Part shown: one piece after another, positions 1 through 64,000 of the stretch
Position numbering within the stretch: position 1 is the first letter of the stretch
How the letters are laid out: the number at the start of each line of letters is the position of its first letter
From: an uncultured delta proteobacterium
GTDB lineage: Bacteria; Desulfobacterota; Binatia; JACPRU01
Assembly (NCBI GenBank): GCA_963745025.1
Contig: CAVUWD010000005.1
Coordinates: forward strand, 128,001-192,000
Direction: 5' to 3'
DNA length: 64,000 nt
Made by a program: the position numbers and the translations under genes
Notes under the pieces: generated by a model
What the model was told of the DNA's origin: nothing
The model's input: only the letters and a program-made list of their open reading frames with translations
The model's database searches: none

Positions 1-3000
1 CGACGTACGAGGCCGGGATCGAGCGCGGGGTTCGGCCGATCGGGGTCTGATCCACCTCGTACACGCGCTCCACGGCCTCCGCGCCGGTCAGGCGCCGGTG
101 GCGTCCGACGGGACCGGCGAACTGGCCGAGCTTCTGCTTGAGCGCGCGGTAGAGCACGTCGCGGACCAGCGTCGACTTGCCGGAGCCAGATACCCCGGTG
201 ACGCACGTCCAGGCGCCGAGCGGGAGCTCGACGTCGACGTTCTTCAGATTGTGCTCGGCGGCGGCGACGATCTTCAGCCGGGGCAGGCGGTCGACCGGAC
301 GCGGCTGACCGATGCGGCCCGGCACCTGTGCGAGGTAGCGGCCGGTCGCCGATCGCGGCTCGCGCTCGAGCGCGGCGGGCGGACCCACGGCGACGATCTC
401 GCCGCCGCGGTTGCCGGCGCCAGGACCGAGATCGACGACGACGTCGGCGCTGCGGATCGTCGCCTCGTCGTGCTCGACGATGATCACCGAGTTACCTCGG
501 TCGCGGAGCTCGCGCAGCATCCCGAGCAGCATCTCGTTGTCTCGTGGATGAAGGCCGATCGTCGGCTCGTCCAGGATGTAGCAGACACCTTGTAGGTTGG
601 AGCCGAGCTGTGCCGCCAGCCGAATGCGCTGCGCTTCGCCGCCGGAGAGCGTGTCGGCGCGCCGATCGAGCGTGAGGTAGCCGAGGCCGACCCGCTCGAG
701 GAAGCGCAAGCGCGGCTCGATCTCCTTCAGGATGTCGGCAGCGACCCGGTGGTCGCGCTCGCCGAAGCGATACGACGCGATGAGCGCGCGAGCCTCGGCG
801 ACGGTCGCCGCCGTGACTTCGGAGATCGTCTTGCCGCCGACGCGCACGGCGCGCGCTTGCGGCTTCAAACGCTGACCCGCGCATGCCGGACAAGGGCTCT
901 CGCCGAGGAACGGGGAGAGCGCTTCCTGCAGCTCTTCGTCCTCCCACAGCTCGTCGAGGAATCCGAGCAGGCCGTGATGGTCCGTCGTGCCCCGCAGAAC
1001 GACCTCTTGCTGCCGCGCGGAAAAGTCGGCGAACGGCTTGGCGAGCGGCACACGGAGCGCGCGCAGAAGCGCAAGCGCCTTGCCGCGATGACGGTCGAGC
1101 GGAGGATCGCAAAACGGGTAGAGTCCTTCGCCGAGAGGCCGGTTGGGATCGATCAAACGGTTGGGATCGAACTCCCAAAGCGTGCCCGAGCCGCTGCACT
1201 CCGGGCACGCGCCCTGGCGGCTGTTGAAGGAGAACAGTCGCGGGTCGAGCGGGTCGAGGCCGAGTCCGCACGGCGGGCAGTAGAGCCGCTCGCTGTAGAC
1301 GCGCTCCACTGCGGCGACCAGCACGTGACACGTACCCGCGCCAAGGCGCAGCGCCCGGTCGAGCACTTCGCGTGCGTTTTCGTCGCGCGCGCCTACCTCG
1401 CCGACGACGACGTCGATGTCGTGCTCCTGGAAGCGAGCGAGCTTGGGCGTGGGGTCGAGCGCGACGCGCCGGCCGTCGATGCGTGCCGCGCGGCACCCGA
1501 GCTTTCGCGCCCCCTCGAGGATCTCCTTGTGGAATCCCTTCCGGCCGCGCACCACCGGAGCGAGCAGCTCGCCGCGTCGGGGCCCGAGGTCCTTCCGCAG
1601 TCGATCGAAGATTTGCGCTCGCGTCTGCGGACGAATCGAGCGATCGCAGCGCGTGCAGTGCTGCTCGCCGACCTTCGCGTAAAGCAGCCGCAGATAGTGA
1701 TAGATCTCCGTGATCGTCGCGACGGTCGACTTACGCCCGCCCCGGCTAGTCCGCTGCTCGATCGCCACCGTCGGCGGAACGCCGAACAGGAGCTCGACGT
1801 CGGGCTTGGCGAGCACCTTGAGGAACTGCCGCGCATAGGCCGAGAGGCTGTCGATGTAGCGGCGCTGCCCCTCGGCATAGATGATGTCGAACGCCAGTGT
1901 CGACTTGCCCGAGCCGGAAAGGCCGGTGACGACGACGATCGCGTCGCGCGGCACGTCGACCGAGATGCCCCGTAGATTGTGCTCCTTCGCACGGATCACG
2001 CGAATGGCATCGTCCGACGGAAGTCCTCGTGATTCGGCCCGCTGCGCGCGTGCGGGCACGACGTTCCGCTCGCCCGAAGCGTCTCCAAGGGCGAGCAGCG
2101 GTCTCAGATACTGGGCGGTATGCGAGCCCTCCACGCGCGCGAGCTCTTCCGGCGTCCCGACGGCGATCACGCTCCCGCCGGCGTCGCCGCCTTCCGGCCC
2201 GAGATCGATCACCCAGTCGGCGCACTTCACGACCTCCAAGTTGTGCTCGATGACGAGCGCCGTGTGGCCGCGCTCGATCAGCCGGTCGAAGGCTCCGAGG
2301 AGATTCCGCACGTCGTGAAAATGGAGTCCCGTCGTCGGTTCGTCGAAGAGGAAGAGCGTCGGCTTCTCCTCGCCCGGCGGGGCGGCGATATGGGAGGCCA
2401 GCTTGAGACGCTGCGCCTCGCCTCCCGAGAGGGTGGTGAGCGCCTGACCGAGCCGCGCGTAGTCGAGACCAACGGCGACGAGCGGCTCGAGTGCCGCGAC
2501 GATCTCCGCGCTCTCGCCGAAGAACTCCGCGGCCTCGGCGACCGTCGTCTCGAAAACGTCGCGGATCGAGCGGTCGCGTACCTTGGCCTCCAGCACTTCC
2601 GGGCGGAAACGAGCGCCCTGGCATTCCGGGCATGGCACGTAAACGTCCGAGAGGAACTGCATCTCGACCTTCTCGTAGCCCTCGCCCCGGCAGGACTCGC
2701 ACCGCCCGCCCTCGACGTTGAACGAGAACGTCGAGGCGGTGTAGCCGCGTAACCGCGAGAGGTCGGACGCGGCGAAGAGCCGCCGTACGGCGTCGTAGGC
2801 GCCCATGTAGGTGAGCAGGTTTGCGCGCGGCGTCGTGCCGATCGGGGTTTGATCGACCAGTACGACGCGGGCGATCGGCTGCCAACCTTCGATCGCGTCG
2901 TGCTCACCGGGGATGCCGGCCGGCTCGCCGAGCAGGCGCTTGAGACCTCGGTAGAGGATCTCCTCGACGAGCGTCGATTTCCCGGAGCCCGAGACTCCCG

Positions 3001-4924
3001 TGACGCAGGTGAGGGTGCCGAGCGGGACCTCGCAGTCGATCGATTTCAGGTTGTTGGCACGCGCGCCGCGCACTCGCAGCCGGCCCTGCATGCCCGGCCG
3101 CCGCGTGGTAGGCAATGGGATCTGCTTGCGGCCGGAGAGGTAGTCGGCGGTCAGCGACTCGCGGCAGTCGAGCAGCTCGGCGGTCGGGCCCGCGAACTGC
3201 AGCTGCCCGCCGTGCTCGCCGGCGCCGGGGCCGAGGTCGATCACGTGGTCGCTCGAGCGGATGACCTCTGCATCGTGCTCGACGACGACCACCGTATTGC
3301 CGTTGTCGCGCAGCTTCTTGAGGATGCCGACGAGCCGGCTCGAGTCACGCGAATGGAGCCCAATCGACGGCTCGTCGAGGATGTAGAGCGTGTTCACCAG
3401 GGACGAGCCGATCGCCGTCGTCAGGTCGACGCGCTCGAGCTCGCCGCCGGAAAGCGTGCGCGACTGCCGGTCGAGCGTCAGGTAGCCGAGACCGACGTCC
3501 ACGAGATAACCGAGCCGAGAGCGGATCTCGTCGAGCACGAGCTTCGCGACCTCCGCTTGCGCTCGCCCGAGCTCGAGCCGCTGGAAGAAGTCGCGCGCCT
3601 CGGCGACGCTCATCGCGTGGATTTCCCCGATGTTCTTCCAGTTGCCTCGCCCTTCCTCGATCGTGGCCCCGGCTCCCGTCGGTCGCGTCCGGACGTCCGT
3701 CGGACGTCCGGACCCGTCGATCTTCCAGTCGAGCGCCTCGGGCCGCACCCGCGCGCCGTTGCAATCGGGGCAGAGGTCGTAGCTTCGGTAGCGCGAGAGA
3801 AACACGCGGACGTGCATCTTGTACGTCTTGGTCTCCAGCCACTGGAACCAGCCACGAACACCGTAGTACTTGCCGTCGCCCTCGAGCAGCATTCGCCGCT
3901 GCTCGGGGGCGAGATCGGACCATGGCAGATCGGTCGGGATCTTTTTCTGGCGGCAAAACTTCAGGCACTCGTTTCGCTCCCCCTCCGCCGCCTTGATCGC
4001 CCAGGGCTTGATCGCCCCCTCGCGGATCGATTTCCGCGGATCGGGGACGACGAGTCCCATGTCGATGCCGATCGTGCGGCCGAAGCCGCGGCACTTGGCG
4101 CAGGCGCCGAGCGGGCTGTTGAACGAGAACAGGTTCGACGACGGCTCGCGGTAGCGGATCTGGCAGGCGGGACATTCGAGCTCGGTGGAGAAGGTCTCCC
4201 GCCGGCCCGCGCCGACCCCCGTCGAAGCGCCTTCGTCGGGAAAGAAGAGGCTCGCGTGCCCTTTGCCGAAATGGAAGGCCTGCTCGAGCGAGTCGACGAT
4301 CCGCTTGCGTTGCCCGGCGCTCGCGACCAGGCGATCGACGACGACCTCGAAGGCTTCGCGCGGCTTCTTGTCGAGCGTCTCGAGCGGAACGATCTGGCCG
4401 CCGAGGAGCACGCGCGTGAAACCGGCGCGCTCGAGGCCGCCGCGAATCTCTCCCCACGGGAGCCGCGCCGGAGCCGATACGGAAAAGAGCACGAGAAAGC
4501 GCGCGCCCTCGCGCAGCCGGCGGTAGACCGACTCCGGGTTGTCGCGCTTGATCGGGCGTCCGCAGCCCCGGCAATGAAGTGTGGCGACCTTGGCGAACAG
4601 CAGCTTCAGATGATCGTGCAGCTCGGTCATCGTCGCCACCGTCGAGCGCGACGTCGCCACCCGCCGACGCTGATCGATCGAGATCGCCGGCAGGATGCCG
4701 CGGATCGAGTCGACGTGCGGCTTGTTCATGCGGTCGAGAAATTGGCGCGCGTATGCCGAAAAGCTCTCGACGTAGCGTCGCTGCCCCTCCGCATAGAGGA
4801 CGTCGAAGGCGAGGCTCGACTTTCCAGACCCCGAAACGCCGGTCACGACGGTGAGCGATCGATGCGGGATCGCGACGTCGATTCCCTTCAGGTTGTGCTC
4901 GCGAGCGCCGCGGACCTCGATCAT
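1..4924 (-). CDS. uvrA: Excinuclease ABC subunit A, double-length (tandem) form; 3' end lies outside the window
   Basis: My translation from ATG 4924: MIEVRGAREHNLKGIDV...TGVSGSGKSSLAFDVLYAEGQRRYVES. A second UvrA N-terminus appears near 2000 (AKEHNLRG...GLSGSGKSTLAFDIIYAEGQRRY). Four Walker A motifs in total. No stop in this frame, which is why it is missing from the ORF track. Confidence 0.95.
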   Translation of the reverse strand, partial: MIEVRGAREHNLKGIDVAIPHRSLTVVTGVSGSGKSSLAFDVLYAEGQRRYVESFSAYARQFLDRMNKPHVDSIRGILPAISIDQRRRVATSRSTVATMTELHDHLKLLFAKVATLHCRGCGRPIKRDNPESVYRRLREGARFLVLFSVSAPARLPWGEIRGGLERAGFTRVLLGGQIVPLETLDKKPREAFEVVVDRLVASAGQRKRIVDSLEQAFHFGKGHASLFFPDEGASTGVGAGRRETFSTELECPACQIRYREPSSNLFSFNSPLGACAKCRGFGRTIGIDMGLVVPDPRKSIREGAIKPWAIKAAEGERNECLKFCRQKKIPTDLPWSDLAPEQRRMLLEGDGKYYGVRGWFQWLETKTYKMHVRVFLSRYRSYDLCPDCNGARVRPEALDWKIDGSGRPTDVRTRPTGAGATIEEGRGNWKNIGEIHAMSVAEARDFFQRLELGRAQAEVAKLVLDEIRSRLGYLVDVGLGYLTLDRQSRTLSGGELERVDLTTAIGSSLVNTLYILDEPSIGLHSRDSSRLVGILKKLRDNGNTVVVVEHDAEVIRSSDHVIDLGPGAGEHGGQLQFAGPTAELLDCRESLTADYLSGRKQIPLPTTRRPGMQGRLRVRGARANNLKSIDCEVPLGTLTCVTGVSGSGKSTLVEEILYRGLKRLLGEPAGIPGEHDAIEGWQPIARVVLVDQTPIGTTPRANLLTYMGAYDAVRRLFAASDLSRLRGYTASTFSFNVEGGRCESCRGEGYEKVEMQFLSDVYVPCPECQGARFRPEVLEAKVRDRSIRDVFETTVAEAAEFFGESAEIVAALEPLVAVGLDYARLGQALTTLSGGEAQRLKLASHIAAPPGEEKPTLFLFDEPTTGLHFHDVRNLLGAFDRLIERGHTALVIEHNLEVVKCADWVIDLGPEGGDAGGSVIAVGTPEELARVEGSHTAQYLRPLLALGDASGERNVVPARAQRAESRGLPSDDAIRVIRAKEHNLRGISVDVPRDAIVVVTGLSGSGKSTLAFDIIYAEGQRRYIDSLSAYARQFLKVLAKPDVELLFGVPPTVAIEQRTSRGGRKSTVATITEIYHYLRLLYAKVGEQHCTRCDRSIRPQTRAQIFDRLRKDLGPRRGELLAPVVRGRKGFHKEILEGARKLGCRAARIDGRRVALDPTPKLARFQEHDIDVVVGEVGARDENAREVLDRALRLGAGTCHVLVAAVERVYSERLYCPPCGLGLDPLDPRLFSFNSRQGACPECSGSGTLWEFDPNRLIDPNRPLGEGLYPFCDPPLDRHRGKALALLRALRVPLAKPFADFSARQQEVVLRGTTDHHGLLGFLDELWEDEELQEALSPFLGESPCPACAGQRLKPQARAVRVGGKTISEVTAATVAEARALIASYRFGERDHRVAADILKEIEPRLRFLERVGLGYLTLDRRADTLSGGEAQRIRLAAQLGSNLQGVCYILDEPTIGLHPRDNEMLLGMLRELRDRGNSVIIVEHDEATIRSADVVVDLGPGAGNRGGEIVAVGPPAALEREPRSATGRYLAQVPGRIGQPRPVDRLPRLKIVAAAEHNLKNVDVELPLGAWTCVTGVSGSGKSTLVRDVLYRALKQKLGQFAGPVGRHRRLTGAEAVERVYEVDQTPIGRTPRSIPASYV

Positions 4925-5024
4925 GAGACCGCGAACTATAACAGCCGCGTTCGCGAATGGAATCGGGGTCGCCGAAGCAGTTTGGACTTTCCAAGGCGGC
5001 GCGTGGTATCAGCGCGTTCATCCG

Positions 5025-5460
5025 TGGTCTTCTCGCCGATCCCCGGATCCGGCTCGTCCTTCAAGAGCACAGGGGTGCCGCCCAGCGAGCACGGCGCGGG
5101 CTGCGCCGGCGACAGGACCGGCCGACTCGACTCTTGGATTTGTGTCCTCGGAGACCTGTGCTAGCGTTCCGACGGCTCAAGGCGATGGTAGCCAACAGGG
5201 ACGGCGCCGCGATGAACGGACCCATTCGAGGCCTGCGGATCCGGGGAACGGGTCAAGAGAAACCAGCGCCGGGGGCGGCGAAAGTCCTTGTCGCGGGCGA
5301 GCGGCTCCCGGCCCCGGTGTTCCGCGTGTTCCTGCCGGAATCGAACCCGCCGCGGGTTTGCGAAGGGGTCGTACGGAGTCGGCCGGGAGCGACGCATGCC
5401 CGGCGGCGTGCGAGTTGGGCCTTCCTTCCGCGCCGCGCCGAGCCATACCCGCGACCAGGG
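5025..5460 (+). ncRNA. Candidate structured non-coding RNA of unknown class
   Basis: Nested complementary segments: 5040-5051/5236-5247 (12 bp), 5066-5073/5155-5162, 5165-5170/5198-5203, 5304-5313/5381-5390, 5290-5297/5448-5455. G-U pairs favour the + strand. No credible protein is encoded here. Confidence 0.4.
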
Positions 5461-5524
5461 TCCACGAGCCGCGCCGCGCGGGGCGAGAGAGCATGGCCGC
5501 GCGCGCGGCCGCACCGTCCCTGTA

Positions 5525-6172
5525 GTGTCCGGCGCAGGCAACGGCAAACGCGAGATCGCGGCGCTCGAGAGGCGCCGCCTCGAGAAACTGCGCTCGCACG
5601 AGCAGCTGCTCGAGCAGGTCGGGATCGGGCCGGTCGCCGGCGTCGACGAGGTCGGGATGGGGCCGCTCGCCGGGCCTGTGGTCGCGGCGGCGGTCATCTT
5701 ACCCGGCGATCCTCTCATCGAGGACCTCGACGACTCGAAGAGCATGACGCGGCCAGCGCGCGAGCGCGTCGAAACCGAGATTCGCCGTGTCGCGGTCGCC
5801 ATCGGCGTCGGTATGGCGACCGTTGCGGAGATCGATTCGCTCAACATCTACCACGCGGGCCTCGTGGCGATGCGCCGAGCGGTGGAGTCGTTGTCGCTCG
5901 CGCCACGCCACGTGTTCGTCGACGCTCGCACCATTCCCGGTCTCGCGGTTCCGCAGACGTCGTTCGTCAAGGGGGACTCGACGGTCTACTCGATCGCCGC
6001 GGCGTCGATCGTCGCCAAGGTGCACCGCGACCGGCTGATGTACGAGCTCGAGCGCGAGTATCCAGGCTACGGCTTCGCCGGCCACGCGGGCTACGCCACT
6101 GCGGAGCATCGCGAAGCGATCCGGCGTCTCGGGCCCTGCGCCGCGCATCGGCGCTCGTTCGCCCTGCTCTAG
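5525..6172 (+). CDS. rnhB: Ribonuclease HII
   Basis: AGVDEVGMGPLAGPVVAAAV, DDSK, VKGD, SIAAASIVAKVHRD and GY.T..H motifs. GTG start at 5525 is inferred. Confidence 0.95.
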   Translation: MSGAGNGKREIAALERRRLEKLRSHEQLLEQVGIGPVAGVDEVGMGPLAGPVVAAAVILPGDPLIEDLDDSKSMTRPARERVETEIRRVAVAIGVGMATVAEIDSLNIYHAGLVAMRRAVESLSLAPRHVFVDARTIPGLAVPQTSFVKGDSTVYSIAAASIVAKVHRDRLMYELEREYPGYGFAGHAGYATAEHREAIRRLGPCAAHRRSFALL

Positions 6173-6242
6173 CGAACGTTGCCGCAACGTCCCGGACTCG
6201 CTGTTCCGATCCTGCCCGGACTTCGATATTGTTCCGGGGAAG

Positions 6243-6315
6243 GCTTTCGGCCTTCGGTCTTCGGCTTTCAGCGGGTCGTATCGCGGGTTGCGGAAAGCCG
6301 ACGCCCGATCGCCGC
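6243..6315. repeat. REP-like element, heptamer variant (YTTCGGY)n with inverted arm
   Basis: tttcggc-cttcggt-cttcggc-tttcagc ... gcggaaa-gccgacg-cccgatc. Confidence 0.55.
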
Positions 6316-6329
6316 AATCGGAGGTGGCT

Positions 6330-7502
6330 ATGCCCGTGGACGTCGTCATGCCGAAGCTCAGTGATACGATGGAGGAAGGGAAGATCCTCCGTTGGTTGAA
6401 GAAGCCCGGCGACCACGTGGCGGTCGGGGACGTCCTCGCCGAGGTCGAGACCGACAAGGCGGACATGGAGCTCGAGGCCGAGGTCGAAGGCGTGCTGGCG
6501 AAGATCCTCATCGAGGAAGGCGGATCGGCGACGGTCGGACAGGCGATCGCGCTTCTCGGCAACGGCGCAGGGGAGGGGGCGGCGGCGAAGCCCGACCGCA
6601 GCGAGTTTGCCCCGGAGCCGCCCAAGCCGGAAGTCGAAAGCCGCCGACCGACCGTGGCCCGACCGCCGAAGCCCGAACGGCGAGGCCCGCAAGCGATCGT
6701 GCCGCCGAGCCCGGACGCACGGCGCGCGCTCGCGCCCCGACCGCCCGCGCCACGAGCAGAGCGACCGGCGGCCGCGCCCGCGCGCTCTGCGCCGGCGCCG
6801 GCACGGGCCCCCACGCGGAGCGGTCGCGAAGAGCTCTCGAAGATCCGCCGGACCGTCGCCCGGCGCATGGCGGACAGCAAGCGGGAGGTCCCCCACTTCT
6901 ACATGACGGCCGAGATCGACATGAGCGAGTGCGCGCGCTTGAAGGCGAGCCTCGCCGCGATTCGTCCCGACGTGGGCGTGAGCTACACGCACCTCTTGCT
7001 TCGCGCCGTCGCGCTCGCGCTCGGCGAGCACCCGCGGATCAATGCGCGTTTTGCGGCCGAAGACGCCGTCGAGTTCTCTGATGGGATCCACCTCGGCGTT
7101 GCGGTGGCGCTGGACGAGGGCTTGATCGTGCCCGTGCTCCACGACTGCGAATCGAAGGACGTCTTCACGATCGCCGAGGAGGCGCGCGCTCTCGTCGAGC
7201 GGGTGCGCACGGGCAAGGCCGAAGGCGGCGATCTCTCGGGCGGCACCTTCACGGTCTCGAACCTCGGCATGTATCCGATCGAGGAGTTCGCCGCGGTGAT
7301 CAATCCGCCCCAGGCGGCGGTGCTCGCGGTCGGCGCCGTCGCCGAGCGCGCCGTGGTGCGAAGTGGCAAGCTCGCCGCGAGTCCGACGATGCGCGTGACG
7401 CTTTCCTCCGATCATCGTGTGATCGATGGCGCGGAGGCCGCGCAGTTCCTGAAAACGCTGAAGGAGATGCTGGAGGCTCCGCTCCGGCTCGTGCTCCTGT
7501 GA
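6330..7502 (+). CDS. pdhC: 2-oxoacid (pyruvate/acetoin) dehydrogenase E2, dihydrolipoamide acyltransferase
   Basis: Lipoyl domain (MPKLSDTMEEG...VETDKADME), Pro/Ala-rich linker, catalytic DHRVIDG; GGAGGT RBS. Confidence 0.9.
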   Translation: MPVDVVMPKLSDTMEEGKILRWLKKPGDHVAVGDVLAEVETDKADMELEAEVEGVLAKILIEEGGSATVGQAIALLGNGAGEGAAAKPDRSEFAPEPPKPEVESRRPTVARPPKPERRGPQAIVPPSPDARRALAPRPPAPRAERPAAAPARSAPAPARAPTRSGREELSKIRRTVARRMADSKREVPHFYMTAEIDMSECARLKASLAAIRPDVGVSYTHLLLRAVALALGEHPRINARFAAEDAVEFSDGIHLGVAVALDEGLIVPVLHDCESKDVFTIAEEARALVERVRTGKAEGGDLSGGTFTVSNLGMYPIEEFAAVINPPQAAVLAVGAVAERAVVRSGKLAASPTMRVTLSSDHRVIDGAEAAQFLKTLKEMLEAPLRLVLL

Positions 7503-9094
7503 TGACGCCCGCCGCGACAGAGGGTGCCGAGCGCTCGCTCGAGGTCATCGACCTCGGCCGGCTGGAATACGCGCGCGCGCTCGAGCGCCAGGAGCGCGAG
7601 GTCGAAGCAGTGCACCGGGGCGCCGCGGAAAAACTTCTCCTCGTCGAGCACCCGCCGGTCTACACGATCGGCCGCGGTGGCGACGGGACCAACCTGCGCG
7701 GTGCTCCCGAACGGCTCGGCGTGCCCCTCTTCCGCATCAGTCGAGGCGGCGATGCGACCTTCCACGGGCCGGGACAGATCGTCGCCTATCCGATTCTCTC
7801 GCTCGATCGGGAGGGGCGCGACCTGCATCGCTATCTGCGCCGCCTCGAAGACGTCGTCACCCGCGCGCTCGCGGTCTTCGGCATCGCGGGCGCGCGGATC
7901 GAAGGCCGCACGGGCGTTTGGGTGGGTCGGCGAAAGATCGCTTCGATCGGCATCGGCGTCCGGCGTTGGGTGACCTATCACGGTCTGGCTCTGAACGTCT
8001 CGACGGATCTCGACTACTTCCGAGCGATCGTTCCCTGCGCGATCGACCGCGTCGAGATGACCTCGATCGTCGAGGAGATCGGTCGAGACGTGAGCGTCGC
8101 CGAGGCGCGCGCACGGCTCATCGAGGAGTTCGCCGCCGTGTTCGGGACGACCATTCAGCCGGCGGCGCGGGGCGCCACGCCCAGCCGCGGGCGACGATAC
8201 GCGGCGCGGATCTCCGAGAACGATCCCGGCGTGAGCGGGGATCGCAAGCCGCCGTGGCTCAGAGCCCGCGCTCCCGTCGGCGAGCAGTACTTTCGCACCC
8301 GCCGAATCCTCGGCGAGCTGAACCTCACGACCGTTTGCCAGGAGGCGATCTGCCCGAACATCGGCGAGTGCTGGGCGCACTCGACCGCGACGTTCATGCT
8401 GATGGGCGAGTCGTGCACGCGTAGTTGCGGCTTCTGCGCCGTCAAGCACGGTGCGCCGCAGCGGCTCGATCCGCTTGAGCCCCTGCGCGTCGCGGCTGCC
8501 GTCGCCCGCCTCGGCCTCCGACACGTGGTGGTGACGTCCGTCAATCGCGATGACCTTGCCGACGGCGGCGCGAGCCACTTCGCCGCGTCGGCGCGCGCCA
8601 TCAAGCAGCAGGTACCCGATTGCGCCGTGGAGCTGCTGATCCCCGACTTTCAGGGAGACGAGGGGGCGCTGCGCGTCGTCGTCGATTCGCCGGTCGACGT
8701 GCTCGATCACAATACCGAAACCGTTCCGCGGCTCTATGCGACGGTTCGGCCGGGGTCGCGGTACGAGCGCTCGCTCGAGTTACTCGGTCGGGCAAAGCGC
8801 TTGCGAAGCGACCTGTTGGTGAAGAGCGGCCTGATGGCCGGCCTCGGTGAGACCGACGAGGAGCTCGTGGCGGTGTTCCGGAATTTGCGCGAGGCGGGCT
8901 GCGACATACTGACCCTCGGCCAGTACCTGCGGCCGACGAAGCAGCACCTGCCGGTCCGCCGCTTCGTCAGTCCCGAGGAATTTGCGCGCCTGCGCGAGCG
9001 GGCCCGGGCGATGGGCTTCCATCACGTCGAAGCGGCGCCGCTCGTGCGCTCGAGCTACCACGCGTGGTCGCATGTCGAGCGCGATAAACGATAG
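7502..9094 (+). CDS. lipA: Fused lipoyl(octanoyl) transferase LipB and lipoyl synthase LipA
   Basis: N-terminal LipB motifs (EHPPVYTIGR, RGGDATFHGPGQ, KIASIG, HGLALN, VPC); C-terminal LipA motifs (CQEAICPNIGEC, CTRSCGFC, LVRSSY). One continuous frame, TGATG-coupled to E2. Confidence 0.93.
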   Translation: MTPAATEGAERSLEVIDLGRLEYARALERQEREVEAVHRGAAEKLLLVEHPPVYTIGRGGDGTNLRGAPERLGVPLFRISRGGDATFHGPGQIVAYPILSLDREGRDLHRYLRRLEDVVTRALAVFGIAGARIEGRTGVWVGRRKIASIGIGVRRWVTYHGLALNVSTDLDYFRAIVPCAIDRVEMTSIVEEIGRDVSVAEARARLIEEFAAVFGTTIQPAARGATPSRGRRYAARISENDPGVSGDRKPPWLRARAPVGEQYFRTRRILGELNLTTVCQEAICPNIGECWAHSTATFMLMGESCTRSCGFCAVKHGAPQRLDPLEPLRVAAAVARLGLRHVVVTSVNRDDLADGGASHFAASARAIKQQVPDCAVELLIPDFQGDEGALRVVVDSPVDVLDHNTETVPRLYATVRPGSRYERSLELLGRAKRLRSDLLVKSGLMAGLGETDEELVAVFRNLREAGCDILTLGQYLRPTKQHLPVRRFVSPEEFARLRERARAMGFHHVEAAPLVRSSYHAWSHVERDKR

Positions 9095-9290
9095 GCGACT
9101 GGCAAAGCGCCGCGAATCCTTCTGCATCTGCTTACCGATCCCGCGCAGCGCCTCGAAGACACGGTCGGGGTCTTCGAGGCGGGAGACCTGAGCCTCGACG
9201 AGATAACGCGAGTAGTCGCGGGTCATGTTGGTGACGACGGTGACGCTTCCGTTCGGGACGATGTGCACGTCTCCCGACAGATCGCGCAGT
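9095..9290 (-). pseudogene. Fragment of a small-conductance mechanosensitive channel (MscS/YbiO-like)
   Basis: LRDLSGDVHIVPNGSVTVVTNMTRDYSRY matches the MscS middle beta domain; no transmembrane N-terminus and no C-terminus. Confidence 0.7.
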
Positions 9291-9490
9291 CTCCGTCTCC
9301 ATGCGCGTCTCGTCCTACGGTGGCTGATCGAGACGTCTGTCAGAAAGTTTCCTCCGCGGCAAAAATGGCCACGGACGCGCCTTGAAAGGTCGTGAGATCG
9401 GAGCCATAAGTCACCGGTCTGTGATGTCGCCGAGCGACCAAGGTGATCCGTCCACCGGGCGGGTCTGGAGATGCTAGCTCCCTGACGCGG

Positions 9491-9523
9491 GTCCTCCCGG
9501 TCATCGAGCGTTCCCGGGAGGAC
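9491..9523 (+). promoter_or_regulatory. Hairpin sequestering the mgtE Shine-Dalgarno
   Basis: GTCCTCCCGG (9491-9500) pairs perfectly with CCGGGAGGAC (9514-9523), which contains the GGGAGG SD just before TTG 9526. Confidence 0.55.
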
Positions 9524-9525
9524 TG

Positions 9526-10881
9526 TTGGCCACCGCGAAGGTTCGCGCAGAGGTCTTGCGTAAGCTGCTCCGGGCCGGTGCGAAGGCTCGCATCGAGCGG
9601 CTGATCGATCGTCTCCATCCGCCCGACATCGCCGAGATGCTTCCCGAGCTCGGCCCGGGCGAGACGCGTGCGGTCGTCGACATCCTGTTTTCGGCGCAGC
9701 GCGCGGCGCGGACGTTGCGGGAGCTTCCGGCCGAGGTCCTGCGGGGGATCCTCGAGATGCTCGACGACACCGAGATCGAGGGGATGCTCGGTCGGCTACC
9801 TCCCGACGATGCCGTGTTCTTCCTCGAGGTGCTTCCCGAGGAGCGGCGCGTCCGGGTGACCGCGCAGCTCCCCGACGATCGCCGCAGCGAGCTCGAGCGC
9901 CTGCTCGCGTATCCGGAGTCGACCGCGGGCAACCGCATGACGACGCGGTTCCTCGCGGTGTCGCCGTCGACGACGGCGCAAGAAGCGATCGATGCGATCC
10001 GGCGCCATACCGAGGAGGAGGTCGAGCAGGTCTTCTATCTCTACGTCACCGACGAAGACCGACGGCTGCGCGGCGTCGTGCCCATCCGCAAGCTCGTGAC
10101 CTGCCCGCCGACGAAGCCGATCGGCGAGGTGATGATCGAAGACCCGGTCTCCGTTCTGGCGACGGCCGACCAGGAAGAGGTGGCGCAGGTCGTCGGCAAG
10201 TACAGCTTGCTGGCGGTGCCGGTCGTCGACGATGCGCGGCGGCTGCTCGGAGTGATCACGGTCGACGATGTCATCGACGTCATCAAGGAAGAGGCGACCG
10301 AGGACATGTACCGGATGGTCGGTCTGACCGAGGAGGAGCACATCTACACGCCTCTCCCCACGGTCATCCAGCGCCGGCTTCCGTGGATGGTGATCAATCT
10401 GGCCACCGCGTTCCTCGCGGCTTGGGTGGTCGGACTGTTCGAATCATCGATCCACAAGGTGTCGGTTCTCGCGGTATTCATGCCGATCGTCGCTGGCATG
10501 GGGGGAAACGGCGGCACGCAGACCCTGACGGTGATCACACGCGGGATTGCGCTCGGAGAGATCGACCGCGATGCGGGCCTCAGGGCGATGCTCCGGGAGG
10601 GGATCATCGGCACGGCCATCGGCGTGGTCACGGGCCTGCTCACCGCCGTCGGCGCCTACCTCTGGCGCGGTTCTCCCATGCTCGGCGCCGTGCTGCTTCT
10701 CGCCATGATCACCAACATGGTGATCGCGGGCCTCTCGGGCGCGGCGATTCCCTTGCTCCTCAGGGCGTTGCGCCAAGACCCGGCGCTTGGCTCGGGAGTG
10801 ATCGTCACCACGTTCACGGACGTCTGCGGATTTCTCTCGTTTCTCGGTCTCGCAACCCTGCTTCTCCGCTACCTTCACTAG
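9526..10881 (+). CDS. mgtE: Magnesium transporter MgtE
   Basis: MgtE N domain, CBS pair (YPESTAG, GVITVDD), transmembrane motifs MGGNGGTQT and DPAL.SG..VTT.TD. Confidence 0.95.
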   Translation: MATAKVRAEVLRKLLRAGAKARIERLIDRLHPPDIAEMLPELGPGETRAVVDILFSAQRAARTLRELPAEVLRGILEMLDDTEIEGMLGRLPPDDAVFFLEVLPEERRVRVTAQLPDDRRSELERLLAYPESTAGNRMTTRFLAVSPSTTAQEAIDAIRRHTEEEVEQVFYLYVTDEDRRLRGVVPIRKLVTCPPTKPIGEVMIEDPVSVLATADQEEVAQVVGKYSLLAVPVVDDARRLLGVITVDDVIDVIKEEATEDMYRMVGLTEEEHIYTPLPTVIQRRLPWMVINLATAFLAAWVVGLFESSIHKVSVLAVFMPIVAGMGGNGGTQTLTVITRGIALGEIDRDAGLRAMLREGIIGTAIGVVTGLLTAVGAYLWRGSPMLGAVLLLAMITNMVIAGLSGAAIPLLLRALRQDPALGSGVIVTTFTDVCGFLSFLGLATLLLRYLH

Positions 10882-10997
10882 TGCTCCCTCGACGGACCGC
10901 AACCGCCTCCGAGAACGGCTCGTGAATTGCGGAAGCGGAGGAAATCCCATAGAAGTCGGCTGCTCATTCGACTGCCTGGAGAGGTGATATAGTGACG

Positions 10998-11615
10998 ATG
11001 AAGCTCTACGACTACCCGCAGTGCCCGTTCGGTCAGAAGGTACGAATCGTGCTGGCCGAGAAGGAGCTGTCCTACGAGTTCGTCAACGTCGATCTCCGTC
11101 GCGGCGAGCAGAAGCGGCCGGAATTCCTCAAGCTGAACCCGTTCGGTAAGGTTCCGGTCCTGATCGACGACGAGGTCGTCGTCTACGATTCCACGATCAT
11201 CAACGAGTACCTCGAAGACGAGTACCCGCACCCGCGGCTGCTGCCCGAAGATTCTCAGGGCCGCGCCCGCGCGCGTTCCCTCGAGGACTACGCCGATCTC
11301 GCCTTCATCTTGCCCGTGGGCGTGCTGATGAACGAAGTGCGCAAAGTCGACGCCGAGCGCGATGCGGAACGCATGCGACGGAGTCGCGAAGAGATCGAGC
11401 GAGCGCTCGCGCACGTGAATTCCATGCTCGGCGAGCAACAGTTTCTGGCAGGAGAGTTCTCCGTCGCCGACGCCGCCTTTGCGCCTCGCATGATGGTGCT
11501 GCGGGCCGTGGGCATCGAGCTGAATCCCCAGTGGGAGCCGCTCAAGCGCTGGATCCACAGGCTGGCGGAGCGGCCGAGTCTGCAGAAGATCGAAGGCCTC
11601 GAAGGCTGGCGGTAG
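10998..11615 (+). CDS. Glutathione S-transferase family protein (SspA-like)
   Basis: CPF motif, LNPFGKVPVL, DSTIINEYLED, FSVAD. Confidence 0.9.
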   Translation: MKLYDYPQCPFGQKVRIVLAEKELSYEFVNVDLRRGEQKRPEFLKLNPFGKVPVLIDDEVVVYDSTIINEYLEDEYPHPRLLPEDSQGRARARSLEDYADLAFILPVGVLMNEVRKVDAERDAERMRRSREEIERALAHVNSMLGEQQFLAGEFSVADAAFAPRMMVLRAVGIELNPQWEPLKRWIHRLAERPSLQKIEGLEGWR

Positions 11616-11664
11616 CCTCGAAGAGGCACTCCTTCTTTGGCTTGACAGCCACTTTCTTTAATAC

Positions 11665-11685
11665 TAATAGAAACAATTACTATTA
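11665..11685 (+). promoter_or_regulatory. Fur/PerR-type AT-rich inverted-repeat operator in the rubrerythrin promoter
   Basis: TAATAGAAACAATTACTATTA is an imperfect 10-1-10 palindrome, downstream of TTGACA (11642-11647); a Fur-family gene ends the operon. Confidence 0.65.
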
Positions 11686-11706
11686 TAGATTGGGAGGTCA
11701 AGCGAC

Positions 11707-12129
11707 ATGGCAAAGCTCGAAGGAACCAAGACGCACGGGAATCTGAAGGAGGCATTCGCGGGCGAGTCCCAGGCGAACCGGCGCTATCTCTATTTCGCCC
11801 GTCGCGCCGACATCGAAGGCTATCCGGATATCGGCGGCCTCTTCCGCGACACGTCTGAGGCCGAGACCGGTCATGCCTTCGGTCATCTCGATTTCCTGAA
11901 GGAGGTCGGCGATCCGGTGACCAACGTGCCGATCGGCGACACCGAGAAGAATCTCAAGTCGGCCGTCGAGGGCGAGACCTACGAGTACACGGAGATGTAC
12001 CCGGGCTTCGCCAAGACCGCGCGGCAGGAGGGCTTCCCGGAGGTCGCCGAGTGGTTCGAAACCCTCGCTCGCGCCGAGAAGTCGCACGCGGGACGGTTCG
12101 GGAAGGGGCTGGAGAGTCTCAAGAGCTGA
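11707..12129 (+). CDS. rbr: Rubrerythrin (short form, no rubredoxin domain)
   Basis: [42 protein letters not shown] di-iron motifs. Confidence 0.93.
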
Positions 12130-12133
12130 AAGA

Positions 12134-12200
12134 GGCTGCCGGCTACCGGCTACCGGAAAGACGTCGAGAAGTCTTTGCCGGAAACCGGTAGCCGGTAGCC
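12134..12200. repeat. REP-like heptamer palindrome (GGCTACC)n-AAAGAC-N8-GTCTTT-(GGTAGCC)n
   Basis: ggctgcc ggctacc ggctacc ggaaagac gtcgagaa gtctttgcc ggaaacc ggtagcc ggtagcc. Confidence 0.85.
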
Positions 12201-12210
12201 GTCATTTCGC

Positions 12211-13499
12211 ATGGCCTACAACTTCGATCCCGATTCCCCCAGTTTCTCAATCGCAAAGAAGTCGAGGGTGAACAGCACCGCGTCTTCGACGTTTGTCACG
12301 ATTGCCGGCGCTGCTACAACCTTTGCCCGTCTTTCACTACGCTGCTCGACGGCATCGACGCGGCGATGGAGGGAAAGGACGCGGCGGGCGAGGTGTCGTC
12401 GCTGCTCGAACGGAAGACCGTCGACACGGTGGTCGACCAGTGCTTCCAGTGTAAGCTCTGCGTACCGCATTGTCCGTACACGCCGCCGCACCGTTGGCAG
12501 ATCGATTTTCCGCGCCTGATGCTGCGTTCGAGGGCAGCGCGCGCCAAGACCGAGGGCATGCCGATCGTCGATCGTGTTCTGGCCAATCCCGAGGGTATGG
12601 GACGCCTCGGCACGCTGTCGTCCAAACTTGCCAACCGCGCCAATGGCAACCGTTTTTTCCGCGCGGTCATGGAGAAAACGCTCGGCATCCATCGCGATCG
12701 CAATCTGCCGAATTATGCGCCGCAAACCTTCGAGAAGTGGTTCGCCAAGCGCGGCACCCGCTCGGCGGGGGAGAACGCCAAAGCCGCGCTTTTCTATACG
12801 TGTACGGTGAACTTCAACGAGACCGAGACGGGGAAAGCGGCCGTGCAGGTGCTCGAGCGGAACAACGTCGCCGTCTCGTGTCCTCCCCAGCGATGCTGCG
12901 GCATGCCGGCGCTCGATGGCGGGGACATCGAAGGAGCGCGTTCGCGCGCCAAGGAGAACGTCGCGGCGCTGACGGGTGCGGTGCGCGACGGCTGCGATGT
13001 TGTCGTCCCCGGTCCGACCTGCAGCTACATGTTGAAGAAGGAGTACCCACTGCTGGTGAAGACTGCTGAGGCCGAGGAGGTGGCTCAGCATACCTACGAT
13101 CTCTGCGAGTATCTGATGAAGCTTCACAAGGCGGGGAAGCTCGACACGGGCTTCACGACCGGCGCGGGACGCGTCGCCTATCACGTGCCGTGCCACCTGC
13201 GCGTTCAGAACATCGGCTTCAAGTCGCGCGACCTCTTGCGACTCCTTCCCGACACGCAGATCGAGCTGATCGAGAGCTGCTCGGGCGTCGACGGCACCTG
13301 GGGCTTCAAGAAGGACTACTTCGATCTCTCCCTCAAAGTGGCACGAGGCTTGTTTCGCGGCATCGAGAACGCGGAGGCGGCAACGGTGGCGACCGACTGT
13401 CCGCTCGCCGGCCTGCAGATCGAGCGGAAGACGGGGAAGAAGCCCGAGCATCCGATCGAGATCGTGCGGCGAGGTTACGGCCTGGCGCCGGAGCGCTGA
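12211..13499 (+). CDS. Rubrerythrin-associated Fe-S oxidoreductase (GlpC/CCG family); one indel near 12240
   Basis: CHDCRRCYNLCP and CFQCKLCVPHCP clusters plus CCG domains. ATG 12211 is out of frame by one base at a C5 run. Confidence 0.88.
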
Positions 13500-13504
13500 C
13501 GGCG

Positions 13505-14089
13505 ATGGTCCGCCCGGTCACGTTGAACGACGTCGTCGGTCTCGAACGCTACGAGAGCATGCGCGACGAGCTTCGCCGGCGCATCATCGAGATCAAGAAA
13601 CACCGCCGCGTGAGCGTCGGCGACCGCATCACGCTCGTGTTCGAAAACCACCAGACCGTGCTCTTCCAGATCCAGGAGATGATCCGCGCCGAGCGCATCG
13701 TGGATCTCGACCGCGTGCGCGACGAGATCGACGTGTACAACGAGCTGATCCCCGGCCCCGGAGAGCTCTCCGCCACGCTGCTGATCGAGCTCCAGGACTC
13801 CACCCGGGTTCGTGAGGAGCTGCCGAAGTTCTACGGCCTCGACGAGGCGACTCGGCTCGAGCTCGACGGTGCGCGGGTTGACGGCGTCTTCGAAGGCGGC
13901 CGTGCGCGCGAAGACAAGGTGAGCGCCGTTCAGTACGTTCGCTTTGCCCTCGGCGACAAGGCGCCGCTCGTCTCGGCGGCAAAGGAAGTGCGCTTGGTGA
14001 TCGATCACCCGAATTACCGCGCGAGCGAGACGCTCTCCGCGGACGTGCGCCGGTCGCTCGCCGAGGACCTGCGCGAGCCGAGCCCATGA
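13505..14089 (+). CDS. DUF3501 family protein
   Basis: [46 protein letters not shown]; usual partner of rbr and the Fe-S oxidoreductase. Confidence 0.88.
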
Positions 14090-14499
14090 AGCAGATTACG
14101 CGCGTCACCCGGCAGAAGGAGGCGATCCTACGCGCCGCGCTCGCCTCGGGCGACCATCCGACCGCCGACACGATCTACGCCACGGTGCGCCGCGAGTTGC
14201 CGCGGATCAGCCTCGGCACGGTTTACCGCAACCTCCAGCGCATGGTCGCCGAGGGCCGCATGTCGCTGGCTCCGGTCCAGGACGATTCGGGACGGAGCGC
14301 CCGCTTCGATCCCGAGACGCGCCCGCACGACCACTTCGTCTGCCAGGGGTGCAAGCGGATCTACGACGTGGCGCGCGATCGGACGGCCGCGGTCGATCTC
14401 GGAGCCCTCGAGCGGAAGGGCTTCCAGGTGACCTCGCACACCCTCGCCGTCTACGGCCTCTGTCCGCGGTGCGCTTCGGCGCGCCGGAGAACGAGGTGA
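14086..14499 (+). CDS. Fur-family transcriptional repressor (PerR-like)
   Basis: HPTA, ISLGTVYRNL, RFD....HDHFVC..C, YGLC..C. Confidence 0.9.
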   Translation: MKQITRVTRQKEAILRAALASGDHPTADTIYATVRRELPRISLGTVYRNLQRMVAEGRMSLAPVQDDSGRSARFDPETRPHDHFVCQGCKRIYDVARDRTAAVDLGALERKGFQVTSHTLAVYGLCPRCASARRRTR

Positions 14500-14673
14500 G
14501 TGCGCGAGCGCTAGCTCGGCAGGATGTTGCATCCCCATTGATCGCGCCCAACGGGAGCGATCCGTGGCGCACGCTCCTGGCCTCGAAGCGAAAATAATTT
14601 CAGCCAAGAAGCGTACCGAGCCCGCACCCGACTGGGACGCGTCGCGAGCGCCAGATGAGTCGCGGAGCCGGCT

Positions 14674-15489
14674 TTGGAGGCGCGAGACGTGACTGGGAAG
14701 AAGCTCGTGGTGGCCAAGTCGGATGCGAGCTCGAGGGGTCCAAGTATTTTCCCTTCGAGGTTAGCGCTCGCCTCGCTCCTGCTGCTCGCCGCCTGCTCTC
14801 ATCCGGACACCGGCCCACCCGCGCGCGCTCCGGCGACGCCGCTTGATCCGGAGACGGCCGGGACGATCGAAGGCAGAGTAACCTACCTCGGCACGCCGCC
14901 ATCGGCGGCCGAGATCGAGTTCGCCGGCGACCCTGCCTGCACCGCGGTGCACCCGGCCAAGGCCGACGCCGGCGACGTTCTCGTTCGCGACGGTCGCGTC
15001 GAGAACGCCTTCGTTTACATCGAGAGGGGGCTCGAGGGCCGCGTCTTCGAGCGGCCGAAGGAGCCTTCCCGAATCGATCAGCGCGGCTGTCTCTACGCCC
15101 CACGGGTCACCGGCGCCGAGACCGGTCAGTCGATCGAGTTCCTCAACAGCGACCCGACGCTGCACAACGTGCACACGCAGCCCGAGCGTTCCTCGGGTAC
15201 GAATTTCGGGATGGCAGTGCAAGGCGCCCGGCGTTCGATCCACATCGACGAGCCCGAAGTCATGGTCCGCGTGCGCTGCGACGTGCATCCGTGGATGCGC
15301 GCCTACGTCGGCGTCCTCGATCACCCGTACTTCACCGTCACGGGGAAAGATGGAGCGTTCCGCCTTGGGAACGTCCCGGCAGGCGAGTACACGGTGGCCG
15401 TCTGGCACGAGCGGTTCGGGAGGCGGGACGCAAGAGTTATCGTCCGCGCCCAGCACACGACTAGCGCCGAGTTCCGCTTCGGCGGCTGA
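14674..15489 (+). CDS. Lipoprotein with cupredoxin-like and carboxypeptidase-regulatory-like domains (start uncertain)
   Basis: Lipobox LAAC, DQRGC, N.DPTLHNVH, CDVHPWM, G.Y....WHE. Confidence 0.75.
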   Translation: MEARDVTGKKLVVAKSDASSRGPSIFPSRLALASLLLLAACSHPDTGPPARAPATPLDPETAGTIEGRVTYLGTPPSAAEIEFAGDPACTAVHPAKADAGDVLVRDGRVENAFVYIERGLEGRVFERPKEPSRIDQRGCLYAPRVTGAETGQSIEFLNSDPTLHNVHTQPERSSGTNFGMAVQGARRSIHIDEPEVMVRVRCDVHPWMRAYVGVLDHPYFTVTGKDGAFRLGNVPAGEYTVAVWHERFGRRDARVIVRAQHTTSAEFRFGG

Positions 15490-15613
15490 GACCTCTTCGT
15501 TCCGACTGTATCCGGCTCGAACGTTCGCTAGTCTAGTGCCTCGTACGAACTTGACTGGAGCAAGGACCGCCGTTCAAGGCAGCCAACCGTGAAGAGACGT
15601 TGGGCGCGCTGCA

Positions 15614-16361
15614 CTAGAACCCCTTCACCTTCGGCGCATGGTTGAAGAGGTGATAGGTACCGAAGAAGCCGATGAGCACGATCAGCGGCAGTAGGATCAG
15701 CGGAGCGCTGTCCGTCCATAAGTTGTGAGCGTTCAGCATCATGAACACCAACGGTACGGACATGTAGGTGTTGTGCTTCGACCGTGAGCCGGCTAGCGCC
15801 ACCAGCGGCGCCTCCGGCGCCTGACCGTTCTTGATCGCGGTGATGATCTTCTGCTGGTTCGGCCAGATGCGGAACCAGACGTTGAAGGCCATGGTGGTGC
15901 CGAACATCGTGCCGAGATGAATAGAGGTGGCACGGTAGTTGAACCCGCCGACGAAGTCACAGAGAAAGACGAACACTACGGCGACGATCACGCCCGCCCA
16001 AAACTGCATCTGCGCGTCGGTGATCACCGTAGTGAGGTAATCGTAGAGGAACACGGCCACGAAGGTGACGAGGATCATCACGATTGCGCCGGGACTCCAG
16101 ACCAGCAGAGCCCCGCCATGGTAGAACACCATCATCAGCAGGAGTACGCCCGTCACCCACGTGAACGCCGCGCCCCAGCGAAACCAGTAGAGCGCGCGGG
16201 GACGGAGCTCGGGAATGACCTTCTTCTTGGTCTCGGCGTCGAGCGTCGGTTCGAACTGAGAGTTGAACCCAGTTGAAGAAATAGAGGTGACCGATCCAGA
16301 TGATTCCGGCGACGACGTGAATCCAGCGGAAGAGCGATTCGAACAGGTTCATCACATACAT
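15614..16361 (-). CDS. Urate hydroxylase PuuD-like membrane protein; one indel near 16266
   Basis: RWIHVVAGIIWIG.LYFFNWV, LYWFRWGAAFTW.TG, GT.MAFNVWFRIWPNQQK, RSKHNTYMSVP. Confidence 0.8.
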
Positions 16362-16480
16362 GGCCAGCCCTCCTCTCGCGACAACCGGTTCGGTGAACCG
16401 CGGGTGCTTCTGCAAGTAATCGCATCGTTCCACCGGGTCAAGGCCCGTCTCCGCCTACTCTCCGGGCCGCTCCTTGTGCT

Positions 16481-17155
16481 ATGGGAAGGGACTTTCGGGG
16501 GCAATTGGTGCCGTTACCACGCAACATCCCGCTCTTCCCGCTGCCGAACGTCGTGCTCTTTCCGCAGGTGCTCCTGCCGCTGCACATCTTCGAGCCACGA
16601 TATCGTCTGATGGTGAAGGAGGTCGCGGAAGCGGATGAGCTGATCGGCATGATTCTTCTCCGCAGTGAAGAGGGCGGTGGCGGGTCGGGGCGGGACGTCT
16701 ACTCCGTCGGCTGCGCGGGGCGGGTGATTCGCAAGGTCGAGCTTGCCGACGGGCGCTCCAACATCCTCCTCCAGGGCGTCCGCGAGTTCGTGCCGCACGA
16801 GCAATACTTCGATCGTCCCTACCGCACGGCCGCGATCGATTGGCGCGCGGCCCCCGAGCGGGATTTTCGTCTCGACAGCGCCACCAGAACCTCCCTCCGG
16901 GAGTGCATTCGGCGCTTCGCGGGCAAGGAGCACGAAGGGGATTTGCGAATCCTCGCCGATCCCACACTGAGCGACGAGATGCTCGTCAACCTCTTCGCCT
17001 TCGCCCTCGATTTTCCGGTCGCCGAGAAGCAGAGCCTGCTGGAGATCGACAGCGGCGCCAAACGCGCCGCGAGGCTGATCGAGACTCTGGAATTTCACAC
17101 CCTCGAGCGCGAATTCTTCCCGGGCGCCGAAGTCGCGAAGCTGCGGGTACAGTGA
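16481..17155 (+). CDS. Lon protease N-terminal (substrate-binding) domain protein
   Basis: IPLFPLPNVVLFPQVLLPLHIFEPRYRLMV, DGR.NI.LQG; no ATPase or protease domain. Start may be slightly downstream. Confidence 0.88.
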   Translation: MGRDFRGQLVPLPRNIPLFPLPNVVLFPQVLLPLHIFEPRYRLMVKEVAEADELIGMILLRSEEGGGGSGRDVYSVGCAGRVIRKVELADGRSNILLQGVREFVPHEQYFDRPYRTAAIDWRAAPERDFRLDSATRTSLRECIRRFAGKEHEGDLRILADPTLSDEMLVNLFAFALDFPVAEKQSLLEIDSGAKRAARLIETLEFHTLEREFFPGAEVAKLRVQ

Positions 17156-17165
17156 AGAAGAGGAA

Positions 17166-17240
17166 GGCTACCGGCTGCCGGCAGGGGTTCCGCGGAGCCT
17201 TCCGCGGTAGTCGATAGCCGGTAGTCGGTAGTCGGTTTCC
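17166..17240. repeat. REP-like heptamer palindrome
   Basis: ggctacc ggctgcc ... ggtagtc gatagcc ggtagtc ggtagtc. Confidence 0.8.
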
Positions 17241-17252
17241 TCGGCCGAACGC

Positions 17253-17280
17253 TTGACGCATTTTCGACGGCCGATATAGT
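17253..17280 (+). promoter_or_regulatory. Sigma-70-like promoter for nuoI
   Basis: TTGACG-N16-TATAGT. Confidence 0.5.
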
Positions 17281-17318
17281 TCGCAGATGTCTCGATATCA
17301 TCGCGGGCGAGAGGATCG

Positions 17319-17885
17319 ATGAAGCGCCTCGAGCAAATGACGTTTTGGGAGAGGATCTACTTGCCGGAGATCTTCCGCGGGCTCGTCGTCACCGGATACC
17401 GGTTCTGGCGAAATCTTTTTCTCAACGTCGCGCACCAAGTCGGCTTGCTGAAGAACCGCCGCTCGATGGTGACCGTGCAATATCCAGAGGAACGCAAGCG
17501 CTACGGCGACCACTATCGCGGGAGCCATCGCCTGACGCTCAAGGAAGACGGGTCGGTGCGTTGCACTTCCTGCTTCCTCTGTGCGACCGCCTGTCCGGCG
17601 AATTGCATCTACATCGAAGCCGCGGAGAGCCCGGATCCGAAGGTCGAGAAGTATCCCGCCCGCTACGAGATCGACACACTGCGCTGCATCTACTGCGGCT
17701 ACTGCGTGGAGGCCTGCCCCTGCGATGCGATCCGCATGGACACCAACGTCCATCCGCGAATCTGGGGCTATTCGCGACTCGATTTCGTCGAGACCAAGGA
17801 AGTCCTGATGGAGCGCTCGCGGGTGATCGCACAACGTGGGCGGGACGCGCTGATGGAAGACATGCTGAAGAGCTATCGGTCGTGA
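17319..17885 (+). CDS. nuoI: NADH-quinone oxidoreductase subunit I (stand-alone copy)
   Basis: TVQYPEE, CTSCFLCATACP and RCIYCGYCVEACPCDAI (2x[4Fe-4S]). Confidence 0.88.
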   Translation: MKRLEQMTFWERIYLPEIFRGLVVTGYRFWRNLFLNVAHQVGLLKNRRSMVTVQYPEERKRYGDHYRGSHRLTLKEDGSVRCTSCFLCATACPANCIYIEAAESPDPKVEKYPARYEIDTLRCIYCGYCVEACPCDAIRMDTNVHPRIWGYSRLDFVETKEVLMERSRVIAQRGRDALMEDMLKSYRS

Positions 17886-17888
17886 AGA

Positions 17889-17965
17889 GGTTGCCGGCTG
17901 CCTGACGACCGGCTACCCAAAGGACGGCAGGAGTCATTCCGGTAGCCGGTAGCCGAAAGCCGGTA
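17889..17965. repeat. REP-like heptamer palindrome
   Basis: ggttgcc ggctgcc tgacgacc ggctacc ... ggtagcc ggtagcc gaaagcc ggtag. Confidence 0.8.
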
Positions 17966-17969
17966 GAAG

Positions 17970-18191
17970 ATGCTCCTCTACTACCTCTTGCGATCCGGCC
18001 TCTGGCGCGCGCTCGATTGCGAAAAGCTCCGTTTTTTTCTGGGCTTCACGCCTCGCCTGTATCTATCGCGCAACCGCCCACTCTGGCGCGGCATTCCCTG
18101 GAGCGCGGCGCTATTTTCTCCGCGGCGCGCCCGTGAAATCTACGCCTGGCTTCAGTACCGCGTCGAGCTTTTCGACGGCAAAGCGGGCTGA
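17970..18191 (+). CDS. Small hypothetical protein (73 aa, aromatic- and Arg-rich)
   Basis: Fills the space between two REP copies exactly; GC-rich third codon positions; no recognised motif and no clear SD. Confidence 0.45.
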   Translation: MLLYYLLRSGLWRALDCEKLRFFLGFTPRLYLSRNRPLWRGIPWSAALFSPRRAREIYAWLQYRVELFDGKAG

Positions 18192-18198
18192 AAAGAGC

Positions 18199-18259
18199 GG
18201 CTACCGACTACCGGCTGCCGCAAAGGCTCCTGGGGTCTCTTGCGGCAGCCGGTAGCCGG
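18199..18259. repeat. REP-like heptamer palindrome
   Basis: ggctacc gactacc ggctgcc gcaaag ... cttgc ggcagcc ggtagcc. Confidence 0.8.
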
Positions 18260-18323
18260 GCGCCGTCCTTTCGGTTGATTCAACGGTCCTGGGGCGTAGA
18301 ATACGTCTTTCGAGGAGAGCTCG

Positions 18324-19563
18324 ATGACAAGACCTACAAGGAGATCATGGCGGAGGCGCGCAAGGCCGTGCCTGAGTTATCGCCGGCCGAGGTCAAGCAA
18401 AGGCTCGACCGCGGAGAGAAGCACGTGCTTCTCGACGTGCGCGAGAAGGAAGAATATCGCGACGGCCATCTCGAGGGCGCGCTCTCGCTTCCCCGCGGCT
18501 TTCTCGAGATGCGCGTCGAGGAGTCGGTTCCGGACACTCGACGCCGATCATCGCCTACTGCGCCGGGGGCACTCGATCGCTGCTCGCGGGCCGCATCCTG
18601 CGGGAAATGGGCTACGACGAACGTGATCTCGATGTCGGGAGGCTTCACGGGCTGGAAGAACGCCGGGTCTACCCTTCGCGACCGACCGCCAGTTCACGCC
18701 AGGAGCAGGCGACACGCTACAGCCGCCACTTCCTGCTTCCCGAGGTCGGCGAGAAGGGGCAGGCGAAGCTTCTCGACGCGAAGGTGCTCTGCATCGGCGC
18801 CGGCGGGCTCGGCTCGCCGGCGGCGTTCTACCTGGCCGCTGCCGGCGTCGGCACGATCGGCATCGTCGACACGGACGTGGTCGACCTCTCGAACCTGCAG
18901 CGCCAGATCCTGCACACCAACGACCGCGTCGGCATGCCCAAGGTCGAGTCCGCGCGAGGTGACGCTCCAGGCGCTCAATCCCGACGTCAAGGTGGTCGAG
19001 TTCAGCGAGCGGCTGTCGTCGGAGAACGTGCGGCGCATCTTCGAGCGGCTTCGACATCATCGTGAACGGCTGCGACAACTTCCCGACGCGCTATCTCGTC
19101 AACGACGCCTGCGTATTCTGAAGAAGCCGCTCGTCGACGGCGCGATCTTCCAGTTCGAGGGACAGGCGACGTGTCTTCTATCCGGCGAAGGGCCCCTGCT
19201 ACCGCTGCCTCTTCCCGGAGCCGCCGCCTCCGGGCGCGGCGCCGTCGTGCGCCGAAGCGGGCGTGCTCGGCGTGCTGCCCGGGTCTGATCGGCTGCGTGC
19301 AGGCGCTCGAGACGATCAAGCTGATCCTCGGCGCCGGCAAGCCGCTCATCGGTCGCATGATGCACTTCGACACGCTGTCGATGGACGTGCGGGTATTGAA
19401 GCTCCGCCGTGACCCGAACTGCGTGGTCTGCGGCGATCATCCGACGGTGACCGAGCTCATCGACTACGAGGGCTTCTGCAGCGGTGTGCCGTCGGCGAAC
19501 GGAGGCGGCAACGGCTCCGGGGAAGCGGTGCACGTCGGCGGGAGCGAAGCGACGCATGCCTGA
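18324..19563 (+). pseudogene. moeB: Rhodanese-MoeB (MoeZ-type) sulfur-carrier adenylyltransferase with multiple indels, probably sequence errors
   Basis: Rhodanese (LLDVRE..EY..GH), [33 protein letters not shown] and IDYEGFC are spread over several frames. Promoter-like TTGATT-N16-TAGAAT at 18275. Confidence 0.88.
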
Positions 19564-19571
19564 CCGCTCAC

Positions 19572-19609
19572 GAGGGGACGGAAACTTCATTCCGTCCCCT
19601 CTTTGCTTC
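19572..19609 (+). terminator. Intrinsic terminator after moeB
   Basis: GAGGGGACGGAA-acttca-TTCCGTCCCCTC followed by TTTGCTTCT. Confidence 0.7.
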
Positions 19610-19681
19610 TGGCAATCCGTCCGCCGAGTTTGATAGAGGGTGCCGTTGGCGGGCGTCGCGCCGCCGTCGAGGAGAGCCGAC

Positions 19682-20161
19682 ATGAGACAGATCGTCGTCC
19701 ACCAGGAAAAGTGCACGGCCTGCCGCGAATGCGAGATGGCCTGCTCGTTCGAGCACGAGCAAGCGTTTAATCCGGCGCTGTCGCGGATCCGCGTCCAGGA
19801 TTTCTACGACGAGCAGTTCTACCTGCCGATGGTCTGCGTGCACTGCGCCGATGCGCCGTGCGCCACGGTCTGCCCGACAGTGGCGATCACGCGTGAATCG
19901 AGCGGGCAGGTCAAGGTTCACGAAGACCGCTGCATCGGCTGCAAAATGTGCCTGCTGGCCTGTCCGTTCGGGGTGATGGGCTTCACGCCCAGCACGGGCG
20001 TAGCGCACAACTGCGACTTCTGTGACGGTGACCCGCAGTGCGTGAAGTTCTGCGTGCCGCAGGCGCTCACCTACGAAGAGGTCGAGACCAACGCGACGGC
20101 GCGGCAGAAGTTCGCCGCGGCGATCGCCCACGGCGCCATGTTGGGAGCATCCGGGCAGTAA
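19682..20161 (+). CDS. 4x[4Fe-4S] electron-transfer subunit (DmsB/AorA-like)
   Basis: CTACRECEMAC, CVHCADAPCATVCP, CIGCKMCLLACP, CDFC...PQCVKFC. Confidence 0.9.
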   Translation: MRQIVVHQEKCTACRECEMACSFEHEQAFNPALSRIRVQDFYDEQFYLPMVCVHCADAPCATVCPTVAITRESSGQVKVHEDRCIGCKMCLLACPFGVMGFTPSTGVAHNCDFCDGDPQCVKFCVPQALTYEEVETNATARQKFAAAIAHGAMLGASGQ

Positions 20162-20178
20162 GACGCCGGGGAGGTACC

Positions 20179-21696
20179 ATGCGGGGCAAGTATGTCCTGA
20201 TCGGTAACAGCGCCGCGTCGCTCGCCGCGATCGACTGGATCCGCAAGCATGACCGCGACGGTTCGATCCTCGTGCTCAACCGCGAGAAAGGCGTGGCCTA
20301 CTCGCGCGTTGCGCTCCCGTACTACGTGTCGGGTCAGCGCACGCTCGAGAGCCTGATGATCCGCCAGAAGCCCGACTACGACCGTCTCGGTGTCACGCTC
20401 GTCGAAGAGGCCAACGTCGCTGCGATCGATCCCGGGGCGCACCGGGTCGAGCTATCCGACGGTCGAACGGTCGGATACGAGAAGCTGTTGATCGGCACCG
20501 GATCGGAAACGATCGCGCCGCCGATTGCGGGCTTGAAGGACGTCCCGCATCACTACCTCTGGACGCTCGACGATGCGATCGGCCTCAAGAAGGCAACCGA
20601 GAAAGCCAAGCGGGCCCTGGTGATCGGCGGCGGCTTCATCGGCATGCTCGCCGCCGAGGCGCTCCGCAAGCTCAAGATGAAGCTGGTGATCGTAGAAATG
20701 GCCGACCAGCTGATGCCCCAGCTCCTCGACGCGGAAGGAGGTAGGATCTTCGCCCGTGCGGTCACGGGTTCCGGCGTCGATCTTCGGCTCAGCAGTCAGG
20801 CGGATTCCGTCGCGAAGAAGGGTGCGGCCATCTCCGTCAGGTTGAAGAACGGCTCCGAGATCGAGACTGACGTCCTCGTCGTGGCCGCCGGCGTGCGGCC
20901 GAACCTTGAGTGCTTGAAGAATGGTGCGGTCAAGACCAACAAGGGTATCGTGGTCGACGCGGCGTTGCAGACGACCGCGGCCGACGTCTACGCGGCGGGC
21001 GATGTCGCCGAGGTTCGAGACTTCGTGAGCGGCGAGCCGGCCGTCCACGCGATCTGGCCGACGGCCGTCGACGAGGGGCGCGTGGCGGGAGCGAGCATGG
21101 CCGGCCGCGTCGTCGCCTATCCGGGAAGCCTCGGCATGAACGTGGTCGCGCTGTTCGACGTCACGCTCGCCGAGCTCGGCCGCTTCCGCGAGGCGCCGGG
21201 CGACTCGATCGAGATCTCCGGCTCGAGCCAGAGCTCGCACTACCGCAAGGTAGTGCTCGACTCCGGAGGCGTCCTGGTGGGGGCCATGTTCCTCGGCGAC
21301 GAAAACGGCGTGGCCGAGATGGGTGTGATCCACCACGCGATCAAGCGTCGCGAGCCCTGGAAGCAGTTCGTCGCGCAGGGCCTGCGTCCGACGGCCTCCT
21401 ACGCCGCGATGTTCGCTCGAGTGCTCGCCGGCGCTGCCGAAGATGGCGAAGCCGGCATGACGGTTCGCGTGACGCTGCACGCGATCCTGCGCAAGTTCTT
21501 ACCGCCCAACTCCGTCGACCACACCGCGGTGCTCGAGCTGCCCGACGGCGCCACGGTCGCCGACGCGATCACGCGGCTCGGGATTCCGCCCAAGCACGCG
21601 AGCATGCTGTTGTCGGGCGACGACTATCTGAAGCTCGAGACGCCGCTCCGCGACGGCCAGCAGGTGAACGTGTTTCCCCCGCTCGCTGGAGGATAG
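20179..21696 (+). CDS. FAD/NAD(P)H-dependent oxidoreductase (NirB/AorC-like), read in frame with a C-terminal MoaD/ThiS domain
   Basis: IGNSAA, LLIGTGS, VIGGGFIG and YAAGDVAE; C-terminus ...FPPLAGG. Confidence 0.85.
   Translation: MRGKYVLIGNSAASLAAIDWIRKHDRDGSILVLNREKGVAYSRVALPYYVSGQRTLESLMIRQKPDYDRLGVTLVEEANVAAIDPGAHRVELSDGRTVGYEKLLIGTGSETIAPPIAGLKDVPHHYLWTLDDAIGLKKATEKAKRALVIGGGFIGMLAAEALRKLKMKLVIVEMADQLMPQLLDAEGGRIFARAVTGSGVDLRLSSQADSVAKKGAAISVRLKNGSEIETDVLVVAAGVRPNLECLKNGAVKTNKGIVVDAALQTTAADVYAAGDVAEVRDFVSGEPAVHAIWPTAVDEGRVAGASMAGRVVAYPGSLGMNVVALFDVTLAELGRFREAPGDSIEISGSSQSSHYRKVVLDSGGVLVGAMFLGDENGVAEMGVIHHAIKRREPWKQFVAQGLRPTASYAAMFARVLAGAAEDGEAGMTVRVTLHAILRKFLPPNSVDHTAVLELPDGATVADAITRLGIPPKHASMLLSGDDYLKLETPLRDGQQVNVFPPLAGG
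21457..21696 (+). CDS. MoaD/ThiS-family ubiquitin-like sulfur carrier (separate gene or fused domain)
   Basis: MTVRVTLHAILRKFLP...GATVAD...L.DG..V.VFPPLAGG, ending in di-Gly. Confidence 0.8.
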   Translation: MTVRVTLHAILRKFLPPNSVDHTAVLELPDGATVADAITRLGIPPKHASMLLSGDDYLKLETPLRDGQQVNVFPPLAGG

Positions 21697-21709
21697 CAGA
21701 CCTCGGACC

Positions 21710-22321
21710 TCAGCAAGAGACTCCAGGCGTCTTGCTGAAGCCTGAAGCCGGCTTGGTGAGCGTCGCGTAGTAGAGAGCGCGGCCCTCGGCGCGGTACTTG
21801 TGCTCGAAGTTCGTGAGCGGCCGCCCGAGCGGTGTCGGCTCGCTCCCTCTCACGATCGTGAAGGGCGCGCGGGAGAGCTCTTCGATCATCGCCGCGAAAC
21901 GCTCGCGGACGTCGGTCGCGAGATGAAGCACGCAGCCCGGTGCAAGCGTGCGCCAAAGCTCGCCGGCGAAGTCGCTCTGCACGAGCCGCCGCTTGTGATG
22001 GCGGCGCTTCCACCACGGGTCCGGAAAATAAAGATGGTATGCGTGGATGCTGCCGTCGCTCACGAATCGCGCAACCACGACGGCGGCGTCGGCGCAGAGC
22101 ACACGTACGTTCGATTGCGGGGCGCGCGCCAGGCGCTCGCCGATCCATCGCGCCCAGCGCGGCTGGTTCTCGATCGCGAGCAAGTTCGTTTCGGGATGCT
22201 GCCGCGCGTACGCGAGCAGGAACGCGCCTTTCCCAGAGCCGATCTCGATCTCGACGGGACGAGCATTGCCGAAGATCTCGCTCCAATTCACTTGCGGCTG
22301 CGGCGCGAAGATCACCAGCAC
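21710..22321 (-). CDS. trmB: tRNA (guanine-N7)-methyltransferase
   Basis: EIEIGSGKG, FPDPWWKRRHHKRRL, LATD, TNFE.KY. Confidence 0.92.
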   Translation of the reverse strand: MLVIFAPQPQVNWSEIFGNARPVEIEIGSGKGAFLLAYARQHPETNLLAIENQPRWARWIGERLARAPQSNVRVLCADAAVVVARFVSDGSIHAYHLYFPDPWWKRRHHKRRLVQSDFAGELWRTLAPGCVLHLATDVRERFAAMIEELSRAPFTIVRGSEPTPLGRPLTNFEHKYRAEGRALYYATLTKPASGFSKTPGVSC

Positions 22322-22548
22322 GGCTTGCTATCACGCGAGCGAAAAAAATTCTTGCAATCGATTTCGAGCTGCGCTACGACGCCGCGCTCGAGCGTCAACT
22401 CGTCTCTCCGAGATACGCAGAAATGCCGGTGGCACGAATTCAACCACGGCCCCGAAAAAAAGGGGGCCGAGGGGGAATTCCCGTCCGACCTGTGGACGTC
22501 GCTGTGGACGTTGCCTGCAACCGGGGAGAAACGCTGGGCGCGGATCCG

Positions 22549-22568
22549 TTATCCCCACGTGTGGATAA
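22549..22568. promoter_or_regulatory. Inverted pair of DnaA boxes upstream of dnaA
   Basis: TTATCCCCA (22549-22557, one mismatch) and TGTGGATAA (22560-22568, perfect reverse complement of TTATCCACA); weaker TGTGGAC copies at 22491 and 22503. Confidence 0.8.
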
Positions 22569-22594
22569 TCGGATTCGCTCAGGAGGGGGGAGCG

Positions 22595-23893
22595 GTGCCG
22601 CAAGTGCTTTGGCAGCAGACCCTGAGCCAGTTGAAGGGGCGATTGTCGGCGACGGAGCTCGGGTGTTGGGTGCAAGCCATTCACCCCGTGGAAATCCGCG
22701 AGCGTCGGCTCTACGGCGAAGTGCCGAGCGTGATGCACCTCGAGCAGATCCGCAATCGTCTTCAGGGGGAGATTGCCGGGGTACTGGGGGAGCTGCTCGG
22801 GTCCGGCGCGGAGCTCGTGCTCTCCGTCAACCGCCTGCGGGTGCCGCCCGTCGTGGACCTGGACCCGAGGCCTGCGGAAGCCGGGCCGGCGAGTCGCTAC
22901 GGATTCGAGAGCTTCGTCATCGGGGAGAGCAATTCGCTTGCCCATGCGAGCGCGCGGGAAGTCGCCAATCACCCCGGCGTTACCTACAACCCGCTCTTTC
23001 TCTACGGCGGCGTCGGGCTCGGCAAGACACATCTCGCCACCGCGATTGCTCGATCCCTCGCGAAGCGCCCGCGACTTCGGATCGCGATGCTCTCCGCGGA
23101 AGCCTTCGCGAACGACTTGATTCGAGCCCTTCTCACGGGAGCCATCGACGCGTTCCGCGCGCGCGTTCGGCAGCTCGACGTGCTGATCGTCGACGACATC
23201 CAATTTCTTGCGGGCAAGGAGCGCATGCAGGAAGAATTCTTCCACACCTTCAACGCGCTGCATGCGGCGGGGAAACAGATCGTCCTCGTCAGCGATCAGG
23301 CGCCGCGGTCGATCTCGAATCTCGAAGAGCGGCTGCAGAGCCGCTTCGAATCCGGTCTCACGACGGAAATTCGCATTCCCGAAGCACCGCTTCGCCTCGC
23401 CATCCTCGCCTCCAAGGCGAAGGGGCTGGGCTTCGATCTGTCGCTCGAGGTGGCGCAGTGGGTAGCGAGCAAGGTCGTATCGAGCGTGCGTGAGCTCGAG
23501 GGAGCGCTCCACCGGTTGGTCGCGGCTTGTCGCTGCAGCCGTCGGTCGCTTGATGTCGGCTTCGCCAAAGAGGTCCTGCGCCCGATCCTGCGGACCCCTC
23601 CGGCCCGCACGGTCGAACAAGTGCAGCGGATCGTCGCCGAGCGCTTTCAGCTGAGAGCCGAGGACCTCGTTCGTCGCGGGCGCACGACCCGTATCCGCCT
23701 CCCCCGGCAGGTGGCGATGTATCTCGCACGCAAGGGAACCAAGGCGACCTATGAGGAGATTGCTGCGGGGTTCGGCGGGCGGGACCACTCGACGATCATG
23801 CATGCCGTCAAGTGCGTCGAAGCGCGCCGCCACCAAGAGCCGGAATTCGCCGTTCTCGTGGATCAGCTCGCCGAGAAGCTGGCGTCGGCGTGA
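22595..23893 (+). CDS. dnaA: Chromosomal replication initiator DnaA (divergent, possibly a paralogue)
   Basis: F..FVIG.SN, YNPLFLYGGVGLGKTHL, DDIQFL, QEEFFHTFN, RL.SRF, VRELEGAL, RQVAMYL, GGRDHST. Confidence 0.93.
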   Translation: MPQVLWQQTLSQLKGRLSATELGCWVQAIHPVEIRERRLYGEVPSVMHLEQIRNRLQGEIAGVLGELLGSGAELVLSVNRLRVPPVVDLDPRPAEAGPASRYGFESFVIGESNSLAHASAREVANHPGVTYNPLFLYGGVGLGKTHLATAIARSLAKRPRLRIAMLSAEAFANDLIRALLTGAIDAFRARVRQLDVLIVDDIQFLAGKERMQEEFFHTFNALHAAGKQIVLVSDQAPRSISNLEERLQSRFESGLTTEIRIPEAPLRLAILASKAKGLGFDLSLEVAQWVASKVVSSVRELEGALHRLVAACRCSRRSLDVGFAKEVLRPILRTPPARTVEQVQRIVAERFQLRAEDLVRRGRTTRIRLPRQVAMYLARKGTKATYEEIAAGFGGRDHSTIMHAVKCVEARRHQEPEFAVLVDQLAEKLASA

Positions 23894-23899
23894 GAAGAC

Positions 23900-23968
23900 G
23901 GCTGCCGGCTTCCGGCTCCCGCAGAGGCACGGGGCGTCTTAGTCGGTAGCTGGCAGCCGGTAGCCGGT
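23900..23968. repeat. REP-like heptamer palindrome between convergent genes
   Basis: ggctgcc ggcttcc ggctccc ... ggtagct ggcagcc ggtagcc. Confidence 0.8.
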
Positions 23969-23982
23969 TGCTCTCTCAGATC

Positions 23983-25143
23983 TTATTCCGCTCGATCAGC
24001 TGCCGCGCGATGACCGTCCGCTGGATCTCGTTGGTGCCCTCGCCGATGATCATGAGCGGCGCATCGCGGTAGTAGCGCTCGACGCGGAACTCCTTCGATG
24101 TAGCCGTAGCCGCCGAGGATGCGCATCGCCTCGAGGCTGACCTCCTGGCAGGTCTCCGAGGCGAAGAGCTTGGCCATCCCGGCCTCGAGATCGCAGCGCT
24201 CGCCGCGGTCCTTCATGGCCGCCGCCTGGCGTAGGTCAGCAGGCGCGCGGCCTCGATCTTGGTCGCCATGTCGGCGAGCTTCAGCTGGATCGCCTGGTGC
24301 TCGCAGATCGGCTTGCCGAAGGTCTCGCGCTGCTGGCTGTAGCGGATCGCGTCCTCGAACGCCGCGCGCGCCACGCCGACGGCGCGAGCCGCGATGTTGA
24401 TGCGTCCGACCTCGAGCCCGGCGAGCACCTGCTTGAAGCCCTGGCCCTCTGACGCCGCCGATCAGGTTCGTCGGCCGGCACGCGGAAGTCCTCGAAGATC
24501 GACCTCGCAGGTCTCGATGCCCTTGTAGCCGAGCTTGTCGAGGTCGCGCGCCGACGGTGACGCCCGGGCCCTTCTCGGCGAGCGAGCAGGCTGATGCCCT
24601 TGTGCGGCGGGTCGGCTGTCGGGATCGGTCTTACCACGAGCGGTAGAACAGCGTGGCGGTGCGCGGCGTTGGTGATGAACATCTTCGAGCCGTTCACCAC
24701 GTAGTGGTCGCCCTCGCGGACTGCCGTGGTGCGGATGCGCTGCATGTCGCTGCCGGCGTGCGGCTCGGTCAGGCAGAGCGCCGCCGCGGTGCTCGCCGCG
24801 CGCCATCGCCGGGAGATAGCGCTTCTTCTGCTGCGTCGGTGCCGAAGGTCGTTGAGGACGAAGGCGAACATCAGGTGCGTGTTCAGGACGCCCGAGAGGC
24901 TCATCCAGCCGCGGCAGAGCTCCTCGACGATCATCGCGTAGGTCGTGTAGTCGAGGCCGAGGCCGCCGTACTCGGCCGGGATCGTCGCGCCGAAGAGGCC
25001 GAGCTCCTTCATGCGCTCGACGAGCGGCGTCGGATAGTCGTCGGCGTGCTCGAACGCGACTCGCGATCGGCATCACCTCGCGCTCGACGAAGCGGCGTAC
25101 CGTCTCGAGAATCTGCTCCTGTTCGGGCGTGCGGGAAAGTACG
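23983..25143 (-). pseudogene. Acyl-CoA dehydrogenase with many indels, probably sequence errors
   Basis: [48 protein letters not shown] and GEGTNEIQR fall in shifting frames; start approximate. Confidence 0.88.
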
Positions 25144-25240
25144 GCGCGGCCTCCTACGGCGGATGGAGTAGTTTCTCACGTTGGCTCAGGCCGGGCAATA
25201 CGCGCGGCGGGCAGGAGTACCTGCGCAGAAAATTCCTTTT

Positions 25241-25272
25241 TTTGTCACGCAGAAAGTTTGTCACGCAGAAAG
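25241..25272 (+). repeat. Perfect 16-bp tandem direct repeat next to a promoter
   Basis: TTTGTCACGCAGAAAG twice, immediately before TTGACG(25275)-N18-TAGGAT. Confidence 0.8.
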
Positions 25273-25312
25273 TTTTGACGGCGTGCCGCCCCTCGCGCTA
25301 GGATACCGCGCG

Positions 25313-25888
25313 ATGCGGGGTAGCATGGGTCGGTCGAGAGCCTCGGTCGCGGTTTGGGTCGGCGTCATCTTTCTCGGATTCGCCACGTGGGCTTCGGCGG
25401 GAGCCTTCCGGATCATCGTGTGGAAGCAGAGCCACGTCCTGGAGGTAGTGAATGCCGACAAGGTGATCCGCCGCTACCCGATCTCCCTCGGGATCGCCCC
25501 GGTTGGACGGAAGGAAGTCCGGGGGGACGGAAAGACGCCGGTCGGCAGGTACTACGTCTATGAGAAGCGGCCGAGCGACCGCTTCCGCTGGTTCCTCGCG
25601 CTCAACTATCCCGGCAGCGACGACGCCGATCGTGCCTTCGAGGCGGGGCGGATCTCGGCGGATACCTGGGCGGACATTTGGATCGCCGACAGGACCGGCC
25701 AGACGCCACCTTGGAACACACCGCTCGGCGCCTTCGTCGGTATTCACGGGACGGGCACCGATGCCCGCAAGGCGAGGCTTCGCCTTGCTTCCGACTGGAC
25801 GAACGGGTGCATCGCGGTCAGTGATCACGACATCGAGGAGCTCTACGCGCTGATCCCAGTTGGCACCGCCGTCGAGATCCACGAGTAG
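25313..25888 (+). CDS. L,D-transpeptidase (YkuD family) with signal peptide
   Basis: K...GD.KTP.G.Y, LNYP, GIHG and WTNGCIAV catalytic His/Cys. Confidence 0.88.
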   Translation: MRGSMGRSRASVAVWVGVIFLGFATWASAGAFRIIVWKQSHVLEVVNADKVIRRYPISLGIAPVGRKEVRGDGKTPVGRYYVYEKRPSDRFRWFLALNYPGSDDADRAFEAGRISADTWADIWIADRTGQTPPWNTPLGAFVGIHGTGTDARKARLRLASDWTNGCIAVSDHDIEELYALIPVGTAVEIHE

Positions 25889-25979
25889 TCCCGCGCCCAC
25901 ACGGGGCGCGTTCGCTCGACAGGGTTTCTCGGCCAGAGATCGTTCGCGACCAACGGCAGCGGTCCCCCGACGCAGTCTC

Positions 25980-26723
25980 CTAGCGAAAGAGGTCTTTGGA
26001 GCGCTCGCGCAGGAGTTCCGCGGACCGACCTTCGCCGCGCTGGTAGGGATAGCCGCGCACGAGCACGGCGGGGATCCCTTGGTCCTTGTCCATGAGCAGT
26101 CCGGCCGCGGCGGCAAGCTCGTCCGCCACCGCGACGACTGTGTGATGAAGCTCTCTCCCGGTGAGATCGCGCTTGCCGCGAAAATCCAGCAGCGGGAGAA
26201 AGCCCGCGATGCCGATCGCCACCTCCACCAAGCCTTCTCGCCAGGGCCGACCGAACGTATCGGTGATGAGCACGGGGAGGTCGAGCGACTCGCGGTCGCG
26301 CAATCCCGCGTAGAGCCGCTGCGCCGAAGCGTCGGGATCTGCGGGCAGCAGGATGACGGTCGAGGCGTCGAGGCTGTTCGACTCGTCCACGCCGGCGTTT
26401 GCGCAGACGAAGCCCTGCCGAGTTTCCACGATCAGGTGCTTCTGATCCATGCGCACGATCCGTCGGGTCTCACCGAGGATGACTTCGACGATGCACGGGT
26501 CCTTTTCTATCTCGCGGCCGATCTGCTCGGCGACCGCCGAAGCGTGGACGCGAGCGAGGTCCACGACGCGGCCTTCGGCCTTCGACACCGCCTTCTGACA
26601 GACGACGAGCAGATCGCCGTCCTCCACCGCGGAGCGACGGGCGGCCGCCGCGAGCAGCGCGACGAGATCGTCGCCGGGGCGGATCGCTGGAATCCCTTCG
26701 AGCGGTATGAGCTGGATCGGCAT
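25980..26723 (-). CDS. cofE: Coenzyme F420-0:L-glutamate ligase
   Basis: GDDL, QKAVSKAEGR, CANAGVDESN, LP.DPD.SA, DTFGRPWREG, DELAAAA. Confidence 0.95.
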   Translation of the reverse strand: MPIQLIPLEGIPAIRPGDDLVALLAAAARRSAVEDGDLLVVCQKAVSKAEGRVVDLARVHASAVAEQIGREIEKDPCIVEVILGETRRIVRMDQKHLIVETRQGFVCANAGVDESNSLDASTVILLPADPDASAQRLYAGLRDRESLDLPVLITDTFGRPWREGLVEVAIGIAGFLPLLDFRGKRDLTGRELHHTVVAVADELAAAAGLLMDKDQGIPAVLVRGYPYQRGEGRSAELLRERSKDLFR

Positions 26724-26724
26724 C

Positions 26725-27681
26725 TCAGCCCGCGCGCTTGCGTAGTGAACGCGCGAGTTCCAGGGCCGCGCGCGCGACGGCGATGCTCCTCGCCATCGTG
26801 TCCATCCGAATGTCTGCCGCGACCACCGCGATCCCCTCGCGCTCGATCTCCGCACGCAGCGCGATGTCTGCAGAGTCGATCACCATCCCGTCGAGAAGTC
26901 CACGGTAGACGTTCGCCAGGCTGAGGGGCGAGACGGAATGCCCGGCGGCGCGCAGCATGCCGCCAAGCGGACCACGAACCGCCCGCCCCGCGGCAATCGG
27001 GCTCACGGCGATGAGCGGCGCCTGCCGCTCGCGCACGGCGCGCTCGACTCCGGCCACACCCAGAATCGGTCGGATGCTCGTGAACGGGTTGCTCGGCGGC
27101 AGCAGCAACAGATCGGCTCGGTGGATTGCCTCGAGCACGCCAGGCGCAGGGCGCGCTGCGCGCAGACCGCGATAGGAGAGACGAGCGACCGGATCGCGTG
27201 CCCGCCGGTGTACGAAGTACTCCTGGAACGGGAGCCGGCGCCCCTCCCGGGTGTGGACGAACGTCCGCACCGGATCGTCGGACATTGGCAGAACGTGCGC
27301 GCGAAGGCCGAAGGCGCGCGCGATCGCCGCGGTCACTTCGTGGAGCCCGCGGCCGGAAGCGAGGGCATGCGTGCGGTAGATGTGCGTGGCCAGATCGTGA
27401 TCGCCGAGCGCGAACCAGCCGTGCCGGTAGAAGCGTTGCAGCGCGGAAAGCACGCGCTGCGAGTCGCGGGCGATACCCCAGCCGCGATCCCGGGGCGCGG
27501 CCCCGGCCAGGTTGTAGACGGTCGTGTCGAGATCCGGCGAGACGTGCAATCCGTAGAATTCCTCGTCGTCTGCGGTATTGACGATCACGGAAAGCCGATG
27601 GGCAGGGATGATTCGCGCAACGCCGCGGAGCAGCCGCGCCGCGCCGACCCCGCCGGCAAGGGCGGTCACGCGCTCGGACAC
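26725..27681 (-). CDS. cofD: 2-phospho-L-lactate transferase
   Basis: LAGGVGAAR, NTADD, SPDLDT, WF.LGD.DLATH, PMSDD, FQEYFV, PSNP..SI.PIL. Confidence 0.95.
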   Translation of the reverse strand: MSERVTALAGGVGAARLLRGVARIIPAHRLSVIVNTADDEEFYGLHVSPDLDTTVYNLAGAAPRDRGWGIARDSQRVLSALQRFYRHGWFALGDHDLATHIYRTHALASGRGLHEVTAAIARAFGLRAHVLPMSDDPVRTFVHTREGRRLPFQEYFVHRRARDPVARLSYRGLRAARPAPGVLEAIHRADLLLLPPSNPFTSIRPILGVAGVERAVRERQAPLIAVSPIAAGRAVRGPLGGMLRAAGHSVSPLSLANVYRGLLDGMVIDSADIALRAEIEREGIAVVAADIRMDTMARSIAVARAALELARSLRKRAG

Positions 27682-27688
27682 GGTATCC

Positions 27689-28972
27689 TTAGTTTTCGCC
27701 TGCAGCCCGGCGAAACGCGGGATGCTCGAAACGAAACTGCGACGACTCGGTCAGCTCCCGGTACGAGCCGAACACGGCGTCGGAGTCCGTGACGCGGTCG
27801 AGCGCCGTCTCGACGTCGTCCGGACCGTCGAAGCGCTTGCGGATCGAATAGAGCGTGGACCGCTCCGCGGGGATGCGTCCCGACTGGCGAATGAGCGTCC
27901 GCAGTCGTCGCGGCGACTGCAGCTGGCCGAAGCTCGCTCCCGCCGAGGTCGAAATGCTCTCGTTGATGAGCGTTCCGCCCATGTCGTTGCACCCGGCGTT
28001 CAGAAGGTATGCGGAGAAACGCGGACCTTCCTTCACCCACGATGTCTGCACGTTACGGAAGCTCGGGCCGAGCATGATGCGCGCGAGCGCGTGCATGGCC
28101 ACGACTTCCGCAGCATCGGCGCCGCGCCGCGCCTGGGCCACGAGATGACGGAACGTCATCGGCGCTTCCTGGTGAATGAACGACAGCGGCACGAACTCGG
28201 TGAAGCCGTGCGTTTGGTGCTGGATGTCGCGCAGGAGCGTCAGGTGTTCCACCCACTGATCCGGTCGATCGATGTGCCCGTACATGATCGTCGAGGTGGT
28301 GCGGATGCCGAGCGCGTGAGCCGAGGTGATCACCTCGATCCACTGGTCGCGGGTGATCCGGCCCGGCGCGATGCGATCGCGAACCTCCTGAACGAGGATC
28401 TCGGCCGAGGTGCCGGGCAGGGTATCGAGGCCCGCTTCCTTCAGTGCCTTCAGATAGGCCGGGATCGAGACGCCCGCGCGGACCGATCCGTAGAGGACCT
28501 CTTCGGGCGAGAAGGCGTGAATGTGGATGTCCGGCAGCTCGAGCTTGATGGCCTTGCAGATCTCGACGTAGAGCCAACCATCCATCTTCGGCGGCAAGCC
28601 CGCTTGGATGCAGACCTCCGTCGCGCCGTAATCCCATGCCTCTCGCGCGCGCCGCACCAGCTCGGGGATCGGCAACCAGTAGCCTTGCTCGGCGCGGTGG
28701 TCACGGCTGAAGGCGCAGAAGGTGCAGTGCTTGATGCAGACGTTCGTGAAGTTGATGTTGCGGTTGACGACGTAGGTGACGACGTCGCCGGCCTGCCGTC
28801 GCCGCAGCTCGTCGGCGACTTGCGCGACGACTCCGAGCGCGAAACCGCGCGCGGTGGCGACGCGAAGGGCGTCCTCGCCGCCGATCTCGCCGTCCTCGAG
28901 GGCGCGGGCGAGCGCGAAGCGCAGCGGCCGATCGATGGCAGAGAGCAGCCGGTTCAGCTCAGTCTCGGGCAT
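27689..28972 (-). CDS. cofH: FO synthase subunit 2 (radical SAM)
   Basis: VTYVVNRNINFTNVCIKHCTFCAFS, PGTSAEIL, TIMYGH, GFTEFVPL, ND.GGTL.NESI. Confidence 0.93.
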   Translation of the reverse strand: MPETELNRLLSAIDRPLRFALARALEDGEIGGEDALRVATARGFALGVVAQVADELRRRQAGDVVTYVVNRNINFTNVCIKHCTFCAFSRDHRAEQGYWLPIPELVRRAREAWDYGATEVCIQAGLPPKMDGWLYVEICKAIKLELPDIHIHAFSPEEVLYGSVRAGVSIPAYLKALKEAGLDTLPGTSAEILVQEVRDRIAPGRITRDQWIEVITSAHALGIRTTSTIMYGHIDRPDQWVEHLTLLRDIQHQTHGFTEFVPLSFIHQEAPMTFRHLVAQARRGADAAEVVAMHALARIMLGPSFRNVQTSWVKEGPRFSAYLLNAGCNDMGGTLINESISTSAGASFGQLQSPRRLRTLIRQSGRIPAERSTLYSIRKRFDGPDDVETALDRVTDSDAVFGSYRELTESSQFRFEHPAFRRAAGEN

Positions 28973-30213
28973 GCGGCAGCCTCCGAAAAGAACTCGCTGC
29001 GTTTGGGGGTGACCTCGAGGAGCTCGCCCGTGAGCCTCTGCTGCGCGGCGACTATGCCGGGACGCAGCATCGGATCGAGAAAGCCCTCGCGCTCGACGAA
29101 CTCCGGGTATACGGGCAGCCGCGGCAGCAGTGTGAAGCCGTTCTCGGCGCACGTCGTCGCGAGCTTCGCCACGTGCGGCCACGGAGCCTCGGGATTCACG
29201 TAGTCCGCGGTTAGCGGTGAGATGCCGCCCCAGTCGTTGATGCCCGCACGCAGCAGCAGGCGGTGACCCGTCGGGTTGAGGTTGGGGGGTGCCTGGAGAT
29301 TCATCTCGCCGCCGAGCACGAGGCGCGCCGTCGCGACCGTGCGTGCGATCTCCAGATCGTCGGGCTCCGGAGCGTCGTGCATGGGAATCTCGGGCTTTCG
29401 GCGGAAGTTCTGGACGATGACCTCCTGGATGTGCCGGTAACGATCGTCGACGTCACGAATCGCGAGCAGGCTGTCTGCCCGCTCCTCGAGCGTCTCGCCG
29501 ATTCCGATCAGGATCCCGGTGGTGAACGGGATGCGGAGCTCGCCGGCGTCGGAGATCGTGCGCAGTCGCACGGCCGGGTCCTTGTCGGGCGCCGCGTGAT
29601 GCGGCCCGCCACGCGCCCGCAGGCGCGGGCTGACGTTTTCCAGCATCAGACCCATGCTGACGTTGACCGGCTTCAGTAGCTCGAGCTCGTCGGCGGTCAT
29701 CACCCCGGCGTTGGTATGCGGCCAGAGATTCTCCTCGAGTGCGATCTCGCAGGCGCGATGGACGTACTCGATGGTCGACGCATGGCCGAGAAGAGACAGC
29801 AGGGCACGGTACTGGCGAAACGCGGTCTCGGGGCGGTCGCCGAGGCACATGAGAGCTTCGTGGCAGCCGAGCCTCGCACCCCGTCGACTCCAATCGCGCA
29901 CCTCCTCCTCGGTCATCGTCCAGGCGCCGTCATCGCACGGGTCCTTGCGGAACGTGCAGTAGCGGCAGCGGTCGCGGCAGAGGTTGGTGATCGGCAAAAA
30001 GACCTTCGGAGAGAACGTGACGACGCGGCCCTTGGCTCCGTCGCGGAGCTCGGAGGCGTGCTCACAGAGCGGCTGGAGCTCGCGGTCGTCGCACGCGAGC
30101 AGGCGAATGGTGTCGAGCCGATCGAGCCGCTCACCGCGGCGGCTGCGAGCGAGGATCTCGGAAATCGACGGCAGATGCCCCGCGGACGCGGAGAGAGGGG
30201 AGCGGCTCTCCAT
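28954..30213 (-). CDS. cofG: FO synthase subunit 1 (radical SAM)
   Basis: TFSPKVFLP.TNLCRDRCRYCTF, SMGLMLE, PFTTGILIGIGET, QAPPNL, DWGGISP, NPEAPWP. Confidence 0.93.
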   Translation of the reverse strand: MESRSPLSASAGHLPSISEILARSRRGERLDRLDTIRLLACDDRELQPLCEHASELRDGAKGRVVTFSPKVFLPITNLCRDRCRYCTFRKDPCDDGAWTMTEEEVRDWSRRGARLGCHEALMCLGDRPETAFRQYRALLSLLGHASTIEYVHRACEIALEENLWPHTNAGVMTADELELLKPVNVSMGLMLENVSPRLRARGGPHHAAPDKDPAVRLRTISDAGELRIPFTTGILIGIGETLEERADSLLAIRDVDDRYRHIQEVIVQNFRRKPEIPMHDAPEPDDLEIARTVATARLVLGGEMNLQAPPNLNPTGHRLLLRAGINDWGGISPLTADYVNPEAPWPHVAKLATTCAENGFTLLPRLPVYPEFVEREGFLDPMLRPGIVAAQQRLTGELLEVTPKRSEFFSEAAACPRLS

Positions 30214-30351
30214 CGTCGTGCAATACGGCAGGGGTCTGGCTCAGTCAAGCTGCCGTGGTGAGCCCAACGAGTGCAGCGCCGATGCGCGGGACCGGGGGCG
30301 TCGCTTCGCTCCGCGTCGCTCAGAGACGGCGAAAGCGCGTCGAGTGCGGTC

Positions 30352-31095
30352 TCAGCGAAGCCTCGTCTCCGTCGATTGCGTCTCGATTCGATAGTTGCGT
30401 GTCAGGCGCAGGACCGGGATGTCGCGGCGCAAATCGCCGTCGATGACGTCGACAAGAGGCGCGGCTTCGGCGCTGGAGAACATTCGCATCACCTCGACGC
30501 GGAGCGCTCGGGCGATCGAATCGGGAAGGCAAGCGAGCTGCACGTTCGGATCGTCGCGCGATTCTTCGAGCGGCTCGATGCTGTCGAAGGGAGCGGTGGA
30601 AACGAGACGGCGGCACTCGTCGACCAGTGCTTGGATCTTACCCAGGGGAGCGGCGTGAGGGTAAAGCGCCTCGTCGATCACCTGATGCAGCGCCTCGCCG
30701 TCGACCTCCACGGATTCACGCTCGACGACGATGCGGCCCGGCAGGATCGAGTACTGCCGCGGCGCCTCGATGTCGATGCGGCCGAACGTCACGATGAGCT
30801 CGTTCTGCCCGTCGCTGACCTCCCAGGCCACCCGGCACATGGGATCCCAGCGCGGATGAGAGATCACTTCCGCGTCACTCGACCGCTCGAGTAGCTGCAA
30901 CCCATGGTCCCGATGCGCGGCGAGGAACTGCCGCTGGTCGTTGGCCGCGATGGGTGTTCCGTCGGGAAGATAGATCGAGGCGCGGTCACTCTGCGTGACG
31001 CGGTGGACGGCCTTGCACGCCGTGCAGAAGAGGAACGCGCCATCGAATAGCTCACGCTCGCCGGCGGTTTGACCGAGCGCTATGGAGTAGGACAT
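30352..31095 (-). CDS. Hypothetical protein with N-terminal CxxC/His putative metal site
   Basis: Host-like codon use; TGATG-coupled to the upstream response regulator; FCTACKAVH...FLAAHRDH. Confidence 0.75.
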   Translation of the reverse strand: MSYSIALGQTAGERELFDGAFLFCTACKAVHRVTQSDRASIYLPDGTPIAANDQRQFLAAHRDHGLQLLERSSDAEVISHPRWDPMCRVAWEVSDGQNELIVTFGRIDIEAPRQYSILPGRIVVERESVEVDGEALHQVIDEALYPHAAPLGKIQALVDECRRLVSTAPFDSIEPLEESRDDPNVQLACLPDSIARALRVEVMRMFSSAEAAPLVDVIDGDLRRDIPVLRLTRNYRIETQSTETRLR

Positions 31096-31712
31096 CAGCC
31101 ATGTTCCTTCCGGGGCTCGAAGAGGGCGACGGTCTGATTGGCCTCCTCGGCACTCGAACGGAAGTGCTCCTGGACCGCTTGCACGTTGGTGCGGATGCAA
31201 TCGAGCGCGGCGCGGTTCGGATTGGACAGCCATTCGGGGCAGCTGCGCTCGAGAGACTCCGCGGCTTCGAGGACGGCATCGAGCCGGGCGATCGGATTCT
31301 CGGCCTTCTGACGCGTCGCCCGCCGACGGTCCTCTACGGCATTCTCCACCACCGTCAGGATCTTCTTCGAGTCGAAGGGCTTCGCGATGTAGTCGAAGGC
31401 GCGAAGCTTCAGCGCCTTGACCGCGCTCTCGTAGGAGCCATAGCCGGTGATGATGATGACCGGCAGATCCGGATCCACGCTGCGGATCAGAGACAGCGTG
31501 TTCTGACCAGCCAAGCCCGGCATCTTGAGGTCCAAGGTGACGGCCTCGACACGCTCGTTCTTGAGGATCTCGAGCGCCTCTTCGCCGCTTTGGGCCGTTA
31601 CCACCAGGAATTCCCGCTGCAGGATCAGTTGGAGGGCAAGGCGCGGTCCCCGCTCGTCATCCACCACCAGCACGGTCGACGGTTGCCTGCTCTCGCTCGT
31701 CGAAGTCTCCAT
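31095..31712 (-). CDS. Response regulator (REC plus short helical tail)
   Basis: VLVVDDE, LDLKMPG, ITGYG, DYIAKPFD. Confidence 0.9.
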   Translation of the reverse strand: METSTSESRQPSTVLVVDDERGPRLALQLILQREFLVVTAQSGEEALEILKNERVEAVTLDLKMPGLAGQNTLSLIRSVDPDLPVIIITGYGSYESAVKALKLRAFDYIAKPFDSKKILTVVENAVEDRRRATRQKAENPIARLDAVLEAAESLERSCPEWLSNPNRAALDCIRTNVQAVQEHFRSSAEEANQTVALFEPRKEHG

Positions 31713-31725
31713 GCGACAGCGAGAA

Positions 31726-31741
31726 AGCAGATTCCGTGCCA
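31726..31741 (-). promoter_or_regulatory. Sigma-54 (-24/-12) promoter
   Basis: TGGCAC-GGAAT-CTGCT on the minus strand, 13 nt before ATG 31712, directly downstream of a sigma-54 activator gene. Confidence 0.7.
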
Positions 31742-31913
31742 CTAAAGCCGCGAGAAAATTAGGGGAAATTCGCAGCTACCGCGGCCCGAATGTGCGATTT
31801 TGTCCAGGGCCGCGCAGTCGTCGTCAAATCGTGCCGACGCGGACCTGGTGCCCGGACGCGGGCGGCCTCTTTCGGAGGCGCGCGACTCTCCCCCGGACCC
31901 GGCGATGGCGGGA

Positions 31914-33302
<1,389 letters not shown>

Positions 33303-33313
<11 letters not shown>

Positions 33314-34694
33314 CCGTCCCTCGCTCTGTGTTCGGCAAACTCACACGAACCTGCAGCTCGCCCTGATCGCGCACGATGCGACTCGAGCCTCCGTTCCGTC
33401 GAATCAGTGCGTCCGCCATCATGAGATCGAGCGACCAGGGGGCGCTCGCGTTGATTTCGTGGTCGAGAGCGCTCTGGAGCTTCTGTTGCATACCGCCACC
33501 TGCGCTCGAGTGGAACACCAGCTCGCCCTCCGGGGACAGATCGACCAGGATGAAGGCATCCATCGGGATCTCTCGGCAGAGACCGCGGACGAGCGATTTC
33601 AGCGCAAAGGTGAGCTGATCCTCGTCGACGCGGACCATCTGCTTCGGCGAGAGCCCGTTGGTCTTCACGCGCTCGCGGACCCGGCCTTCGTTGGCGTCGA
33701 TTGCGCGGGCGAGCGTCTGGGTCAACGACAGCGTCTGGAGGCGGGGCTCCGCGTAGCGCGAGAAACGCAGCAGCTCCTCGAGAAAGCCATCCATCCGGTC
33801 GATTGCCTCGCGCGTCAATCCGACGAACTTCTCCCGCAGGCCCGGATCGTTCAACAACTGCTCGAGGTTCTCGGCGAAGGTCTTGATCGTGACCATCGGA
33901 TTTTTCAGCTCGTGTGCGAGCTCGGCGATCACCATTTCGAGCTCGTGAATCGCCGGGCCGCCCGGTTTCGCCGGCTTGGAGGCAGACGCGGCCGCGGCGC
34001 GAGGCGGTTCCACCGCGGTTGGCCGCGATGCGGCCGCGCTTCGTGCGAAGCGCGCCACCTCGAAATCGGCGATGCGCGCGCCTTCGGCCGCGATCAGGCC
34101 CCGGGTGATCACCGCGGCGAGCTCGTCGAGGTTGCCCGGCCAGTCGCGCTCGCACAGTGCACGCACCGCGGCATCGTCGATCGTCGGCTCGGGCAGCCGC
34201 AGCTCTTCGGAAATGTGTTCGGCGAGAACCAGAGCGATCGCCGGAATCTCGCTCTGGCGGACGGACAGGGGTGGCAAGGAAATCGTCAGCGAAGACAGCC
34301 TGTGGCGCAGTGCAGGAAGGAGGTCGCTCGGGCGGAATCCTTCGTCGGACTGCGCCAACAGACGGATCGGGACGACGCGGGTCGCCCAGCGGATTCCCTC
34401 GTCGCTCCATCGCAGAATCCGTTCTTGCACGGCGGGCGGCTGCCGCTCGATCCGCTCGACGTAGAGACTCATGGCCTCGATCGACGGATCCGACTCGAGA
34501 GCGCTGCGGATGCGCTCCTCGAGGTCGCCGGAACCGCTGACCAGTTGGCGTACCGATACGAAGCCCACGGGATCGCCGTTTTCGTGGAGCGCGCGTGAAA
34601 CCTCGTACGCCCCGGCGCCGGGTCCGCCGATCAGCCAAACCGGATGTCGCCATCGGAGCGCGCGTAAGACCGGTGACACCGCCGCGGAAACCAA
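33303..34694 (-). CDS. Hybrid protein: degenerate sigma-54-activator AAA+ domain, HisKA and degenerate HATPase
   Basis: LIGGPGAG, L.HRL....I.LPPL..R..EI and WPGNLDEL, then H-box ELAHELKNPMVTIKTF; N and G boxes eroded. Start uncertain. Confidence 0.8.
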
Positions 34695-34923
34695 GAAGGG
34701 AGCCCGGAGGGCGTAGGGCAGAGACCCCGTCTCACCAGCAGTGCGACGATTCGAATGCAGCGAAGACTCCTCAACCCCCGAGTCGCCGACCCGCGAGACT
34801 GTTCACTCAGTCGCTCCGGACCGCCGACCCCTGTTGATGATTCTTACAGTTATTCCGTCGATTATCGCGACCGGTCACGCCGACGGCGCCCTCGCCGACT
34901 GTCCCCACCCTTGCTCTTCTTAC

Positions 34924-34953
34924 AGAGTAAAAGGCCGCTCACCGCCGTGTCAA
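34924..34953 (-). promoter_or_regulatory. Sigma-70-like promoter for the signalling operon
   Basis: TTGACA-N18-TACTCT on the minus strand. Confidence 0.4.
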
Positions 34954-35042
34954 GAAAACCTTTGTGAATTCGCCTGAGTGCTTCAATTCGACAATACGAT
35001 GACAACGGCAATGCCAGCGTATTCCGAAATGAAACTCACCGC

Positions 35043-35405
35043 TCAGCGGCCGCTCGGCACGAGATTGGGGTAGCGACGAACCCGGCGCGCCGCCCAGCCG
35101 CCGATCAGGCACACGGAGCCAAGGAGCACCATGAACCGGCCTCCGCTCAATACAACCTGATAGAACTCGAGCTTGGCGCGCGCGACGTCTCGCTCTTGGC
35201 GCTCCTCATCCGGCGGCTCGAGCAGGTCGGCCTTTAGGTTCTGATTCCGCAGCTTCGGGCCGGGATGAAGCCGCAGATACTCCACGTAGGGACGGGTTCG
35301 CACCGCACCCGTCGCCCAATTGCCGACGCCGAACAGAATCAGTAGCACGCCGGCGACGAGCAGCATGCTCTTGTGGGCAGGGAGACGCCGAACGGCGGCC
35401 GGCAT
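35043..35405 (-). CDS. Small two-transmembrane hypothetical protein
   Basis: Two hydrophobic segments flanking a charged loop; start inferred at ATG 35405. Confidence 0.65.
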   Translation of the reverse strand: MPAAVRRLPAHKSMLLVAGVLLILFGVGNWATGAVRTRPYVEYLRLHPGPKLRNQNLKADLLEPPDEERQERDVARAKLEFYQVVLSGGRFMVLLGSVCLIGGWAARRVRRYPNLVPSGR

Positions 35406-35661
35406 GACGTCGTGCAGTGTACGGATTTCTGGCTCCGGTGCCAAGGGAGACGGTTTGTCGGGAATGGTCCTTTTGGCAGTCGACACCGCTCTGAGCCAGC
35501 AGGGCGCTGTGGCGAGCAAACAATTTCGATGATACCGCCACGGCCCCTTCACCATCTGCTCAGATTCCAAAATTGCCCGCTACCGAATTGTGACGCTGCA
35601 TCGCGTAGGCTATACGAGGAGTTTCCCGGGACGTGCAGACGAACCGTGGAGAGACCCAAGC

Positions 35662-36336
35662 ATGAAGAGAGGCACCTGGCATGCTCTCGGATTCGTATCG
35701 TATCGAAGCGGTCTGGCGATCCAAGACCGCGTCGCCGATGAGCGGGTGCGCAACCTCCGGCCCGATACGCTGCTTCTCCTCGAGCACCCGCCGACGATCA
35801 CGCTCGGCCGCCGCGCGTCCGATGCAGACGTCTTGTGGAATCCCGAACGTCTCGAACGTTCGGGCATCTCCCTCGAACGAGTGGGCCGAGGTGGAGGAGC
35901 GACGGTTCACGTTCCCGGACAGCTCGTCGGCTATCCGATCGTGCGGCTCCCGCACGGCGGCCGCGCGGTGCGTGCGTTCGTGGCCGGACTCGAGGCATTG
36001 CTGCTCGACGTGGCCCGGAGCTTCGGTGTGCGTGCCGGCCGTCGTCCGGGGCACCCCGGCGTCTGGGTCGGCGAACGGAAGCTCGCATCGATCGGCATCG
36101 AAGTCCGCCGTGGGATCAGTCGGCACGGTTTTGCCCTGAACGTCGACGTGGAGCTGACGCCATTTCGAGCGATCGTGGCGTGCGGGATCCCCGGCCTCGA
36201 GATGACCGATCTCTCTCGCGAGGTGGGAGCGCGGATCCGCATTGCGGAAGCGACCGATGTCGTGGCGCGCGCATGGCGGGCGCGGTTCGGGGCGATGGAA
36301 GGGGAGACCTGGAATGAGCTCGAAGCTGCTCGTTGA
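35662..36336 (+). CDS. lipB: Lipoyl(octanoyl) transferase, stand-alone second copy
   Basis: LLEHPPTITLGR, RGGGATVH.PGQLVGYPI, KLASIG, HGFALN, ACG. Confidence 0.9.
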   Translation: MKRGTWHALGFVSYRSGLAIQDRVADERVRNLRPDTLLLLEHPPTITLGRRASDADVLWNPERLERSGISLERVGRGGGATVHVPGQLVGYPIVRLPHGGRAVRAFVAGLEALLLDVARSFGVRAGRRPGHPGVWVGERKLASIGIEVRRGISRHGFALNVDVELTPFRAIVACGIPGLEMTDLSREVGARIRIAEATDVVARAWRARFGAMEGETWNELEAAR

Positions 36337-37084
36337 GACCCGCGATCGGGTGCGGTGGCTCACGGTGAACCGCGCGGAGCGGCGCAATGCTCTGGACCGC
36401 GAGACCATGACGCTCTTGAAGGAAGCCGTCGTCCGGGGCGGCCACGATCCCGAGGTTCGGGTGATCGTGATCAGCGGCGCGGGTGGCGCGTTCTCGGCAG
36501 GCGCCGATCTCAAGGCCAACGCCGAGGTCCACGGTCAGGAGGACCTGATCGAGAGCTACTACAACCCCGTGATCCGAGCCATCCGCCATGCGAAGAAGCC
36601 GGTGATCGCCGCCGTCGATGGCGTTGCGGCAGGCTACGGCTGCTCTCTGGCGCTCGCCTGCGACATCCGTCTCGCTTCCGAGCGTGTTCGGATGTCGTTG
36701 ATCTTCGTCAAGGTCGGCCTCGGCCTCGACGGCGGTGCGAGCTACTTCCTGCCGCGTCTCGTCGGGCTCCGCGCGTACGAACTCGGCCTGACGGGCGACA
36801 TGGTCGAGGCCGAGGAGGCGCAGCGCATCGGATTGGTGAACCGGGTCTATCCGGTCGAAGGTTTCGCGGAGCGCGTTCAGAGCTATGCGCTGAAGCTCGC
36901 GGCGCAGGCCCCGATCGCGATGGGCAAGATCAAAGAATCGATCGATCGAGCGCTCGACGCCGGGCTCGACGAGGTGCTTGAGAACGAGCGTTTCCACCAG
37001 CAAGACATCTTCCGCACGGAAGACTTCAACGAAGGTGTTGCGGCGTTCCTCGAGAAGCGCGCTGCGACCTACAGGGGCCGCTGA
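36314..37084 (+). CDS. Enoyl-CoA hydratase/isomerase family protein
   Basis: NR.ERRNAL, AFSAGADL, AAVDGVAAGYG..LALACD, EGV.AFLEKR. Confidence 0.92.
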   Translation: MSSKLLVETRDRVRWLTVNRAERRNALDRETMTLLKEAVVRGGHDPEVRVIVISGAGGAFSAGADLKANAEVHGQEDLIESYYNPVIRAIRHAKKPVIAAVDGVAAGYGCSLALACDIRLASERVRMSLIFVKVGLGLDGGASYFLPRLVGLRAYELGLTGDMVEAEEAQRIGLVNRVYPVEGFAERVQSYALKLAAQAPIAMGKIKESIDRALDAGLDEVLENERFHQQDIFRTEDFNEGVAAFLEKRAATYRGR

Positions 37085-38076
37085 TGGAGCGCGCCCCGAA
37101 TTCGATCGACGCGCTGACCGAGCGCATGCTCGGCGGCGATCGTGTCGCGCTCGCACGACTCATCACCATCGTCGAGAACCGCGATCCCGAGACCCGCCGC
37201 GTCATGAGCGCGGTCTACGAGCGCGCGGGCAACGCGTACATCATCGGCATCACCGGTCCGCCCGGTGCCGGCAAGTCGACGCTCGTGGATCGACTGATCG
37301 TCCATTTGAGGAAGGCGGGCGCTTCGGTCGGCGTGGTTGCGGTGGATCCGTCGAGCCCGTTCACTGGCGGAGCGGTGCTCGGGGATCGCATCCGCATGCA
37401 GACTCACTTTCTCGACGAGGGCGTGTTCATCCGCAGTCTGTCTACGCGCGGGCGGCACGGCGGGCTCGCCCGCGCCACGCGCGACGTCGTTCGGCTCCTC
37501 GACGCCTCCGGGAAGCACTTCGTGCTCGTCGAGACCGTCGGGGTGGGCCAGACCGAGCTCGACGTCATGGAGCTCGCCGAGACGACGCTCGTCGTACTGG
37601 TTCCGGAGGCCGGAGACACCGTGCAGGTCATGAAGGCCGGCTTGCTCGAGATCGCCGACATCTTCGTCGTCAACAAGGCGGATCGCGAGGGGGCGGATCG
37701 CATGATCGGCGAGCTCGAGCGAATGCTCCACATGTTGCCGAGCCAGTCGAGCTGGCAAGTTCCCGTGCTCGCCACGCAAGCGAGCAACGACGTCGGCATC
37801 GCCGAGCTCGTGGACGCGATCCGCAACCACCGCGACCATTGCCGCGCTCGAGTCGAGCCAGCGCTGCTGCGCAAGGCTCGACGGCGTGAGGTCTACGATA
37901 TCGTTGAGGAAGAGCTCGCAGCGCGGTTGCGCCGCGGTATGGACGAGAGCACGTTTGAGGATATCTTGGCTCGGGTCGACCGAGGGGAGTCGGATCCCTA
38001 CGGGGCAGCGGGAGAGATCCTGGAGGATCGCATGAGACTTGCGACCGTTCTCGGGTCCAATCGCGGCGATCGCTGA
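37084..38076 (+). CDS. meaB: Methylmalonyl-CoA mutase-associated GTPase MeaB
   Basis: GITGPPGAGKST, VDPSSPFTGGAVLGDRIRM, ETVGVGQ, NKAD. Confidence 0.93.
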   Translation: MERAPNSIDALTERMLGGDRVALARLITIVENRDPETRRVMSAVYERAGNAYIIGITGPPGAGKSTLVDRLIVHLRKAGASVGVVAVDPSSPFTGGAVLGDRIRMQTHFLDEGVFIRSLSTRGRHGGLARATRDVVRLLDASGKHFVLVETVGVGQTELDVMELAETTLVVLVPEAGDTVQVMKAGLLEIADIFVVNKADREGADRMIGELERMLHMLPSQSSWQVPVLATQASNDVGIAELVDAIRNHRDHCRARVEPALLRKARRREVYDIVEEELAARLRRGMDESTFEDILARVDRGESDPYGAAGEILEDRMRLATVLGSNRGDR

Positions 38077-38092
38077 TCGAGGCGGACGCTCG

Positions 38093-38851
38093 ATGCAGGG
38101 CTCTGGCGATCGTTCTGAGAAGGCTACGGGTCGGCTGCTCGCCGTGGGCGACATTCACGGCTGTCTCGACGAGTTGAGCGTGCTCCTCGACGCAATCCAG
38201 CCCACGTCGGCCGACAAGATCGTCTTCCTCGGCGACTACGTCGACCGCGGTCCGAGCCCACGCGGGGTCATCGATCTGCTCATCGCGCTGCGCGACTCCA
38301 GGCGCTGCCAGACCGTGTTCCTGCGCGGCAACCACGAGGACATGTTCCTCGACTTCATCGGCGAACGCGGCCGTCACGGCGAGGCGTTTCTCTTCAACGG
38401 CGGGCGGATCACGCTGGCGAGCTATGGGCTGCCGACGGTCCTGGCGGGAGACGAGGTTCGCGTGCAACTCCCCGAGCCTCACTTGGAGTTTCTTCGGGGC
38501 CTCGAGCTCCGTCATCTCGATGAGCCGTTTCTGTTCGTCCATGCCGGCGTCTCGCCGATCCGGCCGTTCGCCGAGCAGAACGAAGAGGATCTGCTCTGGA
38601 TTCGCGACGAGTTCATCCGCAACCGCCATCCCTTCTCACAGACCATCGTCTTCGGACACACGCCACAGCGGGAGGTGCTGTGGCATCTTCCGTTCAAGAT
38701 CGGTCTCGACACCGGCTGCGTGTACGGAAACAAACTCTCGTGTCTCGATTTCACTTCGGGAACACTCTTGCAGGTCGAGCGAGACTCTCACCGCGTGAAC
38801 CGCAGTGACGTGTCCACGGCGGTGGCGAGCTTGAAGGTGATCCACACGTAG
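38093..38851 (+). CDS. Ser/Thr protein phosphatase-like metallophosphoesterase (PphA/ApaH-like)
   Basis: GDIHG, GDYVDRG, RGNHE, FVHAG, FGHTP, DTGCVYG. Confidence 0.92.
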   Translation: MQGSGDRSEKATGRLLAVGDIHGCLDELSVLLDAIQPTSADKIVFLGDYVDRGPSPRGVIDLLIALRDSRRCQTVFLRGNHEDMFLDFIGERGRHGEAFLFNGGRITLASYGLPTVLAGDEVRVQLPEPHLEFLRGLELRHLDEPFLFVHAGVSPIRPFAEQNEEDLLWIRDEFIRNRHPFSQTIVFGHTPQREVLWHLPFKIGLDTGCVYGNKLSCLDFTSGTLLQVERDSHRVNRSDVSTAVASLKVIHT

Positions 38852-38910
38852 ACGAGGATCTCGGTGTCGCGGAGTTCGGGATCGATTTCCCGTTTGTGGA
38901 GCCGTGATGA

Positions 38911-38975
38911 GGCTACGGGCTTCGGGCTACAGCAAAGACATCGCGGAGTCTTTCCCCGTAGCCTGTAGCCCGTAG
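38911..38975. repeat. REP-like heptamer palindrome
   Basis: ggctacg ggcttcg ggctaca gcaaagac-N8-gtcttt ... cgtagcc tgtagcc cgtag. Confidence 0.8.
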
Positions 38976-38985
38976 ACCTGATCCC

Positions 38986-39960
38986 ATGCGCGCGATGGTG
39001 GCGACGGAGTGGTGTGAGCCGGCGGATATGAGGCTCGCGGAGGTTCCGATTCCGGAGCCAAAGGCCGGCCAGGTTGCCATCGACGTCCGCGCCATCGGTT
39101 GCAACTTCTTCGACATGCTCATGGTGCAGGGGAAGTACCAGGTGCGACCTCCGCTGCCGTTTTCGCCCGGTGGCGAGGTCTCGGGCACGGTTCGCTCCAT
39201 GGGCGCGGGCGTGACGAACGTGAGGCCCGGCGATCGCGTGTCCGCGATGCTCGGCTGGGGAGGCTATGCGGAGGTCGCTGTCGCTGCCGCGGACAGCGTG
39301 GTGAAGATGCCTCCCTCGATGTCGTTCGAGCATGGCGCCGCGTTCGGCATCGTCTACCAGACGTCGTACGTCGCGCTCGTTCATCGCGCCGACCTGCGAG
39401 CGGGCGAGACGTTGCTCGTGCATGCGGCGGCCGGTGGCGTGGGGCTCGCCGCGGTTCAAATCGGCCGCGCGCTCGGCGCGCGCGTGCTGGCGACCGCCGG
39501 CTCGGCGCAGAAGCTCGCCATCGCGCGTGAGCACGGCGCCGGGGAGGCCTTCGACTATTCGACGCCGGACTGGGTGGATCGCGTCAAGGAGGCGACCGGT
39601 GGGAGGGGCGCGGACGTGATTTACGATCCCGTGGGCGGTGACGTCTTCGAGCGATCGATGAAATGCATCGCCTTCGGCGGTCGGCTTCTGGTGATCGGCT
39701 TTGCGTCGGGGATAATCCCGTCGATCCAGGCGAACCGCATCCTTCTCAAGAACATCTCCATCGTCGGACTTCACTGGGGAGCGTACCGCACTCACGACCC
39801 CGCAAAGATCGGCGAAACGATGATCGCGCTGTTTGCGCTGTACGAGCGAGGCGCCATCCGCCCGGTGGTGTCGTCGATTCGCCCGCTGGCCGAGGCCGCT
39901 GCCGCTCTCGAGGAGATCGCCTCGCGGAAGAGCGTTGGCAAGGTGCTCCTCGTGCCCTAG
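38986..39960 (+). CDS. NADPH:quinone oxidoreductase (MDR family)
   Basis: GKYQ..P.LPFSPG.E, LVHAAAGGVG, DVIYDPVGG, IGFASG, GK.LL. Confidence 0.92.
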   Translation: MRAMVATEWCEPADMRLAEVPIPEPKAGQVAIDVRAIGCNFFDMLMVQGKYQVRPPLPFSPGGEVSGTVRSMGAGVTNVRPGDRVSAMLGWGGYAEVAVAAADSVVKMPPSMSFEHGAAFGIVYQTSYVALVHRADLRAGETLLVHAAAGGVGLAAVQIGRALGARVLATAGSAQKLAIAREHGAGEAFDYSTPDWVDRVKEATGGRGADVIYDPVGGDVFERSMKCIAFGGRLLVIGFASGIIPSIQANRILLKNISIVGLHWGAYRTHDPAKIGETMIALFALYERGAIRPVVSSIRPLAEAAAALEEIASRKSVGKVLLVP

Positions 39961-39965
39961 CGACC

Positions 39966-41639
39966 CTAGTCGGCTGAGATTTGGACCGGCACGAGCACCT
40001 GGAACAGGGATCCTGCTTCCGGACGGCTTTCGACCTGGATCACGCCGCCGAGCGTGTCCGTCAAGCGGCGAGCCAGCGCGAGTCCGATGCCGAGCCCACC
40101 GTATGGACGATCGAGCCCGCTGACCCCTTGGCGGAAATCCTGAAAGATCTTTCCGATCTCCCCGTCATCGATGCCGATGCCGGTATCCTCGACCGACAAG
40201 GACAGGAGTCGTTCCCAGGGCTGCAATCTCTTCGGCAACGCGGCCGACGCGCCATTTGCGCTCTTCACCAGCGCCGCCGTGATGCGCACCGAGCCGCGCG
40301 GCGTGAACTTGATCGCATTCAAGACGATGCTGTCGACGACGCGCTCGAGCTTGTCGCCGTCGGTGTAGACCTCGGCGGCGTCAGGGGCGATCTCCAGACC
40401 GAACTCGATCGGACCTTGCTTCGGTAGATGCTCGGCCTGCTCGACGACACGGTGAAGCATGGTCGCCAGGTCGACGCGGGCGACCCGCTTACGGTCGCGT
40501 CCGAGCGTCGCCTGGGAGAGCGCCAGCAGGCTCTCGACGTGCTTCGTCATTCCGCGGGCGTTGCGGGAAATTCGCTCGATCGAGTCGATGAGGTCCGCAT
40601 CCCCGATGCGCTCGGCGTCTGTCGCGGCGATTTCCGAGAAACCGACGATCGCATTGAGCGGCGTACGCAACTCGTGAGAGAGATTCGCGAGGAATTCCGA
40701 CTTCGCGCGCTCAATCTCCACCAGGCTCTCGTACTGCCGTGCGTTTTTCAGCGCGGGAGCGGCTGCATTGGCGATGACCTGACAGAGCTCGATCTCCTCG
40801 GCATCGAATGCGCTTCCCGGCCGCCGGGCGCCGACCAGAAGCACGCCGAGCGGCTCGAGGTCGTAGTAGATGGGCAGGGCGAGCACCGAGGTCGACGAAT
40901 CGCCCGTCGCCAACTCCGGCCGCCAGATGGGCTTTCGCTTCTCGAGCGCCTCGGCGGCTGCCGCGGAGATCGTCTGCGAAACGTCGGCCGAGACGAGCTC
41001 GATCGAGCAGCGCTCGGTGCCGAGGGTTGCCTTGATGGTGTTGGCAGCCCGCTCGAGAACCTGCTGGCTCACCAGGAAAGACGAAAACGAGCGCGTGACC
41101 TGCAGCAGGCAGTCCAGGCTGCGAATTCGCTCGTCTGCCTGCAAGCGCTTCGCGTGCTCGCTACGCACGCGTTCCATCATGTAGCCGTAGAAGACGGTGG
41201 TGATGAACAGAAACGGCAAACGGATCAGCAGCGACGGGTTGTTCAGCGCGTTCCAGTTACGAAGGATCCAGAACGAATAAACACCGGTGACGAGGAACCC
41301 CGCTCCGGCGATCCGGCGCTCCGAGTCTCCGAACGTCGCCATCAGGATGCAGAGGAAGTACCCGATAAGAAGATCTTGTGAGCTGGAGTCGCTGAGCAGG
41401 ACGCCCACCAGCACGAAGATCGTGTCGAGGGTCAGGAGGACGGAACCGAAGGTCTTCGGATTGCGATAGGGAATCCTGGGTATGACGAGGTTGCTAGCGA
41501 GAAGCAGGCCGACGTAGATAAGCGCGGGCGGACGAGTGACCAGACCGCCCGAACCGACGAGGATCATGTACGCGAGCGAAACGATCAATGTCCAACGAAG
41601 GTAGACTAACGACTGTTCGACCGGTTTGTCTTGGGTCAC
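39966..41639 (-). CDS. Membrane-bound GAF-containing sensor histidine kinase
   Basis: N-terminal transmembrane helices, GAF, H-box FLANLSHELRTPLN, NAIKFT, DTGIG, GGLGIGL. Confidence 0.92.
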   Translation of the reverse strand: MTQDKPVEQSLVYLRWTLIVSLAYMILVGSGGLVTRPPALIYVGLLLASNLVIPRIPYRNPKTFGSVLLTLDTIFVLVGVLLSDSSSQDLLIGYFLCILMATFGDSERRIAGAGFLVTGVYSFWILRNWNALNNPSLLIRLPFLFITTVFYGYMMERVRSEHAKRLQADERIRSLDCLLQVTRSFSSFLVSQQVLERAANTIKATLGTERCSIELVSADVSQTISAAAAEALEKRKPIWRPELATGDSSTSVLALPIYYDLEPLGVLLVGARRPGSAFDAEEIELCQVIANAAAPALKNARQYESLVEIERAKSEFLANLSHELRTPLNAIVGFSEIAATDAERIGDADLIDSIERISRNARGMTKHVESLLALSQATLGRDRKRVARVDLATMLHRVVEQAEHLPKQGPIEFGLEIAPDAAEVYTDGDKLERVVDSIVLNAIKFTPRGSVRITAALVKSANGASAALPKRLQPWERLLSLSVEDTGIGIDDGEIGKIFQDFRQGVSGLDRPYGGLGIGLALARRLTDTLGGVIQVESRPEAGSLFQVLVPVQISAD

Positions 41640-41652
41640 GAGGTGAAATCAC

Positions 41653-41668
41653 AACAAGACTCATGCCA
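41653..41668 (-). promoter_or_regulatory. Probable sigma-54 promoter
   Basis: TGGCAT-GAGTC-TTGTT on the minus strand, 13 nt before GTG 41639 (-12 GT variant). Confidence 0.5.
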
Positions 41669-42088
41669 TGCATCTTAGTAGGCTAAATGCCTCATAGACA
41701 CTGATTATCTTTACGCAAATACTGTTTCCAAATAAGAATATCGCTGAACAACGTCTGTATTATCAACCAATACTCATCAGTAATATTAAGAATATCTAAA
41801 TATGCCAAATTTATGTCTATGTCAAAACATTCTCTCTTATGATCTATGTCATTTCGTGTCTGTTCGTTCATTTTGGTACGAATAGCCTCTAGCGGTAACT
41901 AGGTAGATGACCAGTGCCCAAGCTGTGGCGACAGCGTTGGCGGCAGGAATCTCCGCGGCGCGCGCCGCGCGCGAATACATCTCGGGGGACTTCATTAGCG
42001 TCGATGGGACAGAAGTTCTCCGCGAGCGCCCCTCCGACGGCGCGAAACCGCGGATCTTAGAGGCCCTGAACCATCGGCACCTCGTCCG

Positions 42089-42865
42089 TCAGGCGAGCAG
42101 CCGTCGCCGCACGAGTGTCGTCGCCACCCAATAAGACACCGCGCCGTAGGCGAGCATTACGGAGATATGGAGCGGCGCTCGGGCTGGCCACGCGCCGGTC
42201 ATGAGCGGCCGGATGATCTCGACCGCATGTGTGAGCGGCAGGAAGGTAGCCACCCACTGGAGCGGCATCGGCAGACCCTGCAACGGGAAAAACACGCCGC
42301 AGAAGAGCATCATCGGCGTGACCACCAGCGTCATGTAGTAGAGAAAGAACTCGTAGCTCTTGGAGATCGCGGTGACTACCAATGCCATGGCCGCGAAGCA
42401 GGTGCCGACGAGCAATGCGACGGGCAATACCAGCACCGCGCGAGTCCCGTGCACGATGCCGAGCGCCGCGGCGACGACGAGAATCGCTCCGGCGCTGATC
42501 AGACTCTTGCTCCCCGCCCAGACCATCTCGCCCATGACGATGTCATCGACGTCGAGCGGTGTCGCCAGCATTCCCGCCCACGTCTGCTGCGTCGTCATGC
42601 GGGTGAAGGCGGAATACAGCGATTCGAAGGTCGCCGTGTTCATCGCGCTCGAGCAGACGATTCCGGAGGCGAGAAACGTGATGTAGGGCATCCCGTCCAT
42701 CGAGCCGACGAAGCGTCCGAGGCCATAGCCGAGCGCCAGGAGGTACAACAGTGGATCGCCGAAGTTGCCGACGAGCGAAGGGACGGATAGCTTCCGCCAT
42801 ACCAGTACGTGTCGCTGCCACACGGGAATCCAGCGCAGGCTGAGGGATGGCAGTGGGGCGCTCAT
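42089..42865 (-). CDS. nodJ: ABC-2 permease, NodJ-like
   Basis: NFGDPLLYLLALGYGLG, FESLYSAFTRM..Q.TW, GVFFP, LPLTHAV. Confidence 0.85.
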   Translation of the reverse strand: MSAPLPSLSLRWIPVWQRHVLVWRKLSVPSLVGNFGDPLLYLLALGYGLGRFVGSMDGMPYITFLASGIVCSSAMNTATFESLYSAFTRMTTQQTWAGMLATPLDVDDIVMGEMVWAGSKSLISAGAILVVAAALGIVHGTRAVLVLPVALLVGTCFAAMALVVTAISKSYEFFLYYMTLVVTPMMLFCGVFFPLQGLPMPLQWVATFLPLTHAVEIIRPLMTGAWPARAPLHISVMLAYGAVSYWVATTLVRRRLLA

Positions 42866-43791
42866 CCGTCGCGGAGCTCCCGCCCGGTCAGCTTCACGAA
42901 AACGTCTTCGAGATTGGCGGGCCGATGGAGAAAGCGGAGCTCTGGGTGTCCGCGCAAATCGTCGAGCAGGGGCCCTTCGTCGTGTGCGTAGCAGAAAACG
43001 GTCTCGCCGACCTGCTCCGTGCGCTCGCAGAGCGAGCGGCCGGGCGCGCCGAGCCATCGTTCCACGCCTGGGCCGTAGACCTCGAGGACCTGCGGCTCCA
43101 CGTGATCCTCGATGAGCGCCTGCGGGCTCCCGCTCGCCAGGATCTTCCCATGATCCATGATCACAAGACGGTCGCACAGCCGCTCCGCCTCCTCCATGTA
43201 GTGGGTCGTCAGGATGATGGTCTTCCCTTGCCCGAGCAGCGAGCGCAGACGCTGCCAGATGAGCTGACGCGCCTGCGGGTCGAGCCCGGTCGTCGGTTCG
43301 TCGAGCACCAGTAGATCGGGCTGGTTGATCAGTGCGCGCGCGAGGATCAGGCGGCGTCGCATGCCGCCCGAGAGCGTGTGGATCGCCGCCACCGCCTTCG
43401 ACTCGAGCGCCGCGAACGCGAGTAACCCGGGAATCCTCTCCGCCACGGTCTTGCGCGGGATGTCGAAGTAGCTTCCGTAGACGGCGAGATTTTCGGTCAC
43501 GGTGAAGTCGGGATCGAGATTGTCCCCCTGCGGGACCACGCCGATGCGCCGTCGCATGACGCGAGCGTGATCCGGAATCGGGAAGCCGAGCACTTCGAGC
43601 CGTCCGCCGCTCGGCGGCGTCGTGCCGATTAGCATTCGCAGAATGGTCGTCTTGCCTGCCCCATTCGGCCCGAGAATGCCGAAGCACTCGCCCCGCTCGA
43701 CCTGAAGGTCGATCGCATCGACCACGGGCCGGCCGTCGTAAATCTTGGTTAGCCCGCTCGCCTGTACGACACCGCCGTTGCGCTCGCTCAT
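42862..43791 (-). CDS. nodI: ABC ATP-binding protein, NodI-like
   Basis: GPNGAGKTT, DNLDPDFTV.ENL, LSGGMRRRL, LDEPTTGLDPQAR, ANLEDVF.KLTGRELRD. Confidence 0.88.
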   Translation of the reverse strand: MSERNGGVVQASGLTKIYDGRPVVDAIDLQVERGECFGILGPNGAGKTTILRMLIGTTPPSGGRLEVLGFPIPDHARVMRRRIGVVPQGDNLDPDFTVTENLAVYGSYFDIPRKTVAERIPGLLAFAALESKAVAAIHTLSGGMRRRLILARALINQPDLLVLDEPTTGLDPQARQLIWQRLRSLLGQGKTIILTTHYMEEAERLCDRLVIMDHGKILASGSPQALIEDHVEPQVLEVYGPGVERWLGAPGRSLCERTEQVGETVFCYAHDEGPLLDDLRGHPELRFLHRPANLEDVFVKLTGRELRDG

Positions 43792-43945
43792 GATCGGATT
43801 CAGGATAACGTCTGCGCAATGTAGCAAAGTCAACGCTGGAGGAAGGCGTGCGACACCACGAGTTCACGATCGAGCTGCGCAGGGTTCCGGCCGGATCTCG
43901 TCGAGCGGAGCCGGATCTCGATCGCGCGGATCTGGCAAGACGATC

Positions 43946-44479
43946 GTGAAGGCGCTACGGGTCGTCGCACTCTTGGTTCTCGCCGTTGCTCTGGCACGGC
44001 TCGTCGGCAATTCCATGGTTGCGAAGATCGTCGTCTCGAAGTCGCAGCGCTCGCTCACCGCCTATGGCGCGGACGGCCGTGTCTTGAGGGTTTTCCCGGT
44101 GATCGTCGGGCGCGAGCCTACGGGAACGAAGGAGCGGGAAGGCGATGAACGGACGCCCGAAGGCGAGTACTACGTCTGCTTCAAGAACCCCCAGAGCCGA
44201 TTCCATCTCTCGCTCGGGCTGAGCTACCCGAGCCTCGCCGATGCAGAGCGTGGGCTCGAAGCCGGCATGATCGGCTCTGCCGAGTACCGGGAGATCGCCG
44301 AGGCGCACGCGGCGCGGCGGATCCCCCCTTGGAAGACGTCGCTCGGCGGCGAGATCTTCATCCACGGGGAGATGGGCGAGCGCGGCGGAACCGCGGGGTG
44401 CGTCGCGGTCAGCGACCAGGCGATGGAAGAGCTCTTCCCGCAGGTGGACCTCGGCACTCCGGTGTTGATCGAGCCGTGA
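43946..44479 (+). CDS. L,D-transpeptidase (YkuD family)
   Basis: K.REGD.RTPEG.Y, FHLSLGLSYP, IFIHG, TAGCVAV. Confidence 0.88.
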   Translation: MKALRVVALLVLAVALARLVGNSMVAKIVVSKSQRSLTAYGADGRVLRVFPVIVGREPTGTKEREGDERTPEGEYYVCFKNPQSRFHLSLGLSYPSLADAERGLEAGMIGSAEYREIAEAHAARRIPPWKTSLGGEIFIHGEMGERGGTAGCVAVSDQAMEELFPQVDLGTPVLIEP

Positions 44480-44515
44480 CAGGACGCGGGCGGGGGGCTA
44501 CACTTGAGCGGCGGC

Positions 44516-44576
44516 TTCACAGTCTGTACAGTTTCGCCGCGAGGTGTCGTAGCTCCGAAACCGTACAAACTGTGAA
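44516..44576. repeat. 21-bp-arm inverted repeat upstream of sufT
   Basis: TTCACAGTCTGTACAGTTTCG ... CGAAACCGTACAAACTGTGAA (19/21 complementary). Confidence 0.75.
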
Positions 44577-44600
44577 ACGTACCCTCGAAGAGGAGCGTTC

Positions 44601-45158
44601 ATGAGCCACGTCGGAGACCAAGTCCAATTCAGCCGCGATTGCGAGGTCGTGCAGATTCCCGCCGGTCACCGTCTCACGCTGCCGCGCGGCACGGAAGCCA
44701 TCCTCACGCAGTCCCTCGGCGGCACCTTCACGCTGCAGGTGCCCAAGCTCGGCGCGCTGGTTCGCCTTTCCGGTAGCGACGCGGACGCGATCGGCCTCGA
44801 GGCGGGCGTTCTGCCGCAGTCGGGCGTTCTGAGCGCCGCGGCCGGCGATCTCGAGCATGAAGTGTGGGAGATGCTGAAGACCTGCTACGATCCCGAGATC
44901 CCGGTCAACATCGTCGATCTCGGTCTCGTCTACGACCTGCGGGTCTCGTCGACGCCGAGCGGTCAGAGCGAGGTGGAGGTGAAGATGACCCTCACCGCGC
45001 AGGGTTGCGGCATGGGCGCCACGATCGCTGCCGATGCGCAGCAAAAGATCGAGATGCTGTCGGGAGTCGAAGAGGCGCGAGTCGAGATCGTCTGGGACCC
45101 GCCGTGGAGCCCGCAGATGATCTCGCGCGAGGGACGCGAGAAGCTGGGAATCGATTAG
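44601..45158 (+). CDS. sufT: Fe-S cluster assembly protein SufT (long DUF59 form)
   Basis: RDC...QIPAG, TQSLGG.FT, YDPEIPVNIVDLGLVY, MTLTA.GCGMG, WDPPW. Confidence 0.92.
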   Translation: MSHVGDQVQFSRDCEVVQIPAGHRLTLPRGTEAILTQSLGGTFTLQVPKLGALVRLSGSDADAIGLEAGVLPQSGVLSAAAGDLEHEVWEMLKTCYDPEIPVNIVDLGLVYDLRVSSTPSGQSEVEVKMTLTAQGCGMGATIAADAQQKIEMLSGVEEARVEIVWDPPWSPQMISREGREKLGID

Positions 45159-45159
45159 G

Positions 45160-45229
45160 GGGCTGCAGGCTTCGGGCTGCGGGAAGGACACCGCCGCGCT
45201 CTCCCGGAGCTCGTAGCCGGCAGCCGGCA
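45160..45229. repeat. REP-like heptamer palindrome, interrupted on its right arm by an inserted element
   Basis: ggctgca ggcttcg ggctgcg ... cgtagcc ggcagcc ggca. Confidence 0.7.
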
Positions 45230-45518
45230 TGTGACCCGCACCCGATCAGTTTTCGCACGACGCTCGAGGAGACGGACGCGGTCGGTTGTGGTCGGCCCGT
45301 ACTCGGGTCGATCACAATCGACCGCAACCGCGCGGAGCGCGGAAGACAATAACCCTCGACACGGTGCTGTCCTTAGGACAGCACCCTCGACACTGGTCTA
45401 TTGTCTTCCGCGCTTGCGCGCGGTGGCTGGATTTTCCGGTCGACCCGAATCCGGGCCGACGGGAAAATCCAGCGCTTCCGGATCGCGAGCGCCGGAGGCG
45501 AAGACTGAGGGCATCACA
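45230..45518 (+). mobile_element. 289-bp non-coding structured element (MITE-like and/or ncRNA)
   Basis: TGTGA...TCACA ends, flanked by direct repeat GCCGGCA (45223-45229 and 45519-45525), subterminal IR 45246-45256/45498-45508, four internal hairpins. Confidence 0.6.
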
Positions 45519-45527
45519 GCCGGCAGC

Positions 45528-45962
45528 CTAATTCGTTTGTATCTCCACCAGCCGTCCGTCCTCGAACGTGAGCGTGCCGAGAATCGAGAGCTGGCCGTTG
45601 TAGACCCAGGTCTCGCGGCGCTGTCCGCTGTCGGTCGTGCGAGTCTCGCGTCGTTCCGGCGACCCAGCCGCTTCGAGAGTCTCTTGGTCCGACATGCCGA
45701 GACGAAGGCCGTTCAGCCGGCGTGTTTGTGCTTCGTCCTGGCCAATCAGGTCGAACACGGTCGACTTGAAATCCTGCGCCGCTTGGACGCGGGGATCGGG
45801 CCGCGGCTCGCAGCCGATCGCTGCGAGCGTGACGAGCGTCAGAAGCGTCGCTTGGAGCCGCGTAATGGATTCTCCCGGTGGGGGGCGACGAAGTCGAACC
45901 AAGATGCTCCGCACCTCTGCAGCGTGCGCGGGCAAGTTAGCCGCTGAACCTCCGGCGCGCAA
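45528..45962 (-). CDS. Small putative lipoprotein (SmpA/OmlA- or DUF2845-like fold); true start probably further downstream
   Basis: Lipobox-like AIGC; L.LGMS..E.....G.P......ETWVY......L.FEDGRLV pattern. Confidence 0.65.
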   Translation of the reverse strand: MRAGGSAANLPAHAAEVRSILVRLRRPPPGESITRLQATLLTLVTLAAIGCEPRPDPRVQAAQDFKSTVFDLIGQDEAQTRRLNGLRLGMSDQETLEAAGSPERRETRTTDSGQRRETWVYNGQLSILGTLTFEDGRLVEIQTN

Positions 45963-46014
45963 GCAAAGTCCTCGAAGGCCAGTCGCGGCGCTGGACCGCT
46001 CCGAGCGATCTCGG

Positions 46015-48408
46015 TCATGCGCGCCCGCTTGTCTCGCGCAGCTCGTCGATGGCGGCGACGGCGAAGCGTGGCCGAATCAGATTCACCATCGGCGGAATGA
46101 AGATCAGCGCGCCGATCAGGTGGAAGGCGAGGAGCAACGTGAGCAGGAGCGCCATCTCGGCCTGGAACTTCATGGGGAAGAACACCCAGTAGATGATGCT
46201 CGCGGTCAGCGACACGCCGGTGAAGAGTACGGTCTTGCCGGTCGTGCGGATGGCGCGCGCGATCGCGTCGTCGAAGCGCCCACCGGCCTCGTCGAGCGGT
46301 ATTCCTCGACGATGCGGCTGAGGCACGTAGTAGCCGTAGTCGATGCCGATGCCGATGCCGACCGCCGCGACCGGCAGCGAGTTGATGTTCATGTCGATGC
46401 CGAGCCAGTACATGACCGCCTCCGACAGCGGCTGCGCGACCAGCGACGGCAGCATGACGATCAACGCGCCGATGACCGACACGTAGGTCAGGTAGCTGAC
46501 AGGACGAACACGACGGTCAGGATCAGCGCCAGGTTGACTCGGTAGGACCACTCGACCTCCTCGTTCACCGCGGCGAGGATGCCGAGCAGGCCGCCGGCCA
46601 GGAGATAGCGGACCGCGTCGTCGGGCTTGGCGACGTGCTGGCGATGTAGTCCTTCGCCTGCGCGATCGAGTTCTTGATCGTCTCGTGGTTGTAGTCCTGG
46701 TAGAAGACAGTGATCGTCGCGTTCGTGTAGGTCGGGTCGAAGAATCGATCGATCTCGCCACGGCGCGTGTTCGACGTGAGCAGGAAGAAGAGTTGCCCGA
46801 CGTGATCGTCGCGATCGGGCAGCATGTTCCACTTCGGATCGCCCTCGTGGAAGGCGCGGAAGATCTTCTTGAGCAGCGTCGCGGCGGTGATCGAGCCGCC
46901 AGCGCCCTGTTTCTCCATGTGCCGGGCGAATCGCTCGAGCTGCTCGAGCGCGTGCGCGTTCTTGAGCGCTTCCCTCCTTTTCCCTTCGGCGATGATCACC
47001 AGCTGCGAAGCGCCGACGAACTTCTCGTTCACTTTGCGAAAGGCGACGTTGTAGGGATGGTCGGGATAGAGCAGCGCCTCGCCGGGTGTCGTGTCTCCGA
47101 CCTTCAGCAGGCGCGAGTAGTAGAGGCCGATCGCCAGCATCACCACGAGCGACGCGGCCATGACGATGCGGCGGGAGCCGGTTGCGAGCCAGAGTGTCGC
47201 GTCGGCGAATCGATCGTAGAAACGCGAGAACAGATTCGGCGCGCTTTCCGGGGGCTGCTTGGGCGGCTTGACGAACGAGAGGATGATCGGGTGCAGCGTG
47301 ACGACGCTGACGAAGATCGAGATGATCCAGAAGCTCGCACAGCAGCGCGAGCTTCTGGATGATCGGAATGCGTGCCACGAAGAGCGTGAGGATCGCGAGC
47401 CCGTCGGCGAGCATCGACACCATCGCGGGCGCGTAGATCTCGGTGTACGACTTGACGATCGGCGGCATCCTTGTCGCGGAGCCGGTGGTACTCCTCGTGG
47501 TAGCGCTCCATCGACTGCACGGAGTGCGAGTGCGCGCGCGCGGTGATGAGGAGCGGGATCACGAGTACGAGCGGATCGAGCGACAGACCGAAGACGCCGC
47601 CGAACCCGAGGCCCCAGATCGCCGACAGGGTGCCGCAGAAGACGGGGATCACTACGCCCTGCCAGCTGCGGAACTCGAGCCAGAGGATCGCGATCATCGT
47701 CGCGACCGAGGCGACCAGCACCCACTCATCTGCGGCAGGAGCTCCATGAAGTAGGCGTAGAGGATCGGCAAACCCCGTCACGTAGATCTTGGTGTTGGCG
47801 TCCTCCTCACGGTGGACGATCTCCTGGAGCTTCTTCCACATTCCGGCGAGGTCGAAGTACTCCTCCCAGAAGCCGGCGACGATGAGCGTCGCCTTGTCGT
47901 CGTCCGAGACGAAGAGGCCGTGAACGCCCTCGGTCGTGTAGACCTTCTGCCTCAGGAAGGCGAGGTCTTCCTTCGTCCTGCGGGAGACGCGGGATAGGTG
48001 AGCGGCACGACCTTGATGCCCGAGCCCGCGGTCAGCGTGGTCTTCAGCTTCGGGTGCGTGATCGAGATCACCTGCTCGCCGTTCACGCCGGGGATGTCGT
48101 GCAGCAGGTCGAGCGTGATGCGGTCGACCTTCTGGATGGTCTCCGGCTTGGTCGAAGATGTCTCCGTCCTTCACCTCGACGATGAGCAGCACGATGTTCG
48201 CCGTGCCGAACATGTCACGGTACTTCGTGTAGAGCTGGATGTACGGATGGCCCGGCGGATAGAGATCGAAGAAGTTCGTGTAAATCGCCATGTGGTACAT
48301 CATGAAGTAGATGAAGTAGGCCGTCGTGACGCCGATGACCCCGATCACGTGCCAGCGGTGTCTCAGCAAGAAAAAGAGATACTTCTCGATGTATCGGCGC
48401 GGCAGCAT
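46015..48408 (-). pseudogene. MMPL/RND-family transporter with multiple indels, probably sequence errors
   Basis: FFDLYP..HPYI, FG.AN, LDPL.LVIP.LI.ARA.SHSVQ..ERY, GIGIGIDY, TTGK.VLFT spread over several frames. Confidence 0.85.
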
Positions 48409-48596
48409 TTAGGCCTGTCCGACTCTTATCGATTCTCCAAACGTTCGTTTCGGCTGAAAGGGGTGCGCCATATCACCGCGCTTCGCCGCGAAGCAAAGCC
48501 ACAAGCCTGCCGTGGCGGGTCAGTTTGGGGTCTGCGCCGACGGTGAAGGGGACGTTGCCGGCCTACCAACCGCGCCGGAAAACCCTGCGGACGGCG

Positions 48597-49031
48597 TCAG
48601 CGGGAGTAGATGTATTGCTTCAGGAAATGAATCTCGACCGATTGCTCGTCGCTGATCTCTTTCATCAGGTCCCCGATCGAGACCAGTCCGACGAGCCGCT
48701 CGCCCTCGACGACGGGGAGGTGCCGGCAGCGATGGCGTGTCATCTTGCTCATCGCCTCCTCTCCCGCCTCGTCGGGCTCGGTGAAGATCAGGTCCCGCGT
48801 CATCACCTGTGAGACCGCGGTCGCGGCGATGTCGTGTCCCCGCAGCACGACCCGCCGCATCAGGTCCCGTTCCGTGAAGATGCCCGCCAAACGGTTCCCA
48901 TCGAGGACGACGACGGAACCCGTGTTCGCGTGGTCCATGCGGCGCACGGCTTCGAGTACGGTATCGCCCGCTCCGACCGTGACCACGTCGCCAAGATGCT
49001 TGGCCGCCAGGATCTCGCCGATGGTACGCAT
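48597..49031 (-). CDS. CBS-domain protein
   Basis: GIFTERD, VMT, RHLPV, GLVSIGDL, L..YI. Confidence 0.9.
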   Translation of the reverse strand: MRTIGEILAAKHLGDVVTVGAGDTVLEAVRRMDHANTGSVVVLDGNRLAGIFTERDLMRRVVLRGHDIAATAVSQVMTRDLIFTEPDEAGEEAMSKMTRHRCRHLPVVEGERLVGLVSIGDLMKEISDEQSVEIHFLKQYIYSR

Positions 49032-49191
49032 GAAAGGTCGCTCCCTTCCGCGCCGATGCGGACGCGACTGCAGACTAGCAAAGCCGACAGGGGAAGCCCA
49101 ACCCGGCGAGCGAGCCCTTGCCGACGCTCGGCCTCGCGTCGATGCGGATGGAGCGGACGACACTCTCGCGCTGCTCCTTCGCCTCCTGCGC

Positions 49192-51810
49192 TCAGAGCGA
49201 AGAGGGTGTCGATGGATCCGCGGTCTGAGCCGGCGTGCGCGAGCCGAGGGTGCTGCGTGGGGTGTGTGTCCAGAATTCGACCGTCGCCTCATCCAGTTGC
49301 CGTAGCGCTACGGCGGAGGACGGCTCGCCGACCGCTCGGAGCAGAGCGAGCAGCGGAGCGGGACTCGTGAAGCGATCGATGGCGGCGTGCAGCGACCGCA
49401 GCGGGAGCCCAATCAACCCGAGGCGTCGGGTCTGGCGCTCGAGGCGCCGCCACGCGACGAGCGCCTGGGGATACGGCTGAAAGCTCTCGAACTGCCGAGG
49501 CTTGGGCACGAGCCGTCCGAGCGCCGCGCCGAGCAGGTGCTTGTGCAACGTGCGAACCTCGCGCACCAACTGCTCCGTCTCTTCGACTAGCGCGTAGAGC
49601 CAGGCGGGATCTTCCTCGATGCGCTCGACCTCCCGGCGCAACGCGCGCAGCCGCTCAAGAAGCTCGTCGGCCCGCCGTAGGCGGGAGCGACCGTCGCCCC
49701 GCGCCAGCGGTCCGAGCCCCTCGAGCGCCTCGAGGAAAGAGTCCGCGACGACGATCCGCTCATCGAGACGACGCGCAAGATGCTGCCGCAAGGCGAGGCC
49801 GCCGGCCGAGCGACCGCTCTCGGCACTGCTCGGAACCAGGTCCAATCCTGCCGGATGGGCGCGATCGAAGAACAGCGCGCGGCCGTCCGATTCCGGATCG
49901 AGCAGGCATCCGCGACGGCATCGGCGCAAGCACACCTCCTCGGCGAACCAGCGACCCGCGCTGACGAGCGCTGCGGCGAATCGCGCCGCCGACTCGGGAG
50001 TCGCGGTCAGTACGGTGATTTCCGCGCAGATTCGCTGCTCGAGCCGGGTCCGGGTGCCGTCGCCACGGATGCGCCGGCGCACCACCGCCGACGGCGCGGT
50101 CTGCGGCACTTCCATCCCGGGCAAACGCGCCTGCTCGCTCGCGTCGCGCGAGAATTCTTCGACGCAAGCTCCGGCGGCGGCCATCGCCATCGCCTCCATC
50201 TGCGCGAGGGTGAGGCGGTCGCCCGGGGCGGCGCGCTCGTTCAGATTCTCGAGCTGTCGATAGAGCGCCTCGGCGAGGTCGAGAGTCGCCACGGCTCGTC
50301 GCCGCAGAGCCGTAGTCTCTTCGATCGTTCGCTTGAATCCGTCGCGTACGTCGGAGCGCGGGGCTTTCGGCCCATGAAGCAGGCTCGCCACCATCGAGCG
50401 CTCGACCATGCGGCGGGCAAAACCGCTCGCGGAGAGGCCACGCTCCTCGATCTCCCTGGCGGCGGCGAGGCTGCGGGCCGCGAGCGACGTTTCCGAACGC
50501 AGGCGATGGACCTCGCTCTGATGACGAAGCATTGCCACGAGTCGCGCCGCTGCCGCGCTTCCTGCGAGATCGCGAAGCGCCGTGCGCGCCGCGGCTCGCA
50601 GCCGGTGCGAGGTCGGTGCTCCCTCGCCGGCGAGGGACCGTGGCATGCTCAACTCCGCGCCGCCGAACGTCCACGTCGCGTAGGCGGGCGCATCGAGCAG
50701 TGTCGCGAGCTGGCGTCGGGGTGCCGGAGGAACGACCCCGGCGGGCGCCGCCGGCCTGGCCACGGCCAGCGGACGGCGAAGATACGGCATGGCGAGCGTG
50801 AACCCCTCCGGTAGCGCGCGGCCGAGCTCGATGGTGCGCCGGCGCGCGGCTTCGATGTGATGCAAGGCCGCGGGAACGTCGATCGGCGCCACCGGAATCG
50901 CCTGTCCTTCCTCGAGCGCTCGACCGATCTCTCCGGTGGTCTCGGGAGCGACGGCCGTGACGAGGTTCACTGCGCGCAGGCCGGCGTCGACGCTGATGCA
51001 GGCGAGGACGATGTCGCGAAGCTCGAGCGCTCCCGGGAACGAGATGCCGACGTTGAAGCTGCCCGTGGCGTCCGCCCCGCTCACCCAGGCCTCGAGGCTC
51101 CGCGCCGCCGGCCGAATGCCGAGGTGCTCGAGCCGGCGCAAGGCCTCGAGCACGCGGCGCCGCTCGGCGCCGTGCGCTCGAGCGAGCCAGCGGCCGAGGG
51201 CTCGCGCCCCGGCGGGCTCGCCGCGGTTGGCGACGCGCTGGATCATCAGCGTGCGGAGCGCTTCGTCGCTCTCGTGGGGAAACAAGGGGTCGAACGCCGC
51301 GCCGAGTCTCACCTGGGCGTGCGGTCGTGCGGTCGCGACCGAAATGGCGTCGAGAAGCGCTCGGCGCTCGCGTGGAGGGGATCCGCGGTAGAGCTCGACG
51401 ACCTGCGCCATACCCGTGCGATCACGCAGGCGATCGAGCAGCGTGTCGATCGACAAGAGGCTCAGGTAACGGATCTCCTCCGGCTCGAGGAGCCGTTCGA
51501 GCTGATCGGCGGCCACACCGGTCAACACCTGCGCGATCTCGGCTCGGGCGCGCTCGGAGCGTTCTGCATCGCGAAAGGCATTGGTCAGCGTCTGCGTATC
51601 AGCGGGGGTGGCGATCTCGTGGAGGGCGGCAGCAGCCATGCCGTGGACGGACGGCTCGCCCCCGAGCAGGTCGAGAAGGAGCGGCACGGCCGTCTCGCGT
51701 GCCGCACGAAGCGGCTCGACCCGATAGCGGAATTCCGCTTCCGACATCGGCATTCGATCCGCGAGATCGGAGAGTAGGCGGCGAATGTCCGGTGCGCAGT
51801 CGTCGCTCAT
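49192..51810 (-). CDS. Large hypothetical protein (~870 aa) with N-terminal HEAT-like repeats
   Basis: Long ORF with helical AxxAL repeats, a CLRRCRRGC cluster and C-terminal WTHTPRSTLGSRTP. Confidence 0.75.
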   Translation of the reverse strand: MSDDCAPDIRRLLSDLADRMPMSEAEFRYRVEPLRAARETAVPLLLDLLGGEPSVHGMAAAALHEIATPADTQTLTNAFRDAERSERARAEIAQVLTGVAADQLERLLEPEEIRYLSLLSIDTLLDRLRDRTGMAQVVELYRGSPPRERRALLDAISVATARPHAQVRLGAAFDPLFPHESDEALRTLMIQRVANRGEPAGARALGRWLARAHGAERRRVLEALRRLEHLGIRPAARSLEAWVSGADATGSFNVGISFPGALELRDIVLACISVDAGLRAVNLVTAVAPETTGEIGRALEEGQAIPVAPIDVPAALHHIEAARRRTIELGRALPEGFTLAMPYLRRPLAVARPAAPAGVVPPAPRRQLATLLDAPAYATWTFGGAELSMPRSLAGEGAPTSHRLRAAARTALRDLAGSAAAARLVAMLRHQSEVHRLRSETSLAARSLAAAREIEERGLSASGFARRMVERSMVASLLHGPKAPRSDVRDGFKRTIEETTALRRRAVATLDLAEALYRQLENLNERAAPGDRLTLAQMEAMAMAAAGACVEEFSRDASEQARLPGMEVPQTAPSAVVRRRIRGDGTRTRLEQRICAEITVLTATPESAARFAAALVSAGRWFAEEVCLRRCRRGCLLDPESDGRALFFDRAHPAGLDLVPSSAESGRSAGGLALRQHLARRLDERIVVADSFLEALEGLGPLARGDGRSRLRRADELLERLRALRREVERIEEDPAWLYALVEETEQLVREVRTLHKHLLGAALGRLVPKPRQFESFQPYPQALVAWRRLERQTRRLGLIGLPLRSLHAAIDRFTSPAPLLALLRAVGEPSSAVALRQLDEATVEFWTHTPRSTLGSRTPAQTADPSTPSSL

Positions 51811-51930
51811 GCCGCGCTTGTTATCGAGACCAAACCACCACGTTGTCAAATCCAGCCGCCGGGGACGAAGACGATGGTCAAGTCCGTCGACCGTGGTCGG
51901 CGTCGGTGCCATCTGCTACGTAGCGATCCG

Positions 51931-53121
51931 ATGCCAGGTGATCGATTGAGGTTGGGCTTCGTCGTGCCGCGCTATGGCCCGGAGATCGTCGGCGGAGCCG
52001 AGACGCTGGCGAGGGGTTTTGCGGAGAAGCTTCCGGTGGACCGCTTCGAGGTCGAGGTGCTGACGACGTGCGCGCGCGATCATCACACCTGGACCAACGT
52101 ACTGCCGAGCGGGGAGGAACGCAGCGGCGCGGTGACGGTGCGGCGCTTCGCCGTGTCGGCGCGCGACGTGGGGCGGTTTCTGGCGATCCAACAGCGAATG
52201 TCGGAAGGCTTTCCCCTCGAGCTCGAGGAGGAGCTCGCTTGGGCCGAGGGCAGCGTCAACTCGGAGGATCTCTACGACTACCTCCACGCCGAGCGCGAGC
52301 GCTTCTCCGCGCTGATCTTCCTCCCCTACCTGTTCGGCACGACGCTGCTCGGTACGCAAATCGATCCGGCGCGCTCCGTGCTGATCCCCTGTCTGCACGA
52401 CGAGCCGTTCGCCTACTTGAGGGTCGTCCGGCATCTGTTTCGCAGCGTGCGGGCCGTGCTGTTCAACAGCGCCCCCGAGCGTTCGCTCGCCCGGCGGCTC
52501 TATGGAGGCCCGAGGCAGGCGCCCGTGGTCGGCTTCGGCTTCGACCTCGTCGAGACGGCGAAAGAGGCGAGTCGCAGCTTTCGTTCGCGCTACGGGATCG
52601 ATGGGGACTACCTTCTGTATTTCGGACGGAAGGAGGGCGGAAAGAATCTGCCGTTGCTCCTCGAGTGCTTCCGCGCCTGCCGCGATGCGGGTCGGGGTTT
52701 GTCGCTCGTCGTCGCCGGCGACGGTTCCGTCGATGCGTCCGCCGGGATCGACGGGCTCGTCGACCTGCCTCGTTTGAGCGAAGACGAGAAGAACGCCGCC
52801 TGCGCGGGCGCGCTCGCCGTCTGCCAACCGTCGGTCAACGAATCCTTCTCGATCGTGCTGATGGAAGCGTGGCTTCAGGAGACACCGGCGCTCGTGAACG
52901 CACGCTGCCCGGTCACCTGCCATCACGTTGCGCTTTCGAACGGCGGGCTCTATTTCAACGACACCACGGAGTTCGCCGCCGAAGTCGAGTACCTGCGCGT
53001 GCACCGCGACGATCGCCGCGAGCTGGGTCGGCAGGGACGGCGCTACGTCGTCGAAAACTACTCGTGGCCGGCAGTGCTCGGGCGGTTCGAGCGCGCGCTC
53101 CACGCGGTTCTGGAAAGCTGA
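51931..53121 (+). CDS. Glycosyltransferase family 4
   Basis: VVPRYG..IVGGAE, P.LHDEP, PS.NESFSIVLMEAW. Confidence 0.9.
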   Translation: MPGDRLRLGFVVPRYGPEIVGGAETLARGFAEKLPVDRFEVEVLTTCARDHHTWTNVLPSGEERSGAVTVRRFAVSARDVGRFLAIQQRMSEGFPLELEEELAWAEGSVNSEDLYDYLHAERERFSALIFLPYLFGTTLLGTQIDPARSVLIPCLHDEPFAYLRVVRHLFRSVRAVLFNSAPERSLARRLYGGPRQAPVVGFGFDLVETAKEASRSFRSRYGIDGDYLLYFGRKEGGKNLPLLLECFRACRDAGRGLSLVVAGDGSVDASAGIDGLVDLPRLSEDEKNAACAGALAVCQPSVNESFSIVLMEAWLQETPALVNARCPVTCHHVALSNGGLYFNDTTEFAAEVEYLRVHRDDRRELGRQGRRYVVENYSWPAVLGRFERALHAVLES

Positions 53122-53126
53122 GACGG

Positions 53127-53525
53127 ATGGACGCCACGGGAGGACCCAGCTTTCGGATTGCCGGAGAGATCGGTCGCGGTGTGGTCGAGAAGGTGCGTGC
53201 CAGGCTCGCCGACCGGTTGGCGCGTGGCATTCTCGATCGCGACGAGATCGCGCGTGTCTCGACGATGCCTCTTCGTACCTTCGCCGGCGGCGACGCGGCC
53301 TCGGAGATCTTCCGCCGCTGTTGCGTGACCTGGGAGGTCGATCGAGTGCCCGCCCTCACCTCGCACCGACCGCTGATCGGTCCGCTGCTCGTCGCGATCA
53401 AGCGCGTCGCTCGGCGCCTGCTCCGATTTCAGACCGAGGCGCAGTTCTCCCGCCAGCGGGATTTCAACTGGAACTTGTTGCTGGTGCTCCGGGAGCTTCT
53501 CGAGAGGGATGGGCGGCGGGGCTGA
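53127..53525 (+). CDS. Hypothetical protein in the glycosyltransferase cluster
   Basis: SHRP.IGP.L..IKR..RRLLRF......RQ.DFN, a motif I associate with surface-polysaccharide clusters. Confidence 0.7.
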   Translation: MDATGGPSFRIAGEIGRGVVEKVRARLADRLARGILDRDEIARVSTMPLRTFAGGDAASEIFRRCCVTWEVDRVPALTSHRPLIGPLLVAIKRVARRLLRFQTEAQFSRQRDFNWNLLLVLRELLERDGRRG

Positions 53526-54594
53526 GGTCTTGGAACGATTTGTCCACCAGCTCGTGCCGAATCTCGCCTTCGGCGACGCGATCTCGCAACAGGCCCTGAC
53601 GCTGCGGCGGATCCTTCGTGCGCTGGGGGCGCGCTCGGAGATCTTCGCGGAGCACGTCGATTCCCAGCTTCGCGGCGAAGCTCGGCCGTACCGGCAGCTC
53701 CGCGACGAGGCGCGCGACGGCACGGTCGCGCTGTACCACTTCTCGATCGGCTCCGAGGTCACCGACCTCTATCGGCTGCTGCCGAATCCGCGAATCCTCG
53801 TCTACCACAACATCACCCCGCCCGAGTTCTTCCGCGGCGTCAATGCCGAGGTGGCTCGCCTGTGCGCCCGCGGGCGGGAAGAGCTCCGAGCCTTGCGAGC
53901 GCACTGCACGCTCGCGCTCGCCGATTCCGAGTTCAACCGTCAGGAGCTCGCGGCGCTCGGCTTCGAGCATACGGCCGTGCTGCCGATTCTCCTCGATCCC
54001 GAGCGATACCGCGTCCGACCGGTGCGCCGTCTCGAGCGGCCGTACCGGGATGGGCACGTGAACTTCCTGCACGTCGGCCGTTTGGTGCCGAACAAACGGA
54101 TCGAGGATGTGCTCAAGGTCTTCTACTTCTACCGGCGGCGCATCAACCCCGACAGCCGCCTCTTTCTCGTCGGCATCGACACCGACATGGAGATCTACTC
54201 CGTGGCGCTGCGGCAGATGATCCACGACCTCGGGCTCTCGGGAGTCGCCTTTGCGGGACGGGTATCGCAGCGCGAGCTGGTGACCTACTACCGCCTGGCT
54301 CACGTCTACCTCTGCATGAGCGAGCACGAAGGGTTCTGTGTGCCCCTCGTCGAGGCCATGCACTTCGGCGTGCCGATCATCGCCTACGCCGCCGGAGCAG
54401 TCCCCGAGACGCTCGGCGACGCGGGCGCGCTGGTCCTGCGCAAGGACTTTGCCGAGATCGCGGAGCTGGCGGCGATGATTTGCGAGGACCCGACCCTGCG
54501 CGAAGCGCTGGCCGCCAGAGGTCGCGCCCGCGCCCGCGAGTTCCTCCCCGAGGCGGTCACTCCGGGGCTCGAGCGGCTCCTCGGCTCGGTATGA
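53509..54594 (+). CDS. Glycosyltransferase family 4
   Basis: GDAIS, YHNITPPEFF, VGR.VPNK, SEHEGFCVPLVEAM. Confidence 0.92.
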   Translation: MGGGAEVLERFVHQLVPNLAFGDAISQQALTLRRILRALGARSEIFAEHVDSQLRGEARPYRQLRDEARDGTVALYHFSIGSEVTDLYRLLPNPRILVYHNITPPEFFRGVNAEVARLCARGREELRALRAHCTLALADSEFNRQELAALGFEHTAVLPILLDPERYRVRPVRRLERPYRDGHVNFLHVGRLVPNKRIEDVLKVFYFYRRRINPDSRLFLVGIDTDMEIYSVALRQMIHDLGLSGVAFAGRVSQRELVTYYRLAHVYLCMSEHEGFCVPLVEAMHFGVPIIAYAAGAVPETLGDAGALVLRKDFAEIAELAAMICEDPTLREALAARGRARAREFLPEAVTPGLERLLGSV

Positions 54595-55793
54595 GCCCGG
54601 CTCAGAGCGTGGCGAGTTCCTCGAGGCCGTGCGTCGCCCTCGTCGTGCAGCGCTACGGGGCCGAGGTCGACGGCGGATCCGAAACGCTCTGCCGACAAGT
54701 GGCCGAGCGGCTCACGGATTGGGCGAGCGTCGAGGTCGTCACCACGACGGCCGTGGACTATCTCACGTGGAAGAACGAGCTGCCTGCCGGGGTGACCGAG
54801 CGAGGAGGCGTCCGCGTACGGCGCTTCCCGGTAGCGAGTCGCCGCTGGGTGCGCAGCTTCGGCCGCCTGTCCGAGCGTCTGTACCGTACGCCGCATACCA
54901 TCGAGGACGAGCTCGACTGGATGATCCGCCAAGGGCCACGGACGCCGGAGCTCCTCGCGTATCTGAAGGAGGCGGAATCTCGCTTCGACGCGTTCGTGTT
55001 CTTCACGTACCTCTATTATCCGACGTACTTCGGGCTCCCGCTGGTGGCCGGCAAGAGCGTGCTCGTTCCGACCCTTCACGAGGAGCCGCCGGCGCGTTTC
55101 GACATCTTCCGTTCGCTCTTCCGGCTGCCGCGCGCCTTCGTGTGGAATACGCCGGAGGAGCGTGATCTCGCTCGCGCGATGTTCGGCATCGAGGCCGAAG
55201 GGGAGGTCGCGGGAATCGGCATCGATCCGCCGGCAACGCATACGCCCGACGGCTTTCGCCGTCGTCACGGGCTCGGCGAATTCCTCCTCTACGTCGGCCG
55301 TCTCGACGTATGGAAGGGCATTCCGGAGCTGCTCGATCACTTTGGTCGCTACCGTTCCGAGCGTGCTCCGGATCTCACCCTGGTACTCGCCGGCAAGCGG
55401 CACATGAAGCTACCGCGGCGGGCGGGGGTCGCGCCCGTCGGCTATCTCGAGGACGGGGAGAAGATGCAGGCATTCGCGGGCGCGAGCGCTACGATCATCC
55501 CGTCGCCCTTCGAGAGCCTCTCCGTCGTTGCCCTCGAGAGTTGGGCCGTGGGCACGCCCGTCGCCGCCAGCGCGCGAAGTCGGGCCGTGGTCGGCCAGTG
55601 CGAGCGAAGCGGTGCCGGACTCGCCTACTCCACCTACGAGGAGTTTCGATCGGCCATCGACCGGCTGCGCTCGCCCGAGGGAAGGGAGCTCGGGAACAAC
55701 GGTCGGCGCTTCGTGGCGGAGCAGTGCTCGTGGGAGCGTATCGTCGGCGTCTATCGGCGAGCGATCGAACGCGCGAGCGGAGCCAGTCGGTGA
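54591..55793 (+). CDS. Glycosyltransferase family 4
   Basis: VVQRYG.EV.GGSE, FFTYLYYPT, PS.FESLS.V.LESW. Confidence 0.92.
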   Translation: MSPAQSVASSSRPCVALVVQRYGAEVDGGSETLCRQVAERLTDWASVEVVTTTAVDYLTWKNELPAGVTERGGVRVRRFPVASRRWVRSFGRLSERLYRTPHTIEDELDWMIRQGPRTPELLAYLKEAESRFDAFVFFTYLYYPTYFGLPLVAGKSVLVPTLHEEPPARFDIFRSLFRLPRAFVWNTPEERDLARAMFGIEAEGEVAGIGIDPPATHTPDGFRRRHGLGEFLLYVGRLDVWKGIPELLDHFGRYRSERAPDLTLVLAGKRHMKLPRRAGVAPVGYLEDGEKMQAFAGASATIIPSPFESLSVVALESWAVGTPVAASARSRAVVGQCERSGAGLAYSTYEEFRSAIDRLRSPEGRELGNNGRRFVAEQCSWERIVGVYRRAIERASGASR

Positions 55794-56980
55794 CACCGCT
55801 TCCCCGCGTCGCGGTCGACGTCCGCGGCTTGCAGAAGGGCTTCAAGTCACACGAGGGACGCGGCATCGGACGCTACGTGCGCTCGCTCCTCGAGGCGATG
55901 CTCCCGCTCGACCCGGAGCGGCGCATCGGCTTTCTCGCCGACGCCGACGGCGAGCTCGACGGCATCGGCCGCGGCAGCGCCGAGCGACTGCATCGTATTG
56001 CTTCACCGCGCTGGCTCAAACGGCTCGGGCCGGAAGCGGCCCACGTTCGCCAGCACATCTACTGGCCGCGCGCCCTGCCAGCTCTGCCGTTCGATCTCTA
56101 CCACTTTTGCTCGCAGACCGATGCCCCGGCGACGCTCGACTCCCCCTACGTGGTGACGGTCCTCGATCTCATTCCCCATCGTCTGCCCGAGCTCTATCGT
56201 CAGGGAAAGAACCGTGCGCGCTTCCTGCTCGGCCGCTGGCTCGAGCGACGCGCGCTGCGACGCGCGCGCGGACTGATCGCGATCTCCAAGTATACGGCGG
56301 ACGATTTGGTGAGGCTGCTTGGCATTCCGCGCAGTCGCATCGCGGTCACGCCGCTCGCCGTGCGCGCCGGGCTCGCGCCTGCTCGGGAGCCCGAGGTCGC
56401 CGCCTTCTGTCGACGCCACCGGCTCCGCGCGGGCTACCTGCTTTACGTCGGCGGGATCGACCGGCGGAAGAACATCCCGTTTCTCCTCGAGGGGATGCGT
56501 GCGATCGTCGCCCAGCGACCCGACGCGGAGCTGGTGCTCGCGGGTCGCTATCGCGACGATCCCGACTTCGCCGAGCTCGTCGTACGCTTGAAGCGCCTCG
56601 GCCTCGAGGACTCGGTGCGGCTCGCGGGCTACGTGGCGGAGGAAGAGCTGGCGGCGCTCTACGCGGGTGCTTCGGTGTTCGTCTATCCTAGCCTCTACGA
56701 GGGTTTCGGATTGCCGCCGCTCGAGGCGATGGCCTGCGGCGCGCCGGTCGTAGCCGCCGATCGCACCGCGCTCCCGGAAGTGCTCGGCCATGCGGCGCTG
56801 CTCGTCGATCCGCAAGACGTGGCCGAGTTCGCCGAGGCGACCCTCTCCTTGCTGGATCACCCGGAGCGGAGACGGGAGCTCTCCGAAGCTGGGCAGCGGC
56901 AAGCGAAGCGCTTCACTTGGGATGCGACCGCGCGGGCGACGCTCGAGGCGTATCGGCAGTTCGCGGAGCTGCCGCCATAA
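55790..56980 (+). CDS. Glycosyltransferase family 4 (MtfB/WbpY-like)
   Basis: GIGRY, YVGG.D.RKN, PSLYEGFGLPPLEAMACG, FTW. Confidence 0.92.
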   Translation: MTPLPRVAVDVRGLQKGFKSHEGRGIGRYVRSLLEAMLPLDPERRIGFLADADGELDGIGRGSAERLHRIASPRWLKRLGPEAAHVRQHIYWPRALPALPFDLYHFCSQTDAPATLDSPYVVTVLDLIPHRLPELYRQGKNRARFLLGRWLERRALRRARGLIAISKYTADDLVRLLGIPRSRIAVTPLAVRAGLAPAREPEVAAFCRRHRLRAGYLLYVGGIDRRKNIPFLLEGMRAIVAQRPDAELVLAGRYRDDPDFAELVVRLKRLGLEDSVRLAGYVAEEELAALYAGASVFVYPSLYEGFGLPPLEAMACGAPVVAADRTALPEVLGHAALLVDPQDVAEFAEATLSLLDHPERRRELSEAGQRQAKRFTWDATARATLEAYRQFAELPP

Positions 56981-56982
56981 GA

Positions 56983-57050
56983 GACTACCGGCTACCGACT
57001 ACCGCAAGAGACACCGTTGAGTCTTTGCCGGTAGCCGGAACCCGGTAGCC
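56983..57050. repeat. REP-like heptamer palindrome
   Basis: gactacc ggctacc gactacc gcaagagac-N8-gtctttgcc ggtagcc ggaaccc ggtagcc. Confidence 0.85.
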
Positions 57051-57067
57051 GTTTTCGGAGGTGCATC

Positions 57068-57670
57068 ATGCGACTCTATGACTTTCTCCCTTCGGGCAAC
57101 GGTTACAAGGTCCGGCTGCTGCTCACCCAGTTAGCCATTCCGTTCGAGCGCATGGAGATGAACATCCTCGAGCAGGCCACGCGCACGCCCGAATTCCTCG
57201 CCAAGAATCCGAACGGCAGGATTCCCGTGCTCGAGCTCGAGGATGGGACGTTCCTCGCCGAGTCGAACGCGATTCTCTTCTACCTCGCCGAAGGGACGCC
57301 GCTTCTACCGAGCGGCCGCCTGGAGCGTGCGCGCGTGCTGCAGTGGATGTTCTTCGAACAGTACAGCCACGAGCCGTACATCGCCGTGGCGCGTGCGTGG
57401 CTGCACATCTTCGGCATGGACGAGGAGCGCCGTCGGCAGCTGTCGCAGAAGCAGAAACTCGGCTACGACGCGCTCGGCGTCATGGAGGGTCATTTGGCGG
57501 CGCGCGCGTTCTTCGTCGGCGAGCGCTACTCGATTGCCGACATCGCGCTCTACGCCTACACGCACGTCGCCGACGAGGGCGGATTCGATCTCGCGCGTTT
57601 TCCGGCCGTGCGCGCCTGGCTCGATCGTGTACGCGCAGAGCCGCGGCACATTCCGATTACGCAGGGATGA
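57068..57670 (+). CDS. Glutathione S-transferase family protein
   Basis: SGNGYKVRL, NPNGRIPVL, ESNAIL, QWMFFEQYSHEP, SIADIALYAYTH. Confidence 0.93.
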   Translation: MRLYDFLPSGNGYKVRLLLTQLAIPFERMEMNILEQATRTPEFLAKNPNGRIPVLELEDGTFLAESNAILFYLAEGTPLLPSGRLERARVLQWMFFEQYSHEPYIAVARAWLHIFGMDEERRRQLSQKQKLGYDALGVMEGHLAARAFFVGERYSIADIALYAYTHVADEGGFDLARFPAVRAWLDRVRAEPRHIPITQG

Positions 57671-57672
57671 TC

Positions 57673-57735
57673 GGCTACCGGCTGCCGGCTACCGCACGAG
57701 AGACCTTGATATTCTTGCCGGCGGCCGCCTTCAGT
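57673..57735. repeat. Degenerate REP-like heptamer element
   Basis: ggctacc ggctgcc ggctacc gcacgagagac ... cttgccggcggcc. Confidence 0.6.
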
Positions 57736-57807
57736 CCGCGCCGGATCTCGACGACTCGTGAGAACCGCTCGTCGACGAGCTCGCGCGTCGTCATCGCGGC
57801 CGTTTCG

Positions 57808-58719
57808 TCAATCGCGCCTGATCCGATAGCCGACGCGCGGAAAGTGGACGATGACCTCGCCGACGGAGGCATCTTCGCGCAGCAGAGAGATCTCCTGCGC
57901 GCTCGTGCGCACGAGCGCGCCGGAGACCTTCTCGACGCCGTAATCGTCGGGCACGACGCTGACACGGTCTCCCGGCTTGAGCCCGTTCGGGTCCTCGCCG
58001 TCGATCCCCTCGGGAGTGAGCGGCAGGCTGTGACGGGCGATCGCCAGGGCTTCGTCCGGATCGAGCGGGGTCATCTCGCCTCGCCCCATGGCGTCGACGC
58101 GGTCGAACCACTTCTTCAGCGCCGGGCGAGCCGCCACCCAGGCGAGCGAGTCGGCGTCGCTGCGCAGGAACCACAAGGGGTGGAAGCACGCGGCGTCGGC
58201 GAGGCTGAAGGCGGCGCCGAGCAGATAGTCCCGGCCACGCAGCTGCGTATCCAGCCAATCGATCGCCGCGACCAGCCGACTGCGGCAGTCGGGCAGCGAG
58301 GCTTTGAAATTCTCGAACGTCAAGCCCGGCGACATCGCCTGGCGATCCTTCATGAACTCCGGCGGTAGCGCATCGATGATCTTGACGATCGCGGGGGGGA
58401 CCGCCGCCATGAACAGCCAATGATCCGCCCAGTGGGCGATGATCTCGCATGCGCCCTGGCTGGCGCCGGGAAAGCAGGACGGCTCTGGTACGCGCTCTTC
58501 CAGGACGCGCGCGATGAGCGCGGTATCGCAGTAGACGTCCGCGCCGATCTGCAGCACCGGGATCTTTCGGTAGCCGCCGGTCAGCGGTGTCAGCTTCGGC
58601 TTCGGGGCGATGATCGGCTGCTCGACGCCGCGCCACGCGATGCCCTTCAGGGCGAGGATCTTGCGGATCTTCTCGGAGAACGGCGAGACGTCGTAGTGAT
58701 GAAGAATGATCTCTTCCAT
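57808..58719 (-). CDS. Glutathione S-transferase family protein (long form)
   Basis: ILHHY..SPFSEK, LTGGYRKIPVLQIGAD.YCDT, VHFPR.GY. Confidence 0.92.
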   Translation of the reverse strand: MEEIILHHYDVSPFSEKIRKILALKGIAWRGVEQPIIAPKPKLTPLTGGYRKIPVLQIGADVYCDTALIARVLEERVPEPSCFPGASQGACEIIAHWADHWLFMAAVPPAIVKIIDALPPEFMKDRQAMSPGLTFENFKASLPDCRSRLVAAIDWLDTQLRGRDYLLGAAFSLADAACFHPLWFLRSDADSLAWVAARPALKKWFDRVDAMGRGEMTPLDPDEALAIARHSLPLTPEGIDGEDPNGLKPGDRVSVVPDDYGVEKVSGALVRTSAQEISLLREDASVGEVIVHFPRVGYRIRRD

Positions 58720-58727
58720 GAAGTTCC

Positions 58728-59834
58728 TCAACGGGCGCCGAGCGCGCGCCGCTTCTCGTAGGCCTCGCGGACGATGCGAACGTCCTCGAGGTAGCCTGGG
58801 AGATCGCGGAGGAGGAGGGCCTGCGGGCCATCACAGAGCGCGACCTCGGGTGCCGGGTGGAAATCGACGAGCAGCATGTTGGCGCCGGCGATGACCGCCT
58901 GGGCCGAGACGTGATGGATGTCGAGCAGGCCGTCGGGGGCTGCCTCGCGGCGGCCGATGGAATGGGACGGATCGACGCACACGGGGAGCCGAGTCAGCCG
59001 CTTGACGACGGGCACGTGAGCGACGTCGACGAAGTTGCGGTGCGGATCGCCGAGGTTCGACTTGACGCCGCGCAGACAGAAGACGATCCGACGGTTGCCC
59101 TCGCTCGCCACGTATTCACACGCGTTGAAGGACTCCTCGAGCGTGATTCCCATGCCCCGCTTGTAGAGCACGGGAAACTCGGTCTGCTGCCCGACCACCT
59201 TGAGAAGCTCGAAATTCTGCGCGTTGCGGGTTCCAATCTGCAGCATGACACCGGTCGGGTTCCCGGCTGCGGCGAGCGCGGAGCGGATCTCCCCGATCTG
59301 TTGCTCGTGGGTCACTTCCATGGCGATCACGCGGATGCCGTATTTACCGGCGAGCTCGAACACGTAAGGGAGGCACTGGCGGCCGTGGCCCTGGAAGTCA
59401 TAGGGGCTGGTGCGCGGCTTGTACGCACCCATGCGCGTCGTCACCTGGCCGGCGTCGCGGAGCGCGCGCATCGTCTCCTCGGTGTGCTCGCGCGAGTCGA
59501 CCGCGCAGAGCCCGGCGAACACGTGCAGCGACTCCTGATCGAATCGCACGCCATTGTACTCGAAGCCGAACGACTCCACCTGACCGCGGTGCCGGCCGAT
59601 CAGCCGGTAGCGGTCCGAGACTCGCACCACCTGCTGCACGCCGGGCAGCTCTTCGAGCGGCTCCTTGGGGATCGCCGCCGTGGTGCCGATCACGTGGATC
59701 TCGATCACCGAACGGGTCTGTCCGCGCTCGGCGTGGACGCGCGTGGTCACGCCCGGATAAGCGGAGAGAGCGCGCATGATCCGCTCGACCTCGGGACCGG
59801 TCGCAGTGACGTCGGGCTTCAGGAGAATGATCAC
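58728..59834 (-). CDS. aroF: 3-deoxy-7-phosphoheptulonate (DAHP) synthase, type I-beta
   Basis: AGLCAVD, GAYKPRTSPYDFQG, QIGTRNAQNFELL, VDPSH, ALCDG.Q; GTG start. Confidence 0.9.
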   Translation of the reverse strand: MIILLKPDVTATGPEVERIMRALSAYPGVTTRVHAERGQTRSVIEIHVIGTTAAIPKEPLEELPGVQQVVRVSDRYRLIGRHRGQVESFGFEYNGVRFDQESLHVFAGLCAVDSREHTEETMRALRDAGQVTTRMGAYKPRTSPYDFQGHGRQCLPYVFELAGKYGIRVIAMEVTHEQQIGEIRSALAAAGNPTGVMLQIGTRNAQNFELLKVVGQQTEFPVLYKRGMGITLEESFNACEYVASEGNRRIVFCLRGVKSNLGDPHRNFVDVAHVPVVKRLTRLPVCVDPSHSIGRREAAPDGLLDIHHVSAQAVIAGANMLLVDFHPAPEVALCDGPQALLLRDLPGYLEDVRIVREAYEKRRALGAR

Positions 59835-59844
59835 GGGAGTCGCT

Positions 59845-60744
59845 TCAGAGAACCTTGTTCAGGGGGTATTCGATGATGCCGACGGCGCCGGTCGAGAGCA
59901 GCTTTGGCACCAGCTCCCGAACCATCGCTTCGGAGATCACGCTCTCGACCGACAGCCAGTGCTCTCCGTGCAGGTTCGGGGTCGGATGGAGATTCGCCAC
60001 CGTCGGCGCGGTGAGGCTCGGGATCAGCGCAATCACTCGCTCGAGGTCGTCCTTGCGCACGTTCATCTTGATGCCGACCTGGCTCTCTGCGGCCATCGCC
60101 CCGACGACGAGTCGCTCGATCTGCGCAATCTTCTCGCGCTTCCAGGGATCCGCCATGGCGGAAGAATTGGCGACGAGCTGCGGATTCGATTCGAGCAGGT
60201 CGGCAACGATCCGTAGACCGTGCGCGCGGATCGTCGAGCCCGTCTCGGTGACCTCGATGATCGCGTCGACGAGACCCTCGGCCGCCTTGGCCTCGGTCGC
60301 GCCCCACGAGAACTCGACTTGGACGGCGATGCCGCGCTCCTCGAAGTAGCGGCGCGAGAAATTCGTCATCTCGCTGGCGATCCGCTTGCCGGCGAGGTCC
60401 TCGAGCTTGCGGATCGGCGAATCGGCCGGCACGGCGAGCACCCAGCGCGTCGGGCGGCGGCTGACCTTCGAGTAAACGAAGTCGGCGACGACCTCGAGAT
60501 CGACACCGTTCTCGACGATCCAATCTTTGCCGGTGACGCCTGCGTCGAGCGTGCCGTCGGCGATGTAGCGCGGCATCTCCTGCGGGCGCATCAGCGCGCA
60601 GCGGATCTCGGGATCGTCGATCGAGGGGAAGTAGCTCCGCTCGCCGGCGGAGATCTTCCACCCCGCTTTGCGGAAGAGCTCGATGGTCGCCTGCTCGAGG
60701 CTCCCCTTCGGCAGGCCAAGCTTCAGCACGCGCTCGGTGCTCAC
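59845..60744 (-). CDS. hisG: ATP phosphoribosyltransferase (long form)
   Basis: [30 protein letters not shown]-terminal regulatory domain. Confidence 0.95.
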
Positions 60745-61133
60745 TTCTTCTTCGCTCCGTACACCTTCTCGGGATCGAACACCGGCTCGAGAATCGTCCG
60801 CCACGAGGCGCCGTCTTTGGTCTCGCGATAGAAACAGTTTCGCCGACCGGTGTGGCAAGCGGCTCCGCCGTGCTGGTGGACCTTCAAGAGGATCGTGTCG
60901 GCGTCGCAGTCGACGTAGATGCCGCGGACGTCTTGATGGTTTCCGGATTCTTCGCCTTTGCGCCAGAGTCCCCGCGAGCGGCTCCAGTACACCGCGCGCC
61001 GGGACTCCACGGTCGCGCGAAACGCCTGCTCGTTCATGTGCGCGAGCATCAGGACTTCACCCGTCTCCGCGTCCTGGGTGATCACCGGCACGAGCCCGCC
61101 GCCCTTGTCGAAATCGATTTTGATCTCTTCCAT
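60741..61133 (-). CDS. hisI: Phosphoribosyl-AMP cyclohydrolase
   Basis: YWSRSR..LW.KGEESG, DCDAD, ACHTG..NCF. Confidence 0.95.
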
Positions 61134-61181
61134 GGCTAAGCGGGCAAATATTCCGTACGGGAGGGGCAAAAGCAAACTGGC

Positions 61182-61379
61182 CTACTCTCGGCGCGCCCCA
61201 CGATCGCATCGCGAAGCGTCTTCAGACGGGATCGTACCGGTGTGGAGCGAGGTGCCGCCGAGCCTGTGACGCCGGTCGGTGACCGCCACCCGCTTGCGTG
61301 GCATGGCCGCGCGGATCACGGCCTTCCGTCCGGCAGGTCCGCTGCCGATCACGACGAGGTCGTACGGATCGTCCGGCAC
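61182..61379 (-). pseudogene. sthA: N-terminal remnant of a soluble pyridine nucleotide transhydrogenase (SthA-like)
   Basis: YDLVVIGSGPAG.KA...GG...HTGTIPS, then KTLRDA in a shifted frame; truncated. Confidence 0.7.
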
Positions 61380-61485
61380 GCCGCTGTTCCCAGAGCCCAG
61401 ACGTCCGGCGGGCAAGCGACGCGCGCACGCGCGCTCCTGTCGCCGGCCCTTTTTCTTCCCGGCACGATTCGGTAATCAGCGAGTC

Positions 61486-62511
61486 ATGAAGCTCGGCGAT
61501 CTGGCGCGGCAGCTCGGCTGCGAGCTCGAGGGCGATCCGACGATCGAGATCACCGGCCCGGCGCCGATTGGTGAGGCCGGCCCCGGCCAGGTGACCTTCG
61601 TTGCCAATCCGCGCTACCAGTCTAGGTTGAAGAGCCTGCAGGCGGCGGCTGTGATCCTCGCCCCGGGCCTGGAGGCTCCCGGCGTGGCCGTGCTGCGCTC
61701 GTCGCAGCCGTACGCCGCCTTCGTCCGCCTGCTCACTCTCTTTCACGAGCCGTATCGGCCTCCCCCCGGCATCGACGCGACGGCGCGGATCGCGCCGAGC
61801 GCGACGATCGGTCCGCGCGCGTCGATTGGCGCCTACGCAGTCGTCGGGGAAGACGTGACGATCGGCGCCGATGCGCGCATCGATCCCCACGTCGTGATCT
61901 ATCCGAGCGTGACGATCGGCGACCGCTTCACCGCGCACGCGGGCGCCGTAGTTCGCGAGCGCGCGACGATCGGTCACGACGTGAAGCTCCAGTCGGGCGT
62001 GCTGATCGGCGGCGACGGCTTCGGCTATCTGCCCGACGAGAAGGGCGGCGTGCACGCGATTCCCCAGACGGGAAGCGTCGTGCTCGAGGACGGCGTCGAG
62101 ATCGGCGCCAACACCGCAATCGATCGTGCGGCAGTCGGTGTCACGCGGATTCGCCGCGCGGCGAAGATCGACAATCTCGTGCAGATCGGTCACGGCTGCG
62201 AGGTCGGCGAGGGCGCGCTTCTCGCCGCGCAGGTCGGCCTGGCTGGAAGCACGCAGGTCGGGGCGGGGGCGCAGCTCGGCGGTCAGGTCGGAGCCGCCGG
62301 TCATCTGACGATCGGTGCCGGCGCACGAATCGCCGCACAGTCGGGAATTCCCAACGACGTCGAACCGGGAGCAGTGCTTTCCGGATACCCGGCGGTAGAG
62401 ATCCGCACCTGGCGACGATATGTCGCCGCCGTGCTTCACCTTCCCAAGCTGCTTCGCCGGGTGCGCCGTATCGAACGACGGCTCGGCATCGGCGCGAGCC
62501 GGGAAGACTGA
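61486..62511 (+). CDS. lpxD: UDP-3-O-(3-hydroxyacyl)glucosamine N-acyltransferase
   Basis: Hexapeptide repeats, IG.DGFGY, IPQ.G.V, EIGANT.IDR, KIDNLVQIGH. Confidence 0.96.
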   Translation: MKLGDLARQLGCELEGDPTIEITGPAPIGEAGPGQVTFVANPRYQSRLKSLQAAAVILAPGLEAPGVAVLRSSQPYAAFVRLLTLFHEPYRPPPGIDATARIAPSATIGPRASIGAYAVVGEDVTIGADARIDPHVVIYPSVTIGDRFTAHAGAVVRERATIGHDVKLQSGVLIGGDGFGYLPDEKGGVHAIPQTGSVVLEDGVEIGANTAIDRAAVGVTRIRRAAKIDNLVQIGHGCEVGEGALLAAQVGLAGSTQVGAGAQLGGQVGAAGHLTIGAGARIAAQSGIPNDVEPGAVLSGYPAVEIRTWRRYVAAVLHLPKLLRRVRRIERRLGIGASRED

Positions 62512-62679
62512 AGACGGTCTTCGACCTTCATCTTCAGTCCCCGGCGCGAGAGGCAATCGGCCAATTGCCCAGAGCCGCGAGCCGATGGCCGTTTCCGGTG
62601 GTCTTTCCTTGCACGGGGGTCCACGTTATATTCGCAAGTCTTGCTCGCCTTTTCACCCGGCGGATAAGCGGGGGCTGCC

Positions 62680-63204
62680 GTGAAGATTCGCATCGAGGAG
62701 ATCAAGGACACCGAGAAGGACGCCGCGTTCGTGGAAGAAGTCTCGGAGATCAACGCAGAGCTCGCCCGTACGGGGGTGATCGACTATCAGTTCCAGGGCG
62801 CCGTGCCGGTGAACGTCCACTACTACCGCTTGGGCGCCGACCTTTTCTTCCGCGGCCAATTCGCGGGCCGCGTCGCGGGCACCTGCGCACGCTGCCTCGC
62901 CAATTACCCCTTCTCCCTGCACAAGGAGTTCACGTTCATCTTGAAGCCGCACGCCGAGCAGGCGGCGGGCGAGGAACTCGCCGAAGAGGACTTGTCGCTC
63001 AGCTTCTATCAGGGAGACGAGGTGGATCTCGCGCCGCTCGTGCGCGAGGCCATGATTCTCTCGCTCCCGACACGACCCCTCTGCAGCGACGAATGCCGCG
63101 GGCTTTGCCCGCATTGCGGCGCGAACCGAAACGTCCGTGCCTGCGGCTGTCACGAGGAATGGATCGACCCCCGCCTCGCGGTCCTGCGCACGTTGAAGCG
63201 GTGA
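62680..63204 (+). CDS. yceD: DUF177 (YceD) family protein
   Basis: CARCL and LC...CRGLC..CG.N.N...C.C.....DPR; upstream of rpmF. Confidence 0.92.
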   Translation: MKIRIEEIKDTEKDAAFVEEVSEINAELARTGVIDYQFQGAVPVNVHYYRLGADLFFRGQFAGRVAGTCARCLANYPFSLHKEFTFILKPHAEQAAGEELAEEDLSLSFYQGDEVDLAPLVREAMILSLPTRPLCSDECRGLCPHCGANRNVRACGCHEEWIDPRLAVLRTLKR

Positions 63205-63228
63205 TCCCGCGCCCGACTGGAGATCGCA

Positions 63229-63411
63229 ATGGCCCTACCGAAGCGAAGAACGTCTCGTCAAAAGCGCAACAAGCGCCGCGCGCACGACGCGCTGGTCGTG
63301 CCGCAGTACGTCGCTTGTCCCGCCTGCGGCGAGCCCACGCAACGGCATCGCGCCTGCCGGCATTGCGGGCAGTACCGCGGGCGGCAAGTCGTCGAGATCG
63401 CGGAGGAGTAA
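63229..63411 (+). CDS. rpmF: 50S ribosomal protein L32
   Basis: MALPKRRTS...RNKRRAH, CPACG...HRAC..CG.YRG. Confidence 0.96.
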
Positions 63412-63451
63412 GCGCGTGGAGCGGTCCTTCGGCGGCCGCATCCCTTGACCC

Positions 63452-64000
63452 ATGAAGACCATTGCCGTCGATGCGATGGGCGGTGATCACGCCCCCGAGG
63501 CGATCATCGAGGGGGCCATCGCCGCGGCTCGCGAGCTGCGCATACCCCTGACGCTGGTCGGCGATCGCGACACGATCACCCACGAGCTCGGCCGGCATCG
63601 CGCGGGGAATCTGCCGATCCAGGTGCACCACGCCTCGCAGGTCGTGGAGATGGACGACAGCCCCGTCGAGGCTTTGCGACGCAAGCGCGACAGCTCGATC
63701 CGCGTCGGCTTCGCGCTCGTCAAGTCCGGCGACGCCGACGCTTTCGTCAGCGCCGGCAATTCCGGGGCGATGATGGCTGCGGCGGTGATGCTGCTCGGCA
63801 ACCTGTCCGGTGTCGACCGTCCGGCGATCGGCATCGAGCTCCCGTCGCGCCGCGGCCACGTCACGCTTCTCGATGCCGGCGCCAACGTCGAATGCGCGCC
63901 CCTAAATCTCGTACAGTTCGCGGTCATGGGGGACGTGTTCGCCCGAAGCGTGCGCGGGCTCCTGTCTCCACGCGTCGGCATCGTCAGCAACGGCGAGGAG
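63452..64000 (+). CDS. plsX: Phosphate acyltransferase PlsX (continues beyond the window)
   Basis: IAVDAMGGDHAP, SAGNSGA, DRPA, LDAGAN, NGEE. Confidence 0.95.
   Translation, partial: MKTIAVDAMGGDHAPEAIIEGAIAAARELRIPLTLVGDRDTITHELGRHRAGNLPIQVHHASQVVEMDDSPVEALRRKRDSSIRVGFALVKSGDADAFVSAGNSGAMMAAAVMLLGNLSGVDRPAIGIELPSRRGHVTLLDAGANVECAPLNLVQFAVMGDVFARSVRGLLSPRVGIVSNGEE

What the first reader, a model, noticed from the sequence alone, without database searches (positions are those of the whole stretch)
45223..45525. 289-bp multi-hairpin non-coding element inserted into a REP arm, with a two-fold symmetric internal loop
Seen: the element runs TGTGA (45230) to TCACA (45518), bounded by a 7-bp direct repeat GCCGGCA inside a REP arm. 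Subterminal stem TCAGTTTTCGC/GCGAAGACTGA closes a junction with four hairpins. H1 (45278-45325) is a 22-bp stem with three G-U pairs. H2 (45327-45424) has a ~25-bp outer stem, an internal loop carrying the same ACCCTCGACAC on both strands, and a perfect GGTGCTGTCC-TTA-GGACAGCACC cap. H3 is 45426-45473 and H4 is 45475-45498. The cores of H1 and H3 are also mutually complementary (19/21), so it could switch between branched and rod forms. Six G-U pairs favour the + strand against one for the minus. No transposase or RT is nearby. Inference: a non-autonomous REP-targeting mobile element whose RNA or ssDNA fold is under selection, or a new ncRNA class. The internal-loop hairpin is loosely reminiscent of recombinase guide RNAs, but that is speculation.
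Basis: partly seen in the sequence, partly recalled or inferred. Interest (0 to 1): 0.82.

Follow-up and report, generated by a model that had tools for sequence, protein, structure and literature searches.

The report
IS66-type miniature transposon with hairpins
The element is one copy of a roughly 90-copy family of small non-coding "hitch-hiker" transposons (MITEs) that borrow the enzyme of an IS66-type insertion sequence in the same genome, so it is an ordinary kind of element, unusual only for internal hairpins kept intact by compensating mutations.

Summary
A 288-bp non-coding element (45230-45517) sits between 8-bp direct repeats (AGCCGGCA), inside one arm of a heptamer-repeat REP-like palindrome, and folds far better than shuffles.

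It is a MITE, not a new RNA class.
- Its family has about 89-100 places in this genome.
- Of 33 full copies, 10 have perfect 8-bp target duplications. The random control gave 23 of 5000.
- The consensus ends (GTAACGCCTCAGTCTTCG) match, 16 of 18, both ends of a 1,882-bp IS66-family insertion sequence.
- That insertion sequence is present three times in this genome and also makes 8-bp duplications.

The "two-fold symmetric internal loop" comes from a 31-bp secondary insertion found in only 2 copies. The H1/H3 complementarity reflects one 20-nt apical motif present in inverted orientation.

Hairpin stems covary strongly. There is no net G-U strand bias, no orientation bias relative to genes, no Rfam match, and no general REP targeting.

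This scan has noted IS66-type MITEs with hairpin cores in other genomes (AI notes). None resembles this one in sequence.

Verdict: a new member of a known kind, of low to moderate interest.

The parts
45222..45229 (.). Left copy of the 8-bp target-site duplication, AGCCGGCA
   Evidence: identical to 45518-45525. The register matches the other long copies (e.g. GCGCCGCG at C11:346654).
45230..45517 (+). The MITE itself (288 bp), a member of the 'long' subfamily with ends TGTGACCC...GGCATCAC
   Evidence: 84 BLAST places and 100 profile places in the genome. Eight long copies are 94.4-98.3% identical to each other.
45230..45256 (+). Left terminal inverted repeat region (TGTGACCCGCACCCGATCAGTTTTCGC), a diverged form of the family's GTAACGCCTCAGTCTTCGCC end
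Evidence: Alignments.
45278..45325 (+). Hairpin H1: 22-bp stem with the apical 20-nt motif TCGGCCCGTACTCGGGTCGA at 45292-45311
   Evidence: Across 54 copies, 97.9% of cells are paired and 12 of 22 pairs carry two-sided changes.
45328..45423 (+). Hairpin H2 (central long hairpin)
   Evidence: 87.9% of cells paired. The outer GC-rich stem is nearly invariant.
45363..45393 (+). Copy-specific 31-bp extra segment: a 20-nt palindromic filler (45363-45382) plus a second copy of ACCCTCGACAC (45383-45393; first copy at 45352-45362)
   Evidence: present only in this copy and in C16:85415-85690, absent from 7 other long copies and from the short subfamily; the 23-nt palindrome occurs nowhere else in the genome.
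45426..45473 (+). Hairpin H3: 22-bp stem whose apex (45440-45459) is the reverse complement of the H1 motif (variant loop in this copy)
   Evidence: Across 54 copies, 92.6% of cells are paired and 17 of 22 pairs carry two-sided changes.
45497..45517 (+). Right terminal inverted repeat (GGCGAAGACTGAGGGCATCAC)
   Evidence: the family consensus end matches the IS66-family IS end at 16 of 18 positions.
45518..45525 (.). Right copy of the 8-bp target-site duplication, AGCCGGCA
45159..45229 (.). Pre-existing REP-like palindrome of tandem heptamers. The MITE split its right arm (GTAGCCGGCAGCCGGCA | MITE | GCCGGCAGCC, continuing to about 45528).
   Evidence: a family of (GGCTACC)n - loop - (GGTAGCC)n palindromes, with at least 45 strict copies and 249 tandem-heptamer arms in the genome.
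44601..45158 (+). Upstream flanking gene (FeS_assembly_P domain, SufT-like). It is convergent with the gene on the other side.
   Evidence: PF01883, E 1.8e-15.
45528..45962 (-). Downstream flanking ORF (weak DUF2845 match)
   Evidence: E 1.6e-4, 22.3 bits against a cut-off of 21.

Best explanation
The element is a type II MITE. It is a 288-bp non-coding, non-autonomous DNA transposon that shares only its terminal inverted repeats with a resident IS66-family insertion sequence of the TnpB-less, ISBst12-like type. That IS is 1,882 bp and encodes a 468-aa DDE transposase.

Inferred mechanism: the transposase, made from one of the three IS copies, binds the roughly 18-20-bp ends of the MITE in trans. 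It moves or copies the MITE into a new site through cuts staggered by 8 bp, and repair of those cuts gives the 8-bp duplication.

This particular copy landed in the right arm of a REP-like heptamer palindrome between two convergent genes. Before its last move its lineage acquired a 31-bp insertion/duplication at the tip of the central hairpin.

The three internal hairpins are a family trait. H1 and H3 carry the same 20-nt apical motif in inverted orientation on stems that covary freely. Lineages that amplified therefore kept the hairpins. The likeliest reason is that a compact foldback or cruciform-prone body helps trans-mobilisation or persistence. That step is inferred, not shown.
For: Copy number: 84 BLAST places and 100 profile places (33 full-length), merging to 89 elements.

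Target-site duplications:
- 10 of 33 full copies have a perfect 8/8 duplication and 17 of 33 have at least 7/8. Random controls gave 23 and 260 of 5000.
- Among the 8 long copies at fixed ends, 2 are 8/8, 2 are 7/8 and 1 is 6/8. Three more show 8-9-nt repeats offset by 1-2 nt.

Partner IS:
- There are three IS66-family hits with identical scores. The copies are 99.9-100% identical in DNA, 1,882 bp long, with Pfam DDE_Tnp_IS66 (6e-38) plus zf-IS66.
- The ends are GTAAGGCCTCAGTCTCCG...CGGAGACTGAGGCCTTAC, with 8-bp duplications AACGATCG and CTTCTGGA.
- The MITE consensus matches the IS only at the terminal 18 bp, 16 of 18 at both ends.
- A different IS66-family IS in the sister genome has unrelated ends (GTAACCGTTCAC), so the match is specific and not just the generic GTAA.
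- No TnpB_IS66 was found in the genome.

Published ISBst12-group member: ISDge4 has TIRs GTGACTACTCAGCA/GTAACTGCTCAGCA, an 8-bp DR and a 449-aa transposase (PMC12898284, passages read). These are the same GTGA/GTAA...CTCAG termini.

Recent activity: the long copies are 94.4-98.3% identical to each other.

Distribution: the family was found in the same-genus genome G001 (34 matches). Relatives with the same end type and an 8-bp duplication were found in G005 of another genus. The orthologous intergenic site in G001 lacks it.

Hairpins: H1 has 97.9% of cells paired and 12 of 22 pairs with two-sided changes. H3 has 92.6% and 17 of 22. Shifted controls gave 23-52% paired and 4-9 such pairs. Column shuffles reached at most 90.0% and 83.3%.
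Against: - Mobilisation by this transposase is inferred from end similarity and equal duplication length. No transposition event or clean empty allele was observed; the G001 site holds a different repeat.
- The long subfamily's left end is diverged (TGTGACCCGCACCC...) relative to the IS end.
- The matching IS was not found in G001 (82% complete) although the MITE family is there.
- The most conserved part of the family is the hairpin apex, not the TIR (majority-base fraction 0.93 vs 0.82). A plain 'only the ends matter' model does not predict this.
- The IS also carries a 105-aa upstream ORF with a borderline DUF6788 match (27.0 bits against a cut-off of 27.2), so 'single ORF' is not strictly shown.
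Confidence: 0.87

Rival explanations
1. The element is primarily a structured non-coding RNA gene (a new sRNA or cis-regulatory RNA class) spread by transposition. Its hairpins would be selected at the RNA level on one strand.
For: - The fold is very stable (z -16.4) and the stems covary.
- The + strand folds 11-14 kcal/mol better than the - strand in this copy.
- One 189-nt contig from an RNA library covers 45401-45641 and skips H3 exactly (depth 2.7). This could mean read-through transcription of a structured region.
Against: - Rfam: 0 matches at gathering in the window, and only chance-level eukaryotic matches at E<=1.
- No promoter-like or terminator-like site was found.
- G:T versus A:C counts mirror each other in H1 (68 vs 12) and H3 (18 vs 56). 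This is what a two-fold symmetric DNA motif gives, not a single transcribed strand.
- MFE G-U counts are 5 on + and 6 on -.
- With crude gene calls, the intergenic contexts are tandem 46, divergent 17 and convergent 14, matching the genome-wide proportions (1732/646/565). Orientation in tandem contexts is 21 same and 25 opposite.
- Hairpin modules are precisely lost in some copies.
Confidence: 0.05
2. It is a REP/REPIN-type element mobilised as single-stranded DNA by a Y1 (RAYT/IS200-like) transposase that recognises the H1/H3 hairpins.
For: - The hairpins have conserved apical motifs and covarying stems, as in REPs.
- The genome encodes two Y1_Tnp proteins.
- This copy lies in a REP-like palindrome.
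Against: - The element has terminal inverted repeats and 8-bp target duplications, which HUH/Y1 transposition does not make (the property of Y1 transposition is recalled, not from a call).
- Neither the H1/H3 apical core (the 10-mer CCGTACTCGG, either orientation, up to 1 mismatch, gave only 2 chance-like hits outside any hairpin) nor heptamer arms lie within 2.5 kb of either Y1_Tnp gene.
- 117 of 120 genomic sites of the full 20-nt apical motif lie inside the MITE family, so the hairpin is not an independent REP.
Confidence: 0.03
3. The hairpin with the symmetric internal loop is a programmable guide, like the bridge RNA of IS110-type recombinases.
For: Only the appearance of this one copy: an internal loop with the same 11-mer on both sides. 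IS110-family genes exist in the genome.
Against: - The loop arises from a 31-bp insertion with an 11-bp direct duplication, present in 2 of 9 long copies and in no other family member.
- No IS110 gene is on the window's contig. The nearest IS110-MITE pair I noted is about 7 kb apart on C12.
- The element has IS66-type ends and 8-bp duplications.
Confidence: 0.01

Closest known systems
MITEs of prokaryotes, type II (sequence shared with the parent IS only in the terminal inverted repeats), as defined in the review PMC10969869 (passages read)
   Same: Small (288 bp; about 254 bp in the main subfamily), non-coding, with terminal inverted repeats, direct repeats of target DNA, many copies, mostly intergenic, and a very stable predicted stem-loop fold. 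Similarity to the IS is limited to 18 terminal bp.
   Different: The review describes MITEs as typically AT-rich. This family is GC-rich, in a genome whose contigs are 64-67% G+C. Its body is not one long foldback but three separate 22-bp-plus hairpins closed by the paired ends, with two inverted copies of one apical motif.
IS66 family, TnpB-less single-transposase group (ISBst12 group; e.g. ISDge4 of Deinococcus geothermalis, PMC12898284, passages read)
   Same: GTAA/GTGA termini followed by ...CTCAG, an 8-bp direct repeat, and a partner IS of 1,882 bp with one DDE_Tnp_IS66 transposase of 468 aa (ISDge4: 449 aa).
   Different: The element itself has no transposase. The partner IS has an extra 105-aa upstream ORF with a borderline DUF6788 match. 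The long subfamily's left end carries extra bases (TGTGACCCGCACCC...).
Modular, hairpin-rich bacterial repeats such as BOX elements of Streptococcus pneumoniae and the Correia element of Neisseria (named in PMC10969869 passages; their details here are recalled)
   Same: Mosaic build from modules that can be present or absent. Here some copies lack H1 precisely, and some have a duplicated H2. Strong predicted RNA/DNA structure.
   Different: Here a candidate parent IS with matching ends and matching duplication length is present in the same genome. No sequence similarity to those elements was tested or expected.
IS66-type MITEs with conserved hairpin cores noted earlier in this scan in other genomes (AI notes, unchecked)
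   Same: The same combination: IS66/ISBst12-type ends, 8-bp duplications, and internal hairpins kept by compensatory changes.
   Different: No sequence likeness to any of them (0 windows). The apical motif here is genus-specific: relatives in G005 keep the hairpin but not the motif.

Membership tests
MITE (miniature inverted-repeat transposable element) | Small size and no transposase of its own | tested here: met
   288 bp. The family profile is 254 positions. Frames are broken between copies by a 31-bp insertion and by hairpin-sized deletions. No protein search of the short internal ORFs was run.
MITE (miniature inverted-repeat transposable element) | Terminal inverted repeats | tested here: met
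   The family consensus starts GTAACGCCTCAGTCTTCGCC and ends GGCGAAGACTGAGGCGTTAC. The window copy has imperfect ends, TGTGACCC...TCAGTTTTCGC / GCGAAGACTGAGGGCATCAC.
MITE (miniature inverted-repeat transposable element) | Target-site duplication of fixed length | tested here: met
   8 bp. 10 of 33 full copies are perfect, against 23 of 5000 random controls. The window copy is AGCCGGCA, 8/8.
MITE (miniature inverted-repeat transposable element) | Multiple dispersed copies; presence/absence between relatives | tested here: met
   89-100 places on 17 of 20 contigs. Absent at the orthologous site of G001, though that site holds another repeat, so it is not a clean empty site.
MITE (miniature inverted-repeat transposable element) | Ends shared with an autonomous element that can act in trans | tested here: met
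   16 of 18 terminal bases are identical at both ends to the 1,882-bp IS present 3 times in the same genome. Actual trans-mobilisation is not testable with these tools.
IS66 family / ISBst12 group (as the source of the ends) | Termini beginning GTAA (GTGA in some members) | tested here: met
   The main subfamily has GTAA...TTAC; the window's subfamily has (T)GTGA...TCAC. ISDge4 has one GTGA and one GTAA end. IS66 IRs beginning GTAAGCG/GTAACCG are given in PMC12888890.
IS66 family / ISBst12 group (as the source of the ends) | 8-bp (8-9) direct repeats | tested here: met
   The figure for the family as a whole is recalled; 8 bp for ISDge4 comes.
IS66 family / ISBst12 group (as the source of the ends) | Partner IS encodes a DDE_Tnp_IS66 transposase and lacks the accessory TnpA/TnpB genes | tested here: met
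   PF03050 6.2e-38 and PF13005. PF05717 (TnpB_IS66) has 0 matches in the 92.65%-complete genome. Caveat: there is a 105-aa upstream ORF with a borderline DUF6788 match.
REP/REPIN mobilised by RAYT (Y1 transposase) | No target duplication; hairpins flank the RAYT gene | tested here: not met
   8-bp duplications are present. No hairpin carrying the 10-mer apical core and no heptamer arm lies within 2.5 kb of either Y1_Tnp gene.
IS110-type bridge/guide RNA | Encoded next to an IS110-family recombinase; loops specify target and donor | tested here: not met
   None of the 7 PF01548 hits is on the window's contig; a 7-kb gap on C12 was the closest pair I noted, and I made no full tally of distances. 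The loop is a copy-specific duplication.
Any Rfam RNA family | Score at or above the family's gathering threshold | tested here: not met
   0 matches in the 64-kb window. The best sub-threshold match is 24 bits against a threshold of 99.

The most novel reading that the evidence does not exclude
The two inverted hairpins (H1 and H3) are functional cis-acting modules rather than passive filler. Each carries the same 20-nt apex on a freely covarying 22-bp stem, and they are better conserved than the transposon ends themselves.

They would be read in a folded form (extruded cruciform, lagging-strand ssDNA or RNA). Their role could be to help an IS66-type transposase synapse the two ends of a MITE in trans, or to recruit a host factor. 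This would explain why IS66-type MITEs in unrelated genomes repeatedly carry structured cores (unchecked notes). It would also give the first handle on the poorly understood IS66 transposition mechanism.
Probability: 0.2. Interest if true: 0.55.

Novelty: new member of a known kind. Interest (0 to 1): 0.24.

Why it matters
This removes a candidate 'new RNA class / guide RNA' and replaces it with a well-supported annotation: a new, recently active MITE family and its likely parent IS in an uncultured soil bacterium.

Practical value:
- About 90 intergenic hairpin-rich repeats in this genome can now be masked or annotated.
- These repeats are also likely break-points for assembly and binning.

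Scientific value is modest. The family is a clean natural data set for asking whether internal hairpins matter for IS66-type transposition, whose mechanism is little known. It offers many diverged subfamilies, compensatory stem changes, a conserved apex and precise module losses.

Tried and rejected
- **Empty site.** The orthologous intergenic region of the same-genus genome G001 lacks the element but is occupied by a different palindromic repeat, so no clean empty allele was obtained.
- **Public genome scan with the H1 apex pattern.** 65 stretches matched. Only 6, all from one MAG record, carry the MITE. The rest are chance palindromes in unrelated taxa.
- **Sequencing runs.** Only Logan contigs were available. 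They cannot show expression level, ends or strand. Parts without cover mean nothing, so whether the element is transcribed stays open.
- **Gene calling.** Two crude callers were discarded for low coverage. The third (77% coverage) was used only for rough context and orientation counts.
- **Selection versus arm-to-arm correction.** Variant pair states seen in one copy were 24 one-sided mismatches against 22 two-sided pairs. Shared states were 16 against 29. This is a trend only and is inconclusive.
- **RAYT link.** Rejected.
- **IS110/bridge-RNA link.** Rejected.
- **REP targeting as a rule.** Rejected: 7 of 100 places lie near a heptamer arm. My rough estimate of the chance expectation is about 4 of 100.
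- **The 23-nt cap as an independent mini-repeat.** Rejected: it occurs only in the 2 MITE copies. One 24-nt match in G003 at E 6.7e-4 was taken as chance.
- **Literature.** Three searches found no paper describing an IS66-derived bacterial MITE with covarying hairpins. These were narrow keyword searches of open-access text, and supplements were not seen, so this is not a claim that none exists.
- **Earlier findings by sequence.** Nothing found.
Full report
**1. What is there**

The stretch 45159-45527 is the gap between two convergent ORFs:
- 44601-45158 on the + strand, with an FeS_assembly_P domain.
- 45528-45962 on the - strand, with a weak DUF2845 match.

- TGTGA at 45230 and TCACA ending at 45518.
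- GCCGGCA on both sides.
- A 22-bp H1 stem with three G:T pairs.
- A long central hairpin with ACCCTCGACAC twice and a perfect 10-bp cap.
- An H3 hairpin whose core is complementary to that of H1.

The region folds far better than chance on both strands. The + strand gives -214.7 kcal/mol (z -16.4, 0 of 100 shuffles as good). The - strand gives -200.2 kcal/mol (z -15.9).

One detail is not reproduced. MFE folds of the 288-bp element contain 5 G-U pairs on the + strand and 6 on the - strand, not six against one.

**2. It is a repeat family with target-site duplications**

A search of the window's own genome (5.65 Mb, 20 contigs, 92.65% complete, 7.6% contamination) gave these counts:
- 101 matching pieces.
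- By my own BLAST, 194 pieces at 84 places.
- A profile built from 18 copies of the commonest subfamily (254 positions) found 221 hits at 100 non-overlapping places: 33 full-length, 23 left-anchored, 19 right-anchored and 25 internal.
- These merge to 89 elements.

Nine copies belong to the window's 'long' subfamily, and one of them is truncated at the left end. Eight of them are 94.4-98.3% identical to each other.

Evidence for target-site duplications:
- Aligned with flanks, the long copies end at TGTGACCC...GGCATCAC and are bracketed by duplicated target DNA. Examples are AGCCGGCA (window), GCGCCGCG, and 8-9-nt repeats such as CGGAGGGAA and GTAGGCCGA offset by one or two bases.
- At fixed ends, 2 of 8 long copies are 8/8, 2 are 7/8 and 1 is 6/8.
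- In the 33 full copies, 10 have a perfect 8-bp repeat within 4 bases of the extrapolated ends (5 exactly at them), and 17 have at least 7/8.
- The same procedure at 5000 random places gave 23 and 260.

The direct repeat at the window copy is therefore a genuine target-site duplication. It is 8 bp (45222-45229 and 45518-45525), not a coincidence of heptamer units.

**3. The ends are those of a resident IS66-family insertion sequence**

The commonest subfamily starts GTAACGCCTCAGTCTTCGCC and ends GGC(G/C)AAGACTGAGGCATTAC.

The genome holds four Pfam DDE_Tnp_IS66 hits, and three have identical scores. Those three belong to a 1,882-bp element:
- The copies are 99.9-100% identical in DNA.
- The ends are GTAAGGCCTCAGTCTCCG...CGGAGACTGAGGCCTTAC.
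- The duplications are 8 bp (AACGATCG, CTTCTGGA).
- The 468-aa ORF matches DDE_Tnp_IS66 (6.2e-38) and zf-IS66.
- No TnpB_IS66 was found anywhere in the genome.
- A 105-aa upstream ORF has a borderline DUF6788 match.

The MITE consensus matches this IS only over the terminal 18 bp, 16 of 18 at both ends. That is the definition of a type II MITE in the review PMC10969869 (passages read).

The match goes beyond the generic GTAA. A different IS66-family element in the sister genome G001 (about 2.4 kb, 8-bp duplications) has ends GTAACCGTTCAC, which do not resemble the MITE.

A published member of the TnpB-less ISBst12 group, ISDge4, has TIRs GTGACTACTCAGCA and GTAACTGCTCAGCA, an 8-bp direct repeat and a 449-aa transposase (PMC12898284, passages read). 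This shows both terminal variants seen here (GTAA in the main subfamily, GTGA in the window's) and the ...CTCAG that follows.

**4.

(a) The 'two-fold symmetric internal loop'.
- Seven of the nine long copies, and all other subfamilies, read ...AATA-ACCCTCGACAC-TGGTC... at the tip of H2.
- The window copy and one other (C16:85415-85690, 97% identical) carry 31 extra bases. These are a 20-nt palindromic filler followed by a second ACCCTCGACAC.
- The 23-nt cap palindrome occurs nowhere else in the genome.
- The loop is therefore a secondary insertion with an 11-bp duplication, inherited by two copies. It is not a conserved functional loop.

(b) H1/H3 complementarity.
- The 20-nt motif TCGGCCCGTACTCGGGTCGA sits at the apex of H1. 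Its reverse complement sits at the apex of H3.
- With up to 3 mismatches it occurs 120 times in the genome, 117 of them inside the family's places.

(c) The 'subterminal stem' is simply the pairing of the two terminal inverted repeats.

(d) The REP arm.
- The flank is indeed a member of a separate repeat family: palindromes of tandem heptamers, (GGCTACC)n - loop - (GGTAGCC)n.
- There are at least 45 strict copies and 249 tandem-heptamer arms in the genome.
- The MITE split the right arm of one.
- This is not a rule. Only 7 of 100 family places have such an arm within about 65 bp, and my rough expectation for intergenic DNA is about 4.
- The other duplications (CGAGCGCC, CTCCCGCC, GGACGATC, TCGAGAAG, AAGAGGAG, CTGATTCC and so on) are unrelated to the heptamer.

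**5. Is the fold under selection, and as what?**

Across 54 copies that span H1 to H3:

| Measure | H1 | H3 | Shifted-partner controls |
|---|---|---|---|
| Cells paired | 97.9% | 92.6% | 23-52% |
| Pairs with changes on both sides | 12 of 22 | 17 of 22 | 4-9 pairs |
| Column-shuffle maximum (500 shuffles) | 90.0% | 83.3% | - |

. Diverged subfamilies have quite different stem sequences but still perfect 20-22-bp stems. The apex is the best-conserved part of the element, with a majority-base fraction of 0.93 against 0.82 for the ends. Hairpin integrity has clearly been maintained in the lineages that amplified.

Nothing points to a one-strand RNA:
- Top-strand G:T versus A:C counts are 68 vs 12 in H1 and 18 vs 56 in H3. 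This is the mirror image expected from one asymmetric motif placed in both orientations.
- Rfam gives no match.
- No promoter-like or terminator-like site is predicted.
- With crude gene calls, 77 intergenic copies lie in tandem, divergent and convergent contexts in genomic proportions (46/17/14 against 1732/646/565).
- In tandem contexts 21 copies point with the genes and 25 against.

Whether the compensation reflects selection on master copies or arm-to-arm correction could not be settled. In another genus (G005), relatives with the same end type and an 8-bp duplication (AGATCGCA) keep an H3-like hairpin but not the apical motif, and may lack H1. Some copies in this genome have lost H1 precisely. 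The hairpin architecture is therefore widespread, but no single module is indispensable.

**6. Distribution**
- Among 41 genomes searched (the window's own plus 40 relatives), matches were found in the window's genome, in the same-genus G001 (34 matches) and in G005 (5 pieces). G003 gave one 24-nt match that I take as chance. No match was found in the 33 genomes of other families of the class.
- An exact-pattern scan of one genome per species (185,579 species) gave 65 stretches. Only six, all from one MAG record, carry the MITE.
- The orthologous intergenic region in G001 lacks the element and holds a different palindromic repeat.
- Public read sets were available only as contigs. One DNA contig (210 nt, no differences) bridges the right junction. 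One RNA-library contig (189 nt, depth 2.7) covers 45401-45641 but skips H3 exactly. I treat the second as a weak hint of read-through transcription of a structured region, or as an assembly or RT artefact.

**7. Mechanism, with status of each step**

Shown:
- Inverted ends, 8-bp duplications, many dispersed copies and recent near-identical copies.
- A resident, multi-copy, intact IS66-family transposase gene whose IS has the same ends and the same duplication length.

Inferred:
- That transposase binds the MITE ends in trans and inserts the element through 8-bp staggered cuts.
- The window copy inserted into a REP-like palindrome between convergent genes, with no evident effect.

Inferred and weaker:
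- The internal hairpins persist because a compact, self-pairing body favours mobilisation or retention.

**8. Comparison and novelty**

The element meets every tested defining feature of a MITE, and of IS66/ISBst12-type ends. It fails the tests for REP/RAYT elements, IS110 guide RNAs and Rfam families (see the membership table).

This scan's earlier notes list at least eight IS66-type MITE families in other genomes, several with hairpin cores kept by compensatory changes (AI notes that I did not check). None resembles this one in sequence.

My three keyword searches of open-access papers found no description of such hairpin-bearing IS66-type MITEs. That is weak evidence of absence.

Verdict: a new member of a known kind. 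Interest is low to moderate. The one feature worth a bench test is whether the paired inverted hairpins matter for IS66-type transposition.

Noticed in passing
window 45159-45229 and about 45518-45528; also near window 12139, 23946 and 57678 (C5:140139, 151946, 185678) and dozens of other sites in the genome: A separate REP-like family: palindromes built of tandem heptamers, (GGCTACC)n - loop often GCAAAGAC...GTCTTTGC - (GGTAGCC)n, usually just after genes. There are at least 45 strict copies and 249 tandem-heptamer arms. The two Y1_Tnp genes in the genome are not flanked by them within 2.5 kb.
   Followed up: partly
L042 (G001:C9), the intergenic stretch orthologous to window 45159-45527: The sister genome has a different palindromic repeat of about 170 bp at this site, with inverted ends (TAGGAGTGGGCGCCACGGAT...ATCCGTGGCGCACACTCCTA). 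It may be another MITE family.
   Followed up: no
G000:C6:484414-488185 (L031/L032): Two copies of the 1,882-bp IS66-family IS lie head to tail, separated by exactly 8 bp (CTTCTGGA), and the same 8 bp follow the second copy. A similar head-to-tail pair of MITEs shares CTGATTCC at C11:414169-414522. This suggests insertion right next to an existing end.
   Followed up: no
L033:684-1001 (+), inside the IS, upstream of the transposase: A 105-aa ORF with a borderline match to DUF6788 (27.0 bits, cut-off 27.2, E 5e-6). It may be a small accessory gene of this IS66 subgroup.
   Followed up: partly
G000:C11:74148-74402 and C8:223521-223772: In these two copies the apex of H1 is flipped to the H3 orientation (GACCCGAG..CGGGCC) while the stem is unchanged. 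The hairpin tips can therefore invert.
   Followed up: no
G000:C12:40615-40812 and C16:413569-413766; C8:227766-228032; C13:239728-240005: Modular variants. Two otherwise complete copies lack H1 precisely (profile positions 51-98). Two others have an internal duplication around H2.
   Followed up: no
window 45401-45641, run X16 (RNA library), record 22: A 189-nt contig matches exactly on both sides but skips the 51 nt of H3 (45427-45477), at depth 2.7. It could be a reverse-transcription or assembly jump across the hairpin, or a strain lacking H3.
   Followed up: no
L113-L115 (G001): The sister genome carries three copies of a different IS66-family element of about 2.4 kb. Its ends are GTAACCGTTCAC, it has perfect 8-bp duplications, and its transposase is 31-32% identical to the one in this genome.
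   Followed up: partly
L039, L036, L041 (G005, another genus of the same family): Related MITEs with the same end type (GTATCCTCAGTCTCTGC...GAGACTGAGGCGTTAC), an 8-bp duplication (AGATCGCA in L039) and an H3-like hairpin, but a different apex and a different central part.
   Followed up: partly
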